Below are positions 1-13,275 of a DNA stretch of 13,275 nt, one piece after another. The stretch is from a virus. The DNA is taken from the UHGV virus genome UHGV-0356291. One strand, 5' to 3'. The position numbers and the translations under genes were made by a program. The notes beneath the pieces were generated by a model that ran no database searches, had not been told where the DNA came from, and saw nothing but the letters and a program-made list of their open reading frames with translations. How positions within the stretch are numbered: position 1 is the first letter of the stretch; every line of letters begins with the position of its first letter.

Positions 1-1
1 A

Positions 2-160
2 GAGCGATTGAACAAACAGTTCGCACAACTTGAAAGCGAGCGTCAGTCGTTCGAGCCGCACTGGCGCGAGTTGAGTGATTACATCAACCCGCGTGGTTCC
101 CGCTTTCTGACTTCTGAGGTTAACCGTAACGATCGACGCCACAACTTAACAGGGCCATAA
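2..160 (+). CDS. portal protein, N-terminal fragment (5'-partial; start codon upstream of window); terminated by TAA 158-160 in the present orientation
   Basis: Frame 2 is open from position 2 and reads ERLNKQFAQLESERQSFEPHWRELSDYINPRGSRFLTSEVNRNDRR, resembling from memory the N-terminal region of T7 gp8 (YERLKNDRAPYETRAQ...). Same frame as the 215-1633 ORF. Confidence 0.6.
   Translation, partial: ERLNKQFAQLESERQSFEPHWRELSDYINPRGSRFLTSEVNRNDRRHNLTGP
94..139. repeat. left arm of 46-bp perfect inverted repeat (partner 289-334)
   Basis: Exact reverse complement of 289-334, checked base by base; mismatch at 93/335 and 140/288 defines the ends. Confidence 0.95.
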
Positions 161-214
161 TCCATCATTTCAGGATCTGGCGTAGCCAGGCGAAACCACG
201 GACGCGCGGGGCTT

Positions 215-1633
215 GTGATGCCTGACATCATGCCGCTGGCGAGAGTGCGCGCCGCCATAGTCCCGGTCGAATCAATAATGCGTGTATTGCGTCGATCGTT
301 ACGGTTAACCTCAGAAGTCAGAAAGCGGGAACCAGGAAGCCTCGGCACATACAGCACTGGTGCAATGGCAGTGCTGGAGGATGACGAGGACATCATTCGC
401 ACAATGCCATTCCCGATAGGCAGTTACTACCTGGCTAACTCACCTCGTGGCAGTGTGGACACCTGTTTTCGCAAGTTCTCTATGACTGTTCGTCAGCTTG
501 TTCAGGAGTTCGGGCTAAATAACGTCAGCGAATCCGTAAAAAGCATGTGGGAAAGCGGAACCTACGAGAAGTGGATTGAAGTGATGCATTCGGTTTACCC
601 GAACATTGACCGCGATACATCGAAGCTGGATAGCAAGAACAAGCCATTCAAATCGGTTTATTACGAGGTTGGTGGCGATAACGACAAGTTGTTGCGTGAG
701 TCCGGATTCGATGAGTTTCCAATTATGGCTCCGCGCTGGGAAGTTAACGGCGAAGATGTTTATGGATCATCATGCCCGGGTATGCTGGCGCTTGGACCTG
801 TTAAGGCATTGCAGCTTCTCCAGAAGCGCAAGTCGCAGTTGATTGATAAAGCCACCAATCCGCCGATGGTTGCTCCGACTTCCCTCAAGAATCAGCGTGC
901 CTCCCTTCTTCCTGGCGACATCACGTATATCGATCAGATTACTGGTCAGGATGGTTTCAGGCCTGCTTATCTGGTTAACCCCAGTACAGCAGATTTGGTG
1001 GCAGACATTCAGGACACCCGTCAAATCATTAACAGCGCCTACTTTGTCGATCTGTTCATGATGTTGCAGAACATCAATACCCGCTCGATGCCTGTTGAAG
1101 CGGTGATCGAAATGAAAGAAGAAAAACTTCTGATGTTGGGGCCGGTTCTGGAGCGTCTGAACGACGAATGTCTTAATCCTCTCATTGACCGCGCTTTCTC
1201 GATGATGGTGCGTAAAAACATGCTGCCGCCACCGCCTGACGCGATGGAAGGTATGCCCCTGAAGGTCGAATACATTTCCGTCATGGCTCAGGCGCAGAAG
1301 TCTATCGGCCTGTCCAGTCTGGCGTCTACGGTCAACTTCATTGGTCAACTTGCGCAAGCGAAACCAGAAGCTCTCGACAAACTCAACGTTGATCAGGCGA
1401 TCGATGCATTCGCTGATATGTCCGGAGTGTCTCCAACCGTCATTGTTCCGCAGGAACAGGTTGAGCAGGCTCGCCAGCAACGGGCACAGCAACAACAGCA
1501 GCAACAAATGATGGCGATGGGGATGGCGGCGGCACAGGGTGCCAAGACGCTAAGCGAAGCTAAAACTTCGGATCCGAGTGTTTTGTCAGCTATGGCGAAT
1601 GCAGTTAGTGGTCAGGGTGGGCAATCACAATGA
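215..1633 (+). CDS. portal (head-to-tail connector) protein, T7 gp8-like; 5' region disrupted, so ATG 215 is probably not the native start
   Basis: 472-aa ORF. C-terminus QQRAQQQQQQQMMAMGMAAAQGAKT matches the Q-rich ...QQSMQMGMDNGAAALAQGMAAQ tail I recall from T7 gp8. No Shine-Dalgarno before ATG 215; first ~25 codons are antisense of the flipped segment. Confidence 0.8.
   Translation: MMPDIMPLARVRAAIVPVESIMRVLRRSLRLTSEVRKREPGSLGTYSTGAMAVLEDDEDIIRTMPFPIGSYYLANSPRGSVDTCFRKFSMTVRQLVQEFGLNNVSESVKSMWESGTYEKWIEVMHSVYPNIDRDTSKLDSKNKPFKSVYYEVGGDNDKLLRESGFDEFPIMAPRWEVNGEDVYGSSCPGMLALGPVKALQLLQKRKSQLIDKATNPPMVAPTSLKNQRASLLPGDITYIDQITGQDGFRPAYLVNPSTADLVADIQDTRQIINSAYFVDLFMMLQNINTRSMPVEAVIEMKEEKLLMLGPVLERLNDECLNPLIDRAFSMMVRKNMLPPPPDAMEGMPLKVEYISVMAQAQKSIGLSSLASTVNFIGQLAQAKPEALDKLNVDQAIDAFADMSGVSPTVIVPQEQVEQARQQRAQQQQQQQMMAMGMAAAQGAKTLSEAKTSDPSVLSAMANAVSGQGGQSQ
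289..334. repeat. right arm of 46-bp perfect inverted repeat (partner 94-139)
   Basis: Exact reverse complement of 94-139. Confidence 0.95.
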
Positions 1634-1926
1634 CAGATTACGAAGACGATCAACTGAAAGAAGAAAACGCCCGTAAGCAACGTGACATGGCACAGCGTGA
1701 AATTGATGACATTTGCTTTGTCATGAGCAGTGAACAGGGGCGTCGCGTTGTCTGGTCGGTGCTGGAGAAAGGCCGTGTGTTTTCCGCTATCTCACCGATG
1801 GACGCTATGGCTATGGCATTTAATGAGGGGCAACGCAATCTGGCGCTGGAACTGTTTCAGCGCGTTATGGCGCATTGCCCTGAACAGTATTTGAAGATGG
1901 CCAAAGAGGCCAGTGAACAGGAGTGA
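1630..1926 (+). CDS. hypothetical protein (98 aa), between portal and scaffold
   Basis: ATG 1630 overlaps portal stop (ATGA); stop TGA 1924-1926 overlaps next gene; acidic/charged protein; no function recognised. Confidence 0.55.
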   Translation: MTDYEDDQLKEENARKQRDMAQREIDDICFVMSSEQGRRVVWSVLEKGRVFSAISPMDAMAMAFNEGQRNLALELFQRVMAHCPEQYLKMAKEASEQE

Positions 1927-1928
1927 TC

Positions 1929-2624
1929 ATGAATTTATTTGAGCGTTTGCTGTATCGCCGTCTTTGCAATGAGCAACCAGTCGATGGTGGAGCAGCTCCG
2001 GCTGCGTCAGAACCGTCAGCGCCTGCAGGTGATAACCCTGCTCCAGTTGGTGATCCATCACAACCGGAAGGTGATAAGCCACAACCTGTTGCTGATGGCG
2101 ATAAACCTGCTGATGACAAAAAGCCTGAAAACGATAAGCAGGATGAAAAAAAGGACGGCGATAAAACAGAGGGTGCGCCTGAGAAGTACGAGTTTCAGGC
2201 TGCCGAAGGCGTAGAGCTGGATACAGAAGCGTTGAAGGAATTCGAGCCGGTGGCGCGAGAACTAAACCTGACCAACGAGCAAGCGCAAAAGCTGGTTGAT
2301 GCTTATCCGAAGATTCTGGCAGGTGTTCAGCAGCGCCAGGCAGAAGCCTGGCAGAAAACAACCGAGCAGTGGGCTGCTGATGTAAAAGCTGACAAAGAAA
2401 TCGGTGGCGACAAGTTGATTTCTAACCTTAGCGCCGCACAGCGTGCGCTTGACCAGTTCGGGACACCTGAACTCAAAGAATATCTGAACACCACCGGGCT
2501 GGGTAATCACCCTGATCTGGTCAAAACGTTCGTGAAAATCGGAAAGGCGATGTCTGAAGATGGCATGGTCACCGGTGGTAATGAAGGCCAGCGTAGTGCG
2601 GCCGAAGTGCTCTATGGCAAATAA
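1929..2624 (+). CDS. putative scaffolding (capsid assembly) protein
   Basis: AGGAG at 1919-1923, 5 nt before ATG 1929 (six-frame track starts at in-frame GTG 1923). Highly acidic, Pro/Asp/Lys-rich N-terminal half, helical-looking C-terminal half, sits directly upstream of the capsid gene as T7 gp9 does. Confidence 0.6.
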   Translation: MNLFERLLYRRLCNEQPVDGGAAPAASEPSAPAGDNPAPVGDPSQPEGDKPQPVADGDKPADDKKPENDKQDEKKDGDKTEGAPEKYEFQAAEGVELDTEALKEFEPVARELNLTNEQAQKLVDAYPKILAGVQQRQAEAWQKTTEQWAADVKADKEIGGDKLISNLSAAQRALDQFGTPELKEYLNTTGLGNHPDLVKTFVKIGKAMSEDGMVTGGNEGQRSAAEVLYGK

Positions 2625-2638
2625 GAGAGGAAATGACA

Positions 2639-3625
2639 ATGGCTGTTAAAGGCTTAACTGCGCTAACGCTGGCTGACTGGGGTAAGCGCGTCGATCCAAA
2701 CGGGAAAGTCGATAAGATTATCGAGCTTCTCGGTCAAACTAACCCGATCCTTCAGGATATGCCTTTTGTCGAAGGGAACCTTCCTACCGGACACCGAACC
2801 ACCATTCGTTCTGGTTTACCTTCAGCTACCTGGCGTTTGCTGAACTATGGCGTACAGCCAAGCAAATCAACCACAGTACAGGTAACCGATTCCGTTGGCA
2901 TGCTGGAAACCTATGCGGAAGTCGATAAGTCACTGGCTGATCTGAACGGCAATACCGCCGAATTCCGCCTGTCTGAAGACCGCGCATTTATTGAAGCGAT
3001 GAATCAGCAGATGGCGCAGACGCTGTTTTATGGTGATTCCAGCGTTAACCCTCAGCAGTTTATGGGACTGTCCTCCCGCTATTCCAGCCTGTCTGCGGGT
3101 AATGCTCAGAACATCATTGATGCTGGTGGCACGGGTACAGATAACACCTCAATCTGGTTAGTGGTGTGGGGCGAAAACACCGTGCATGGCATCTTCCCGA
3201 AAGGGCAGAAGGCTGGCATCCAGATGGAAGATAAAGGCCAGGTGACACTGGAAGATGCTAATGGCGGCAAGTACGAAGGCTATCGCACCCATTACAAATG
3301 GGATAACGGACTTGCTCTGCGTGACTGGCGTTATGTTGTTCGCATTGCAAACATCGATGTCAGCAATCTTTCAGAACCTTCCTCTGCCGCAAATATTGCG
3401 AAGTTGATGGTTAAAGCACTGCATCGCATTCCAAATCGTGGCATGGGTCGCCCGGTGTTCTACATGAACCGCACTGTAGGCCAGGCTCTTGATCTGCAAT
3501 CTCTGGAGAAAACATCTCTGGCGATCAGCGTAAAAGAGACAGAAGGCGAGTGGTGGACTTCATTCCGTGGTGTACCAATCCGTGAAACTGATGCGCTTCT
3601 GGAAACAGAAGCCCGCGTGGTGTAA
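2639..3625 (+). CDS. putative major capsid protein (~328 aa)
   Basis: GAGG at 2627-2630, 8 nt before ATG 2639 (ATG 2633 is too close to the SD). Position after scaffold and size close to T7 gp10A (~345 aa from memory); called by synteny, no specific motif recognised. Confidence 0.6.
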   Translation: MAVKGLTALTLADWGKRVDPNGKVDKIIELLGQTNPILQDMPFVEGNLPTGHRTTIRSGLPSATWRLLNYGVQPSKSTTVQVTDSVGMLETYAEVDKSLADLNGNTAEFRLSEDRAFIEAMNQQMAQTLFYGDSSVNPQQFMGLSSRYSSLSAGNAQNIIDAGGTGTDNTSIWLVVWGENTVHGIFPKGQKAGIQMEDKGQVTLEDANGGKYEGYRTHYKWDNGLALRDWRYVVRIANIDVSNLSEPSSAANIAKLMVKALHRIPNRGMGRPVFYMNRTVGQALDLQSLEKTSLAISVKETEGEWWTSFRGVPIRETDALLETEARVV

Positions 3626-3641
3626 CGCCTGTTATTAACCT

Positions 3642-3661
3642 GTGGGTCGTAACAGACCCAC
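3642..3661 (+). promoter_or_regulatory. RNA stem-loop just downstream of capsid stop (GTGGGTC-gtaaca-GACCCAC)
   Basis: 7-bp GC-rich perfect stem with 6-nt loop, 17 nt after TAA 3623-3625; no U-tract follows, so not a classic intrinsic terminator. Confidence 0.5.
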
Positions 3662-3676
3662 TAATGGAGAAAGAAG

Positions 3677-4114
3677 ATGATCACCGACAAACTGTTGATG
3701 TTCTCCGAAGCACAGGCGGTAACTGATACCGCGGCTTCTACTGACGTAATCGATCTCGGTCCAATTGACGGAAAACGTCGTGATATCGGCGTGGGTTACC
3801 CGCTTGAGTTTTGGGCGCTGGTTAACACAGCCGCCGCAGCAAGCGGTGATGCAACTGTAAACATCCAGTTGCAGACGAGTGAGGATAACAGCTCATGGTC
3901 CACTATTTATGATAGTGGCGCACTGGCAAAGGCCACCCTGACAGCAGGTAAGCGAGTTGTTTCTGCAAAGGTGCCAGCCGGTGTTCAGCGATATCTGCGT
4001 GTTAACTACTCCGTCGCAACTGGCCCACTAACGGCTGGCAAATTCACTGCGGGTATCAATCTTGATGTTGATGCCAATACGCCGTATCCGATCCGCTCAA
4101 AAGTAACTGGTTAA
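3677..4114 (+). CDS. hypothetical virion-associated protein (145 aa)
   Basis: GGAG 3666-3669, 7 nt before ATG 3677; Ala/Thr/Gly-rich beta-like composition; no homolog named. Confidence 0.6.
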   Translation: MITDKLLMFSEAQAVTDTAASTDVIDLGPIDGKRRDIGVGYPLEFWALVNTAAAASGDATVNIQLQTSEDNSSWSTIYDSGALAKATLTAGKRVVSAKVPAGVQRYLRVNYSVATGPLTAGKFTAGINLDVDANTPYPIRSKVTG

Positions 4115-4124
4115 GGTGATATTG

Positions 4125-4460
4125 ATGTCAGGTGAGAAACCAAGATACCGCGTTCTGCGCCTCTCTCATATCCATAACACTCTGTGGCCGGAGGGGGCAG
4201 AAATCGAATACGAAGGTGAGCCTGGTAGCGCACTGGAACCTGTTAACGATGCAGCCAGACAGGCAAAAGCAAAAGTTGCAGGAAAAGAGTCAATGGCAGC
4301 AACCAGCACCAAAATCATCAACGATGTGTCAGATGATGGTGAACTGGATAAGCTCCGTGAAGAGTACGAATTGCTCTTTAACGAGAAGCCACACCATAAC
4401 GCCAAAGCCGAAACGCTCCGCGAGAAGATCGCAGATAAGCGTAAAGAACTGGGCGTGTAA
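4125..4460 (+). CDS. hypothetical protein (~112 aa)
   Basis: AAGGTG 4113-4118, 6 nt before ATG 4125 (track starts at GTG 4116); charged C-terminal half; followed immediately by an intrinsic terminator. Confidence 0.6.
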   Translation: MSGEKPRYRVLRLSHIHNTLWPEGAEIEYEGEPGSALEPVNDAARQAKAKVAGKESMAATSTKIINDVSDDGELDKLREEYELLFNEKPHHNAKAETLREKIADKRKELGV

Positions 4461-4478
4461 GCCTCGCGGATCAGACAA

Positions 4479-4498
4479 GGGGCTTCGGCCCCTTTATT
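4479..4498 (+). terminator. rho-independent terminator (GGGGC-ttcg-GCCCC then TTTATT)
   Basis: GC stem with UUCG tetraloop and U-rich tail, 19 nt after stop 4458-4460; stem can extend to AAGGGGC/GCCCCTT from 4477. Confidence 0.6.
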
Positions 4499-4510
4499 GC
4501 AGGAGTGTAT

Positions 4511-4834
4511 ATGGAACTCGTAAACCTCAAAACCGGCACTGACAGCTACCAGGATGAGAGCGGAGAAACCAGAACTCGCGATGAATACCCGTGGGGGCTG
4601 TGCATCACTCTTAATAACGACACATTGAATAAGCTGAAGGCGCAACCTCAGGGCGTCGGAACAGAAGTGATGATAACTGCAAAGGCTGTTATTCGAGGCC
4701 TGTCTGCCAGAGAAACTGACGATGGTGTTAATCGCAGCGCCGATCTGCAGATCACTGATATGGCGATCGCTCCTGTTTCCGGGGATGTAGAAAAATCAGC
4801 GGCTGAAACCCTGTACGGCAATGGGGGTGAGTAA
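4511..4834 (+). CDS. hypothetical protein (~107 aa) with scaffold-like C-terminal tail
   Basis: AGGAG 4500-4504, 6 nt before ATG 4511 (track starts at GTG 4505); C-terminus ...VEKSAAETLYGNGGE parallels scaffold C-terminus ...GQRSAAEVLYGK; stop TAA overlaps next ATG (TAATG). Confidence 0.6.
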   Translation: MELVNLKTGTDSYQDESGETRTRDEYPWGLCITLNNDTLNKLKAQPQGVGTEVMITAKAVIRGLSARETDDGVNRSADLQITDMAIAPVSGDVEKSAAETLYGNGGE

Positions 4835-5439
4835 TGGCCTCTGTAGTAGAGATCTGCAATCGTGCGCTGTCCAATATTGGCAATAGCCGCAGCATTAACA
4901 GCCTGACGGAAGCCAGCAAGGAAGCGGGGGAATGTTCGCTGCACTTTGAGGCCTGCCGTGATGCTGTGCTTTCTGATTTTGACTGGAACTTTGCTACCAA
5001 ACGCGTGGCGCTGGCAGATACGAGCAATCCACCGCCTGACTGGGAATATGCGTATCAGTACCCGTCCGATTGTCTGCGCATTACTGAAATTATGCTTCCT
5101 GGTGTACGCAATCCAACAGCAGCAATGCGCGTTCAGTACGAAGTAGGTGTAGACACCAACGGAACAGGAAAGTTGATCTACACAGACCAGCCTCAGGCAT
5201 GGCTCAAGTATGTCTCTCGCGTTACAGATGTGAACATGTTTGATGCCATTTTTATGGAGGCGTTGGCCTGGCGTCTTGCGGCAGCTATTAACATGGCGCT
5301 GACTGGGAATGCAGACCTCGGTACGTTTGCCCTCAATATGTACAATCGCGTGATTCTTAGTGCTGGCTCGCATAGCCAGAATGAATCACAGGAACCACAG
5401 CCACCGGTTGACGAGTTTACCATTGCGAGGTTGTCCTGA
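4834..5439 (+). CDS. putative tail tubular protein A (T7 gp11-like)
   Basis: 201 aa versus ~196 aa for T7 gp11 (from memory); N-terminal ICNRALSNIGNSRSINSLTEA resembles T7 gp11 AVNDILASIGEPPVSTLEG; followed by a ~800-aa gene as in T7. Confidence 0.55.
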   Translation: MASVVEICNRALSNIGNSRSINSLTEASKEAGECSLHFEACRDAVLSDFDWNFATKRVALADTSNPPPDWEYAYQYPSDCLRITEIMLPGVRNPTAAMRVQYEVGVDTNGTGKLIYTDQPQAWLKYVSRVTDVNMFDAIFMEALAWRLAAAINMALTGNADLGTFALNMYNRVILSAGSHSQNESQEPQPPVDEFTIARLS

Positions 5440-7910
5440 TGGCTATCAGTTGGATACAGCCCAGCTTTGCCGGTGGTGAGATTGGACCGTCGTTGTACGG
5501 TCGTATCGACATGGCGAAGTACCAGGTGGCATTGCGCAAGTGCGATAACTTTATCGTGCGGCAGTATGGCGGCGTTGAGAATCGACCTGGTACGCGTTTT
5601 GTCGGTGCCGCCAAATACCCAAATCGGAAATGCCGCCTGATCCCGTTCCAGTTCTCGACGGTTCAGACCTATGCTCTGGAGTTCGGACACCAGTACATGC
5701 GCGTTATCAAAGATGGTGCGTTGGTGCTGAACAGCAGCAATGTTATTTATGAAATTTCCACGCCATATACTGAAGCCGATCTGTTCCGAATTAAATTCAC
5801 GCAAAGCGCAGACGTGCTTACGCTGGTTCATCCGGCATACCCGCCGAAAGAGTTGCGCCGCTATGCGCATGACAACTGGCAACTGGTTGATGTGGTAACG
5901 AAGAACGGGCCATTTGAAGATATCAATATTGACGAGTCAGTGACGGTTTATGCCAGCGCCAGCACCGGGACAATTACGTTAACGGCAAGCGCCTCTATTT
6001 TTGGCGCGGAGCAGGTAGGCAAATTGTTCTATCTGGAACAGCCTGCAGTGGATTCTGTGCCGGTATGGGAAACCAGTAAGAGTACGTCGATTGGCGATAT
6101 TCGCCGTGCAGACAGTAACTACTATCGCGCCGTTACAGCAGGCAAAACAGGTACTTTGCGCCCTTCGCATACAGAAGGCACATCATGGGATGGCTGGGGC
6201 GGATCCGGTGATGATGATACTGGCATTGAGTGGGAGTATCTGCACAGTGGTTTTGGCATTGCCCGTATCACTGCTGCAAATGGCACTACTGCAACTGCTG
6301 AGGTGATTTCCTATATCCCTTCGCAGGTCGTTGGCGAGGATAATGCCAGCTATAAATGGGCTAAATATGCCTGGAACAGTGTTAATGGTTATCCTGGCAC
6401 TGTTGTTTATTATCAACAACGTCTTTACTTCGCCGCATCGACTGCGTTTCCTCAGACTATCTGGGCCAGCCGTACCGGGGATTATAAGGATTTTGGCAAA
6501 AGCAATCCTACGCAGGATGACGACAGAATTATCTACACCTATGCCGGACGTCAGGTTAATGAGATCCGCCACCTGATTGATGTTGGTTCTCTGGTGGCGC
6601 TGACTTCCGGAGGTGAGTACGTCATCACCGGCGACCAGAACAAAGTGTTAACCCCATCATCATTTGCATTCAGCTCTCAGGGATCAAATGGCTCAAGCAA
6701 CGTCCCGCCAATTGCCGTGGCGAATATTGCTCTGTTCGTCCAGGAGAAAGGCAGCGTTGTCCGTGATCTGGCCTACTCATTCGATGTTGACGGCTATCAG
6801 GGGAACGACCTGACCATCCTTGCCAATCATCTTTTTCAGAAGCACAGCATTGTTGACTGGTGCTTCTCGATTGTCCCTTACTCCAGTGCCTTCTGCATTC
6901 GTGATGACGGTAAATTACTGGTGATGACCTATTTGCGTGATCAGCAGGTTTTTGCATGGGCACCACAATCCAGTACCGGAAAATATGAAAGCACATGCAG
7001 TATCAGCGAAGGCAATGAAGATGCGGTGTATTTCGTCGTTAACCGAACCGTTAACGGGCAAACAGTGAGATACATCGAGCGACTGTCCAGCCGTTTATTT
7101 ACCAGCGATGAAGATGCTTTCTTTGTTGATTCTGGCCTTAGCTATGATGGAAGAAATACGTCTGACAGAACGATGACCATCACTGGTGGTTCTGGTGAAT
7201 GGGATTACCATGCGGAATATACAATCAGTGTTTCTGGTGGTGCGTACTTCACCAGTAGTGATGTCGGCGCGCAACTACAGTTCCCTTATACCGGAACTGA
7301 TCCTGATACTGGCGATGAAGTGTCAAAAGAATTACGTTGCGACATTATTTCTGTAACCAGCAATACCGCTGTAGTGGTTCGTGCTAACAGGAACGTCCCG
7401 CCATCCCTCAGGAATGTGGCCACCACGAACTGGCAGATGGCGCGCCGGACATTTGGCGGCTTGTCTCATCTTGAAGGCCAGACCGTAAACATCCTCTCTG
7501 ATGCGAACGTGGAACCACAGAAAGTGGTTTCCGGAGGTGCCGTCACGCTGGAATCTCCGGGGGCTGTAGTGCACATCGGCCTGCCAATAACTGCTGAATT
7601 CGAAACACTGGATATCAACATTAACGGACAGGAAACGCTGCTGGACAAAAAACAGGTGATCCCGTCCGTTACTCTGGTTGTGAATGCCAGTCGCGGCATC
7701 TGGGCGACTACGCCCGGCGGTAAATGGTACGAATATCCACAGCGTGAATTCGAGTTCTACGATGATCCTGTTGATGATGCTACCGGAAAAGTAGAAGTGA
7801 AACTGGACAGTAACTGGGGCAAAAACGGACGTGTAAAAATCCGTCAGCTTGATCCGTTGCCGCTGTCTGTTCTTGCCGTTATTCCTCGCCTTACTGTTGG
7901 GGGATTCTGA
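5439..7910 (+). CDS. putative tail tubular protein B / nozzle (T7 gp12-like)
   Basis: 823 aa versus ~794 aa for T7 gp12 (from memory); start overlaps upstream stop (TGATG); N-terminus MAISWIQPSFAGGEIGP loosely resembles T7 gp12 MALISQSIKNLKGGISQQP; assignment mostly by size and order. Confidence 0.5.
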   Translation: MAISWIQPSFAGGEIGPSLYGRIDMAKYQVALRKCDNFIVRQYGGVENRPGTRFVGAAKYPNRKCRLIPFQFSTVQTYALEFGHQYMRVIKDGALVLNSSNVIYEISTPYTEADLFRIKFTQSADVLTLVHPAYPPKELRRYAHDNWQLVDVVTKNGPFEDINIDESVTVYASASTGTITLTASASIFGAEQVGKLFYLEQPAVDSVPVWETSKSTSIGDIRRADSNYYRAVTAGKTGTLRPSHTEGTSWDGWGGSGDDDTGIEWEYLHSGFGIARITAANGTTATAEVISYIPSQVVGEDNASYKWAKYAWNSVNGYPGTVVYYQQRLYFAASTAFPQTIWASRTGDYKDFGKSNPTQDDDRIIYTYAGRQVNEIRHLIDVGSLVALTSGGEYVITGDQNKVLTPSSFAFSSQGSNGSSNVPPIAVANIALFVQEKGSVVRDLAYSFDVDGYQGNDLTILANHLFQKHSIVDWCFSIVPYSSAFCIRDDGKLLVMTYLRDQQVFAWAPQSSTGKYESTCSISEGNEDAVYFVVNRTVNGQTVRYIERLSSRLFTSDEDAFFVDSGLSYDGRNTSDRTMTITGGSGEWDYHAEYTISVSGGAYFTSSDVGAQLQFPYTGTDPDTGDEVSKELRCDIISVTSNTAVVVRANRNVPPSLRNVATTNWQMARRTFGGLSHLEGQTVNILSDANVEPQKVVSGGAVTLESPGAVVHIGLPITAEFETLDININGQETLLDKKQVIPSVTLVVNASRGIWATTPGGKWYEYPQREFEFYDDPVDDATGKVEVKLDSNWGKNGRVKIRQLDPLPLSVLAVIPRLTVGGF

Positions 7911-8374
7911 TGATCGATGTTCAAATTATTCCCGCAACCGAAGAGCATCTTCAGATGATTTTGCCGGATGTTCGTCAGGCTGATATTGACGAACTGTATG
8001 CGGTATCACTGATGACTACCGAAGATGCGCTGCGTGTTGGTCTGCGTACTGCGACTATGGCCTGGTCAGGATTTGCGAACGGAGAACTGGTAACCATGTT
8101 TGGCGTATCTCCGGCGTCAATGATCGGTGGCAATGGTACGCCCTGGCTGGTCGGAACCAGCCGCATCGAAAAATATCAGAAGACATTTCTTCGCCACTGC
8201 CGCCCTGTATTGCAGCAGATGCTGGCAGTTTATCCGCGCCTGGAAAACTATGTCGACGAGCGAAACCATGTTGCCAAAGCATGGCTGCACTGGCTTGGAT
8301 TCAGGCTTGAAGAAGCCGCGCCTTATGGTGCTCTTGGTCTTAATTTCCACAGATTTCACATGGAGAGAAAATAA
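7910..8374 (+). CDS. hypothetical protein (154 aa), T7 gp13-like position
   Basis: Start overlaps upstream stop (TGATG); size near T7 gp13; no motif recognised. Confidence 0.6.
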   Translation: MIDVQIIPATEEHLQMILPDVRQADIDELYAVSLMTTEDALRVGLRTATMAWSGFANGELVTMFGVSPASMIGGNGTPWLVGTSRIEKYQKTFLRHCRPVLQQMLAVYPRLENYVDERNHVAKAWLHWLGFRLEEAAPYGALGLNFHRFHMERK

Positions 8375-8391
8375 TGTGTAACCCAGCCATC

Positions 8392-8494
8392 GCTTTGGTT
8401 GCCGTCACAGTGGCATACGCTGATCCGCTTCAATATTCCCACGATTGATTGAATCCTGTGCCTGAGCTTCAGCAATTTCAGCATTCCGATCAGC
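8392..8494. repeat. rotated inverted copy of 8551-8651 (two blocks: 8392-8416 and 8417-8494)
   Basis: 8392-8416 is the reverse complement of 8551-8575 and 8417-8494 is the reverse complement of 8574-8651, both exact. Confidence 0.95.
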
Positions 8495-8495
8495 T

Positions 8496-9041
8496 ATGGC
8501 TGACTGGTATTTTGCCTGCTTGCTCTGGCTGTACATTGACGCGGCTGTGGATGCCACTGTGACGGCAACCAAAGCTGATCGGAATGCTGAAATTGCTGAA
8601 GCTCAGGCACAGGATTCAATCAATCGTGGGAATATTGAAGCGGATCAGCGTCGTCGTGAAATGCGTCAACGCTCAGGCACTGCGGCGGCCACTATGGGGG
8701 CTACCGGTGCGGAATTAAGTAGCGGAACAGCTCTTGACGTTTTTGCGGATAATGCTCAGTTCGGCACTCTTGATGCGTTAACGACAGTGAATAATGCTCA
8801 GCGTGAGGCATATGGGTATCAGGTTCAGGGAATGAATGCTCAGGCACAGGGGGCTGCTGCTCAGTCGGCTGCTAAATCATCGATGACCAGCACTTTGTTA
8901 ACGGCACCACTAAAAGCATACGGTGCATATAAGTTGGGTAGCGGAAGTATCAATCCGATTAGTAAGCAAGGAAACACGCCAATGTTATCTAACTCAGGTT
9001 TTATGAATTCTGACTCCCGATTCAAAATAGGAGGTTACTGA
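8496..9041 (+). CDS. putative internal virion protein (181 aa), T7 gp14-like position
   Basis: ORF with hydrophobic N-terminus (WYFACLLWLYIDAAV) and Ala/Gln-rich middle; no SD before ATG 8496 and in-frame TGA at 8463-8465; stop overlaps next ATG. Confidence 0.55.
   Translation: MADWYFACLLWLYIDAAVDATVTATKADRNAEIAEAQAQDSINRGNIEADQRRREMRQRSGTAAATMGATGAELSSGTALDVFADNAQFGTLDALTTVNNAQREAYGYQVQGMNAQAQGAAAQSAAKSSMTSTLLTAPLKAYGAYKLGSGSINPISKQGNTPMLSNSGFMNSDSRFKIGGY
8551..8651. repeat. in-gene partner of the upstream inverted copy 8392-8494
   Basis: Encodes in frame DATVTATKADRNAEIAEAQAQDSINRGNIEADQR of the 181-aa ORF, so this copy is the coding original. Confidence 0.95.
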
Positions 9042-11788
9042 TGCCTGTTGTTCCTACTACATCCGGACGCCAGGTGCAAAGTCGTGGTGTGCAAACCGGT
9101 GGTTTTCAGACCTTCGATGTTCCTCAAGCAGGTCAGGTGCTGGCGAATGTCGCAGATCAGTATGCGGTGGCATATGGTGAAGCCAGGCAGAAAGCGAATG
9201 TTGCTATGGCCCAGGAGGCGTTACTGCAATTTAACCAATTTGCAGATGACCAGATTAACAACCCTGAAAATGGGCTGATTTCTAAACAGGGTAAAAACGC
9301 TCTTGGTCAGAGTGACGCTGTTATGAAAAATATGCAGGAAAGGGCTCAGGCATTATTAGGCTCAATTCCTGAAAGTGAGGAAAGGAATAAATTATCCTTT
9401 CAACTCCAGCAGTCTATGCAGTCTTATTACAATCAGGCACGTCGATATGAAGTTGGGCAGTTTCAGCAATTCCAAGATCAAACGTATTTGTCAGGAAATG
9501 CATTGGCTGTCACTCAGTCTGCGGGGCTATATAGCGATAACCAAGCATTTGTCGATTTAGCCAAGCAGCGATTTGAATCTATTGATCAATACGCTGATGC
9601 GCATGGGCTTCCTGATGAGTGGCGTGTTCAGCAGAAAACTCAGCTCAAGGAACAAATGGGGCAGCAAGCATGGATAGGAAATATCGCTCAAAAATACAAC
9701 GAGTTTCTTCAGGTTAATGGAGAGCCAGGGGATCTTGATGGTGTGAGTCGTGCAATATCACATGGTAATTCATTGGATGCTCGTGGTTTACGTAATAATA
9801 ACCCCGGTAATATTGAAGCGAGCAAATCTAACCCGTGGGAAGGTCAGATCGGTAGCGATGGACGTTTTGCAACGTTTGCTACCCCTGAGCATGGAATCCG
9901 CGCGTTGGGTAAAAATATGTTGTCTTACCAGCGTCAAGGCTATGACACCGTTAGCGAGATTGTTAATCGCTATGCTCCGGCTAGTGATGGTAATAATACT
10001 GATGCTTATATTAGGGCATTGTGTGGTGAGCTTGGTGTTGGGGAGAATGATCAGCTTGATATCTCTAACCCAAAGACACTAGCTGCTTTATGTGCTGGGA
10101 TTATTAAACACGAAAATGGCAGTATGCCTTATAGCACCGAACAGCTTGAAACTGGTATCTCGGCAGCCCTTGGTCTAACTAACCTTGATTCACCTAAGCG
10201 TTATACGGGCAATGCGGCATTTGATGCTATGAGCCCTCAAATGCAAATACAGGCATTGAGGCAGGCTAATGAGCTGAGAAATCAGTACCGCCAGCAGTAT
10301 GCGGACCAGCTTAGCACCGTAGTTAAAGATGCATATTCAGCCCTTGATGAAGGATTGAAACCTGAGAAGTTACCTTCTGAGGACGATTTTATCCGGGCCA
10401 ATGGTCCGCGCATTGGCGCTATGAAGTGGAAGGATATGCAGGCGCAGATACAATATGGAGGTGTCATTGGTGCCGCTAAAGACCTCACTCCAGAAGGACG
10501 GCAAGACATTCTTGAACGTTTACGTCCACAGGATCCAAACGCTCCTGGATTTGCAGCTAACCAGCAACGCTGGGAGAAAATGCAGGCCAAATTTAAAGAG
10601 ATGGATAGGGAGTGGGAGATTCAGCAGGGAAGAAACAGGTTCGTGTCTTCAATGCAAAATAACTTCCCGCTGGACCCGAACGACAAAAACAATCAGGCAG
10701 CGGTAGACCGTTATTTCGCGCAGGATATCGCGCCTTCGTTTTCCATATCTGATCCGCAGAGCATCAATACACTGGTCACCGTCACAACTAAAAGCGGCAT
10801 GATACCAACTCAGATTAAAACAATGCTTAACAGTGGAGCGACATCAAGAGATCCTGCGCTGGTTGTCCCGATGGCAAAATTCTACGGTCAGTTATTCGAT
10901 AATAATCCGGCGGCAGCGGCAACACTTGATAAAAGTACGATGGCATTTTACGGCAAGGTTTACGATTATTCCCGCGCTGGCGTGCCGGAGGATAAGGCTG
11001 TTGATATGGCTTACAGCCAGGTGTTCCAACAGGATGACCGAATGAAACAGATGCTTTCCACTGCCATGCGAGACAAAAAATATGTCGCGGCGAGGGCAAC
11101 TGCTGCACAAAATAACGCCAGCAGTCTGACTTCCTTTGGTTCGTGGTCTCCGGATATTACCGATCCAGGAAAATCAAATGCGGCCTATCAGCGAGATTAC
11201 CAGACAATTTACGATGCTAACTTTGTACAGACAGGTGGCGATGCAGAACAGGCTGAGAAAATGACCAATGCCATGATCAGAACCACTTGGGGAGTTTCTA
11301 CGGTTAATGGCAAAGCAGAGGTTATGAAGTATGCACCTGAGGCATTGTACGGAGTAAATAATGGTGCTGGTAACTGGATACAGGGGCAGTGGGAGCAGGA
11401 AAAACGCGAGCTTAAATCAAAATCCTTTGGCGGTCCTCGCAGTGATACGGACTTAATACTTGTTTCTGATGGCCTTACGGCAAGGGATAGGAGTTATGCT
11501 GTTATGGTTTTACAGCCTGACGCAAACGGAGCGATAGAACCGAGAAATTATATTGGAGAAAATGGTCTCCCTGTTCGTTTCAAGCCGGATCAGCTGACAT
11601 CTCCAATGTACAGGCAAACCATTCAGTTCCAGCAACAGCGTGTTGATGAGGCTAGAGTGCGGAGAGAAGGCAATCCGCTGCCGCAGTTCAGCAATAAAGA
11701 TGGATATACTCCTCCAGATCTGACAAAACCATTCGGTTATGGTTCAGCCAATTACCTTCCGAGCAATATATACGCAGGGGGCAAATAA
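9041..11788 (+). CDS. putative internal virion / ejection protein (915 aa) with a conserved-looking RNNNPGNI...RYAP block
   Basis: Long ORF coupled to flanking genes (TGATG / TAATG); Gln-rich; position equals T7 gp15/gp16; lower GC than upstream genes. Confidence 0.7.
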   Translation: MPVVPTTSGRQVQSRGVQTGGFQTFDVPQAGQVLANVADQYAVAYGEARQKANVAMAQEALLQFNQFADDQINNPENGLISKQGKNALGQSDAVMKNMQERAQALLGSIPESEERNKLSFQLQQSMQSYYNQARRYEVGQFQQFQDQTYLSGNALAVTQSAGLYSDNQAFVDLAKQRFESIDQYADAHGLPDEWRVQQKTQLKEQMGQQAWIGNIAQKYNEFLQVNGEPGDLDGVSRAISHGNSLDARGLRNNNPGNIEASKSNPWEGQIGSDGRFATFATPEHGIRALGKNMLSYQRQGYDTVSEIVNRYAPASDGNNTDAYIRALCGELGVGENDQLDISNPKTLAALCAGIIKHENGSMPYSTEQLETGISAALGLTNLDSPKRYTGNAAFDAMSPQMQIQALRQANELRNQYRQQYADQLSTVVKDAYSALDEGLKPEKLPSEDDFIRANGPRIGAMKWKDMQAQIQYGGVIGAAKDLTPEGRQDILERLRPQDPNAPGFAANQQRWEKMQAKFKEMDREWEIQQGRNRFVSSMQNNFPLDPNDKNNQAAVDRYFAQDIAPSFSISDPQSINTLVTVTTKSGMIPTQIKTMLNSGATSRDPALVVPMAKFYGQLFDNNPAAAATLDKSTMAFYGKVYDYSRAGVPEDKAVDMAYSQVFQQDDRMKQMLSTAMRDKKYVAARATAAQNNASSLTSFGSWSPDITDPGKSNAAYQRDYQTIYDANFVQTGGDAEQAEKMTNAMIRTTWGVSTVNGKAEVMKYAPEALYGVNNGAGNWIQGQWEQEKRELKSKSFGGPRSDTDLILVSDGLTARDRSYAVMVLQPDANGAIEPRNYIGENGLPVRFKPDQLTSPMYRQTIQFQQQRVDEARVRREGNPLPQFSNKDGYTPPDLTKPFGYGSANYLPSNIYAGGK

Positions 11789-12957
11789 TGCCGATATATG
11801 AACAGGATCCTAAAGAGTTGCTTGGCGAGGGTATTCAGCAAATAGCAGCACCTGATGACAGTAATTTCTATATGGAAACACCTTCTTTGCTTTCTGCTGT
11901 GAACCCATTTACCAGTGATCAACGCGTTCAAAGGTCTAGACAAGCAGCATTTCGTATAGATAACACGCTGGGTAGCTTTATTGCCAGTGCTCCTTTCAGT
12001 CAGTTTGACAGGGTTGAAGGATATAACCCATTTGATAACGATGCAGCAGATATTAAAGGCTATGAAGATTTTGCAGATTCGTTTATCAACTCCGGTTCGC
12101 ATGAAGAAACAATGGCAATTAAACATCGAATCGATCAGCAGAGAGCTGACATGGAATACAATTCAGGCTTGGGATTTGCTGGTACAGTCTCTTCTGTAGC
12201 AATGAGATTAGCAGATCCATTCAATGCGATTTCTATGTTTATTCCGTTCGGCGCTGTCGTTCGTGGCGGTCGTATTGCAGAAACAGCCGGACGTTTTGCT
12301 TTAGCCAATGCTGCTGGCAGTGTTGCTTCAGAGGCCGCATTGCAGGCCACTCAGGAAGCTCGCTCACCGATGGAGAGCGTATCGAACGTTGTTGTTGATG
12401 CTCTCGTTGGTGGGATCCTTGGTGCTGGTGCACAGCTACTTGCTGGACCTAGCGCGCGCGAGGCAGTGGTTAACTCAGTAGGTAATCATTTGCGAGGTAT
12501 GGATTCTCCTCAAAGCATTGGTGCAGCTCAGGTTTTCAATACCACACTCGATCAGGAACAGCTTGCTGGACTTGGACTTGCTAACAAAACGTTGAGTGTC
12601 ACTCCTGCTGGCCGCTTGGCGCAATCACCATCTCTTGTTTCCCGTCAGATTAACCAGCAGCTTGCCGAAAATAACTATTTCTTCGCCAAAAATGATGAGG
12701 GGTTGGCTACGTTTACGGCAGTCGAGACTAAGATTAAGCAATACGACGCCATGCTTTATAAGCAGATGGAAGCTACTCGTGATGCTTACCAGCAGTACAG
12801 CAAATCTGTCAGCGCCCGCGGCGTGAAGAGGATGAACTTTATTGATTTCAATGAAGCTGTTGGCATGGCTATGCGCCGTGGTGATCAGAGTGATATTCCT
12901 GAGGTTTCACAAGCTTTTCAATTCGCTGACCTGCTTTGTCAGCACCTTTGGCACTAA
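11788..12957 (+). CDS. putative internal virion protein, apparently truncated at 389 aa by an inverted-duplication insert
   Basis: ATG overlaps upstream stop; ORF ends at TAA 12955-12957 inside the inverted copy; frame resumes at 13062 after the direct repeat. Confidence 0.65.
   Translation: MPIYEQDPKELLGEGIQQIAAPDDSNFYMETPSLLSAVNPFTSDQRVQRSRQAAFRIDNTLGSFIASAPFSQFDRVEGYNPFDNDAADIKGYEDFADSFINSGSHEETMAIKHRIDQQRADMEYNSGLGFAGTVSSVAMRLADPFNAISMFIPFGAVVRGGRIAETAGRFALANAAGSVASEAALQATQEARSPMESVSNVVVDALVGGILGAGAQLLAGPSAREAVVNSVGNHLRGMDSPQSIGAAQVFNTTLDQEQLAGLGLANKTLSVTPAGRLAQSPSLVSRQINQQLAENNYFFAKNDEGLATFTAVETKIKQYDAMLYKQMEATRDAYQQYSKSVSARGVKRMNFIDFNEAVGMAMRRGDQSDIPEVSQAFQFADLLCQHLWH
12899..12914. repeat. 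direct repeat CTGAGGTTTCACAAGC, copy 1
   Basis: Identical to 13060-13075; both copies sit at the boundaries of the inverted copy. Confidence 0.9.
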
Positions 12958-13060
12958 TCCCTTGTATCCAGTTGGCAATTCGCCCTCTGAATTCAGTGCG
13001 GTCGGAAAGTATCTTATCGAACTTATAAATGCGGGGAAGATAACTCTTCGCCGTCACGAC
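12940..13060. repeat. inverted copy (121 bp visible) of 13155-13275
   Basis: Exact reverse complement of 13155-13275; may extend left to 12915 if the partner continues beyond the window end. Confidence 0.95.
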
Positions 13061-13075
13061 TGAGGTTTCACAAGC
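13060..13075. repeat. direct repeat CTGAGGTTTCACAAGC, copy 2
   Basis: Identical to 12899-12914. Confidence 0.9.
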
Positions 13076-13275
13076 AGCCGCCAGAATCCGCCCCATTTTT
13101 GAGACCACAAAAGCCCGTATGCAGGAATTGGGGATCCTTCCTGAGGATATCGATGTCGTGACGGCGAAGAGTTATCTTCCCCGCATTTATAAGTTCGATA
13201 AGATACTTTCCGACCGCACTGAATTCAGAGGGCGAATTGCCAACTGGATACAAGGGATTAGTGCCAAAGGTGCTG
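13062..13275 (+). CDS. continuation of the 11788 gene (3'-partial, runs off window)
   Basis: Frame 3 open from 13062 to window end: EVSQAAARIRPIFETTKARMQELGILPEDIDVVTAKSYLPRIYKFDKILSDRTEFRGRIANWIQGISAKGA; begins with the same EVSQA as the upstream direct-repeat copy. Confidence 0.5.
13155..13275. repeat. downstream partner of inverted copy 12940-13060 (coding orientation)
   Basis: Exact reverse complement of 12940-13060; lies in the open frame continuing the last gene. Confidence 0.95.

What the first reader, a model, noticed from the sequence alone, without database searches (positions are those of the whole stretch)
94..334. Flippable 149-bp segment bracketed by 46-bp perfect inverted repeats splits the portal gene
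94-139 is the exact reverse complement of 289-334. In the present orientation the portal N-terminal frame hits TAA at 158-160 and the body restarts at ATG 215 with no ribosome-binding site. Reading the reverse complement of 140-288 in the same frame gives NTRIIDSTGTMAARTLASGMMSGITSPARPWFRLATPDPEMMDYGPVKLW with no stop, joined in frame to both repeat arms. It contains the A-R-x-L-x-x-L-A-S-x-x-M...P-x-x-W-x-R-L pattern I recall at the equivalent place in T7 gp8 (AVGARGLNNLASKLMLALFPMQTWMRL). So the native portal ORF (about 560 aa) exists only with the segment flipped. This could be a genuine ON/OFF inversion switch of an essential virion gene, a one-off inactivating rearrangement in a defective prophage, or an assembly chimera.
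Basis: partly seen in the sequence, partly recalled or inferred. Interest (0 to 1): 0.8.

Follow-up and report, generated by a model that had tools for sequence, protein, structure and literature searches.

The report
Chimeric scar in a prophage portal gene
The inverted repeat is real, but it is not a genetic switch: it is one of three short "forward-backward-forward" scrambles in an otherwise letter-perfect copy of a common E. coli prophage, most likely made during sequencing or assembly rather than in the cell.

Summary
The 46-nt perfect inverted repeat (94-139 / 289-334) and the broken portal frame are really there. The "flip restores the portal" reading fails. Window 1-1700 equals, base for base, reference prophage (E. 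coli MCJCHV-1, NZ_CP030111.1) 1377416-1377554 forward, then 1377703-1377509 reverse-complemented, then 1377780 onward. The right arm is therefore a non-native inverted second copy of the left arm, and 76 bp of the native gene are missing. Flipping 140-288 would give a 549-aa protein in which 25 conserved native residues are replaced by 15 foreign ones, not the 559-aa portal. None of 122 independent loci has the arm in both orientations. None of about 530 E. coli genomes, 22 phage records or at least 120 IMG/VR contigs has the rearranged form. The reference prophage has no invertase. Two more events of the same anatomy lie at 8417-8575 and 12915-13060. The whole 13,275-nt window is seven reference pieces with zero point differences, whereas 125 other loci (925 kb) show no such piece. 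Junction microhomology (2, 0, 0, 3, 1, 1 nt) is at chance level. Best explanation: chimeric joins made during sequencing or assembly (about 0.8). Rival: a one-off in-vivo rearrangement in a dead prophage (about 0.17). A programmed switch is about 0.02. Low interest.

The parts
1..139 (+). Native portal 5' part (codons 7-52). The window starts 17 nt after the portal ATG of the reference.
   Evidence: Exact match to NZ_CP030111.1 1377416-1377554.
94..139 (+). Left arm of the 46-nt inverted repeat. This is the native copy and is ordinary portal coding sequence (GSRFLTSEVNRNDRR).
   Evidence: Present once, in this orientation, in 122 of 122 independent loci.
139..140 (.). Junction E1j1: + strand at ref 1377554 joined to - strand at ref 1377703, a jump of 149 nt ahead. 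Microhomology is 2 nt (GC).
   Evidence: The 33-34-mer across the junction is absent from viral contigs, genome contigs and metagenome contigs.
140..288 (-). Native portal codons 53-102, present only in reverse-complement orientation.
   Evidence: Its reverse complement equals ref 1377555-1377703 exactly. Its translation is identical to the native protein.
289..334 (-). Right arm: a non-native, inverted second copy of 94-139. It is the tail of the 195-nt reverse-complement block 140-334.
   Evidence: The reverse complement of 289-334 maps to the same reference bases as 94-139, and the reference has no second copy.
334..335 (.). Junction E1j2: - strand at ref 1377509 joined to + strand at ref 1377780, with 0 nt microhomology. 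The 76 bp ref 1377704-1377779 (portal residues 103-127) are missing here.
   Evidence: The junction 34-mer is absent from viral contigs.
335..1633 (+). Remainder of the portal gene (native residues 128-559). The longest ORF in the present state is GTG 215..1633 (472 aa) and covers only positions 124-488 of the 489-position Pfam portal profile.
8417..8575 (-). Event 2, same anatomy: a 159-nt reverse-complement block (ref 1385995..1385837) between forward blocks ending at ref 1385861 and resuming at 1385920. It creates IRs of 25 nt (8392-8416 / 8551-8575) and 79-86 nt (8417-8502 / 8566-8651), and it breaks the 5' end of the T7 gp14-family core protein gene.
   Evidence: No E. coli genome covers at least 80% of 8330-8720 in one place. 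The junction is absent from metagenome contigs.
12915..13060 (-). Event 3, same anatomy: a 146-147-nt reverse-complement block (ref 1390483..1390338) inserted after ref 1390258, with forward sequence resuming at 1390244. It creates a 16-nt direct duplication (12899-12914 / 13060-13075) and a 121-nt perfect IR (12940-13060 / 13155-13275) that runs to the window end. It truncates the DUF919 large internal virion protein gene to 389 aa.
   Evidence: No E. coli genome covers at least 80% of 12800-13275 in one place. The junction is absent from genome contigs.

Best explanation
The feature is a non-programmed chimeric scar. It is one of three in this window and was most likely created outside the cell, during amplification or library preparation, or by an assembler following chimeric joins through thinly covered sequence. 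It is unlikely to be a property of the phage genome.

Shown: the sequence runs forward along the portal gene to ref 1377554. It then jumps 149 nt ahead onto the opposite strand and reads back 195 nt. That re-copies the last 46 nt already written, which is the only reason a perfect 46-nt inverted repeat exists. It then jumps back to the forward strand 76 nt beyond the first landing point, so those 76 nt are lost. The same forward-reverse-forward pattern, with reverse blocks of 159 and 146 nt, recurs at 8417-8575 and 12915-13060. Everything else in the window is identical to the reference.

Inferred: the six joins are homology-independent, each flips strand, and each spans only 83-271 nt. That is what naive joining of the two mates of a paired-end fragment would give (jump = insert length minus read length). 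Short-range strand switching on a single amplified molecule would also give it. At low coverage such joins can become the only path across a gap, such as the missing 76 bp.

Consequence: in the sequence as written, the portal, a gp14-like core protein gene and a DUF919 internal virion protein gene are all disrupted. Flipping 140-288 would not repair the portal.
For: (1) The whole 13,275-nt window is reconstructed exactly from seven pieces of NZ_CP030111.1 with zero point differences (100.0% blocks).
(2) There are three events of the same anatomy in 13.3 kb, against zero opposite-strand pieces in 125 other public loci of this prophage family (925 kb aligned).
(3) No rearranged form exists anywhere else. 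The best hits among 532 E. coli records and 22 phage records reach only 89% coverage in 2 pieces. No genome carries E2 or E3. Four of the six junction 33-34-mers were scanned, each in one to three collections, and all were absent. The native 34-mer control found at least 120 IMG/VR contigs.
(4) None of the rearrangement-specific gene products is among about 15 billion proteins.
(5) Microhomology of 2, 0, 0, 3, 1, 1 nt matches chance (P=0.24).
(6) All strong inverted repeats of the window are by-products of the three events, and the native region has none.
(7) E1 lies 94 nt from the window start. E3 ends 215 nt from the window end, and its inverted block contains 26 nt of reference that lie beyond the window end.
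(8) Independent short-read metagenome assemblies also fail at the same place. L004 has an 89-N scaffold gap over ref L003 12695-12785, against the window's missing 12705-12780. Three other contigs start at 12809-12811.
Against: No reads are available, so no junction could be tested for read support. The source of the window could not be traced, so the sequencing method, coverage and use of amplification are unknown. It is also unknown whether the window ends are contig ends.

The specific in-vitro model with published statistics fits poorly. In MDA, 93.5% of proximal inverted junctions have at least 2 nt of complementarity (PMC1855051), against 2 of 6 here (P=2.4e-4). Enzymatic-fragmentation artefacts need a native inverted repeat at the junction (PMC7531576), and none is present.

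A plain de Bruijn contig does not normally traverse the same k-mers twice, as the 46-, 25-, 79- and 121-nt repeats would require. The exact in-silico route is therefore not identified. The paired-end geometry argument is permissive, because almost any short-range inverted jump fits it.
Confidence: 0.8

Rival explanations
1. A real, one-off in-vivo rearrangement in a now-defective prophage. During replication the nascent strand switched to the opposite template a short distance ahead, copied back about 150-200 nt, and switched back (a FoSTeS/MMBIR-like double template switch). This happened three times in one episode or in quick succession, killing the portal, the gp14-like gene and the DUF919 gene. 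The 46-nt perfect arms could then permit rare RecA-dependent flipping, without restoring function.
For: The anatomy (inverted block with partial duplication and deletion, short range) is what a double template switch produces. The prophage lies in a bacterial chromosome, where inactivating lesions are tolerated. Zero SNPs is compatible with a very recent event.
Against: Three private complex events with zero private point mutations contrast with none in 925 kb of 125 related loci and none in about 530 E. coli genomes. Junction microhomology is at chance level, whereas replicative template switching is expected to use short homologies (established knowledge, not tested here). There is no native quasi-palindrome at any breakpoint. 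The events sit next to both window ends.
Confidence: 0.17
2. A programmed ON/OFF inversion switch (an intragenic inverton) in the portal gene: a recombinase flips 140-288 between the 46-nt arms to turn virion production on or off.
For: A perfect inverted repeat brackets a short intragenic segment, and one orientation gives a premature stop while the other gives an open frame. This is the formal layout of the 'premature stop' intragenic invertons described in PMC10028968.
Against: The right arm is not native: 0 of 122 loci have the arm in both orientations. The 'ON' state lacks 25 conserved residues and carries 15 foreign ones. The reference prophage has no invertase, only the att-site tyrosine integrase, RecT and a nuclease. 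The arms are ordinary coding sequence, and the repeat exists only as a by-product of the 195-nt inverted block. Two sibling events in other genes have no switch-like layout. No public sequence shows this state.
Confidence: 0.02

Closest known systems
Intragenic invertons / programmed gene-altering inversions (Chanin et al., PMC10028968; Milman et al., PMC9881135)
   Same: A short segment inside a coding sequence bracketed by inverted repeats. One orientation introduces a premature stop.
   Different: In real invertons both repeat arms belong to the native gene, both orientations are seen in reads from one population, and an invertase acts on them. Here the second arm is a non-native duplicate, 76 bp of the gene are missing, no invertase is present, and no other genome shows either the arms or the alternative state.
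Inverted chimeras of multiple displacement amplification (Lasken & Stockwell 2007, PMC1855051)
   Same: [quoted passage not shown] That paper reports 85% of chimeras as inverted and mostly less than 10 kb apart.
   Different: MDA junctions close to each other nearly always (93.5%) show 2-21 nt of complementarity, against 2 of 6 here. The events here come as paired junctions 146-197 nt apart. Use of MDA in the source sample is unknown.
Fragmentation-enzyme 'dual-stranded' artefact reads (Gregory et al. 2020, PMC7531576)
   Same: Library molecules that combine nearby DNA from opposite strands.
   Different: Those artefacts pivot on inverted repeats that occur naturally in the genome. The native prophage has none at these breakpoints.
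Replicative template-switch rearrangements (FoSTeS/MMBIR-type inverted duplications; quasipalindrome template switching in E. coli).
   Same: A forward-reverse-forward structure with partial duplication and deletion over a few hundred bases.
   Different: These are expected to use microhomology or a pre-existing quasipalindrome, and neither is seen here. Three independent events in 13 kb without a single point change would be extraordinary.

Membership tests
Programmed DNA inversion switch (inverton) | Both inverted-repeat arms are native parts of the locus and are conserved in homologous loci | tested here: not met
   The reference has the 46-mer once. 122 of 122 loci carry it in one orientation only. 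The native region has no IR of 20 nt or more apart from one chance pair.
Programmed DNA inversion switch (inverton) | Both orientations of the segment occur in nature | tested here: not met
   At assembly level, only the native orientation occurs in about 530 E. coli genomes, 22 phage records and at least 120 IMG/VR contigs. The window's state is unique. Read-level heterogeneity in the source sample could not be tested.
Programmed DNA inversion switch (inverton) | A dedicated serine or tyrosine invertase is encoded nearby | tested here: not met
   The window holds only virion structural genes. The whole reference prophage (guaA to yfgI) has only an att-site tyrosine integrase, RecT and a PD-(D/E)XK nuclease. 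The unseen flanks of the window's own source could not be examined.
Programmed DNA inversion switch (inverton) | The alternative orientation yields an intact or meaningful alternative product | tested here: not met
   The flip gives 549 aa, with native residues 103-127 (conserved with solved portal 8ck0) replaced by 15 unrelated residues. The functionality of that product was not tested.
T7 gp8-type portal protein (Pfam PF12236 Head-tail_con) | Full-length match to the family profile | tested here: met
   The native reference protein matches at E=1.6e-187 over profile positions 2-488 of 489. The window's present ORF covers only positions 124-488. The closest solved structure is 8ck0_A, E=5.7e-179. 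The gene is a portal, but the window's copy is broken.
MDA-type inverted chimera | Nearby segments joined in inverted orientation within one molecule | tested here: met
   All six junctions flip strand, with jumps of 83-271 nt.
MDA-type inverted chimera | At least 2 nt of complementarity at most proximal junctions (93.5% in PMC1855051) | tested here: not met
   Microhomology is 2, 0, 0, 3, 1, 1 nt. P=2.4e-4 under the MDA rate and P=0.24 under chance.
Assembly or sequencing artefact (generic) | Junctions unsupported, or supported only by aberrant reads | not testable with these tools
   No reads are available and the source contig was not found.
Assembly or sequencing artefact (generic) | Private to one assembly, clustered with similar anomalies, on an otherwise error-free copy of a known sequence | tested here: met
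   Three events, zero SNPs. 0 events in 925 kb of other loci. Absent from all collections searched.

The most novel reading that the evidence does not exclude
The three scrambles are real and arose in vivo in a single burst of short-range double template switching during replication of a resident Uetakevirus prophage (a bacterial analogue of chromoanasynthesis). The burst would have killed three virion genes at once and, as a by-product, created perfect inverted repeats (46, 79 and 121 nt) that can now flip or break by host recombination.
Probability: 0.1. Interest if true: 0.45.

Novelty: not a real feature. Interest (0 to 1): 0.08.

Why it matters
If taken at face value, this would have been reported as a phase-variable switch inside an essential phage virion gene. 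That would be a striking claim, given the recent discovery of intragenic invertons. Comparison with intact homologs shows that the repeat is a by-product of a chimeric join and that flipping cannot restore the gene.

The practical lesson for a genome scan is that a perfect inverted repeat around a frame-breaking segment must be checked against intact relatives before it is called invertible. The check should ask whether both arms are native, whether any sequence is missing, and whether the contig carries sibling anomalies. This window should be flagged as containing three local mis-joins, at about 140-334, 8417-8575 and 12915-13060.

Tried and rejected
(1) Tracing the source contig. Exact look-ups of every rearrangement-specific product found nothing: the portal from starts 215, 218, 230, 245 and 278; the 5' partial product 2-160; ORFs 8496-9041 and 11788-12957; and the minus-strand ORFs. 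Only the fully native 422-aa product from ATG 365 is on record. It led to unrelated contigs L004-L007.

(2) Junction searches in viral, genome and metagenome collections all returned zero.

(3) 'The events sit on strain-polymorphism peaks, so graph bubbles caused them.' E1 lies at only the 30th-47th percentile of local divergence. The fetched loci do not cover E2 and E3 well enough to test. A dense SNP cluster at window 350-380 (13 haplotypes in 31 nt) may explain why other assemblies break there, but it does not explain E1.

(4) 'The 46-nt arm equals k-1 of a k=47 local assembler.' Rejected because the corresponding overlaps in E2 and E3 are 25, 79 and 16 nt.

(5) 'Each event is one read pair pasted in raw orientation.' Only E3 fits a single fragment. 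A looser paired-end geometry fits all six junctions but is not a stringent test (my inference).

(6) Restriction-site or proximity-ligation junctions: no common site appears at the six junctions (sequences).

(7) MDA and enzymatic-fragmentation artefacts as specific mechanisms both fail on their junction signature (PMC1855051, PMC7531576).

Family membership was shown by Pfam instead.

Full report
OBSERVATION. The repeat is real. Arms 94-139 and 289-334 are 46 nt, 100% complementary, and 149 nt apart. Chance would give about 2e-20 such pairs in a window of this size. In the present orientation the portal reading frame (frame 2) ends at TAA 158-160, and the longest downstream ORF is 215..1633 (472 aa). 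Its start is GTG 215, with the first ATG at 218, not 'ATG 215'. Reverse-complementing 140-288 opens the frame from base 2 to 1633.

WHAT THE LOCUS IS. The window is the virion-structural block of a Uetakevirus-type (phiV10/epsilon15-like) prophage that is common in E. coli. 529 of 5,426 complete genomes carry it, and many are 100% identical over the collinear parts. Phage relatives include vB_EcoP_ZX5, phiV10 and TL-2011b. In E. coli MCJCHV-1 (NZ_CP030111.1) the portal is a 559-aa protein, WP_000852419.1. It gives a full-length Pfam PF12236 (Head-tail_con) match at E=1.6e-187. It is also close to the solved portal 8ck0_A. The window begins 17 nt after its start codon.

ANATOMY OF THE FEATURE. 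Exact string mapping shows:
- window 1-139 = ref 1377416-1377554, forward
- window 140-334 = ref 1377703..1377509, reverse complement (195 nt)
- window 335 onward = ref 1377780 onward, forward

Three consequences follow.

First, the reference contains the 46-mer only once. The right arm is simply the tail of the 195-nt inverted block, which overlaps by 46 nt the sequence already written in the forward direction. The inverted repeat is a by-product, not a site.

Second, 76 bp of the native gene (ref 1377704-1377779) are absent. The net change is -30 nt. This agrees with the 1730-bp reference span for the 1700-nt query.

Third, flipping 140-288 cannot restore the portal. It gives 549 aa in which native residues 103-127 (LEAVQNRMNDMFNKSNLYQSLPQLY) are replaced by RRSLRLTSEVRKREP. 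The missing stretch lies inside the Pfam domain and aligns with a conserved stretch of 8ck0. The flipped product staying in frame is unremarkable. My estimate is a 1 in 3 chance for the phase and about 0.5 for 15 stop-free codons.

The junctions have 2 nt (GC) and 0 nt of microhomology.

TESTS OF THE SWITCH IDEA.
- Native arms: among 122 independent loci that carry the arm (IMG/VR, ENA, Logan and phage records), none has it in both orientations. 119 show the plain native order by the ungapped check. Of the other three, two are collinear with small indels and one has an N gap.
- Alternative state elsewhere: the best E. coli and phage hits all cover 89% of the query in two pieces, so they are in native order. 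The junction 33-34-mers are absent from IMG/VR, the GTDB representative genomes and the JGI metagenomes. The native 34-mer across the same breakpoint found at least 120 IMG/VR contigs.
- Recombinase: the window holds only structural genes. The whole reference prophage, between guaA and yfgI, has only an att-site tyrosine integrase, RecT and a PD-(D/E)XK nuclease.

Every defining feature of an intragenic inverton (PMC10028968; PMC9881135) that could be tested here is not met.

THE KEY CONTEXT: TWO SIBLING EVENTS. Aligning the whole window to the reference revealed two more forward-reverse-forward scrambles.

E2: forward sequence runs to ref 1385861. It is followed by the reverse complement of 1385995..1385837 (window 8417-8575, 159 nt), and forward sequence resumes at 1385920. 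Nothing is lost, but IRs of 25 nt and 79-86 nt are created. The 5' end of the T7 gp14-family gene is wrecked: its Pfam score drops from 31.6 to 23.4 bits, below the 27-bit cut-off.

E3: forward sequence runs to ref 1390258. It is followed by the reverse complement of 1390483..1390338 (window 12915-13060, 146 nt), and forward sequence resumes at 1390244. This creates a 16-nt direct duplication and a 121-nt perfect IR that reaches the window end. It truncates the DUF919 internal virion protein gene to 389 aa.

The whole 13,275-nt window is reproduced exactly by joining seven reference pieces, with no point differences. The native region has no inverted repeat of note. All strong IRs in the window (46, 25, 79-86 and 121 nt) come from these three events. 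No complete E. coli genome has E2 or E3. The two of their four junctions that were scanned, E2j1 and E3j1, are absent from the metagenome and genome collections respectively. As a background rate, 125 other public loci of this prophage family (925 kb aligned) contain no opposite-strand piece, against three in 13.3 kb here.

MECHANISM. Shown: six strand-flipping joins in three pairs. The reverse blocks are 195, 159 and 146 nt. The jump distances are +149, +271, +134, +83, +225 and -94 nt. Microhomology is 2, 0, 0, 3, 1, 1 nt, which is indistinguishable from chance (P=0.24).

Inferred: a process specific to this sequence record made short-range, homology-independent, strand-inverting joins. I rate an origin outside the cell at about 0.8, for four reasons:
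- three private complex events sit beside zero private point mutations
- the rate contrast with 925 kb of relatives is very large
- E1 and E3 sit 94 and 215 nt from the two window ends, and E3's inverted block carries 26 nt of reference that lie beyond the window end
- the same stretch of the portal gene defeats independent short-read assemblies: L004 has an 89-N scaffold gap over ref L003 12695-12785, against the window's missing 12705-12780, and L005-L007 start at 12809-12811

The jump sizes fit 'insert minus read length' for ordinary paired-end libraries. They would arise if mates were joined in raw orientation and such joins became the only path across thin coverage, but this geometric fit is permissive.

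The two published artefact classes that I could test both fit imperfectly. MDA chimeras share the short-range inverted geometry, but 93.5% of proximal inverted junctions have at least 2 nt of complementarity (PMC1855051), against 2 of 6 here (P=2.4e-4). Enzymatic-fragmentation artefacts pivot on native inverted repeats (PMC7531576), which are absent. The exact route therefore remains unidentified. Only reads can settle it.

RIVALS. A genuine in-vivo double template switch, or a burst of them, in a decaying prophage has the right geometry, and I cannot exclude it (about 0.17). It must, however, explain three events without a single SNP, chance-level microhomology, and uniqueness among hundreds of genomes. 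If it were real, the 46-nt arms could support rare homologous flipping. The flipped gene would still lack a conserved segment. A programmed switch is about 0.02.

VERDICT. The 'flip restores the portal' and 'ON/OFF switch' interpretations are not supported. This is not a real biological feature as far as the evidence goes, and interest is low. The useful outputs are a quality flag for three mis-joins in this window and a simple rule: compare against intact homologs before calling a repeat-flanked segment invertible.

Noticed in passing
window 8392-8651: A second forward-reverse-forward scramble. The 159-nt block 8417-8575 is the reverse complement of reference sequence, creating perfect or near-perfect IRs of 25 nt (8392-8416 / 8551-8575) and 79-86 nt (8417-8502 / 8566-8651). 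It destroys the 5' end of the T7 gp14-family core protein gene.
   Followed up: yes
window 12899-13275: A third scramble. The 146-147-nt inverted block 12915-13060 is copied from sequence downstream of its insertion point. It comes with a 16-nt direct duplication (12899-12914 / 13060-13075) and a 121-nt perfect IR (12940-13060 / 13155-13275) that runs to the last base of the window. The DUF919 internal virion protein gene is truncated to 389 aa.
   Followed up: yes
window 1-13275: Apart from the three scrambles, the window has zero point differences from the guaA-yfgI prophage of E. coli MCJCHV-1 (NZ_CP030111.1). The collinear blocks are also 100% identical in several other complete genomes, including WP3-W18-CRE-03, EcPF40, SCU-204 and 09-02E.
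   Followed up: yes
L004 1654-1742 (= L003 12695-12785); L005, L006 and L007 first bases (= L003 12810, 12809, 12811; window 364, 363, 365): Independent short-read metagenome assemblies break in the same roughly 115-bp stretch of the portal gene. One ENA scaffold has an 89-N gap that nearly coincides with the 76 bp missing from the window. Three contigs (two Logan, one ENA) start within 3 nt of each other. A dense SNP cluster there (13 haplotypes in 31 nt among 121 loci) probably causes strain bubbles. The near-coincidence with the E1 deletion is not fully explained.
   Followed up: partly
window 352-376: A small native hairpin, CAGCACTG-gtgcaatgg-CAGTGCTG, lies inside the portal gene. Synonymous variants at one paired position occur as T..A, T..G and C..G but never C..A across 121 loci. 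Other common variants break the stem, so the evidence for a conserved structure is weak.
   Followed up: partly
window 94-139 and 289-334: Both arms carry the GGTTAACC allele of MCJCHV-1, whereas most IMG/VR relatives differ from the reference by about one base in this stretch (L004, for example, has GGTCAACC). The duplicated arm was therefore copied from the same genome, not from a co-resident related prophage.
   Followed up: partly

What the first reader, a model, noticed from the sequence alone, without database searches (positions are those of the whole stretch)
94..13275. Three independent perfect inverted-duplication structures in 13 kb, all copying adjacent coding sequence
The structures at 94-334, 8392-8651 and 12899-13275 share a signature: 100 percent identity between arms, source sequence within a few hundred bp, and location in or next to otherwise intact, tightly coupled genes. 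Perfect identity means no divergence since formation. It is established that whole-genome amplification with strand-displacing polymerase produces mostly inverted chimeras joined at microhomology with small deletions, and that replication template switching at quasi-palindromes produces similar products in vivo. Either way the rest of the operon shows no decay, so these are not old pseudogenisation events.
Basis: partly seen in the sequence, partly recalled or inferred. Interest (0 to 1): 0.6.

Follow-up and report, generated by a model that had tools for sequence, protein, structure and literature searches.

The report
Private strand-flip rearrangements in a prophage
Three short stretches of this E. 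coli prophage sequence were copied backwards from the opposite strand, breaking three essential virion genes; no other sequenced copy of the phage shows this, so it is most likely damage from how this sequence was produced, not biology.

Summary
The window holds perfect inverted repeats at 94-334, 8392-8651 and 12899-13275. The window is the virion-gene module of a phiV10/epsilon15-like prophage common in E. coli ST131. It can be rebuilt base for base (13275/13275) from an intact reference by six joins. Each site is one "switch-and-return": forward strand, 147-197 nt copied from the opposite strand 80-271 nt away, then forward again. The events truncate the portal, a T7-gp14-family core protein and a 1129-aa internal protein. 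None of the 524, 509 and 120 complete E. coli genomes carrying the three regions has them. Nor do IMG/VR, JGI metagenomes, 30 related phage records or a 15-billion-protein collection. Observed overlaps are 2, 0, 0, 3, 1 and 1 nt, which is chance level, and no quasi-palindrome sits at a switch point. Site 3 has a geometry never seen among in-vivo template-switch events. The best reading is a technical corruption of the record (amplification, assembly or computation). The exact cause cannot be resolved without reads. A real mutational burst in one prophage copy is a minority rival. Interest is low.

The parts
1..139 (+). Forward segment 1. Portal gene residues about 7-52 (the window starts 17 nt into the gene). 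Equals reference L001 3001-3139.
   Evidence: Pfam PF12236 on the intact portal
138..334 (-). Site 1 inverted copy, 197 nt. It is the exact reverse complement of reference 3094-3290 and replaces reference 3140-3364 (net -30 nt). Four-point type 3-1-2-4. Junction overlaps 2 nt (138-139) and 0 nt (334|335).
94..139 (.). Site 1 left inverted-repeat arm (46 nt, perfect). It pairs with 289-334.
289..334 (.). Site 1 right inverted-repeat arm (46 nt, perfect).
335..1633 (+). Remainder of the portal gene, from native residue 128 to the stop. Residues 53-127 are lost and the upstream reading frame stops at 158-160.
8374..8448 (+). Truncated start of the T7-gp14-family core protein gene: 14 native residues, then 10 foreign residues and a stop inside the inverted copy.
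8417..8575 (-). Site 2 inverted copy, 159 nt. It is the exact reverse complement of reference 11422-11580 and replaces reference 11447-11504 (net +101 nt). Four-point type 3-1-4-2. Junction overlaps 0 nt (8416|8417) and 3 nt (8573-8575). The second junction also has an imperfect 8/10 match.
8392..8416 (.). Site 2 outer inverted-repeat arm (25 nt, perfect). It pairs with 8551-8575.
8576..8651 (.). Site 2 inner inverted-repeat arm (76 nt, perfect). It pairs with 8417-8492.
8496..9041 (+). Chimeric 181-aa ORF: 26 residues read from the inverted copy, fused in frame to native gp14-family residues 34-188. The native N-terminal 33 residues are lost.
11788..12957 (+). Truncated gene for the 1129-aa DUF919-annotated internal virion protein: native residues 1-376, then 13 foreign residues and a stop.
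12914..13060 (-). Site 3 inverted copy, 147 nt. It is the exact reverse complement of reference 15923-16069, inserted with a 16-nt direct duplication of the target (net +161 nt). Four-point type 4-1-3-2. Junction overlaps 1 nt and 1 nt.
12940..13060 (.). Site 3 left inverted-repeat arm (121 nt visible, perfect). It pairs with 13155-13275, and that partner arm is cut by the window end.
13060..13275 (+). Forward segment resuming at reference 15828. It is in a different reading frame from 11788, so the downstream gene is frameshifted as well as truncated. It contains the right arm 13155-13275 and the second copy of the 16-nt direct repeat (13060-13075).

Best explanation
The three structures are not features of the phage. 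They are private corruptions of an otherwise perfect copy of a common E. coli ST131 prophage (phiV10/epsilon15-like podovirus virion module).

Each site is one coupled switch-and-return event. The copying process follows the + strand to point 1 and jumps 134-226 nt ahead onto the complementary strand (point 2). It copies 147-197 nt backwards to point 3, then returns to the + strand at point 4, which lies within -15 to +226 nt of where it left. This automatically creates perfect inverted repeats (46; 25+76; 147 nt) and net length changes of -30, +101 and +161 nt. It also destroys the portal, gp14-family and 1129-aa internal-protein genes.

I judge the agent to be technical: chimeric molecules from strand-displacing amplification carried into a low-coverage or single-read consensus, or an assembly or computational error. 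I do not think it was replication in a cell.

Shown: the geometry, the exact derivation from the intact sequence, the coupling of the junctions, the gene damage, and the absence from all independent copies. Inferred: that the cause is technical, and which technical step it was.
For: (1) The window is reconstructed exactly (13275/13275) from reference L001 by six joins, with no other difference.

(2) The rearranged form was found nowhere else. No hit among the 524, 509 and 120 complete E. coli genomes that carry sites 1, 2 and 3. None in 30 related phage records. Junction 40-mers are absent from IMG/VR, GTDB representative genomes and JGI metagenomes, while the intact 40-mer is present in 17 IMG/VR contigs. 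All 26 fetched loci are intact wherever they cover a breakpoint. Ten chimeric ORFs are absent from about 15 billion proteins, whereas the intact neighbouring gene is in 3569 collection blocks, flanked by full-length 188-aa and 1129-aa gene calls in the places shown, apart from one split of the 1129-aa gene at a different position.

(3) Three essential virion genes are killed while 13 kb shows no point substitution. A plaque-forming relative, EC.W1-9, has full-length genes at these positions.

(4) The inverted orientation, the 80-271 nt jump distances and roughly one junction per 2 kb match published strand-displacement chimera statistics, including heavy chimerism in long reads of amplified phage DNA.

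(5) Site 3 is of type 4-1-3-2. The class in which point 4 precedes point 1 was not observed among in-vivo events, because it requires reopening the newly made duplex. Displaced strands or software do not face that constraint.

(6) The copied fragments are 147-197 nt. In-vivo short-range template switches involve a few tens of bp.
Against: The source record, its DNA preparation and its reads were not found, so no direct evidence of amplification or misassembly exists.

Five of six junctions lack the microhomology expected of phi29 chimeras: 2 of 6 have 2 nt or more, against 93.5% published, P=2.4e-4.

The forward-reverse-forward coupling (P=3.9e-4 for independent junctions) is the textbook signature of in-vivo switch-and-return. 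Published single-junction MDA chimeras do not explain it directly.

One junction (J2b) has an imperfect 8/10 match, suggesting real annealing by a polymerase, which could have happened in vitro or in vivo.

If the source is a standard unamplified high-coverage isolate assembly, consensus errors of this kind would be unexpected and the events would have to be real.
Confidence: 0.7

Rival explanations
1. These are genuine in-vivo rearrangements in one defective prophage copy. A single error-prone replication or repair episode (short-range template switching, or microhomology-mediated break-induced replication) made three switch-and-return excursions within 13 kb of the prophage in one isolate, very recently, and inactivated it.
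For: The forward / reverse-complement / forward geometry with coupled junctions is exactly the four-point switch-and-return model. Sites 1 and 2 are types seen in vivo: 3-1-2-4, and the rare 3-1-4-2. J2b has 8/10 imperfect homology. A prophage can tolerate loss of virion genes. Break-induced replication is known, from my own knowledge, to make clustered template switches.
Against: Five of six junctions have chance-level homology, and the reference has no quasi-palindrome at the switch points. Site 3 belongs to the type class not observed in vivo. The fragments are 147-197 nt rather than tens of bp. Three rare complex events sit beside zero point mutations in 13 kb. The form is absent from every other copy examined, including hundreds of clonal ST131 genomes.
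Confidence: 0.2
2. The cause is purely computational: an assembler, scaffolder, gap-filler or polisher error, or deliberate or simulated editing of an intact sequence, with no chimeric DNA molecule ever existing. This is a sub-case of the best explanation and is listed separately because it predicts random junctions.
For: Junction overlaps are statistically indistinguishable from random joins (mean 1.17 against 0.67 expected; P=0.14-0.24). The three events are three different four-point types, including one that is disfavoured for replication in a cell. Inverted pieces of 147-197 nt are about the length of a read. The rearranged sequence and its ORFs are absent from all public collections searched.
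Against: de Bruijn mis-joins need k-1 bases of overlap, which are absent here. J2b's 8/10 imperfect match (about P=4e-4 for one junction, about 0.01 after allowing for multiple looks) hints at physical annealing. I know of no described software failure that gives this exact pattern.
Confidence: 0.25
3. These are functional, evolved elements: invertible DNA switches or regulatory hairpins within the virion operon.
For: Only that long perfect inverted repeats exist.
Against: They are not simple inversions, since each has duplication plus deletion or insertion. They truncate or frameshift three conserved essential genes. Neither orientation variant nor the repeats exist in any relative, close or distant. 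The arms are copies of coding sequence with no independent conservation.
Confidence: 0.01

Closest known systems
Inverted chimeras of multiple displacement amplification (phi29; Lasken & Stockwell 2007, PMC1855051; review PMC9984789)
   Same: The joined segments are in opposite orientation. They come from the same molecule, 80-271 nt apart (published distance peaks near 80 and 250-300 nt). There is an intervening deletion or duplication. The events are unique to one sample. The density of about one junction per 2 kb resembles long-read data from amplified DNA.
   Different: Published junctions nearly always show at least 2 nt of complementarity, mostly 5-8 nt. Here 4 of 6 have 0-1 nt. Published chimeras are described as single junctions. 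Here junctions come in tight pairs that return to the original strand after only 147-197 nt.
Short-range template-switch mutations, four-point model (Loytynoja & Goldman 2017, PMC5453318; Ripley quasi-palindrome model)
   Same: It is an exact switch-and-return geometry defined by four points. It creates perfect inverted repeats with an inverted spacer (site 1: 3-1-2-4) or two inverted repeats (site 2: 3-1-4-2).
   Different: The copied fragments are 147-197 nt rather than tens of bp. There is no pre-existing near-palindrome. Site 3 is 4-1-3-2, a class not observed in real genomes. Three events occur in 13 kb with no other mutation.
Palindromic or fold-back reads in long-read sequencing of amplified DNA (Pacasus, PMC6218980; PMC13265396)
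   Same: These are artificial inverted duplications that enter reads and compromise assemblies of amplified DNA, including phage DNA.
   Different: Those are usually whole-read fold-backs with one axis of symmetry. They are not short internal inverted inserts flanked by kilobases of forward sequence.
Site-specific invertible segments of phages (Gin/Cin/Hin-type; from my own knowledge)
   Same: They involve inverted repeats flanking an inverted piece of a phage structural region.
   Different: Invertible segments are conservative, with no gain or loss of bases. They are found in both orientations among relatives, preserve reading frames and sit next to an invertase gene. The first three of these do not hold here. 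The fourth was checked only against reference annotation and a partial Pfam scan, and no recombinase was seen.

Membership tests
MDA (phi29) inverted chimera | Adjacent segments map to opposite strands of the true genome | tested here: met
   All six junctions join + to - or - to +
MDA (phi29) inverted chimera | Joined segments are proximal (<10 kb; preferred distances about 80 and 250-300 nt) | tested here: met
   Distances are 151, 271, 134, 80, 226 and 95 nt, compared
MDA (phi29) inverted chimera | The 3' end primed at complementary bases: at least 2 nt in 93.5% of proximal inverted junctions, typically 5-8 nt | tested here: not met
   Overlaps are 2, 0, 0, 3, 1 and 1 nt, so 2 of 6 reach 2 nt. 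P=2.4e-4 under the published rate, and consistent with chance at P=0.24. One junction has an imperfect 8/10 match.
MDA (phi29) inverted chimera | Each event is unique to one amplified sample and absent from independent sequences | tested here: met
   Absent from all collections searched
MDA (phi29) inverted chimera | The source DNA was amplified with a strand-displacing polymerase | not testable with these tools
   The source record was not identified
In-vivo short-range template-switch mutation (four-point model) | One switch-and-return: forward, then the reverse complement of nearby sequence, then forward | tested here: met
   Exact at all three sites. The junction pairs are coupled, P=3.9e-4.
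In-vivo short-range template-switch mutation (four-point model) | The switch-point order does not place point 4 before point 1 | tested here: not met
   Sites 1 (3-1-2-4) and 2 (3-1-4-2) comply. Site 3 is 4-1-3-2, against the rule quoted.
In-vivo short-range template-switch mutation (four-point model) | The copied fragment is short (tens of bp) | tested here: not met
   Fragments are 197, 159 and 147 nt,
Classical quasi-palindrome correction (Ripley) | A pre-existing near-perfect inverted repeat at the switch points | tested here: not met
   No inverted repeat in the intact reference aligns with any p1/p2 or p3/p4 pair
Site-specific invertible DNA segment | Conservative inversion between inverted repeats, with both orientations seen among relatives | tested here: not met
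   Each site has a net gain or loss of sequence. Only the intact orientation exists in relatives.
Tandem inversion duplication (forward-inverted-forward triplication; from my own knowledge) | A region present in three copies with the middle one inverted | tested here: not met
   No reference interval is present three times at any site. At sites 1 and 2 the two forward copies do not overlap. At site 3 they overlap by 16 nt that the inverted copy does not contain.

The most novel reading that the evidence does not exclude
The three events are real and arose together in one cell. In this reading a chromoanasynthesis-like burst of switch-and-return template switching occurred during error-prone, break-induced or abortive phage replication. 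It was confined to the prophage, used almost no microhomology, and killed three virion genes at once. That would be a route to instant prophage domestication not documented in bacteria.
Probability: 0.1. Interest if true: 0.55.

Novelty: not a real feature. Interest (0 to 1): 0.12.

Why it matters
If the structures are technical, as I judge, the value is practical. This record misrepresents a common ST131 prophage as carrying three broken virion genes. Any annotation, pseudogene count or hairpin or inverted-repeat discovery drawn from it would be wrong. The signature is a forward / reverse-complement / forward excursion of 150-200 nt taken from within 300 nt, with perfect arms and an otherwise perfect match to relatives. 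That signature is easy to screen for, and the rest of the source dataset should be checked for it.

If the events were real, they would show that bacterial replication can make clustered, long template switches almost free of microhomology. That would matter for how prophages decay. The evidence here does not favour that reading.

Tried and rejected
(1) Chance or low-complexity repeats: rejected. The arms are 25-121 nt, perfect, and made of complex coding sequence.

(2) BLAST first suggested 2 mismatches and 1 gap near site 2. Exact extension showed these came from the alignment running across junction J2b. All seven pieces are 100% identical to the reference.

(3) Finding the source record failed. 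I tried exact protein look-ups of the 389-, 181-, 472- and 471-aa chimeric ORFs. I tried ten ORF variants against 15 billion proteins. I scanned junction 40-mers against IMG/VR, GTDB genomes and JGI metagenomes. I also searched a junction-spanning peptide. That last search gave only 3 hits, each covering at most 43% of the query, which is the native part. It collected only 6 candidates, so its sensitivity is doubtful and I treat it as a weak negative.

(4) I looked for a place with abnormal neighbours through the intact 915-aa gene. The 27 contigs read collapsed to 7 distinct places, all with a full-length 188-aa gp14-family neighbour. The 1129-aa gene was full length in all but L025, where it is split at a different position.

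(5) Conserved functional hairpins or invertible switches: rejected on comparative and coding grounds.

(6) A de Bruijn-graph mis-join at inverted k-mers: rejected, because the junctions share 0-3 nt, not k-1.

(7) Tandem inversion duplication: rejected, because no interval is triplicated.

(8) A common motif or restriction site at the twelve breakpoints: none seen by eye in the junction contexts. The sample is too small for statistics.

(9) The window end coinciding with the end of an arm first suggested a contig end. It is explained by truncation of a 147-nt arm, so it says nothing about whether the window is a whole contig.
Full report
**Observation**

The window contains five inverted-repeat pairs.
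- Site 1: 94-139 / 289-334, 46 nt, perfect.
- Site 2: 8392-8416 / 8551-8575 (25 nt, perfect), nested with 8417-8492 / 8576-8651 (76 nt, perfect). The tool reports this second pair as 86 nt at 98% because it extends 10 nt further with 2 mismatches.
- Site 3: 12940-13060 / 13155-13275, 121 nt, perfect.

String comparison confirms each. Site 3 also carries a 16-nt direct duplication (12899-12914 = 13060-13075). Its right arm is cut by the end of the window. The coordinates and the 100% identity are correct, and repeats of this length are far beyond chance.

**What the region is**

The window is the virion module of a phiV10/epsilon15-like podovirus.
- It matches Escherichia phages EC.W1-9, TL-2011b, phiV10 and relatives at about 98%.
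- It is 100% identical to a prophage carried by many E. coli ST131-type genomes.
- In the reference (NZ_CP030111.1, locus L001) the genes are portal, a 98-aa protein, protease, major capsid protein, Bbp16 cement protein, capsid staple, several tail or internal proteins, a T7-gp14-family core protein, a 915-aa protein and a 1129-aa DUF919-annotated protein.
- Pfam confirms portal (PF12236), capsid (PF20911), Bbp16 and T7_gp14.

**Anatomy relative to the intact sequence**

BLAST of the window against L001 gives seven collinear pieces that alternate in strand. Exact extension fixes the breakpoints. A script that concatenates +3001-3139, rc(3094-3290), +3365-11446, rc(11422-11580), +11502-15843, rc(15923-16069) and +15828-16043, allowing for junction overlaps, reproduces the window exactly, 13275 of 13275 bases.

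The window is therefore an intact prophage sequence plus three events and nothing else. There is no substitution and no indel.

Each event is a switch-and-return. The sequence leaves the + strand at point 1 and resumes on the complementary strand 134-226 nt further on (point 2). It runs backwards for 197, 159 or 147 nt to point 3, then returns to the + strand at point 4. Net changes are -30, +101 and +161 nt, which sum to the 232-nt excess of the window over the reference. The perfect inverted repeats are an automatic by-product of this geometry.

If six junctions were placed independently along 13 kb, three reversed segments all of 197 nt or less would have P = 3.9e-4. Each pair of junctions is therefore one coupled event.

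**Consequences for genes**
- **Portal:** the reading frame stops after native residue 52 plus 7 foreign residues. Residues 53-127 are lost.
- **gp14-family protein:** it keeps 14 residues and then stops. A chimeric in-frame ORF (8496-9041, 181 aa) replaces the native 33 N-terminal residues with 26 foreign ones.
- **1129-aa protein:** truncated at residue 376, and the downstream part is out of frame.

A phage with this sequence could not build virions. The plaque-forming relative EC.W1-9 has full-length genes at these positions.

**Is it found anywhere else?**

No rearranged copy was found in any collection.
- Site-specific queries against 5426 complete E. coli genomes found the region in 524, 509 and 120 genomes. 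No place covered more than the 52%, 59% and 69% expected from the intact arrangement.
- No phage record covers the window collinearly.
- Junction 40-mers are absent from IMG/VR, GTDB representative genomes and JGI metagenomes. The intact 40-mer at the same place is in 17 IMG/VR contigs.
- Among 26 fetched loci, intact 80-mers at all twelve reference breakpoints are present wherever the region is covered (19, 10 and 9 loci). Rearranged 80-mers are present in none.
- The intact 915-aa gene that lies between sites 2 and 3 occurs in 3569 blocks of the assembly collection. The 27 contigs read collapsed to 7 places, all with a full-length 188-aa neighbour. The 1129-aa gene was full length in all but one place, where it is split at a different position.
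- Ten possible chimeric ORFs are absent from about 15 billion proteins.
- A peptide spanning junk plus native portal has no full-length match. I treat this as a weak negative because the search collected few candidates.

The structures are derived, private to this sequence and undiverged.

Both models depend on annealing of a 3' end.
- For phi29 amplification, Lasken & Stockwell report that 85% of chimeras are inverted and mostly proximal. At least 2 nt of complementarity is present at 93.5% of inverted junctions under 10 kb apart (PMC1855051).
- A review gives overlap lengths mostly 5-8 nt and preferred distances near 80 and 250-300 nt (PMC9984789).

Here the distances (151, 271, 134, 80, 226 and 95 nt) fit well. 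The overlaps are 2, 0, 0, 3, 1 and 1 nt. Simulated random inverted joins on the same sequence give a mean of 0.67 nt and P(at least 2 nt) = 0.157. Observing 2 of 6 has P = 0.24 under chance, but P = 2.4e-4 under the published MDA rate.

Only J2b shows more, an imperfect 8/10 match. The intact reference has no quasi-palindrome aligned with any pair of switch points. That removes the classical Ripley mechanism. T7-replisome chimeras likewise form at pre-existing short inverted repeats (PMC9484634).

In the four-point model of in-vivo template switching (PMC5453318), sites 1 and 2 are the observed types 3-1-2-4 and 3-1-4-2. Site 3 is 4-1-3-2. Types in which point 4 precedes point 1 were never observed in real genomes, because the return would require reopening the newly made duplex. 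In-vivo events also involve tens of bp, not 147-197 nt.

**Weighing**

Against biology:
- Three rare complex events sit beside zero point mutations.
- Three essential genes are hit.
- One geometry is not seen in vivo.
- The fragments are long.
- There is no microhomology and no quasi-palindrome.
- The form is absent from hundreds of clonal relatives.

Against a textbook MDA artefact:
- Microhomology is lacking.
- The junctions are tightly paired.

Random-looking junctions and three different four-point types are what a computational error or edit would give. The 8/10 match at J2b hints at a physical polymerase event.

I cannot separate amplification chimeras carried into a thin consensus from a purely computational origin without the reads. 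Long reads of amplified phage DNA are reported to be heavily chimeric. Either way the structures are not part of the phage's biology.

My confidences:
- About 0.7 that the structures are technical. This includes the computational sub-case, listed separately at 0.25.
- About 0.2 that they are real in-vivo rearrangements in one defective prophage copy.
- About 0.01 that they are evolved functional elements.

**Verdict**

Novelty: not a real feature. Interest is low. The most novel reading not excluded is a one-step burst of nearly homology-free template switching that domesticated a prophage. I give that about 10%.

Noticed in passing
window 8378-9211 (and GC profile 9001-13000): There is a mosaic boundary. 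phiV10-type phages match the window at about 98% only up to 8378, and TL-2011b up to 9204. Window 9211-12902 matches Klebsiella phages at only about 80%. G+C drops from about 0.51 to about 0.46 at about 9000. Site 2 lies just right of this natural module junction, which is probably coincidence.
   Followed up: no
window 8496-9041: The site 2 rearrangement happens to leave an in-frame 181-aa ORF in which 26 antisense-derived residues replace the native hydrophobic N-terminal 33 residues of the gp14-family protein. In-frame fusion has a 1 in 3 chance and there is no evidence of function.
   Followed up: partly
window 8566-8575 versus reference L001 11495-11504: Junction J2b is the only one with extended imperfect homology (8 of 10 nt, including the 3-nt exact overlap). 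This is why BLAST reported 2 mismatches there. It hints that at least this join involved annealing.
   Followed up: partly
L025 6748-10136 and L024 500-2971: In two other public assemblies of the same prophage, the 1129-aa gene is called as 670 + 450 aa (GCA_045573225.1) and the 823-aa gene is not called (GCA_050200155.1). These are independent disruptions at other positions. They could be frameshift errors of long-read assemblies or real decay.
   Followed up: no
L001 2259-2335 (upstream of the window): The reference prophage carries a tRNA-Arg gene between the terminase region and the portal gene.
   Followed up: no
window 5439-7910, 9041-11788 and L001 14717-18106: The three largest virion proteins have little or no Pfam support. 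The 823-aa and 915-aa proteins have no match. The 1129-aa protein's 'DUF919' label rests on a 46-residue, 23-bit match to a baculovirus family, just above the cutoff. Their roles as tail or ejection proteins rest on position and on annotation in related phages only.
   Followed up: no

What the first reader, a model, noticed from the sequence alone, without database searches (positions are those of the whole stretch)
3677..4834. Three extra small genes and a terminator between the capsid gene and tail tubular protein A
In canonical T7 the capsid gene is followed directly by gene 11. Here 145-aa, ~112-aa and ~107-aa ORFs with good ribosome-binding sites are inserted, none of which I can assign. 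The region is split by a strong intrinsic terminator after the second one. This is a plausible site for lineage-specific accessory genes such as decoration, internal or host-interaction proteins.
Basis: partly seen in the sequence, partly recalled or inferred. Interest (0 to 1): 0.45.

Follow-up and report, generated by a model that had tools for sequence, protein, structure and literature searches.

The report
phiV10/ε15-type capsid cement gene trio
The three small genes and the terminator are real, but they are the ordinary, conserved gp8-gp9-terminator-gp10 block of a phiV10/epsilon15-type E. coli prophage rather than extras in a T7 genome: the first encodes the known capsid cement protein, and the third belongs to a family that databases call "capsid staple protein", a name published re-analysis and my checks suggest is wrong.

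Summary
Observation confirmed. Three + strand genes with ribosome-binding sites lie at 3677-4114 (145 aa), 4125-4460 (111 aa) and 4511-4834 (107 aa). A GC hairpin with a UUCG loop and a U-rich tail sits at 4477-4498, after the second gene.

The T7 framing is wrong. The window is 98% identical to phage phiV10 (Uetakevirus, ε15-like). The segment occurs in 532 of 5,426 complete E. coli genomes. The trio equals phiV10 p11-p13 and ε15 gp8-gp9-gp10.

- **ORF A** is a Bbp16-family capsid cement protein. It matches Pfam at 160 bits and the solved cement proteins of BPP-1 (1e-27) and Carin-1 (7e-22).
- **ORF B** has no known function. Its N-terminal domain is conserved in the gene that follows the cement gene in distant relatives.
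- **The terminator** is conserved at this slot across the whole ε15/BPP-1 group. Its position recalls T7 Tφ after gene 10.
- **ORF C** is an ε15 gp10 homologue, named "capsid staple protein" by NCBI. Hryc and Baker (2022) showed that assignment was probably wrong. My AlphaFold model is not a jellyroll and matches nothing solved. Its gene always sits next to the portal or adaptor gene, and Carin-1 lacks it. I propose a low-copy portal-vertex protein; this is inferred, not shown.

Novelty: already known. Interest: low to moderate.

The parts
2633..3625 (+). Major capsid protein, GP7/Bbp17 type (context; phiV10 and RefSeq start it at 2639)
   Evidence: Pfam PF20911 GP7 at 497 bits. PDB matches: 3j4u_A BPP-1 MCP E 9.5e-129, 8cjz_Y 1.2e-87, 3j40_A ε15 gp7 2e-85.
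3642..3661 (+). Hairpin GTGGGTC-GTAACA-GACCCAC just after the capsid gene stop, with no U tract
   Evidence: Folds at -12.4 kcal/mol; z = -2.2 in its 61-nt context. Phage Tyrion keeps it through a U-A to C-G change. GC hairpins sit at the same slot in BPP-1, BcepC6B and JessA but not in ε15 or the environmental contigs.
3677..4114 (+). ORF A, 145 aa: Bbp16-family capsid cement (decoration) protein; equals phiV10 p11 and ε15 gp8
   Evidence: Pfam PF21190 Bbp16 at 159.9 bits against a cut-off of 27.1. PDB 3j4u_H BPP-1 cementing protein E 1.3e-27 over residues 1-141; 8cjz_B Carin-1 decoration protein E 7.4e-22. phrog_427 full length. RefSeq name.
4125..4460 (+). ORF B, 111 aa: conserved small protein encoded after the cement gene, function unknown; equals phiV10 p12 and ε15 gp9. 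Conserved N-terminal domain, variable Ala/Lys-rich linker, conserved C-terminal helix-loop-helix
   Evidence: phrog_590 full length; no Pfam, NCBIfam or PDB match. Alignment A2 shows the three-part layout and linker duplications. AlphaFold2 pLDDT 62. An HMM of the N-domain hits the 65-75 aa ORFs after the cement gene in distant relatives, E 1e-12 to 7e-5.
4477..4498 (+). Intrinsic-terminator-like hairpin AAGGGGC-TTCG-GCCCCTT followed by TATT
   Evidence: Sequence; -12.1 kcal/mol. Identical in phiV10 and Tyrion. An equivalent hairpin plus U tract occurs in ε15 (annotated as a terminator), BPP-1, CP2, JessA, MW202722 and L011/L013/L014. Not called by the simple scanner.
4511..4834 (+). ORF C, 107 aa: Gp10-like family (PF21628); equals phiV10 p13 and ε15 gp10. 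Annotated 'capsid staple protein', probably wrongly
   Evidence: Pfam 173.6 bits. PDB 3j40_N E 2.1e-21. AlphaFold2 pLDDT 77, dominated by a 17-residue-per-strand β-hairpin. No structural match to any PDB entry, including 3J40. Only its own family is found in BFVD.
4834..5439 (+). Adaptor / tail tubular protein A homologue (context). Its ATG overlaps the ORF C stop by one base (TAATG)
   Evidence: phrog_394 tail protein and phrog_9239 tail tubular protein. ε15 gp11 is annotated with an HHpred match to T7 tail tubular protein A. Overlap read from the sequence.

Best explanation
The region is the capsid-accessory end of the head operon of a phiV10/ε15-type temperate podophage integrated in E. coli.

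ORF A is the cement protein. By homology with BPP-1 Bbp16 it is a jellyroll protein. It should bind as dimers on the outside of the T=7 shell at the local two-fold interfaces between capsomers, about one copy per capsid subunit. It clamps a shell that lacks covalent cross-links.

ORF B is a conserved partner gene that always follows the cement gene. Its role is unknown. My best guess is a head-assembly or packaging accessory factor made in capsid-like amounts.

The hairpin after ORF B is a conserved intrinsic terminator. It separates the high-copy capsid genes (portal to gp9) from the low-copy tail genes. I infer that it attenuates transcription or stabilises the 3' end of the capsid mRNA, like Tφ after T7 gene 10.

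ORF C is the ε15 gp10 homologue. It is probably not the capsid staple its database name claims. It lies downstream of the terminator and is translationally coupled to the 12-copy adaptor gene. In other lineages its gene sits directly beside the portal gene. I infer a low-copy, portal-vertex-associated minor virion protein or assembly factor.
For: Identity of the element:
- The window is 98% identical to phiV10 and relatives.
- The segment is 100% identical to E. coli prophages and is present in 532 of 5,426 complete genomes.
- Annotated synteny matches phiV10, Tyrion and ε15.

ORF A:
- Pfam Bbp16 at 160 bits.
- Full-length matches to two solved cement proteins.
- Its partner capsid protein matches the BPP-1 MCP at 1e-128.
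- BPP-1 Bbp16 was shown by 3.5 Å cryo-EM, mass spectrometry and deletion to be an essential jellyroll cement protein (PMC3863775).
- ΦXacm4-11 shows the same arrangement.

Terminator:
- The sequence itself and its conservation in 8 further lineages or contigs.
- It is annotated as a terminator in ε15.

ORF C is probably not the staple:
- Hryc and Baker 2022 found that the AlphaFold model of the 111-aa ε15 gp10 does not fit the staple density, whereas a 130-aa protein does (PMC9207676). ε15 gp8 is 130 aa and is the Bbp16 homologue.
- My AlphaFold2 model of ORF C is not a jellyroll and matches nothing in the PDB.
- Carin-1 has the same capsid and cement proteins, with a solved structure, but no Gp10-like gene anywhere between its terminase and nozzle genes.

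Gene position of the Gp10-like family:
- Directly after the portal gene in BPP-1, BcepC6B, JessA, DC33, MW202722 and three environmental phage types.
- Between the large terminase and portal genes in CP2.
- Directly before the adaptor gene in Uetakeviruses.

ORF B: its N-domain is homologous to the small ORFs that follow the cement gene in distant relatives.
Against: - No experiment on phiV10-type proteins was available. Every function is inferred by homology or gene context.
- ε15 proteomics did report gp10 in virions, and PDB 3J40 still lists it as the staple. A second capsid-associated role is therefore not excluded.
- The window's U tract is interrupted (UUUAUU). The consensus scanner missed the site, and its context is not unusually stable, so termination efficiency is unknown.
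- Gene adjacency to portal or adaptor is only suggestive. No structure of a related virion (BPP-1, ΦXacm4-11) has reported a Gp10-like protein at the portal vertex.
- The ORF B model is low confidence (pLDDT 62), and no homologue has a known function.
Confidence: 0.8

Rival explanations
1. One reading: the three ORFs are lineage-specific accessory or moron-type genes inserted between the capsid gene and gene 11 of a T7-like phage, perhaps for host interaction.
For: Canonical T7 has no genes between gene 10 and gene 11 (established knowledge). ORF B has no assignable function.
Against: The genome is not T7-like. It is a Uetakevirus. The trio is conserved in gene order across Escherichia, Salmonella, Enterobacter and Klebsiella phages. 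Each family extends to Bordetella, Burkholderia, Caulobacter, Xanthomonas and environmental phages. There are no defence-system hits.
Confidence: 0.03
2. ORF C really is a capsid 'staple' decoration protein, as annotated. The phage would then carry two external capsid-stabilising proteins, ORF A and ORF C.
For: PDB 3J40 chains H-N are built with the ε15 gp10 sequence. NCBI and UniProt name the family 'capsid staple protein'. A 2020 review lists gp10 as the ε15 two-fold dimer decoration protein (PMC7602432). ε15 proteomics found gp10 in virions (reported).
Against: The group that built 3J40 later found that gp10 does not fit the density and that a 130-aa protein does. BPP-1, ΦXacm4-11 and Carin-1 capsids are fully explained by the capsid protein plus a Bbp16-type protein. 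The ORF C model is not a jellyroll and does not resemble 3J40. Carin-1 lacks the gene. The gene lies downstream of the terminator with the low-copy tail genes.
Confidence: 0.1
3. ORF C is a non-structural head-assembly factor, for example one that helps incorporate the portal into the procapsid or acts as a chaperone for portal or adaptor. On this view it is found in virions only as a trace contaminant.
For: Its gene lies next to the portal or adaptor gene in every lineage examined. It is absent from all modelled densities in related virions. The phage Carin-1 does without it.
Against: ε15 proteomics detected it in purified virions clearly enough for it to be taken as a major component. Its strongly conserved N-terminus and LQITDM motif fit a structural role as well as an assembly role.
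Confidence: 0.3
4. ORF B is the scaffolding protein, or a λ gpFI-like packaging chaperone. Its C-terminal basic helix-loop-helix would bind the coat protein, as in the P22 scaffolding protein, and it is expressed with the capsid genes upstream of the terminator.
For: It has a helical, charged, Ala/Lys-rich linker of variable length and a conserved C-terminal helix-loop-helix. It lies upstream of the terminator with the high-copy genes. The Xanthomonas and Caulobacter genes at the same slot carry long Ala/Gln/Lys coiled-coil-like tails. The comparisons with P22 gp8 and λ gpFI rest on my own knowledge and were not tested.
Against: In most relatives the protein is only 65-75 aa, an N-domain plus a short basic tail with no helix-loop-helix. 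That is too small for a scaffold. The usual scaffold slot, upstream of the capsid gene, is occupied by the 233-aa 'protease' gene. The model is low confidence.
Confidence: 0.15

Closest known systems
Bordetella phage BPP-1 Bbp16 cement protein (PDB 3J4U); also Cobetia phage Carin-1 gp42 (PDB 8CJZ) and ΦXacm4-11 gp26
   Same: ORF A aligns over its full length (46% identity to Bbp16, E 1e-27). It belongs to the same Pfam family. It is encoded directly after a GP7/Bbp17-type capsid gene that is itself 1e-128 to BPP-1's.
   Different: It is 145 aa rather than 140 or 130, and the C-terminal tail differs. No structure or virion data exist for the phiV10-type protein.
Phage ε15 gp8-gp9-terminator-gp10, and phiV10 p11-p12-p13
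   Same: Same gene order, same terminator position, and the same overlap of the third gene with the adaptor gene. Identities to ε15 are 38%, 41% and 43%. The window is about 98% identical in DNA to phiV10.
   Different: The phiV10-type capsid and cement proteins are closer to BPP-1 than to ε15. ε15 gp9 is shorter (94 aa). The ε15 terminator has a longer stem and is flanked by A and U runs, so it is annotated on both strands.
ε15 gp10 'capsid staple' model (PDB 3J40 chains H-N; Pfam PF21628)
   Same: ORF C is a clear sequence homologue (E 2e-21; 174 bits to Pfam).
   Different: The predicted fold is a long β-hairpin plus a small N-terminal hairpin and two short helices. It does not resemble the deposited model. 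The published re-analysis assigns the staple density to a 130-aa protein instead.
T7 terminator Tφ after capsid gene 10 (comparison from established knowledge)
   Same: An intrinsic terminator placed right after the capsid gene block and before the adaptor and nozzle genes. It is conserved across the ε15/BPP-1 group.
   Different: It would act on host RNA polymerase transcripts, not T7 RNA polymerase. In Uetakeviruses one extra gene (ORF C) lies between it and the adaptor gene. Its activity is untested.
Small portal-neighbour virion proteins such as λ gpW, SPP1 gp7 and T7 gp6.7/gp7.3 (analogy from memory, not tested)
   Same: A small protein whose gene lies beside the portal gene, reported in virions, and not part of the icosahedral lattice.
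   Different: No sequence or fold similarity was detected. This is an analogy only, not membership.

Membership tests
Bbp16 capsid cement protein family (PF21190) - ORF A | Sequence match to the family model above the curated threshold | tested here: met
   159.9 bits against a cut-off of 27.1, covering model positions 1-115 of 115.
Bbp16 capsid cement protein family (PF21190) - ORF A | Homology to experimentally solved cement proteins over the full length | tested here: met
   3j4u_H E 1.3e-27 (residues 1-141); 8cjz_B E 7.4e-22 (residues 1-130).
Bbp16 capsid cement protein family (PF21190) - ORF A | Encoded immediately downstream of a GP7/Bbp17-type (BPP-topology) major capsid gene | tested here: met
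   Capsid gene at 2633-3625: PF20911 at 497 bits, 3j4u_A 9.5e-129. The same order is seen in every relative examined.
Bbp16 capsid cement protein family (PF21190) - ORF A | Eight-stranded jellyroll fold, bound as dimers at local two-folds, about 1:1 with the capsid protein | not tested
   Inferred from 46% identity to Bbp16.
ε15 Gp10-like family (PF21628) - ORF C | Sequence match to the family model above threshold | tested here: met
   173.6 bits against a cut-off of 27; 3j40_N E 2.1e-21.
Capsid staple / decoration protein (functional class) - ORF C | Fold compatible with the two-fold staple density (β-jellyroll, as in 3J40 and Bbp16) | tested here: not met
Capsid staple / decoration protein (functional class) - ORF C | Present wherever the stapled GP7-type capsid is present | tested here: not met
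   Carin-1 has the GP7-type capsid and Bbp16-type cement proteins, but no Gp10-like ORF between its terminase and nozzle genes (HMM search). Pseudomonas, Vibrio and other phages with Bbp16 homologues gave no tblastn hit to ORF C; that search used a single query and is less sensitive.
Capsid staple / decoration protein (functional class) - ORF C | About 420 copies per virion | not testable with these tools
   Needs quantitative proteomics of purified virions.
Rho-independent (intrinsic) terminator - 4477-4498 | GC-rich stem-loop directly after a stop codon | tested here: met
   A 7-bp stem (5 G-C pairs) with a UUCG loop, -12.1 kcal/mol, 17 nt after the ORF B stop.
Rho-independent (intrinsic) terminator - 4477-4498 | Uninterrupted U tract of at least 5-7 nt immediately 3' of the stem | tested here: inconclusive
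   The tract reads UUUAUUG if the last two stem bases are counted. The consensus scanner did not call the site. Relatives have cleaner tracts, for example BPP-1 with UUUUU and L013 with UUUUU.
Rho-independent (intrinsic) terminator - 4477-4498 | Conserved at the same position in relatives despite sequence divergence | tested here: met
   Hairpins with different sequences sit at the same slot in ε15, BPP-1, CP2, JessA, MW202722 and L011/L013/L014. Carin-1 has a hairpin without a U tract, and BcepC6B has none.
Rho-independent (intrinsic) terminator - 4477-4498 | Terminates transcription in vivo | not testable with these tools
   Needs Term-seq, RNA-seq or a reporter assay.
   The best DNA matches are all Uetakevirus. 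The capsid protein is the GP7/BPP type. Only the portal, adaptor and nozzle are distantly T7-related.

The most novel reading that the evidence does not exclude
The PF21628 'capsid staple protein' family contains more than 1,600 clusters at 90% identity and is carried by about 10% of complete E. coli genomes. I suggest it is mis-named. It would instead be an uncharacterised, novel-fold, low-copy protein of the portal vertex. Its conserved long β-hairpin would oligomerise, for example into a β-barrel collar or plug on the portal or adaptor. Its gene has moved between three portal- or adaptor-adjacent slots during evolution of the ε15/BPP-1 group. ORF B's N-domain would define a second unrecognised conserved family that always follows the cement gene.
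Probability: 0.35. Interest if true: 0.5.

Novelty: already known. Interest (0 to 1): 0.27.

Why it matters
For the scan, this is an ordinary, already annotated piece of a common E. coli prophage, not a new insertion.

Two modest points are worth passing on.
- Current RefSeq annotation gives the same prophage both a "Bbp16 family capsid cement protein" and a "capsid staple protein". Those are two names for one density on the ε15/BPP-1-type capsid. The second name probably propagates a 2008-2013 cryo-EM mis-assignment across a family of more than 1,600 clusters.
- That leaves two conserved head-module proteins (ε15 gp9-like and gp10-like) with no known role in a well-studied structural model system. 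A knock-out plus an asymmetric cryo-EM reconstruction could settle this.

Tried and rejected
- **T7 frame.** Rejected after megablast and the Pfam and PHROG scans.
- **Known functions for ORF B.** Pfam at E up to 10, NCBIfam, PADLOC, and phmmer and profile searches of the PDB gave only noise, such as DivIVA, GldM and Talin at E above 0.004.
- **Remote PDB relatives of ORF C.** A 15-sequence cross-genus profile found only 3J40_N.
- **Carin-1 gp40 'head spike base protein'.** It is encoded in the same stretch, between the cement gene and the connector gene. I considered it as an ORF C equivalent and rejected it: there is no sequence resemblance and the Gp10-like HMM does not hit it.
- **The search for related loci with the family alignment.** It failed because no conserved stretch was long enough.
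- **Original ε15 papers.** Jiang 2006 and Baker 2013 are not held, so the virion proteomics is cited second-hand.
- **ΦXacm4-11 proteomics.** The table that would show whether the Gp10-like gp18 is in virions is held only as an image.
- **Rfam scan of 3300-5200.** Nothing found.
- **Promoter scan.** No σ70-like promoter lies between the terminator and ORF C.
Full report
**1. What is in the sequence**

The window carries an uninterrupted run of + strand genes. In the flagged interval there are three ORFs.
- ORF A is 3677-4114 (ATG, 145 aa).
- ORF B runs to 4460. Its best start is ATG 4125 (111 aa), preceded by AAGGTGA.
- ORF C runs to 4834. Its best start is ATG 4511 (107 aa), preceded by AGGAG at 4501-4505.

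These starts match those annotated in phiV10, Tyrion and RefSeq E. coli.

Between ORF B and ORF C lies AAGGGGC-TTCG-GCCCCTT followed by TATTG (4477-4498). The core hairpin folds at -12.1 kcal/mol. The TAA stop of ORF C overlaps the ATG of the next gene by one base (TAATG, 4832-4836). The sizes given as '~112' and '~107' are really 111 and 107 aa.

**2. Where the window comes from**

Megablast of 2600-5500 finds 15 Escherichia phages at 95-99% identity, including phiV10, TL-2011b and the O157 typing phages 9 and 10. Enterobacter phage Tyrion matches at 83.5%, and Salmonella and Klebsiella relatives at about 77%. All are Uetakevirus or ε15-like.

The 1.2-kb segment itself is present in 532 of 5,426 complete E. 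coli genomes, almost always on the chromosome. In several it is 100% identical. So the window is a phiV10-type prophage, not a T7-like phage.

The gene order is portal (cut at the window's 5' end), a Bbp19-like gene, 'protease', GP7-type capsid, ORF A, ORF B, terminator, ORF C, adaptor (tail tubular A-like), nozzle. The trio equals phiV10 p11-p13 and ε15 gp8-gp10. Protein identities to ε15 are 38%, 41% and 43%.

**3. ORF A is the capsid cement protein**

- It matches Pfam PF21190 (Bbp16) at 159.9 bits against a cut-off of 27.1.
- It aligns end to end with the BPP-1 cementing protein (3J4U_H, E 1.3e-27).
- It also aligns with a 130-aa 'capsid decoration protein' (8CJZ_B, E 7.4e-22). I identified the latter as gp42 of Cobetia phage Carin-1, whose GenBank record marks it 'structurally identified and validated'.
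- The adjacent capsid protein matches the BPP-1, Carin-1 and ε15 capsid proteins at 1e-128, 1e-87 and 2e-85.

In BPP-1, Bbp16 is one of the two most abundant virion proteins. It was traced at 3.5 Å as an eight-stranded jellyroll and is required for infectious particles (PMC3863775). ΦXacm4-11 shows the same upright cement-protein pairs at capsomer interfaces, with 7 capsid plus 7 cement subunits per asymmetric unit.

So the function of ORF A follows by strong homology and conserved context. It was not shown for this protein.

**4. The terminator is real and conserved**

The simple scanner did not report the site, and the 61-nt context is not unusually stable (z = -0.5). Taken alone, 'strong terminator' is not demonstrated.

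I therefore folded the equivalent intergenic region in relatives. This is the gap after the small gene that follows the cement gene. A GC-rich hairpin followed by U's is present in:
- ε15 (annotated there as a rho-independent terminator on both strands);
- BPP-1 (GGGGGC-UUCGU-GCCCCC-GCUUUUU);
- Xanthomonas CP2, Caulobacter JessA and MW202722;
- three environmental phage types (L011, L013, L014).

The stem sequences differ between lineages. Carin-1 has a hairpin without a U tract, and BcepC6B has no gap.

A terminator that closes the capsid gene block is thus a conserved feature of the whole ε15/BPP-1 group. It is positionally analogous to T7 Tφ (established knowledge). Its likely role is to set the capsid-to-tail expression ratio or to stabilise the 3' end of the capsid mRNA. 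That role is inferred. No σ70-like promoter lies downstream of it, so the tail genes presumably depend on read-through.

**5. ORF C: the name 'capsid staple protein' is probably wrong**

ORF C belongs to PF21628 (173.6 bits) and matches ε15 gp10 in PDB 3J40 (E 2e-21). NCBI and UniProt call its homologues 'capsid staple protein'. A 2020 review lists gp10 as ε15's two-fold decoration dimer.

However, Hryc and Baker (2022, PMC9207676) re-examined the ε15 map. They reported three things:
- The AlphaFold2 model of the 111-aa gp10 'bore little resemblance' to the density apart from two long strands.
- A 130-aa ε15 protein fits well.
- They concluded that the 111-aa sequence 'was indeed incorrectly assigned'.

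ε15 gp8 is 130 aa and is the Bbp16 homologue. I infer that it is that 130-aa protein. The passages I read do not name the gene.

My own checks agree.
- With a 40-sequence alignment, AlphaFold2 gives ORF C a mean pLDDT of 77. The model is dominated by one very long β-hairpin (strands 53-69 and 72-88, pLDDT about 90), plus a small N-terminal hairpin and two short helices.
- BFVD returns only members of its own family, such as BcepC6B gp06.
- A cross-genus profile finds no other solved homologue.
- Carin-1 shares the capsid and cement proteins but has no Gp10-like ORF between terminase and nozzle.

**6. Where the Gp10-like gene sits**

The family is large: a profile search found 1,603 clusters at 90% identity. 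Its gene occupies three different slots.
- Immediately after the portal gene in BPP-1 (Bbp20), BcepC6B (gp06), Caulobacter JessA, Limnohabitans DC33, MW202722 and three environmental phage types. The upstream gene in DC33 was confirmed as portal.
- Between the large terminase and portal genes in Xanthomonas CP2, equal to ΦXacm4-11 gp18.
- Immediately before the adaptor gene, and overlapping it, in Uetakeviruses.

Every slot touches a portal-vertex gene. In this window the gene also lies downstream of the terminator, with the low-copy tail genes.

Together with the reported presence of gp10 in ε15 virions, I think a low-copy portal-vertex protein or a portal/adaptor assembly factor is the most likely role. 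This is an inference from context (probability about 0.35 for the virion-component version). No related virion structure has reported such a protein.

**7. ORF B**

ORF B has no match in Pfam, NCBIfam, PADLOC or the PDB. The alignment of 42 homologues shows three parts:
- an invariant N-terminal stretch of about 50 residues;
- an Ala/Lys-rich linker of variable length, duplicated in some Klebsiella and Citrobacter prophages;
- an invariant C-terminal helix-loop-helix (…LDKLREEYELLFNEKPHHN.KAETLREKIA.KRKELGV).

The AlphaFold2 model is of low confidence (pLDDT 62).

An HMM of the N-domain, searched against all 2,348 six-frame ORFs of the loci I had fetched, hits exactly the small ORFs that follow the cement gene. 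These are the environmental BPP-1-like phages (E 1e-12, 2e-10, 7e-5), MW202722 (2.5e-6), JessA 045c (8e-7) and ε15 gp9 (1e-6). The next best hit is at E 0.6.

So the N-domain defines a conserved gene that follows the cement gene. In most lineages its product is only 65-75 aa, with a short basic tail. The helix-loop-helix is an enterobacterial addition. Bbp15 and BcepC6B gp10 show a similar motif by eye but were not detected statistically.

The function is unknown. Scaffold-like or λ FI-like ideas are listed as rivals and rest partly on memory.

**8. Verdict**

The element is already known and annotated.

What remains open is the real role of two conserved small head-module proteins, and an apparently wrong family name in the public databases.

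Noticed in passing
window 3642-3661: A 7-bp hairpin (GTGGGTC/GACCCAC, -12.4 kcal/mol, z = -2.2) sits just after the capsid gene stop and has no U tract. Tyrion keeps it through a U-A to C-G compensatory change. BPP-1, BcepC6B and JessA have strong GC hairpins at the same slot, but ε15 and the environmental contigs do not. It may be an mRNA 3'-end stabiliser or a processing site.
   Followed up: partly
proteins P0021 and P0117 (ENA contigs; homologues of window 4511-4834): These are two reciprocal chimeras between the Gp10-like protein and a ClpP protease. They are joined exactly at the shared motif QITDMAI (ClpP has GQ[AI]TD). They are probably metagenome assembly artefacts at a shared k-mer, but that both reciprocal products exist is odd.
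   Followed up: no
window 1923-2624: The 233-aa gene upstream of the capsid gene is annotated 'protease' or 'peptidase' (phrog_458, RefSeq) but matches no Pfam family. The BPP-1 capsid proteins are reported as uncleaved. The gene in the same slot in Carin-1 (gp44) looks like an acidic, low-complexity scaffolding protein. The protease label may be unreliable.
   Followed up: no
window 2-1633 versus L015 829-2508: The E. coli AR_0086 prophage is 100% identical to the window across 3626-4834, but its portal protein is only 88% identical to the window's portal. This indicates mosaic recombination within the head module.
   Followed up: no
L015 104-180 (E. coli AR_0086 chromosome): A tRNA-Arg gene lies about 430 bp upstream of the gp3-like gene that precedes portal, where phiV10 has its terminase genes. 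The prophage end seems to fall between the terminase and portal genes, so the integrated map is permuted relative to the deposited phage genome.
   Followed up: no
alignment A2 (homologues of window 4125-4460), e.g. P0154, P0184: In some Klebsiella and Citrobacter prophages the ORF B linker carries a tandem duplication of a block of about 28 residues (…PLNDAAKEAKAKAKSKGKAS…). This lengthens the protein to 139-142 aa.
   Followed up: no
L009 9706-9918 (MW202722): The deposited annotation calls a 55-aa ORF at 9779-9946. The conserved ORF B-like N-domain is instead encoded by a different-frame ORF at 9706-9918 (HMM E 2.5e-6). The GenBank gene call is probably wrong.
   Followed up: partly
window 2633-4114: The phiV10-type capsid and cement proteins are clearly closer to Bordetella phage BPP-1 (1e-128; 46% identity) than to Salmonella phage ε15 (2e-85; 38%). 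Yet phiV10 and ε15 share a genus, and ORF C is closer to ε15 gp10 than to Bbp20 over its full length.
   Followed up: no

What the first reader, a model, noticed from the sequence alone, without database searches (positions are those of the whole stretch)
4760..4819. Small protein shares a ~20-aa C-terminal tail with the scaffold protein
The scaffold ends MSEDGMVTGGNEGQRSAAEVLYGK (2550-2621) and the 107-aa protein ends MAIAPVSGDVEKSAAETLYGNGGE. That is M-x4-V-[TS]-G-x3-[RK]-SAAE-[VT]-LYG in both, encoded with different codons, so it is protein-level conservation and not a recent DNA duplication. Scaffold C-termini are the coat-binding element in several phages, and encapsulin cargo proteins are targeted by shared C-terminal peptides. 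By analogy the small protein may be co-packaged into the procapsid via the same coat-binding tail, as an internal or pilot protein or a scaffold competitor.
Basis: inference. Interest (0 to 1): 0.55.

Follow-up and report, generated by a model that had tools for sequence, protein, structure and literature searches.

The report
Shared capsid-docking tail on two proteins
A small phage head protein long mislabelled as an outer "capsid staple" ends in the same short peptide as the scaffolding protein, and the two tails co-evolve with each other and with the coat protein. This points to a portable tag that docks proteins onto the coat protein inside the assembling head.

Summary
The window is the head and tail gene module of an E. 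coli phiV10/epsilon15-like podophage. The 107-aa protein (4511-4834) is the homologue of epsilon15 gp10 (Pfam PF21628, PDB 3J40_N).

The shared tail is real, but it covers about 10 residues, not 20: [RK]SAAE[VT]LYG. It sits after a variable linker in both proteins, and the two copies use different codons.

It is far beyond chance:
- 96% of 137 diverse gp10 relatives carry it, and its Tyr is invariant.
- Nearly all of 113 related loci carry it on both proteins.
- The two tails co-vary by lineage (LYG, FYP, RLYxAS, RAAK[LF]Y, RMY); 0 of 200,000 permutations reach the observed score.
- Tail type follows the coat-protein cassette, not the portal, the tail genes or the bodies of the two proteins.

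Published maps assign the outer "staple" density to gp8/Bbp16-like cement protein, not gp10.

Best reading: a coat-docking peptide shared by the scaffold and gp10, which recruits gp10 into the procapsid. Freshwater relatives have two further small proteins with the tag. Binding and location are inferred, not shown. This is a new variant of a known principle (80alpha scaffold/SaPI1 CpmB; encapsulin cargo peptides).

The parts
1929..2624 (+). Head scaffolding protein gene (epsilon15 gp6 / BPP-1 Bbp18 homologue; databases call it 'peptidase' or 'protease').
   Evidence: It lies between the portal/Bbp19-like genes and the major capsid protein gene. It matches PHROG 458 but has no Pfam, NCBIfam or PDB match. 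The AF2 model is all-alpha: a disordered acidic/Pro-rich N-terminal part, helices 99-210, a linker at 211-218 and a terminal helix at 219-229. Mean pLDDT is only 50, so this is secondary-structure-level evidence.
2592..2621 (+). Scaffold C-terminal tail core, RSAAEVLYGK.
   Evidence: In the comparison with epsilon15, DNA identity drops from about 70-90% to about 50% at roughly 2575, so the tail is inherited with the coat-protein cassette and not with the rest of the scaffold gene.
2633..3625 (+). Major capsid protein (HK97 fold; epsilon15 gp7 / BPP-1 Bbp17 type). Proposed receptor of both tails.
   Evidence: Pfam PF20911 at 2e-149. PDB 3J4U_A, 8CJZ_Y and 3J40_A. Its identity between genomes is the best predictor of tail similarity: Spearman 0.715, rank-regression coefficient 0.49. 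Tail type follows the capsid protein type in mosaic genomes.
3677..4114 (+). Bbp16-like jelly-roll cement protein (epsilon15 gp8). This is the real outer 'staple'.
   Evidence: Pfam PF21190 at 4e-47. PDB 3J4U_H 'cementing protein' at 1e-27 and 8CJZ_B. The literature reassigns the staple density to this protein.
4116..4460 (+). gp9-like small protein of unknown role. It belongs to the same divergent cassette and has no tail motif.
   Evidence: PHROG 590. Its C-terminus lacks the motif. It lies within the low-identity cassette.
4511..4834 (+). 107-aa gp10-like protein (epsilon15 gp10 / BPP-1 Bbp20 family, 'capsid staple protein' in NCBI).
   Evidence: Pfam PF21628 at 1e-51. PDB 3J40_N at 2e-21. 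3392 cluster representatives at E<=1e-3. The AF2 model (pLDDT 76) has a beta-rich body with a long hairpin at 53-88. No fold match outside its own family.
4763..4792 (+). Variable, probably disordered linker of gp10 (residues 85-94, AIAPVSGDVE).
   Evidence: It is not conserved among homologues. pLDDT is about 50 for residues 91-100 and below 50 at 92-94.
4793..4819 (+). gp10 tail core KSAAETLYG (residues 95-103; Tyr102 invariant), followed by NGGE.
   Evidence: Predicted short helix at 97-102.

Best explanation
The last ~10 residues before the extreme C-terminus of the 107-aa protein ([KR]-S-A-A-[DE]-x-L-Y-G) are a short docking peptide. It sits on a flexible linker, probably forms a short helix, and centres on an invariant Tyr. 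The same peptide ends the head scaffolding protein.

Both tails most likely bind the same site on the major capsid protein, on the inner face of the assembling procapsid. The small protein would then be recruited into the procapsid alongside, or in competition with, the scaffold. It would act as a co-assembled internal accessory protein (cargo or auxiliary scaffold), not as the outer 'staple' its database name implies.

Shown here:
- The tail is real and conserved across the family.
- The two tails co-evolve.
- Tail type is inherited with the capsid-protein cassette.
- In some relatives the tag is carried by two further, unrelated small proteins.

Inferred, not shown:
- That the partner is the capsid protein, rather than the co-inherited gp8 or gp9.
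- That the binding site is on the inside.
- What the beta-rich body of the protein does, and whether it stays in the virion.
For: 1. Identity. The window is a phiV10/epsilon15-like head module, 98-99% identical to vB_EcoP_ZX5 and phiV10. The small protein belongs to the gp10 family.

2. Conservation.
- The linker varies while K[ST]AA[EDQ]TLYG is kept down to 60% identity.
- The Tyr is invariant across 17 deep lineages.
- 132 of 137 representatives of 50%-identity clusters keep the motif.

3. Both proteins carry the motif in nearly all of 113 loci. These come from Enterobacterales, Bordetella, Burkholderia, Xanthomonas, Caulobacter, freshwater phages, and Acidobacteria and Planctomycetota MAGs.

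4. Lineage-specific co-variation (scaffold / gp10):
- window: RSAAEVLYGK / KSAAETLYGN
- epsilon15: SDLISAFYPKK / KELKDAFYPDG
- BPP-1: DARRLYAASNMNP / AAQRLYGASSMSA
- BcepC6B: ARAAKLYD / QRAAKFYA
- CP2: WNRMYPD / YARMYAD
- L182: AKKMFPNM / TKEMYPSM
- L177: ASALYSNQ / ASMLYSGQ

The mean same-genome BLOSUM62 score is 15.5 against 4.3 cross-genome in 13 lineages, and 13.2 against 6.7 in 28 lineages. None of 200,000 permutations reaches the observed value in either set. In 15 of 21 genomes, gp10 is the best-matching ORF C-terminus to that genome's own scaffold tail.

5. Not DNA copying: synonymous codons differ.

6. The partner.
- Between the window and epsilon15, the low-identity cassette runs from about 2575, inside the scaffold's last codons, to the gp10 stop at 4834. 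The flanks are 70-90% identical.
- L084 has an epsilon15-like portal (93%) and gp12 (94%), but a window-like capsid protein (86%) and LYG tails.
- L087-L090 have scaffold and gp10 bodies about equidistant from both references, but a window-like capsid protein (79-88%) and LYG tails.
- Over 1830 genome pairs, capsid protein identity predicts tail similarity best. Spearman is 0.715, against 0.62 for gp8, 0.57 for the scaffold body, 0.54 for the portal and 0.51 for the gp10 body. Rank-regression coefficients are 0.49 for the capsid protein, and 0.10 and -0.07 for the two bodies.

7. Modularity.
- Freshwater DC33-like phages have two further conserved small ORFs ending ...SQMAEKMYPAKDKEKKKG and ...ESAAEKLYGKDKDKK.
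- Some gp10 proteins carry two tandem copies of the motif.

8. Not the outer staple.
- PMC9207676 reassigns the staple density to the 130-aa gp8.
- The BPP-1 shell (3.5 A) and the PhiXacm4-11 shell (3.16 A) contain only the capsid protein and the Bbp16-like cement protein.
- The gp10 AF2 model is not a jelly roll.

9. Precedent. The 80alpha scaffold and SaPI1 CpmB share a C-terminal helix-and-hook that binds the same site on the capsid protein (PMC5644958).
Against: - No direct evidence of binding or location. Complex prediction was not possible with the tools.
- gp8 and gp9 lie in the same co-inherited cassette, so they cannot be excluded as partners by the mosaic data alone. gp8 identity also correlates with tail similarity (0.62).
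- Genome pairs in the correlation analysis are not independent.
- In the freshwater clade, the scaffold tail (ALYSNQQ) and the gp10 tail (MLYGxx) keep family-specific differences. There, the own-genome rank is often not 1.
- High-resolution mature capsids of relatives report no extra ordered density for a bound tail. If gp10 stays in the virion, it is not icosahedrally ordered.
- In BPP-1 only Bbp17 and Bbp16 were prominent gel bands.
- Virion presence of epsilon15 gp10 rests on a proteomic identification that the later authors themselves call putative.
- That gp6 is a scaffold is inferred from gene position and an all-helical, low-confidence model.
Confidence: 0.6

Rival explanations
1. The tails bind another product of the co-inherited cassette, not the capsid protein: the cement protein gp8 (Bbp16-like) or the small gp9. 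For example, the scaffold and gp10 might hold or deliver the cement protein.
For: gp8 and gp9 lie inside the same low-identity cassette as the tails. gp8 identity correlates with tail similarity at Spearman 0.62, with a rank-regression coefficient of 0.22.
Against: Capsid protein identity is the stronger predictor: 0.715 and 0.49. The cement protein sits on the outside of the expanded shell, whereas scaffolds act inside procapsids (established knowledge; PMC5644958). gp9 is poorly conserved: 43-51% among LYG-type genomes whose capsid protein is 79-88% identical. Its counterparts in BPP-1 and BcepC6B are short and divergent.
Confidence: 0.12
2. The two similar tails bind each other, or mediate scaffold-gp10 co-oligomerisation. 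gp10 would then ride on the scaffold and not on the coat protein.
For: Co-variation of two similar short helices is also what a direct homotypic contact would produce. Both tails are predicted to be short helices.
Against: This does not explain why the tails are exchanged together with the capsid cassette while the scaffold body is not. Nor does it explain why capsid protein identity predicts tail type better than either carrier protein does. Four unrelated proteins carry the tag in some phages, which fits a common receptor better.
Confidence: 0.1
3. gp10 is what the databases say, an outer capsid staple or decoration protein, and its resemblance to the scaffold tail is incidental.
For: PDB 3J40 chains labelled gp10 and the NCBI name 'capsid staple protein'. 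A 2025 paper still repeats the staple model.
Confidence: 0.04
4. The motif is a processing or degradation signal, for example a cleavage site for a head protease or a tag for a host protease or chaperone, and not a docking peptide.
For: The scaffold family is widely annotated 'peptidase/protease'. Head maturation proteases exist in many phages.
Against: No protease domain is found in the module. The BPP-1 capsid proteins are not cleaved. Cleavage next to the Tyr would remove only 1-10 residues. E. coli and Salmonella phages that share hosts carry different tail types, and the type follows their capsid cassette, not the host.
Confidence: 0.04

Closest known systems
Epsilon15 gp10 / BPP-1 Bbp20 family (Pfam PF21628 'Gp10-like'; NCBI 'capsid staple protein'; PDB 3J40 chains H-N)
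   Same: Clear sequence homologue: 173.6 bits to PF21628 and 2e-21 to 3J40_N. It has the same conserved YPWGL and LQITD motifs, lies in the same head module, and ends in the same type of C-terminal tail.
   Different: The family's published function and structure (outer staple) are very probably wrong. The tail and its match to the scaffold tail were not described in any paper found. The window's tail is the LYG type; epsilon15's is the FYP type.
Staphylococcal phage 80alpha scaffolding protein and SaPI1 CpmB (competing scaffolds; PMC5644958)
   Same: Two proteins with unrelated bodies share a roughly 16-residue C-terminal helix plus conserved motif. It binds the same site on an HK97-fold capsid protein inside the procapsid.
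   Different: CpmB is encoded by a satellite that hijacks the phage and changes capsid size. Here both proteins come from the same phage and are conserved together across many genera. The motifs differ in sequence (RIIK versus AAxxLYG). CpmB is a helical dimer, whereas gp10 is beta-rich. Binding has been shown structurally for 80alpha and not at all here.
Encapsulin cargo-loading peptides
   Same: A short C-terminal peptide on a flexible linker is shared by unrelated proteins and directs them to the inner face of an HK97-fold shell. Here up to four protein families carry the tag.
   Different: The sequence motif is different. The shell here is a DNA-packaging phage head with a scaffold. Sufficiency of the tag for loading is untested.
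Nested protease/scaffold genes that share a capsid-binding C-terminus (herpesvirus UL26/UL26.5; lambda C/Nu3). From general knowledge, not checked here.
   Same: More than one head-assembly protein ends in the same capsid-binding tail.
   Different: In those systems the shared tail comes from in-frame overlapping genes, so the DNA is identical. Here the two genes lie 1.9 kb apart with different codons.
T4 internal proteins with a capsid targeting sequence (from general knowledge; reviews listed)
   Same: Small proteins are brought into the prohead by a short shared terminal peptide.
   Different: The T4 signal is N-terminal, targets the scaffolding core and is cleaved off by the prohead protease. 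No protease is present here, and the tag is C-terminal.

Membership tests
Epsilon15 gp10-like family (Pfam PF21628) | Match to the family profile above its gathering score | tested here: met
   173.6 bits against a cut-off of 27, covering residues 5-101 and profile positions 1-98 of 98. PDB 3J40_N at 2.1e-21.
Epsilon15 gp10-like family (Pfam PF21628) | Conserved core motifs (YPWGL, LQITD) and a position in the head-morphogenesis module | tested here: met
   The invariant columns are Y26, P27, G29, L34, Q, I and the tail Tyr. The gene lies between gp9 and gp11 here and next to the portal gene in BPP-1, BcepC6B and CP2.
Capsid cement / 'staple' decoration proteins of epsilon15/BPP-1-type heads | Jelly-roll fold matching the outer two-fold density | tested here: not met
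Capsid cement / 'staple' decoration proteins of epsilon15/BPP-1-type heads | An ordered, stoichiometric component of the mature shell | not testable with these tools
   Literature only. The BPP-1 and PhiXacm4-11 shells are fully accounted for by the capsid protein and the Bbp16-like protein. The PhiXacm4-11 proteomics table for the homologue, gp18, is held only as an image.
Scaffold-tail mimics (80alpha scaffold / SaPI1 CpmB type) | A C-terminal motif shared with the phage's own scaffolding protein | tested here: met
   with co-variation shown.
Scaffold-tail mimics (80alpha scaffold / SaPI1 CpmB type) | The tail binds the same capsid-protein site as the scaffold tail, inside the procapsid | not testable with these tools
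   Indirect support only: the tail is co-inherited with the capsid protein.
Scaffold-tail mimics (80alpha scaffold / SaPI1 CpmB type) | Encoded by a satellite or parasite and redirects capsid size | tested here: not met
   The gene is part of the phage's own head module in every lineage examined.
Cargo-loading / capsid-targeting peptides (encapsulin-like principle) | A short terminal peptide on a variable linker, shared by proteins with unrelated bodies | tested here: met
   The linker is variable and of low confidence. The scaffold, gp10 and two further small ORF families carry the tag.
Cargo-loading / capsid-targeting peptides (encapsulin-like principle) | The peptide is sufficient to load a foreign protein into the shell | not testable with these tools
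   This needs an experiment, for example reporter-tail fusions.
Nested scaffold/protease genes sharing a C-terminus | The shared tail is encoded by the same DNA through in-frame overlap | tested here: not met
   The genes are separate, at 1929-2624 and 4511-4834. Only 3 of 7 identical residues use the same codon.
Phage scaffolding proteins (for the 231-aa partner) | Gene just upstream of the capsid protein gene, elongated helical protein, no enzymatic domain | tested here: inconclusive
   The position is met in all loci. There is no Pfam, NCBIfam or PDB hit. The AF2 model is all-alpha, but mean pLDDT is only 50. Absence from virions was not checked.

The most novel reading that the evidence does not exclude
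Epsilon15/BPP-1-type podophages use a portable C-terminal 'AAxxLYG' peptide as a general address label for the inside of the procapsid. The label copies the scaffold's coat-docking tail. Up to four unrelated proteins carry it: the scaffold, gp10 and two small basic proteins. It co-evolves with the coat protein.

gp10, the orphaned former 'staple', would then be an internal head protein loaded this way and possibly delivered to the host. The tag could be used to load foreign cargo into these phage heads.
Probability: 0.35. Interest if true: 0.75.

Novelty: new variant of a known kind. Interest (0 to 1): 0.62.

Why it matters
Epsilon15 gp10 is a textbook 'capsid staple' with a PDB model, a Pfam family and an NCBI product name. 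Re-analysis took its density away and left a widespread protein with no known place or role. The family has 3392 cluster representatives at 50% identity, spread across many bacterial phyla.

The co-evolving tail gives that protein a concrete, testable mechanism: docking to the coat protein through the scaffold's own binding peptide.

It also marks the likely coat-binding element of a scaffold family for which no structure exists and which databases mislabel as a peptidase.

If the tag proves sufficient for loading, it offers a simple handle for packaging proteins into BPP-1 or epsilon15-type heads. These heads are already of interest for display and engineering.

It also corrects annotations now propagated to thousands of prophage genes.

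Tried and rejected
- **Structure prediction with a diverse alignment.** This also rules out fused or complex constructs.
- **A third tail on an ejection protein.** The window's gp15 ends ...SNIYAGGK, but epsilon15 gp13-gp18 have no such tail. This gp15 C-terminal region occurs in only 3 phage records. I treated it as coincidence.
- **Recent gene conversion or duplication.** Rejected on codon differences.
- **Portal as the partner.** Rejected because portal type does not follow tail type.
- **Single-protein locus searches.** These returned only near-identical contigs. Diversity came from the genome scan and from an alignment led by a distant member.
- **Primary epsilon15 papers.** Jiang 2006 and Chang 2010 are not held. 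Virion presence of gp10 therefore rests on the summary in PMC9207676.
- **PhiXacm4-11 proteomics for the gp10 homologue (gp18).** The table is held only as an image.
- **The 2025 statement that gp10 staples the inner surface.** It cites the old model and rests on a map whose best region, the portal, reaches about 7 A, so it was not used as evidence.
- **Limnohabitans DC33 scaffold.** It spans the record origin, and my stitched copy lacks the tail, probably a stitching or frame problem. It was excluded.
- **Terminator scan.** It did not call the hairpin upstream of gp10.
Full report
**What the window is.** Megablast of 1600-5500 gives 98-99% identity to Escherichia phages vB_EcoP_ZX5, phiv142-3, phiV10 and TL-2011b (genus Uetakevirus, epsilon15-like podophages). 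Profile searches give the following gene order:

| Coordinates | Gene | Assignment |
|---|---|---|
| 215-1633 | portal | damaged at its 5' end, see below |
| 1630-1926 | gp5 | Bbp19-like |
| 1929-2624 | gp6 | 231 aa, upstream of the coat gene; no Pfam family; PHROG 'protease' |
| 2633-3625 | gp7 | major capsid protein, PF20911 |
| 3677-4114 | gp8 | Bbp16-like, PF21190 |
| 4116-4460 | gp9 | small protein, unknown role |
| 4511-4834 | gp10 | the 107-aa protein, PF21628 'Gp10-like', 1e-51 |
| 4834-5439 | gp11 | tail tubular A-like |
| 5439-7910 | gp12 | tail tubular B-like |
| from 7910 | | internal virion proteins |

The order matches epsilon15 gp4-gp13 one for one.

**The observation.** The quoted peptides are at the stated coordinates. 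The ungapped shared core is [RK]SAAE[VT]LYG, about 10 residues (2592-2618 and 4793-4819). BLASTP of the two proteins finds exactly this segment (7 of 10 identical, E = 0.02). Only 3 of the 7 identical residues share a codon, and Ser is AGT in one and TCA in the other. So this is not a recent DNA copy.

**Who the 107-aa protein is, and why that matters.** It matches PDB 3J40 chain N, epsilon15 gp10 (2e-21). NCBI names the family 'capsid staple protein'. Hryc and Baker (PMC9207676) showed that the AlphaFold2 model of the 111-aa gp10 does not fit the 'staple' density (map-model correlation 0.10). The 130-aa protein, which is gp8 and Bbp16-like, does fit (0.61, or 0.81 after refinement). They concluded that the original assignment was probably wrong.

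This agrees with two high-resolution shells of relatives:
- In BPP-1 (3.5 A), the shell is Bbp17 plus the jelly-roll cement protein Bbp16.
- In the CP2-like PhiXacm4-11 (3.16 A), the shell is fully modelled with the capsid protein gp25 and the jelly-roll cement protein gp26. The gp10 homologue there, gp18 (CP2 ORF12), is an unplaced hypothetical protein.

**The tail is a family-wide feature of both proteins.**
- Among 117 close and medium relatives, the linker varies freely while K[ST]AA[EDQ]TLYG is kept.
- In an alignment of 17 deep lineages, the tail Tyr is one of only 7 invariant columns.
- Of 137 full-length representatives, 132 have a hydrophobic-aromatic dipeptide in the last 22 residues. 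115 have a strict [LFM]Y, against 3 in a control stretch. The consensus is K-S-A-A-[DE]-x-L-Y-G, with a median of 4 residues after the Tyr.
- I collected 133 related loci from species genomes, IMG/VR and GenBank phages. In 113 of them, both the gp10 homologue and the ORF just upstream of the coat gene could be read. Nearly all carry the motif on both proteins.
- A PSSM of the tail hits 231 of 4998 ORF C-termini on the gene strand, against 5 of 6434 on the opposite strand.

**The two tails co-evolve.** Each lineage has its own flavour, shared by its two proteins:

| Lineage | Scaffold tail | gp10 tail |
|---|---|---|
| window | RSAAEVLYGK | KSAAETLYGN |
| epsilon15 | SDLISAFYPKK | KELKDAFYPDG |
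| BPP-1 | DARRLYAASNMNP | AAQRLYGASSMSA |
| BcepC6B | ARAAKLYD | QRAAKFYA |
| Xanthomonas CP2 | WNRMYPD | YARMYAD |
| Planctomycetota MAG | QAEVLYPG | FQVMYPG |
| L182 | AKKMFPNM | TKEMYPSM |
| L177 | ASALYSNQ | ASMLYSGQ |

I scored the 7 residues before and the 3 after the anchor Tyr. Same-genome pairs average 15.5 BLOSUM62 units against 4.3 for cross-genome pairs in 13 lineages. In 28 lineages the figures are 13.2 against 6.7. None of 200,000 permutations reached the observed value in either set. In 15 of 21 genomes, the gp10 homologue is the best match, among all ORF C-termini in the locus, to that genome's own scaffold tail. In the freshwater clade the two tails keep some family-specific residues, and the signal there is weaker.

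**What the tails track.** A sliding identity profile between the window and epsilon15 is high (70-90%) up to about 2570. It falls to 40-60% from about 2575 to 4830, then rises again from 4835. The divergent cassette is therefore the last ~15 codons of the scaffold gene plus the capsid protein, gp8, gp9 and gp10, and it ends exactly at the gp10 stop.

Natural mosaics separate the candidate partners:
- L084 has an epsilon15-like portal (93%), gp11 (89%) and gp12 (94%), but a window-type capsid protein (86%) and LYG tails.
- L087-L090 have scaffold and gp10 bodies about equally distant from both references (46-55%), but a window-type capsid protein (79-88%, against 42-44% to epsilon15) and LYG tails.
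- No genome mixes an FYP tail with an LYG tail.

Over 61 loci (1830 pairs), tail similarity correlates with protein identity as follows:

| Protein | Spearman | Rank-regression coefficient |
|---|---|---|
| capsid protein | 0.715 | 0.49 |
| gp8 | 0.62 | 0.22 |
| scaffold body | 0.57 | 0.10 |
| portal | 0.54 | 0.17 |
| gp10 body | 0.51 | -0.07 |

This analysis is descriptive, because the pairs are not independent. The portal, the tail genes and the carrier bodies are thereby disfavoured as partners. The capsid protein is favoured, and gp8 or gp9 are not excluded.

**The tag is modular.** In DC33-like freshwater phages, two further conserved small ORFs follow the gp10 gene. One is 53 aa (MPAKSEKQARFMQAVAH...SQMAEKMYPAKDKEKKKG). 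The other is 55 aa (MPGPGLWANIHAKRKR...ESAAEKLYGKDKDKK). Both are found in many contigs with amino-acid variation, and neither has a Pfam match above threshold. Some gp10 proteins carry two tandem copies of the motif, for example ...ATALYGAGSEGSRINNLSNALYGGG. The gp10 gene also moves within the head module. It lies after gp9 here, after the portal gene in BPP-1 (Bbp20), BcepC6B (gp06) and Caulobacter phages, and before the portal gene in CP2.

**The partner protein.** The 231-aa protein has no Pfam, NCBIfam or PDB relative. Its 'peptidase' label is widely propagated. In the epsilon15 record, the label rests on similarity to a Salmonella 'putative endoprotease'. AF2 with a shallow alignment gives a low-confidence (pLDDT 50) all-helical protein: a disordered acidic/proline-rich N-terminal third, a Gly-rich linker at 211-218 and a terminal helix at 219-229. 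This fits a scaffolding protein but does not prove it.

**Mechanism proposed.** The tail is a coat-docking peptide, a short helix plus an aromatic anchor on a flexible linker. The scaffold uses it to bind the inner face of the capsid protein during procapsid assembly. gp10, and in some phages other small proteins, carry the same peptide and are recruited to the same sites as co-assembled internal proteins or as an auxiliary or competing scaffold.

Conservation, co-variation, cassette linkage and modularity are shown. The identity of the receptor, the inner location and the fate of gp10 are inferred. Mature shells of relatives show no extra ordered density. gp10 is therefore either released with the scaffold or retained without icosahedral order. 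Proteomics putatively detected epsilon15 gp10 in virions.

**Comparison with known systems.** The closest mechanistic precedent is the 80alpha scaffold and SaPI1 CpmB. Their shared C-terminal helix-and-hook binds the same capsid-protein site (PMC5644958). There the mimic is a parasite's weapon. Here it is a conserved gene of the phage itself. The principle also resembles encapsulin cargo-loading peptides and, from general knowledge, the T4 capsid-targeting sequence and the nested protease/scaffold genes of herpesviruses and lambda. The last is excluded here, because the two genes are separate and use different codons. I found no paper describing the shared tail or a role for Bbp20 or gp10 beyond the staple model.

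**Verdict.** The finding is a new variant of a known principle, and it also corrects the annotation of both proteins.

Noticed in passing
window 94-334 (portal gene 5' part): A perfect 46-nt inverted repeat (94-139 and 289-334) flanks 149 nt. Compared with vB_EcoP_ZX5, which is 100% identical on the flanks, window 138-334 is the reverse complement of the ZX5 segment and 74 nt are missing. The portal reading frame is therefore broken (N-terminal piece 8-160, the rest from 215). This is either a defective prophage or an assembly fold-back artefact.
   Followed up: partly
window 8417-8502 / 8566-8651 and 12940-13060 / 13155-13275: Two more inverted duplications of the same style, with 86-nt arms (98% complementary) and 121-nt arms (100%). 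They lie at the gp13/gp14 junction and at the end of the window. The same peptide (ADRNAEIAEAQAQDSINRGNIEADQR) is encoded on both strands. Neither touches the region of the finding.
   Followed up: no
L159 7330-7491 and 7495-7662 (also L134-L184 and the DC33-like contigs): Two conserved small ORFs (53 and 55 aa, lysine-rich ends) lie directly after the gp10 homologue. Each ends in the same AEKMYP / AAEKLYG motif as the scaffold and gp10. Neither has a Pfam match above threshold.
   Followed up: partly
L101 6007-6375 (Manatee Spring phage); also L148-L150, L185, L191-L192, L196, L198, L202-L204: Some gp10 homologues carry two tandem copies of the tail motif about 17 residues apart (...ATALYGAGSEGSRINNLSNALYGGG). 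In a few of them (L148-L150, L191-L192) the second copy lacks the Tyr (...STMLGAP).
   Followed up: no
window 4477-4500: A GC-rich hairpin (GGGGCTTCGGCCCC) followed by TTTATT lies between gp9 and gp10. The epsilon15 record annotates rho-independent terminators at the same position. If it works, gp10 and the tail genes would be expressed below the capsid protein and gp8 level. The consensus scan did not call it, and the fold z-score of the 61-nt stretch is unremarkable.
   Followed up: partly
window 1929-2624: The scaffold-like protein is named 'peptidase' or 'protease' across NCBI, PHROGs and phage records. No protease domain is detectable and the predicted structure is all-helical, so the name is probably a propagated historical annotation.
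   Followed up: partly
window 11486-11785 (end of the 915-aa gp15-like protein): This C-terminal region occurs in only 3 phage records (EC.W1-9 and two Klebsiella phages). It is absent from phiV10, ZX5 and epsilon15, so the window is mosaic downstream of gp12. It ends ...SNIYAGGK, which superficially resembles the tail motif. Epsilon15 gp15 has no such end.
   Followed up: partly
proteins P0021 and P0117: Two metagenome-derived proteins join a fragment 100% identical to gp10 with a ClpP protease Pfam domain (PF00574). These are probably chimeric short contigs or gene calls.
   Followed up: no
L097 4763-5341 (BcepC6B gp06): The annotated 192-aa product has an arginine-rich N-terminal extension of about 78 residues that is absent from all relatives. 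The real start is probably the internal MNLVSMKL.
   Followed up: no

What the first reader, a model, noticed from the sequence alone, without database searches (positions are those of the whole stretch)
8392..8651. The 103 bp upstream of the 181-aa gene are a rotated inverted copy of its own codons 19-52
8392-8416 is the reverse complement of 8551-8575 and 8417-8494 is the reverse complement of 8574-8651, both exact. The two blocks are in swapped order relative to a simple inversion, as if copied from a circularised or tandem template or by two template switches. The in-gene copy is clearly coding, so the upstream copy is derived. It fills the whole intergenic space: ATG 8496 has no Shine-Dalgarno and an in-frame TGA sits at 8463-8465, so the native initiation region of this gene may have been displaced. 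Folded as RNA or ssDNA, the two copies would pair over about 100 nt and occlude the start codon.
Basis: seen in the sequence. Interest (0 to 1): 0.7.

Follow-up and report, generated by a model that had tools for sequence, protein, structure and literature searches.

The report
Private inverted-copy chimera breaking a phage gene
The inverted repeat is real in this sequence, but it is one of three one-off "copy backwards, then carry on" rearrangements in an otherwise base-perfect copy of a common E. coli prophage, so it is most likely an amplification, sequencing or assembly chimera and not a regulatory feature.

Summary
In detail: 8392-8416 and 8417-8494 are exact reverse complements of 8551-8575 and 8574-8651. 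The window is an epsilon15/phiV10-like (Uetakevirus) prophage structural module. Intact alleles of this T7_gp14-family core-protein gene start at ATG 8374, which has a good Shine-Dalgarno and overlaps the upstream stop. They read P-a-m-b-S; the window reads P-a-[rc(b)-rc(m)-rc(a)]-b-S, matching that reconstruction at 278/278 bases. So 8392-8416 and 8576-8651 are the native copies, 8417-8575 is one inverted 159-nt block, +101 nt shifts the frame, and the "181-aa gene" is a chimeric ORF whose first 27 codons are antisense junk. The whole window is a 0-mismatch, seven-segment mosaic of an E. coli prophage (NZ_CP030111.1) with three such events (140-334, 8417-8575, 12915-13060), each breaking an essential virion gene. 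None occurs in 120-524 E. coli genomes carrying these genes, in 50,697 phage records, or in three contig collections. Junction microhomology is chance-like, and one sibling event is of a type never seen among natural template switches. Best reading: a non-biological switch-and-return chimera (about 0.7). A real, very recent in-vivo template switch remains possible (about 0.2). A regulatory hairpin is excluded. Interest is low.

The parts
8362..8367 (+). Native Shine-Dalgarno (GGAGAG), 6 nt before the true start ATG 8374
   Evidence: Read from the sequence. Identical in the intact alleles L002, L004 and L005.
8374..8448 (+). Truncated native reading frame: the true start (TAATG overlap with the upstream gene's stop), 14 native codons MCNPAIALVAVTVA, 10 junk codons, then TGA 8446-8448
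   Evidence: Translation. The intact alleles begin with the same ATG and encode a 188-aa T7_gp14-family protein.
8392..8416 (+). Segment a (25 nt): NATIVE copy, part of the 5' coding sequence
   Evidence: Collinear with and identical to intact alleles (ref L005 9922-9946).
8417..8492 (-). rc(b) (76 nt): DERIVED inverted copy of native 8576-8651. Junction J1 at 8416|8417 has 0 nt of microhomology.
   Evidence: Reconstruction matches at 278/278 bases; junction analysis.
8493..8550 (-). rc(m) (58 nt): the middle of the native gene, present only in inverted orientation. It contains the fortuitous ATG 8496.
   Evidence: m = CCACAGCC...CCATAGC in the intact alleles; the window carries its exact reverse complement.
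8551..8575 (-). rc(a) (25 nt): DERIVED inverted copy of 8392-8416. Junction J2 at 8575|8576 has 3 nt of microhomology (AGC) within an 8/10 homeology.
8576..8651 (+). Segment b (76 nt): NATIVE copy, where the native coding frame resumes
   Evidence: Collinear with intact alleles (ref L005 10005-10080).
8496..9041 (+). Codons 1-27 are an antisense-derived artefact; codons 28-181 are native T7_gp14-family sequence lacking the native hydrophobic N-terminus.
   Evidence: PHROG 418 and Pfam PF24072 match only residues 24/26 onward, and the Pfam score of 23.4 falls below the cut-off of 27, whereas the intact protein scores 31.6.
140..334 (-). Sibling event E1: a 195-nt inverted block inside the portal gene. 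Inverted-repeat arms are 94-139 / 289-334; 74-76 nt of reference is deleted; net change is -30 nt.
   Evidence: Present in 0 of 524 E. coli genomes.
12915..13060 (-). Sibling event E3: a 146-nt inverted copy of downstream sequence inserted into the DUF919 gene. Inverted-repeat arms are 12940-13060 / 13155-13275 (reaching the window end); net change is +161 nt.
   Evidence: Present in 0 of 120 E. coli genomes.
13060..13075 (+). 16-nt direct duplication (CTGAGGTTTCACAAGC) of 12899-12914 flanking the E3 insert. It shows that the return switch landed upstream of the departure point.

Best explanation
The flagged repeat is the footprint of one 'switch-and-return' copying error in the gene for a T7_gp14-family internal virion (core/ejection) protein of an epsilon15/phiV10-like E. 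coli prophage. Copying ran forward through the true start (ATG 8374) to 8416. It then jumped 134 nt ahead onto the opposite strand, copied 159 nt backwards (8417-8575 = reverse complement of a-m-b), and returned to the forward strand at b (8576). The result is P-a-[rc(b) rc(m) rc(a)]-b-S instead of P-a-m-b-S. That adds 101 nt, shifts the frame, truncates the native ORF at codon 25, and leaves a fortuitous 181-aa ORF. All of that is shown directly. The inference is about where it happened. The same window carries three events of this class and no point differences from a common prophage. Each event inactivates an essential virion gene, none is seen in any other genome, junction microhomology is at chance level, one event is of a topology not seen in natural template switching, and two of the three events lie next to the window ends. 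The error was therefore most likely made outside the cell, as a chimeric molecule or mis-join from amplification, library preparation, sequencing or assembly (or other manipulation of the sequence). It is not an evolved or functional feature. It has no biological function; the predicted hairpin is a by-product.
For: Structure:
- The reconstruction from intact allele KM389361 matches the window at 278/278 bases.
- The whole window is a 7-segment, 0-mismatch mosaic of NZ_CP030111.1.
Recurrence:
- There are three events with the same geometry: a jump of 134-225 nt ahead onto the opposite strand, 146-195 nt copied backwards, and a return at -15 to +225 nt from the departure point.
Privacy:
- E2 is in 0/509, E1 in 0/524 and E3 in 0/120 E. 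coli genomes holding the respective region.
- The best whole-window hits cover 96% in 4 collinear pieces.
- No phage record carries any of the events.
- Junction J1 is absent from viral contigs, genome contigs and metagenome contigs.
- The chimeric ORFs are not on record.
No native substrate:
- The intact allele has no inverted repeat of 8 nt or more around E2, and its fold is at background.
Junctions:
- Microhomology is 2, 0, 0, 3, 1, 1 nt, consistent with random joins (P = 0.24).
Topology:
- E3 is type 4-1-3-2. Four-point-model types in which point 4 precedes point 1 were not observed in natural data (PMC5453318).
Position:
- Two of the three events lie within 350 nt of the window ends (P = 0.008).
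Precedent:
- Inverted, proximal, intramolecular chimeras are the dominant MDA artefact, at about 1 junction per 3-22 kb (PMC1855051; bioRxiv 10.1101/2022.08.13.503872).
- They are assembled into contigs as local inversions and duplications (bioRxiv 10.64898/2026.06.11.730069).
Against: No reads, coverage data or provenance are available, so artefact status is inferred and not demonstrated. The best-documented artefact, phi29 MDA mispriming, fits poorly on one criterion. Lasken & Stockwell found complementarity of 2 nt or more at 93.5% of proximal inverted junctions, whereas only 2 of 6 junctions have it here (P = 2.4e-4). Six junctions in 13 kb is also denser than their 1 per 10-22 kb. The specific artefact process is therefore unidentified. 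E1 (type 3-1-2-4) and E2 (type 3-1-4-2) are topologies that do occur naturally. Inverted repeats of this size and spacing are tolerated in E. coli (established knowledge), so the sequence could exist in vivo.
Confidence: 0.7

Rival explanations
1. These are real, very recent in-vivo rearrangements. Replication-associated template switching (inter-strand switch and return, four-point-model type 3-1-4-2) in a prophage or a replicating phage genome produced a defective genome that was then faithfully sequenced. One example would be a non-viable molecule packaged in trans during induction, or a prophage beginning to decay.
For: [quoted passage not shown] J2 lies in an 8/10 homeology (CAACCAAAGC vs CAGCCATAGC) with 3 nt of exact microhomology. 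Chance-level microhomology argues against classical MDA mispriming. Prophage genes are dispensable to the host, so knock-outs are tolerated.
Against: Three complex events with 0 substitutions in 13,275 nt is the reverse of what natural divergence gives. All three are absent from every one of 120-524 related genomes. The copied blocks of 146-195 nt are much longer than the tens of bp typical of natural short-range switches, and E3 is of the '4 before 1' class not found in natural data. The intact allele has no quasipalindrome to prime a switch. The events cluster near the window ends (P = 0.008), which a biological process would not know about.
Confidence: 0.2
2. The event is a breakage-and-rejoining inversion with staggered breaks. 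Staggered single-strand cuts at a and at b, fill-in, and re-ligation of the a-m-b fragment in reverse orientation would give an inversion flanked by inverted duplications, as described for Drosophila inversion breakpoints (own knowledge, not checked here).
For: E2 alone fits this model exactly: P-a | rc(a-m-b) | b-S, with near-blunt junctions of 0 and 3 nt microhomology.
Against: The sibling event E3 is not an inversion. It inserts an inverted copy of a downstream 146-nt segment that also remains in place, plus a 16-nt direct duplication, so it needs copying rather than cut-and-rejoin. E1 needs an added 74-76-nt deletion. One process (two template switches) explains all three events, whereas this model explains only one. 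E. coli lacks canonical NHEJ (established knowledge).
Confidence: 0.04
3. It is a functional cis-regulatory hairpin or invertible switch. The upstream inverted copy would pair with the coding region to occlude the start codon, or the segment would flip as a phase-variable inverton controlling the core-protein gene.
For: The predicted duplex is extremely stable (-192 kcal/mol, z = -21) and the region just upstream of ATG 8496 is fully paired.
Against: It is not conserved in any relative. The intact allele has no inverted repeats at all, so there is no 'other state' of an inverton. The structure lies inside the native coding sequence and frameshifts it. Recombination between either pair of arms cannot restore the intact gene (reasoned from the a / rc(b) rc(m) rc(a) / b order). 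ATG 8496 is not the gene's start.
Confidence: 0.01

Closest known systems
Four-point-model template-switch event, type '3-1-4-2' (Loytynoja & Goldman 2017, Genome Res; PMC5453318)
   Same: The formal structure is identical. F1 and F3 are collinear with the reference and F2 is copied in reverse complement from nearby. The switch-point order along the reference is 3 (9922) < 1 (9946) < 4 (10005) < 2 (10080). [quoted passage not shown]
   Different: The 2->3 fragment is 159 nt, against the tens of bp typical of natural events. It is accompanied by a sibling event (E3, type 4-1-3-2) of a class not observed in natural data. There are three events and no substitutions in 13 kb.
Inverted chimeras of phi29 multiple displacement amplification (Lasken & Stockwell 2007, PMC1855051) and their incorporation into assemblies (bioRxiv 10.64898/2026.06.11.730069)
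   Same: All six junctions join opposite strands. The joins are intramolecular and proximal (under 300 nt), dense, and accompanied by small deletions or duplications. The '4 before 1' geometry is natural for displaced 3' ends. Such chimeras are known to produce local inversions and raised duplication in contigs.
   Different: Only 2 of 6 junctions have 2 nt or more of complementarity, against 93.5% reported for proximal inverted MDA junctions (P = 2.4e-4). The density of 6 junctions per 13 kb is above the reported 1 per 3-22 kb. Use of MDA on the source sample is unknown.
Classical quasipalindrome template-switch mutations in bacteria (Ripley 1982; Dutra & Lovett 2006, as summarised in PMC5453318)
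   Same: They create a perfect inverted repeat by strand switching and may invert the spacer.
   Different: They require a pre-existing imperfect inverted repeat, and none exists in the intact allele.
T7 gp14-family internal virion / core (ejection) protein, Pfam PF24072, PHROG 418 (identity of the affected gene)
   Same: The intact 188-aa allele matches PF24072 above the gathering score (31.6 vs 27) and PHROG 418 end to end (E = 9e-65). The gene sits in the canonical order between an internal virion protein gene (PHROG 308) and a large core/transglycosylase-like protein gene.
   Different: In the window the gene is broken. The native frame stops after 24 codons. The surviving 181-aa ORF lacks the N-terminal hydrophobic segment and a ribosome-binding site, and scores below the Pfam cut-off (23.4).

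Membership tests
Conserved cis-regulatory RNA hairpin (translational occlusion) | The structure is present in related genomes at the same locus | tested here: not met
   0 of 509 E. coli genomes and 0 of 15 phage records with this gene carry the inverted copy. Their matches span 350 bp, the intact length.
Conserved cis-regulatory RNA hairpin (translational occlusion) | It lies in a non-coding leader and leaves the coding sequence intact | tested here: not met
   It lies downstream of the true start ATG 8374, adds 101 nt and frameshifts the gene.
Inverton / site-specific invertible DNA switch | Inverted repeats flank the segment in both orientation states | tested here: not met
   The intact allele has no inverted repeat of 8 nt or more in L005 9880-10120, and its fold z-score is -1.7.
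Inverton / site-specific invertible DNA switch | Inversion is length-neutral (no net gain of sequence) | tested here: not met
   The rearranged form is 101 nt longer than the intact form.
Four-point-model template switch, type 3-1-4-2 | F1 and F3 are collinear with the reference, and F2 is an exact reverse complement of nearby reference sequence | tested here: met
   0 mismatches across all seven segments.
Four-point-model template switch, type 3-1-4-2 | Switch-point order 3-1-4-2, producing two inverted repeats and an inverted spacer | tested here: met
   Reference positions are 9922 (point 3), 9946 (point 1), 10005 (point 4) and 10080 (point 2); definition taken.
Four-point-model template switch, type 3-1-4-2 | It arose in vivo during replication (natural events are short-range, and point 4 never precedes point 1) | tested here: inconclusive
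   E2 itself is an allowed type, but its F2 is 159 nt long, and the sibling E3 is type 4-1-3-2, a class absent from natural data. The origin cannot be decided without reads.
phi29 MDA inverted chimera | Segments are joined in inverted orientation, intramolecularly and less than 10 kb apart | tested here: met
   All six junctions join opposite strands 15-271 nt apart; criteria taken.
phi29 MDA inverted chimera | The junction is primed at 2 nt or more of complementarity (93.5% of proximal inverted junctions) | tested here: not met
   Microhomology is 2, 0, 0, 3, 1, 1 nt, so 2 of 6 junctions qualify. P = 2.4e-4 under 0.935, and the values are compatible with random joins (P = 0.24).
phi29 MDA inverted chimera | The source DNA was amplified by MDA, and the junction is supported only by clonal or minority reads | not testable with these tools
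   No reads or provenance are available. The source contig was not found in any collection.
T7_gp14 family (PF24072) - identity of the disrupted gene | Pfam score above the gathering threshold over the full length | tested here: met
   The intact allele L005:9904-10467 scores 31.6 bits against a cut-off of 27, covering residues 1-163. PHROG 418 gives E = 9e-65. The window's chimeric ORF scores only 23.4.

The most novel reading that the evidence does not exclude
The three events are genuine in-vivo products. A strand-displacement-type replication process acting on this prophage or phage DNA, for example during induction, would make long (about 150-200 nt) switch-and-return copies with little or no microhomology. 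One of them has the '4 before 1' topology so far unseen in natural template-switch catalogues. The resulting defective genomes were then captured by sequencing. That would document a dense, previously uncatalogued class of replication error in a temperate podophage.
Probability: 0.12. Interest if true: 0.45.

Novelty: not a real feature. Interest (0 to 1): 0.08.

Why it matters
As biology it matters little. No regulatory hairpin, new gene start or new element is present. If the rearrangement is real, it is an ordinary knock-out of a phage core-protein gene by a known class of template switch. Its practical value is for quality control. This window should be treated as structurally unreliable, and its ORFs at 215-1633, 8496-9041 and 11788-12957 should not enter protein databases as genuine variants. 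Exact inverted duplications of about 25-120 nt with short spacers, in sequence otherwise identical to a reference, are a useful automatic flag for chimeras.

Tried and rejected
- **Source contig.** I tried to find it through the unique chimeric proteins (181 aa and 389 aa) with the look-up of encoding contigs; neither is on record.
- **Junction scans.** Junction J1 (28-mer) was scanned in viral contigs, genome contigs and metagenome contigs, with 0 hits in each.
- **NCBIfam.** It gave no hits for any of four proteins. Pfam and PHROGs were needed to name the gene.
- **Inverton or quasipalindrome substrate.** Rejected, because the intact allele has no inverted repeats.
- **Classical MDA mispriming as the specific cause.** Weakened by chance-level microhomology. 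I therefore keep "non-biological chimera" generic and do not name MDA.
- **Concatenated read pairs.** I considered un-split paired-end reads (R1 followed by un-reversed R2). The jumps of 134-225 nt would fit inserts of about 280-375 nt for 150-nt reads at five of six junctions. E3's return junction, where point 4 is upstream of point 3 by 94 nt, is geometrically impossible for a proper pair, so I rejected this as a complete explanation (reasoned from the numbers).
- **Staggered-break inversion.** It fits E2 only, not E3.
- **The 2 mismatches in the BLAST output.** They are not SNPs. They come from BLAST extending into the homeologous 8566-8575 stretch; the exact path has 0 mismatches.

Full report
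**1. Observation.**
The reported repeats are present and exact. 8392-8416 is the reverse complement of 8551-8575 (25 nt), and 8417-8494 is the reverse complement of 8574-8651 (78 nt). The second pair extends to 86 nt with mismatches at 8496 and 8500. Chance cannot produce this. About 8e-8 exact 25-nt inverted pairs are expected in 13 kb. The intact version of the same 13 kb has no exact inverted match longer than 13 nt, inside the 12-20 nt range of shuffles. The side remarks are also true: no Shine-Dalgarno precedes ATG 8496, and there is an in-frame TGA at 8463-8465.

**2. What the locus is.**
- The window is the structural module of an epsilon15/phiV10-like podophage (genus Uetakevirus): portal, protease, major capsid, tail protein, internal virion proteins.
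- It is a prophage widespread in E. coli; 565 of 5,426 complete genomes have a match.
- The affected gene is annotated in RefSeq as "virion core protein, T7 gp14 family".
- The intact 188-aa product matches Pfam PF24072 (31.6 bits against a cut-off of 27) and PHROG 418 "internal virion protein" (E = 9e-65).

**3. Anatomy.**
Two phage records (KM389361, PP350014) and hundreds of E. coli prophages carry an intact allele identical to the window except at this spot.
- The intact gene starts at the ATG corresponding to window 8374. That ATG overlaps the upstream gene's stop (TAATG) and is preceded by GGAGAG (8362-8367).
- The intact allele can be written P(18)-a(25)-m(58)-b(76)-S.
- The window reads P-a-rc(b)-rc(m)-rc(a)-b-S, and a reconstruction from the intact allele matches it at 278/278 bases.
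- The apparent "rotation" of the two blocks therefore disappears. There is one contiguous inverted block, 8417-8575 = rc(a-m-b), sitting between a retained a (8392-8416) and a retained b (8576-8651).
The 58-nt middle exists only in inverted form.
- The change adds 101 nt, so it shifts the frame.
- The native frame now reads MCNPAIALVAVTVA plus 10 junk codons and stops at TGA 8446-8448.
- The "181-aa gene" begins at an ATG created inside rc(m). Its first 27 codons are antisense translation (MADWYFACLLWLYIDAAVDATVTATKA), and it rejoins the native frame only at b. Accordingly the family models match it only from residue 24/26 onward, and its Pfam score falls below threshold.

**4. The surroundings change the question.**
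A scan of the whole window found two more exact inverted duplications: 94-139 / 289-334, and 12940-13060 / 13155-13275. Alignment to the best E. coli match (NZ_CP030111.1, strain MCJCHV-1; locus L005) shows that the window is a perfect seven-segment mosaic with 0 mismatches in 13,275 nt:

| Window | Strand | Reference (L005) |
|---|---|---|
| 1-139 | + | 1501-1639 |
| 140-334 | - | 1788..1594 |
| 335-8416 | + | 1865-9946 |
| 8417-8575 | - | 10080..9922 |
| 8576-12914 | + | 10005-14343 |
| 12915-13060 | - | 14568..14423 |
| 13061-13275 | + | 14329-14543 |

- All three events share one geometry: a forward run, a jump of 134-225 nt ahead onto the opposite strand, 146-195 nt copied backwards, and a return to the forward strand at -15 to +225 nt from the departure point.
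- E1 breaks the portal gene, E2 the gp14-family gene and E3 the DUF919 gene.
- E3 is not an inversion. It inserts an inverted copy of a downstream segment that also remains in place, with a 16-nt direct duplication. It therefore requires copying, not breakage and rejoining.

**5. Are the events shared?**
No.
- E2 is absent from all 509 E. coli genomes with the region, E1 from 524 and E3 from 120.
- The best whole-window matches are collinear and cover 96%.
- No phage record has any of the events.
- The E2 junction is absent from IMG/VR, the GTDB genome contigs and the JGI metagenome contigs.
- The chimeric ORFs are not on record.

**6. Mechanism.**
Formally, each event is a two-switch "switch-and-return" copy as in the four-point model of Loytynoja & Goldman (PMC5453318).
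- E1 is type 3-1-2-4.
- E3 is type 4-1-3-2. That paper reports that types in which point 4 precedes point 1 are never seen in natural data, because the return switch would need the newly made duplex to be reopened.

Other relevant observations:
- The intact allele has no pre-existing inverted repeat that could prime a classical bacterial quasipalindrome switch.
- Junction microhomologies are 2, 0, 0, 3, 1, 1 nt, compatible with random joins (P = 0.24).
- Two of the three events lie within 350 nt of the window ends (P = 0.008). This suggests the window is a whole contig or read whose ends and one interior point were built from chimeric material.

**7. In vitro or in vivo?**
These points argue against evolved or inherited mutations:
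- three complex events with no substitutions;
- knock-outs of three essential virion genes;
- absence from every relative;
- one naturally unobserved topology;
- association with the window ends.

They fit a process that reopens fresh duplexes and strand-switches locally. Inverted, proximal, intramolecular chimeras are the dominant artefact of phi29 MDA: 85% are inverted, at about one junction per 3-22 kb (PMC1855051). They are known to be built into contigs as local inversions with raised duplication.

I do not name MDA as the cause, because 93.5% of proximal inverted MDA junctions show 2 nt or more of complementarity and only 2 of 6 do here (P = 2.4e-4). A paired-read concatenation model fits five of the six junctions but not E3's return junction. 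The specific artefact process therefore remains unidentified.

My estimates are:
- about 0.7 for a non-biological chimera of some kind;
- about 0.2 for a real, very recent in-vivo template switch (a defective genome);
- about 0.04 for staggered-break inversion;
- about 0.01 for a functional hairpin or switch.

**8. The hairpin.**
If transcribed, 8374-8660 would fold at -192 kcal/mol (z = -21). An 86-bp stem would bury the region upstream of ATG 8496, with the A and U of that ATG in a 2-nt bulge. The intact allele folds at background (-58.5 kcal/mol, z = -1.7). This is a trivial consequence of the duplication. ATG 8496 is not the gene's start, so the occlusion has no regulatory meaning.

**9. 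Verdict.**
It is a rearrangement by two switches and not a conserved hairpin.
- Novelty: not a real feature. If real, it is an already known kind of template-switch knock-out.
- Interest is low (0.08).

Noticed in passing
window 94-334: Sibling event E1 lies inside the portal gene. A 195-nt inverted block (140-334) has 46-nt exact inverted arms (94-139 / 289-334) and a 74-76-nt deletion of reference sequence. The portal frame hits a stop, leaving a GTG-started 472-aa chimeric ORF (215-1633).
   Followed up: yes
window 12899-13275: Sibling event E3 lies inside the DUF919 gene. A 146-nt inverted copy of downstream sequence is inserted, with a 16-nt direct duplication (12899-12914 / 13060-13075). 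The 121-nt inverted arms run to the last base of the window. The four-point type is 4-1-3-2, which is not seen in natural template-switch catalogues.
   Followed up: yes
whole window (1-13275): Apart from the three events, the window has 0 mismatches to the E. coli MCJCHV-1 prophage (NZ_CP030111.1 1377416-1390458). Two of the three events lie within 350 nt of the window ends (P about 0.008), which suggests the window is an entire contig or read with chimeric ends.
   Followed up: partly
window ~8378 and 8950-9041: There is a natural mosaic boundary at the start of the gp14-family gene. phiV10, TL-2011b, ZX5 and other relatives are 97-99% identical up to window 8378 and then switch to a divergent allele (MCDPVIAGGAML...). 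The C-terminal tail of the window's allele (…TPMLSNSGFMNSDSRFKIGGY) matches phage EC.W1-9 rather than KM389361, so the gene is itself a recombinant of at least two allele families.
   Followed up: partly
window 9041-11788: The 915-aa ORF downstream matches PHROG 1044 ('endolysin') end to end and also several head / tail-injection transglycosylase families. It has no Pfam or NCBIfam hit. It is probably the gp15/gp16-like core/ejection protein with a lytic domain.
   Followed up: no
L005 759-835 (outside the window, about 670 nt upstream of the portal gene in NZ_CP030111.1): A tRNA-Arg gene lies inside the reference prophage just upstream of the structural module.
   Followed up: no

What the first reader, a model, noticed from the sequence alone, without database searches (positions are those of the whole stretch)
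12899..13275. Inverted duplication of at least 121 bp plus a 16-bp direct repeat truncates the last gene
12940-13060 is the exact reverse complement of 13155-13275, and the repeat runs off the window end. CTGAGGTTTCACAAGC occurs at 12899-12914 and again at 13060-13075. The 389-aa ORF stops at TAA 12955-12957 inside the inverted copy. Deleting 12915-13075 (161 bp) makes the frame read ...DIPEVSQA then AARIRPIFETTKARMQELGILPEDIDVVTAKSYLPRIYKF... with no stop to the window end. The inverted copy plus one direct-repeat unit therefore behaves like an insertion of antisense downstream sequence into the gene. A long perfect inverted repeat with a 94-bp spacer is expected to be unstable in enterobacteria, so it is either very recent or not real.
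Basis: seen in the sequence. Interest (0 to 1): 0.75.

Follow-up and report, generated by a model that had tools for sequence, protein, structure and literature searches.

The report
Chimeric inverted patch, not a phage feature
The inverted duplication that cuts short the last gene is real in this sequence, but it is one of three blunt, flipped patches in an otherwise perfect copy of a common E. coli ST131 prophage, so it is almost certainly a sequencing, assembly or editing error rather than biology.

Summary
12940-13060 is the exact reverse complement of 13155-13275, a 16-bp direct repeat sits at 12899 and 13060, and the 389-aa ORF stops inside the inverted copy. Removing 12915-13075 restores, residue for residue, the first 442 aa of a 1,129-aa internal virion protein. 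That protein is intact in phage EC.W1-9 and in all 120 complete E. coli genomes that carry the region.

The lesion is not unique in the window. The whole window is seven exact segments (0 mismatches) of an E. coli ST131 prophage, alternating + - + - + - +. Two more inverted patches (138-334 and 8417-8575) break the portal gene and the T7-gp14-family core protein gene.

All six junctions switch strand, jump only 80-271 nt, and share 0-3 nt of overlap, which is what blunt random joins give. That rules out a k-mer-graph mis-join and homology-guided template switching. It also fits phi29 amplification chimeras poorly.

Three gene-killing rearrangements with no point substitution in 13 kb, two of them within about 350 nt of the window ends, point to chimeric input or a post-assembly error. 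Verdict: not a real feature; low interest.

The parts
11788..12957 (+). Truncated ORF of 389 aa. Residues 1-376 are the native N-terminus of the 1,129-aa internal virion protein. The last 13 aa (FQFADLLCQHLWH) and the TAA stop are read from the antisense patch.
   Evidence: reference CDS at L002 17717-21106; phrog_342 'internal virion protein with endolysin domain', E=1.9e-232
12899..12914 (+). Direct-repeat copy 1. This is the last 16 nt of forward segment S5 (reference 18828-18843).
12915..13059 (-). Inverted patch S6, the reverse complement of reference 19068-18924 (window 13156-13300 if the window were extended). Bases 12914 and 13060 are ambiguous between neighbouring segments. Junction J5 is at 12914|12915 and J6 at 13060|13061.
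13060..13075 (+). Direct-repeat copy 2. This is the first 16 nt of forward segment S7, which resumes 16 nt upstream of where S5 stopped (reference 18828).
13076..13154 (+). Native gene sequence. Together with 13061-13075 it forms the 94-nt spacer between the inverted-repeat arms.
13155..13275 (+). Native copy of the sequence duplicated in antisense. It runs off the window. In the reference the arm continues 26 nt further.
138..334 (-). Lesion R1: a 197-nt inverted patch (reference 6290->6094) inside the portal gene. It creates a 46-nt inverted repeat (94-139 / 289-334). Reference 6291-6364 (74 nt) is missing. A stop follows codon 52 of the window frame.
8417..8575 (-). Lesion R2: a 159-nt inverted patch (reference 14580->14422) inside the T7-gp14-family core protein gene. 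It creates inverted repeats of 25 nt (8392-8416 / 8551-8575) and 79 nt (8417-8495 / 8573-8651). The native start at 8374 now gives a 24-aa stub.

Best explanation
The 161-bp insert is a technical chimera, not part of the phage genome. The true sequence is the continuous ST131-prophage gene.

The window was built from, or edited into, seven pieces that alternate in strand. At each of three places a read-sized stretch (147-197 nt) of nearby sequence was pasted in as its reverse complement, through blunt joins.

Shown:
- The pieces, their exact reference coordinates and the junction anatomy.
- The absence of the lesions from every related genome searched.

Inferred mechanism:
- The junction k-mers cannot arise from assembling correct reads, so they were either already in the input or were introduced after assembly.
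- The most economical source is a join between the end of one read and the start of its mate. That would happen with paired-end spots left unsplit and concatenated as sequenced, or with a mis-oriented read or pair pasted in by an extension or gap-closing step.
- Such joins are always strand-switching and blunt, and they span only the unsequenced inner part of a fragment. Here the six spans are 79-270 nt.
- Deliberate or accidental in-silico editing would look the same.

The truncation of the gene, the HLWH tail, the 16-bp direct repeat and the long inverted repeat are all by-products. The forward path simply resumes 16 nt upstream of where it left.
For: 1. The window equals the prophage of E. 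coli MCJCHV-1 and at least 10 other ST131-type genomes, in seven exact segments with 0 mismatches over 13,043 reference bases. The segment strands are + - + - + - +.
2. There are three lesions of the same class in 13 kb. Each destroys an essential virion gene: portal, gp14-family core protein, 1,129-aa internal virion protein.
3. No complete E. coli genome has any of them. For the 776-nt query the best coverage is 81% in 120 of 120 genomes. For the whole window the best is 96% in 4 pieces. Phage EC.W1-9 has the intact 3,390-nt ORF.
4. All six junctions switch strand. The jumps are 151, 271, 134, 80, 226 and 95 nt. The overlaps are 2, 0, 0, 3, 1 and 1 nt, matching the distribution simulated for blunt random joins (56% with 0, 28% with 1, 16% with 2 or more).
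5. No parental homology or quasi-palindrome lies at any junction.
6. R1 lies within 334 nt of the window start and R3 within 362 nt of its end. The flanking terminal pieces are read-sized, 139 and 216 nt.
7. The junction 29-mer is absent from the viral, metagenome and genome contig collections. All four rearrangement-specific ORF products are absent from the gene index.
Against: - No reads are available, so junction support cannot be measured.
- I do not know that the window ends are contig ends.
- R2 lies mid-window, where a simple contig-tip artefact would not be expected.
- The path re-uses k-mers (14422-14446, 14502-14580, 18923-19043). Plain unitig assemblers do not do this, so the exact software step is unidentified.
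- Absence from public collections is weak evidence, because draft E. coli assemblies were searched only through exact protein products.
- A dead prophage is under no selection, so gene-killing lesions are not impossible in vivo.
Confidence: 0.86

Rival explanations
1. Amplification chimeras. The sample was amplified by strand-displacing polymerase (phi29 MDA or similar). Displaced 3' ends re-primed on the nearby opposite strand, and early chimeras dominated a low-template assembly. This is still an artefact, but one made in the tube rather than in software.
For: In MDA chimeras, 85% are inverted and they are preferentially intramolecular and proximal (PMC1855051). Here all six junctions are inverted and jump less than 300 nt.
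Against: At proximal inverted MDA junctions, 93.5% show at least 2 bp of priming complementarity. Here only 2 of 6 do, giving P = 2.4e-4 under that rate, while the overlap distribution fits blunt joins. Each lesion needs two switches within 147-197 nt, three times over, and then has to win the consensus.
Confidence: 0.08
2. Real, very recent private mutations. An ST131-like strain carries a decaying prophage that suffered three independent fold-back or strand-switch rearrangements in vivo, through replication template switching or illegitimate end joining.
For: The sequence is internally consistent. A cryptic prophage can tolerate loss of virion genes. The 94-nt spacer makes the inverted repeat less unstable than a true palindrome (own knowledge).
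Against: - Zero substitutions alongside three complex rearrangements in 13 kb.
- No microhomology or pre-existing quasi-palindrome at the junctions. E. coli template switching and alternative end joining normally use one, and E. coli lacks classical NHEJ (own knowledge).
- 0 of 117-120 related genomes show any such lesion.
- Two lesions hug the window ends.
Confidence: 0.05
3. A natural inverted-repeat element: a programmed invertible segment, an inverted terminal repeat, or a hairpin telomere of a linear phage genome captured at a contig end.
For: A perfect inverted repeat runs off the end of the window.
Against: - Both arms are ordinary coding sequence from the middle of a conserved virion gene.
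- The reference has no inverted repeat there.
- The prophage is integrated in the chromosome in 120 genomes, with the gene continuing 2 kb further.
- Only one orientation is ever seen.
Confidence: 0.01

Closest known systems
Chimeric, mis-oriented read joins carried into an assembly (unsplit paired-end spots, or gap-closing/extension errors)
   Same: Strand-switching blunt junctions. Jumps within one library fragment (80-271 nt). Read-sized patches. Location near sequence ends. Perfect identity of every piece to the true genome.
   Different: The software step is not identified. One lesion is mid-window. The path re-uses k-mers, which plain unitig assemblers avoid.
phi29 MDA inverted chimeras (Lasken & Stockwell 2007, PMC1855051)
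   Same: Inverted orientation, intramolecular and proximal partners, and an intervening deletion in lesion R1.
   Different: Junction complementarity of at least 2 bp is expected at 93.5% of such junctions and is seen at 2 of 6 here. Each lesion also needs a paired second switch.
De Bruijn-graph mis-joins at repeats under imperfect coverage (bioRxiv 10.1101/2022.01.20.477068)
   Same: A mis-assembly in a likely low-coverage, fragmentary assembly.
   Different: Those mis-joins require a shared (k-1)-mer at the join. The joins here share 0-3 nt, so the novel junction k-mers must pre-exist in the input.
In vivo quasi-palindrome or fold-back template switching (replication-based inverted duplications)
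   Same: The product topology: an inverted copy of nearby sequence plus a short direct duplication at the return point.
   Different: No pre-existing inverted homology at the switch points. Three events occur without any substitution. The lesions are absent from all relatives.

Membership tests
Programmed DNA inversion switch (Hin/Gin/Cin-type) | Inverted crossover sites flank the segment in the native genome | tested here: not met
   The reference prophage is collinear and has no inverted repeat at 18828-19069, 14422-14580 or 6094-6365. The repeats exist only in the window.
Programmed DNA inversion switch (Hin/Gin/Cin-type) | Both orientations are found among related genomes | tested here: not met
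   0 of 120 genomes carry the inverted patch. The best whole-window coverage is 96% in 4 forward pieces.
Inverted terminal repeat / hairpin telomere of a linear phage genome | The repeat lies at the genome terminus and is conserved in relatives | tested here: not met
   The arms lie at codons 385-505 of a 1,129-codon gene, which continues 2 kb further in EC.W1-9 and in ST131 prophages.
phi29 MDA inverted chimera | The junction joins opposite strands of proximal (<10 kb) sequence | tested here: met
   6 of 6 junctions switch strand, with jumps of 80-271 nt.
phi29 MDA inverted chimera | At least 2 bp of priming complementarity at about 93.5% of proximal inverted junctions | tested here: not met
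   Overlaps are 2, 0, 0, 3, 1 and 1 nt. P(2 or fewer of 6) = 2.4e-4 under the published rate, and the distribution fits blunt joins.
phi29 MDA inverted chimera | The sample underwent strand-displacement amplification | not testable with these tools
   The source record and its metadata were not found.
De Bruijn-graph repeat mis-join | The joined sequences share a (k-1)-mer at the junction | tested here: not met
   The maximum overlap is 3 nt.
In vivo quasi-palindrome template switch | A pre-existing imperfect inverted repeat or microhomology pairs the nascent end with the new template | tested here: not met
   Parental continuations at all six junctions show no complementarity beyond 0-3 nt. 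A nearby GATAT(T)CCTSAGG quasi-repeat is not used by J6.
Read-level or post-assembly chimera (mate concatenation, mis-oriented filler) | Blunt strand-switching joins that span no more than one library fragment, with every piece otherwise identical to the true genome | tested here: met
   Seven exact segments with 0 mismatches, jumps of 80-271 nt, and a chance-level overlap distribution.
Read-level or post-assembly chimera (mate concatenation, mis-oriented filler) | Junctions are unsupported, or supported only at read boundaries, in the raw data | not testable with these tools
   No reads are available.

The most novel reading that the evidence does not exclude
All three lesions are real and arose in vivo. 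In that reading, a homology-independent strand-switching process repeatedly pasted antisense copies of nearby sequence into virion genes of an ST131 prophage without leaving a single substitution. This could be aberrant repair of clustered breaks, or an unrecognised prophage-inactivating activity.
Probability: 0.04. Interest if true: 0.6.

Novelty: not a real feature. Interest (0 to 1): 0.07.

Why it matters
Biologically it does not matter. The gene is an ordinary, intact internal virion (ejection/core) protein in every other copy of this widespread ST131 prophage.

Practically it matters as a quality flag.
- The source sequence carries at least three chimeric patches.
- Its 389-aa, 181-aa and 472-aa 'proteins', its long inverted repeats and its apparent pseudogenes should not be used for annotation, for inverted- or terminal-repeat-based completeness calls, or for claims of prophage decay.
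- A simple screen would catch such records: perfect inverted repeats whose arms are both coding sequence, near sequence ends, in a contig otherwise identical to a reference.

Tried and rejected
1. Finding the source record.
- The junction 29-mer (and a second junction 30-mer in viral contigs) was searched in viral, metagenome and genome contig collections.
- The tail of the window was searched in plasmids.
- Four rearrangement-specific products were looked up in the gene index.
- All were negative, so provenance, read depth and library type remain unknown.

2. Restriction-site or proximity-ligation origin.
- J5 reads AAGCTT (HindIII), but neither parent has that site. Rejected.

3. Homology-mediated switch through the TTCCTGAGG / GATATCCTCAGG quasi-repeat near J6.
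- The junction lies outside it and the product lacks the shared motif. Rejected.

4. DGR or invertase activity in this BPP-1-like capsid module.
- There are no substitutions and no native inverted repeats. Rejected.

5. The graph-assembly literature describes repeat-mediated mis-joins only, which do not apply here.

6. The paired-end 'innie' geometry test has no discriminating power. Any strand-switch junction fits it when read from one strand or the other. Only the distance range and the bluntness are informative.

Full report
**Observation**

The region was read directly and scanned for repeats.
- 12940-13060 and 13155-13275 are 121 nt and 100% complementary, with 94 nt between them.
- CTGAGGTTTCACAAGC occurs at 12899-12914 and at 13060-13075.
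- The ORF 11788-12957 encodes 389 aa ending ...DIPEVSQAFQFADLLCQHLWH*.
- The self-BLAST E-value of the inverted repeat is 7.8e-65, so chance is excluded.

**Orthologues**

Megablast against phage records found one relative, Escherichia phage EC.W1-9 (PP445227.1). It matches in two pieces that together are 161 bp shorter than the query. Its annotation shows a single 3,390-nt CDS at this position.

The alignment shows the window carrying an extra block between two copies of the 16-mer.

Against 5,426 complete E. coli genomes, 120 carry the region. In all 120 the best place is a 615-bp, two-piece match covering 81% of the query, which is the uninterrupted gene.

Deleting 12915-13075 gives an open frame of 442 aa. 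It is identical to the N-terminus of the 1,129-aa reference protein.

With the reference used to extend the window, the inverted copy is 12914-13060, the reverse complement of 13155-13301 (147 nt). The reverse complement of 12899-12913 does not follow, so the direct repeat is separate from the inverted repeat.

**What the gene is**

- RefSeq names it 'DUF919 family protein'. That name rests on a marginal 46-residue Pfam hit (23.4 bits against a cut-off of 21). NCBIfam gives nothing.
- PHROGs gives phrog_342, 'internal virion protein with endolysin domain', E=1.9e-232.
- It follows a T7-gp14-family core protein gene and a 915-aa protein that matches endolysin, transglycosylase-type and head-protein PHROG families.
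- It is therefore the large ejection/core protein of a temperate podovirus-like virion module. The module's other genes include portal, protease, major capsid protein, Bbp16-type cement protein and capsid staple protein.

**The decisive finding: three lesions, not one**

BLAST of the window against itself and against EC.W1-9 showed two more perfect inverted repeats, at 94-139/289-334 and at 8392-8495/8551-8651.

The whole window matches a prophage of ST131-type E. coli (MCJCHV-1, O25b:H4-ST131 and others) at 100% identity, but only in four forward pieces covering 96%.

Exact extension against that reference (L002) resolves the window into seven perfect segments with no mismatch at all:

| Segment | Strand | Window | Reference (L002) |
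|---|---|---|---|
| S1 | + | 1-139 | 6001-6139 |
| S2 | - | 138-334 | 6290->6094 |
| S3 | + | 335-8416 | 6365-14446 |
| S4 | - | 8417-8575 | 14580->14422 |
| S5 | + | 8573-12914 | 14502-18843 |
| S6 | - | 12914-13060 | 19069->18923 |
| S7 | + | 13060-13275 | 18828-19043 |

- Lesion R1 puts a stop after codon 52 of the portal frame.
- Lesion R2 leaves a 24-aa stub of the gp14-family gene.
- Lesion R3 is the finding under review.
- The 16-bp direct repeat is simply the overlap between the end of S5 (18843) and the start of S7 (18828).

**Junction anatomy**

- All six junctions switch strand.
- The jumps are 151, 271, 134, 80, 226 and 95 nt.
- The overlaps are 2, 0, 0, 3, 1 and 1 nt.
- A simulation of blunt random joins gives 56% with 0 nt, 28% with 1 nt and 16% with 2 nt or more. 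The observed set is unremarkable under that model (P = 0.24 for 2 or more of 6 junctions reaching 2 nt).
- The parental sequences show no complementarity or quasi-palindrome at any switch point.

**Consequences for mechanism**

1. A de Bruijn-graph mis-join from correct reads needs a shared (k-1)-mer. With 0-3 nt shared, the novel junction k-mers must have existed in the input or been introduced after assembly.
2. phi29 MDA chimeras are 85% inverted and proximal. However, 93.5% of proximal inverted junctions show at least 2 bp of priming complementarity (PMC1855051). Only 2 of 6 do here, giving P = 2.4e-4. MDA is therefore possible but a poor fit.
3. In vivo template switching or alternative end joining in E. 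coli normally uses microhomology (own knowledge). None is present here.
4. Three complex rearrangements with zero substitutions in 13,043 reference bases, all in essential virion genes, and none present in 117-120 related genomes, is not what natural divergence looks like.
5. R1 and R3 lie within 334 and 362 nt of the window ends. The terminal and inverted pieces are all read-sized, at 139, 197, 159, 147 and 216 nt.

**Most likely origin (inference)**

The joins are blunt, always strand-switching, and span 79-270 unsequenced bases. That is the geometry of the end of one read joined to the start of its mate. It would be produced by paired-end spots left concatenated, or by a mis-oriented read or pair pasted in by an extension or gap-closing step. 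In-silico editing cannot be told apart from this.

I could not find the source record:
- The junction is absent from viral, metagenome and genome contig collections and from plasmids.
- The four lesion-specific products are absent from the gene index.

Read-level confirmation is therefore the missing step.

**Comment on the instability argument**

To my knowledge, SbcCD-dependent instability is severe for near-perfect palindromes and drops sharply with a central spacer of tens of bases. A 147-nt repeat with a 94-nt spacer is not by itself incompatible with life in E. coli. The artefact verdict rests on the multiplicity of lesions, the blunt junctions, the absence of substitutions and the absence from relatives. 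It does not rest on instability.

**Verdict**

- The feature is one of three chimeric patches in an otherwise exact copy of a common ST131 prophage.
- Novelty class: not a real feature. Interest is low.
- About 5% remains for genuine private mutations. About 4% remains for the more interesting reading of a real homology-independent strand-switching process.

Noticed in passing
window 138-334 (inverted-repeat arms 94-139 / 289-334): A second blunt inverted patch, the reverse complement of reference 6094-6290, lies inside the portal gene. 74 nt of reference sequence are missing, and a stop follows codon 52 of the window frame.
   Followed up: yes
window 8417-8575 (inverted-repeat arms 8392-8416 / 8551-8575 and 8417-8495 / 8573-8651): A third blunt inverted patch, the reverse complement of reference 14422-14580, lies inside the T7-gp14-family core protein gene. 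It leaves a 24-aa stub and a spurious 181-aa ORF (8496-9041).
   Followed up: yes
window 11788-13275; L002 17717-21106: The RefSeq name 'DUF919 family protein' for the 1,129-aa gene rests on a marginal 46-residue hit to a baculovirus Pfam family (23.4 bits against a cut-off of 21). PHROG phrog_342 (internal virion protein with endolysin domain, E=1.9e-232) is the meaningful assignment, so the public name is misleading.
   Followed up: partly
window 4507-4833: The capsid staple protein gene (gp10 in the ST131 prophage annotation) is present here and in ST131 prophages. Phage EC.W1-9 has only 10 nt at this position, between flanks that are 97-98% identical. This is a natural presence/absence of a capsid decoration gene.
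   Followed up: partly
window 8374-9041; L001 10679-11254: The gp14-family core protein is only 63% identical in amino acids between the ST131 prophage and EC.W1-9, although the surrounding genes are 97-99.7% identical in nucleotides. This is a mosaic allele replacement of one internal virion protein.
   Followed up: partly
L002 5259-5335 (upstream of the window, in the reference prophage): A tRNA-Arg gene is annotated on the opposite strand between the terminase and portal modules of the ST131 prophage.
   Followed up: no
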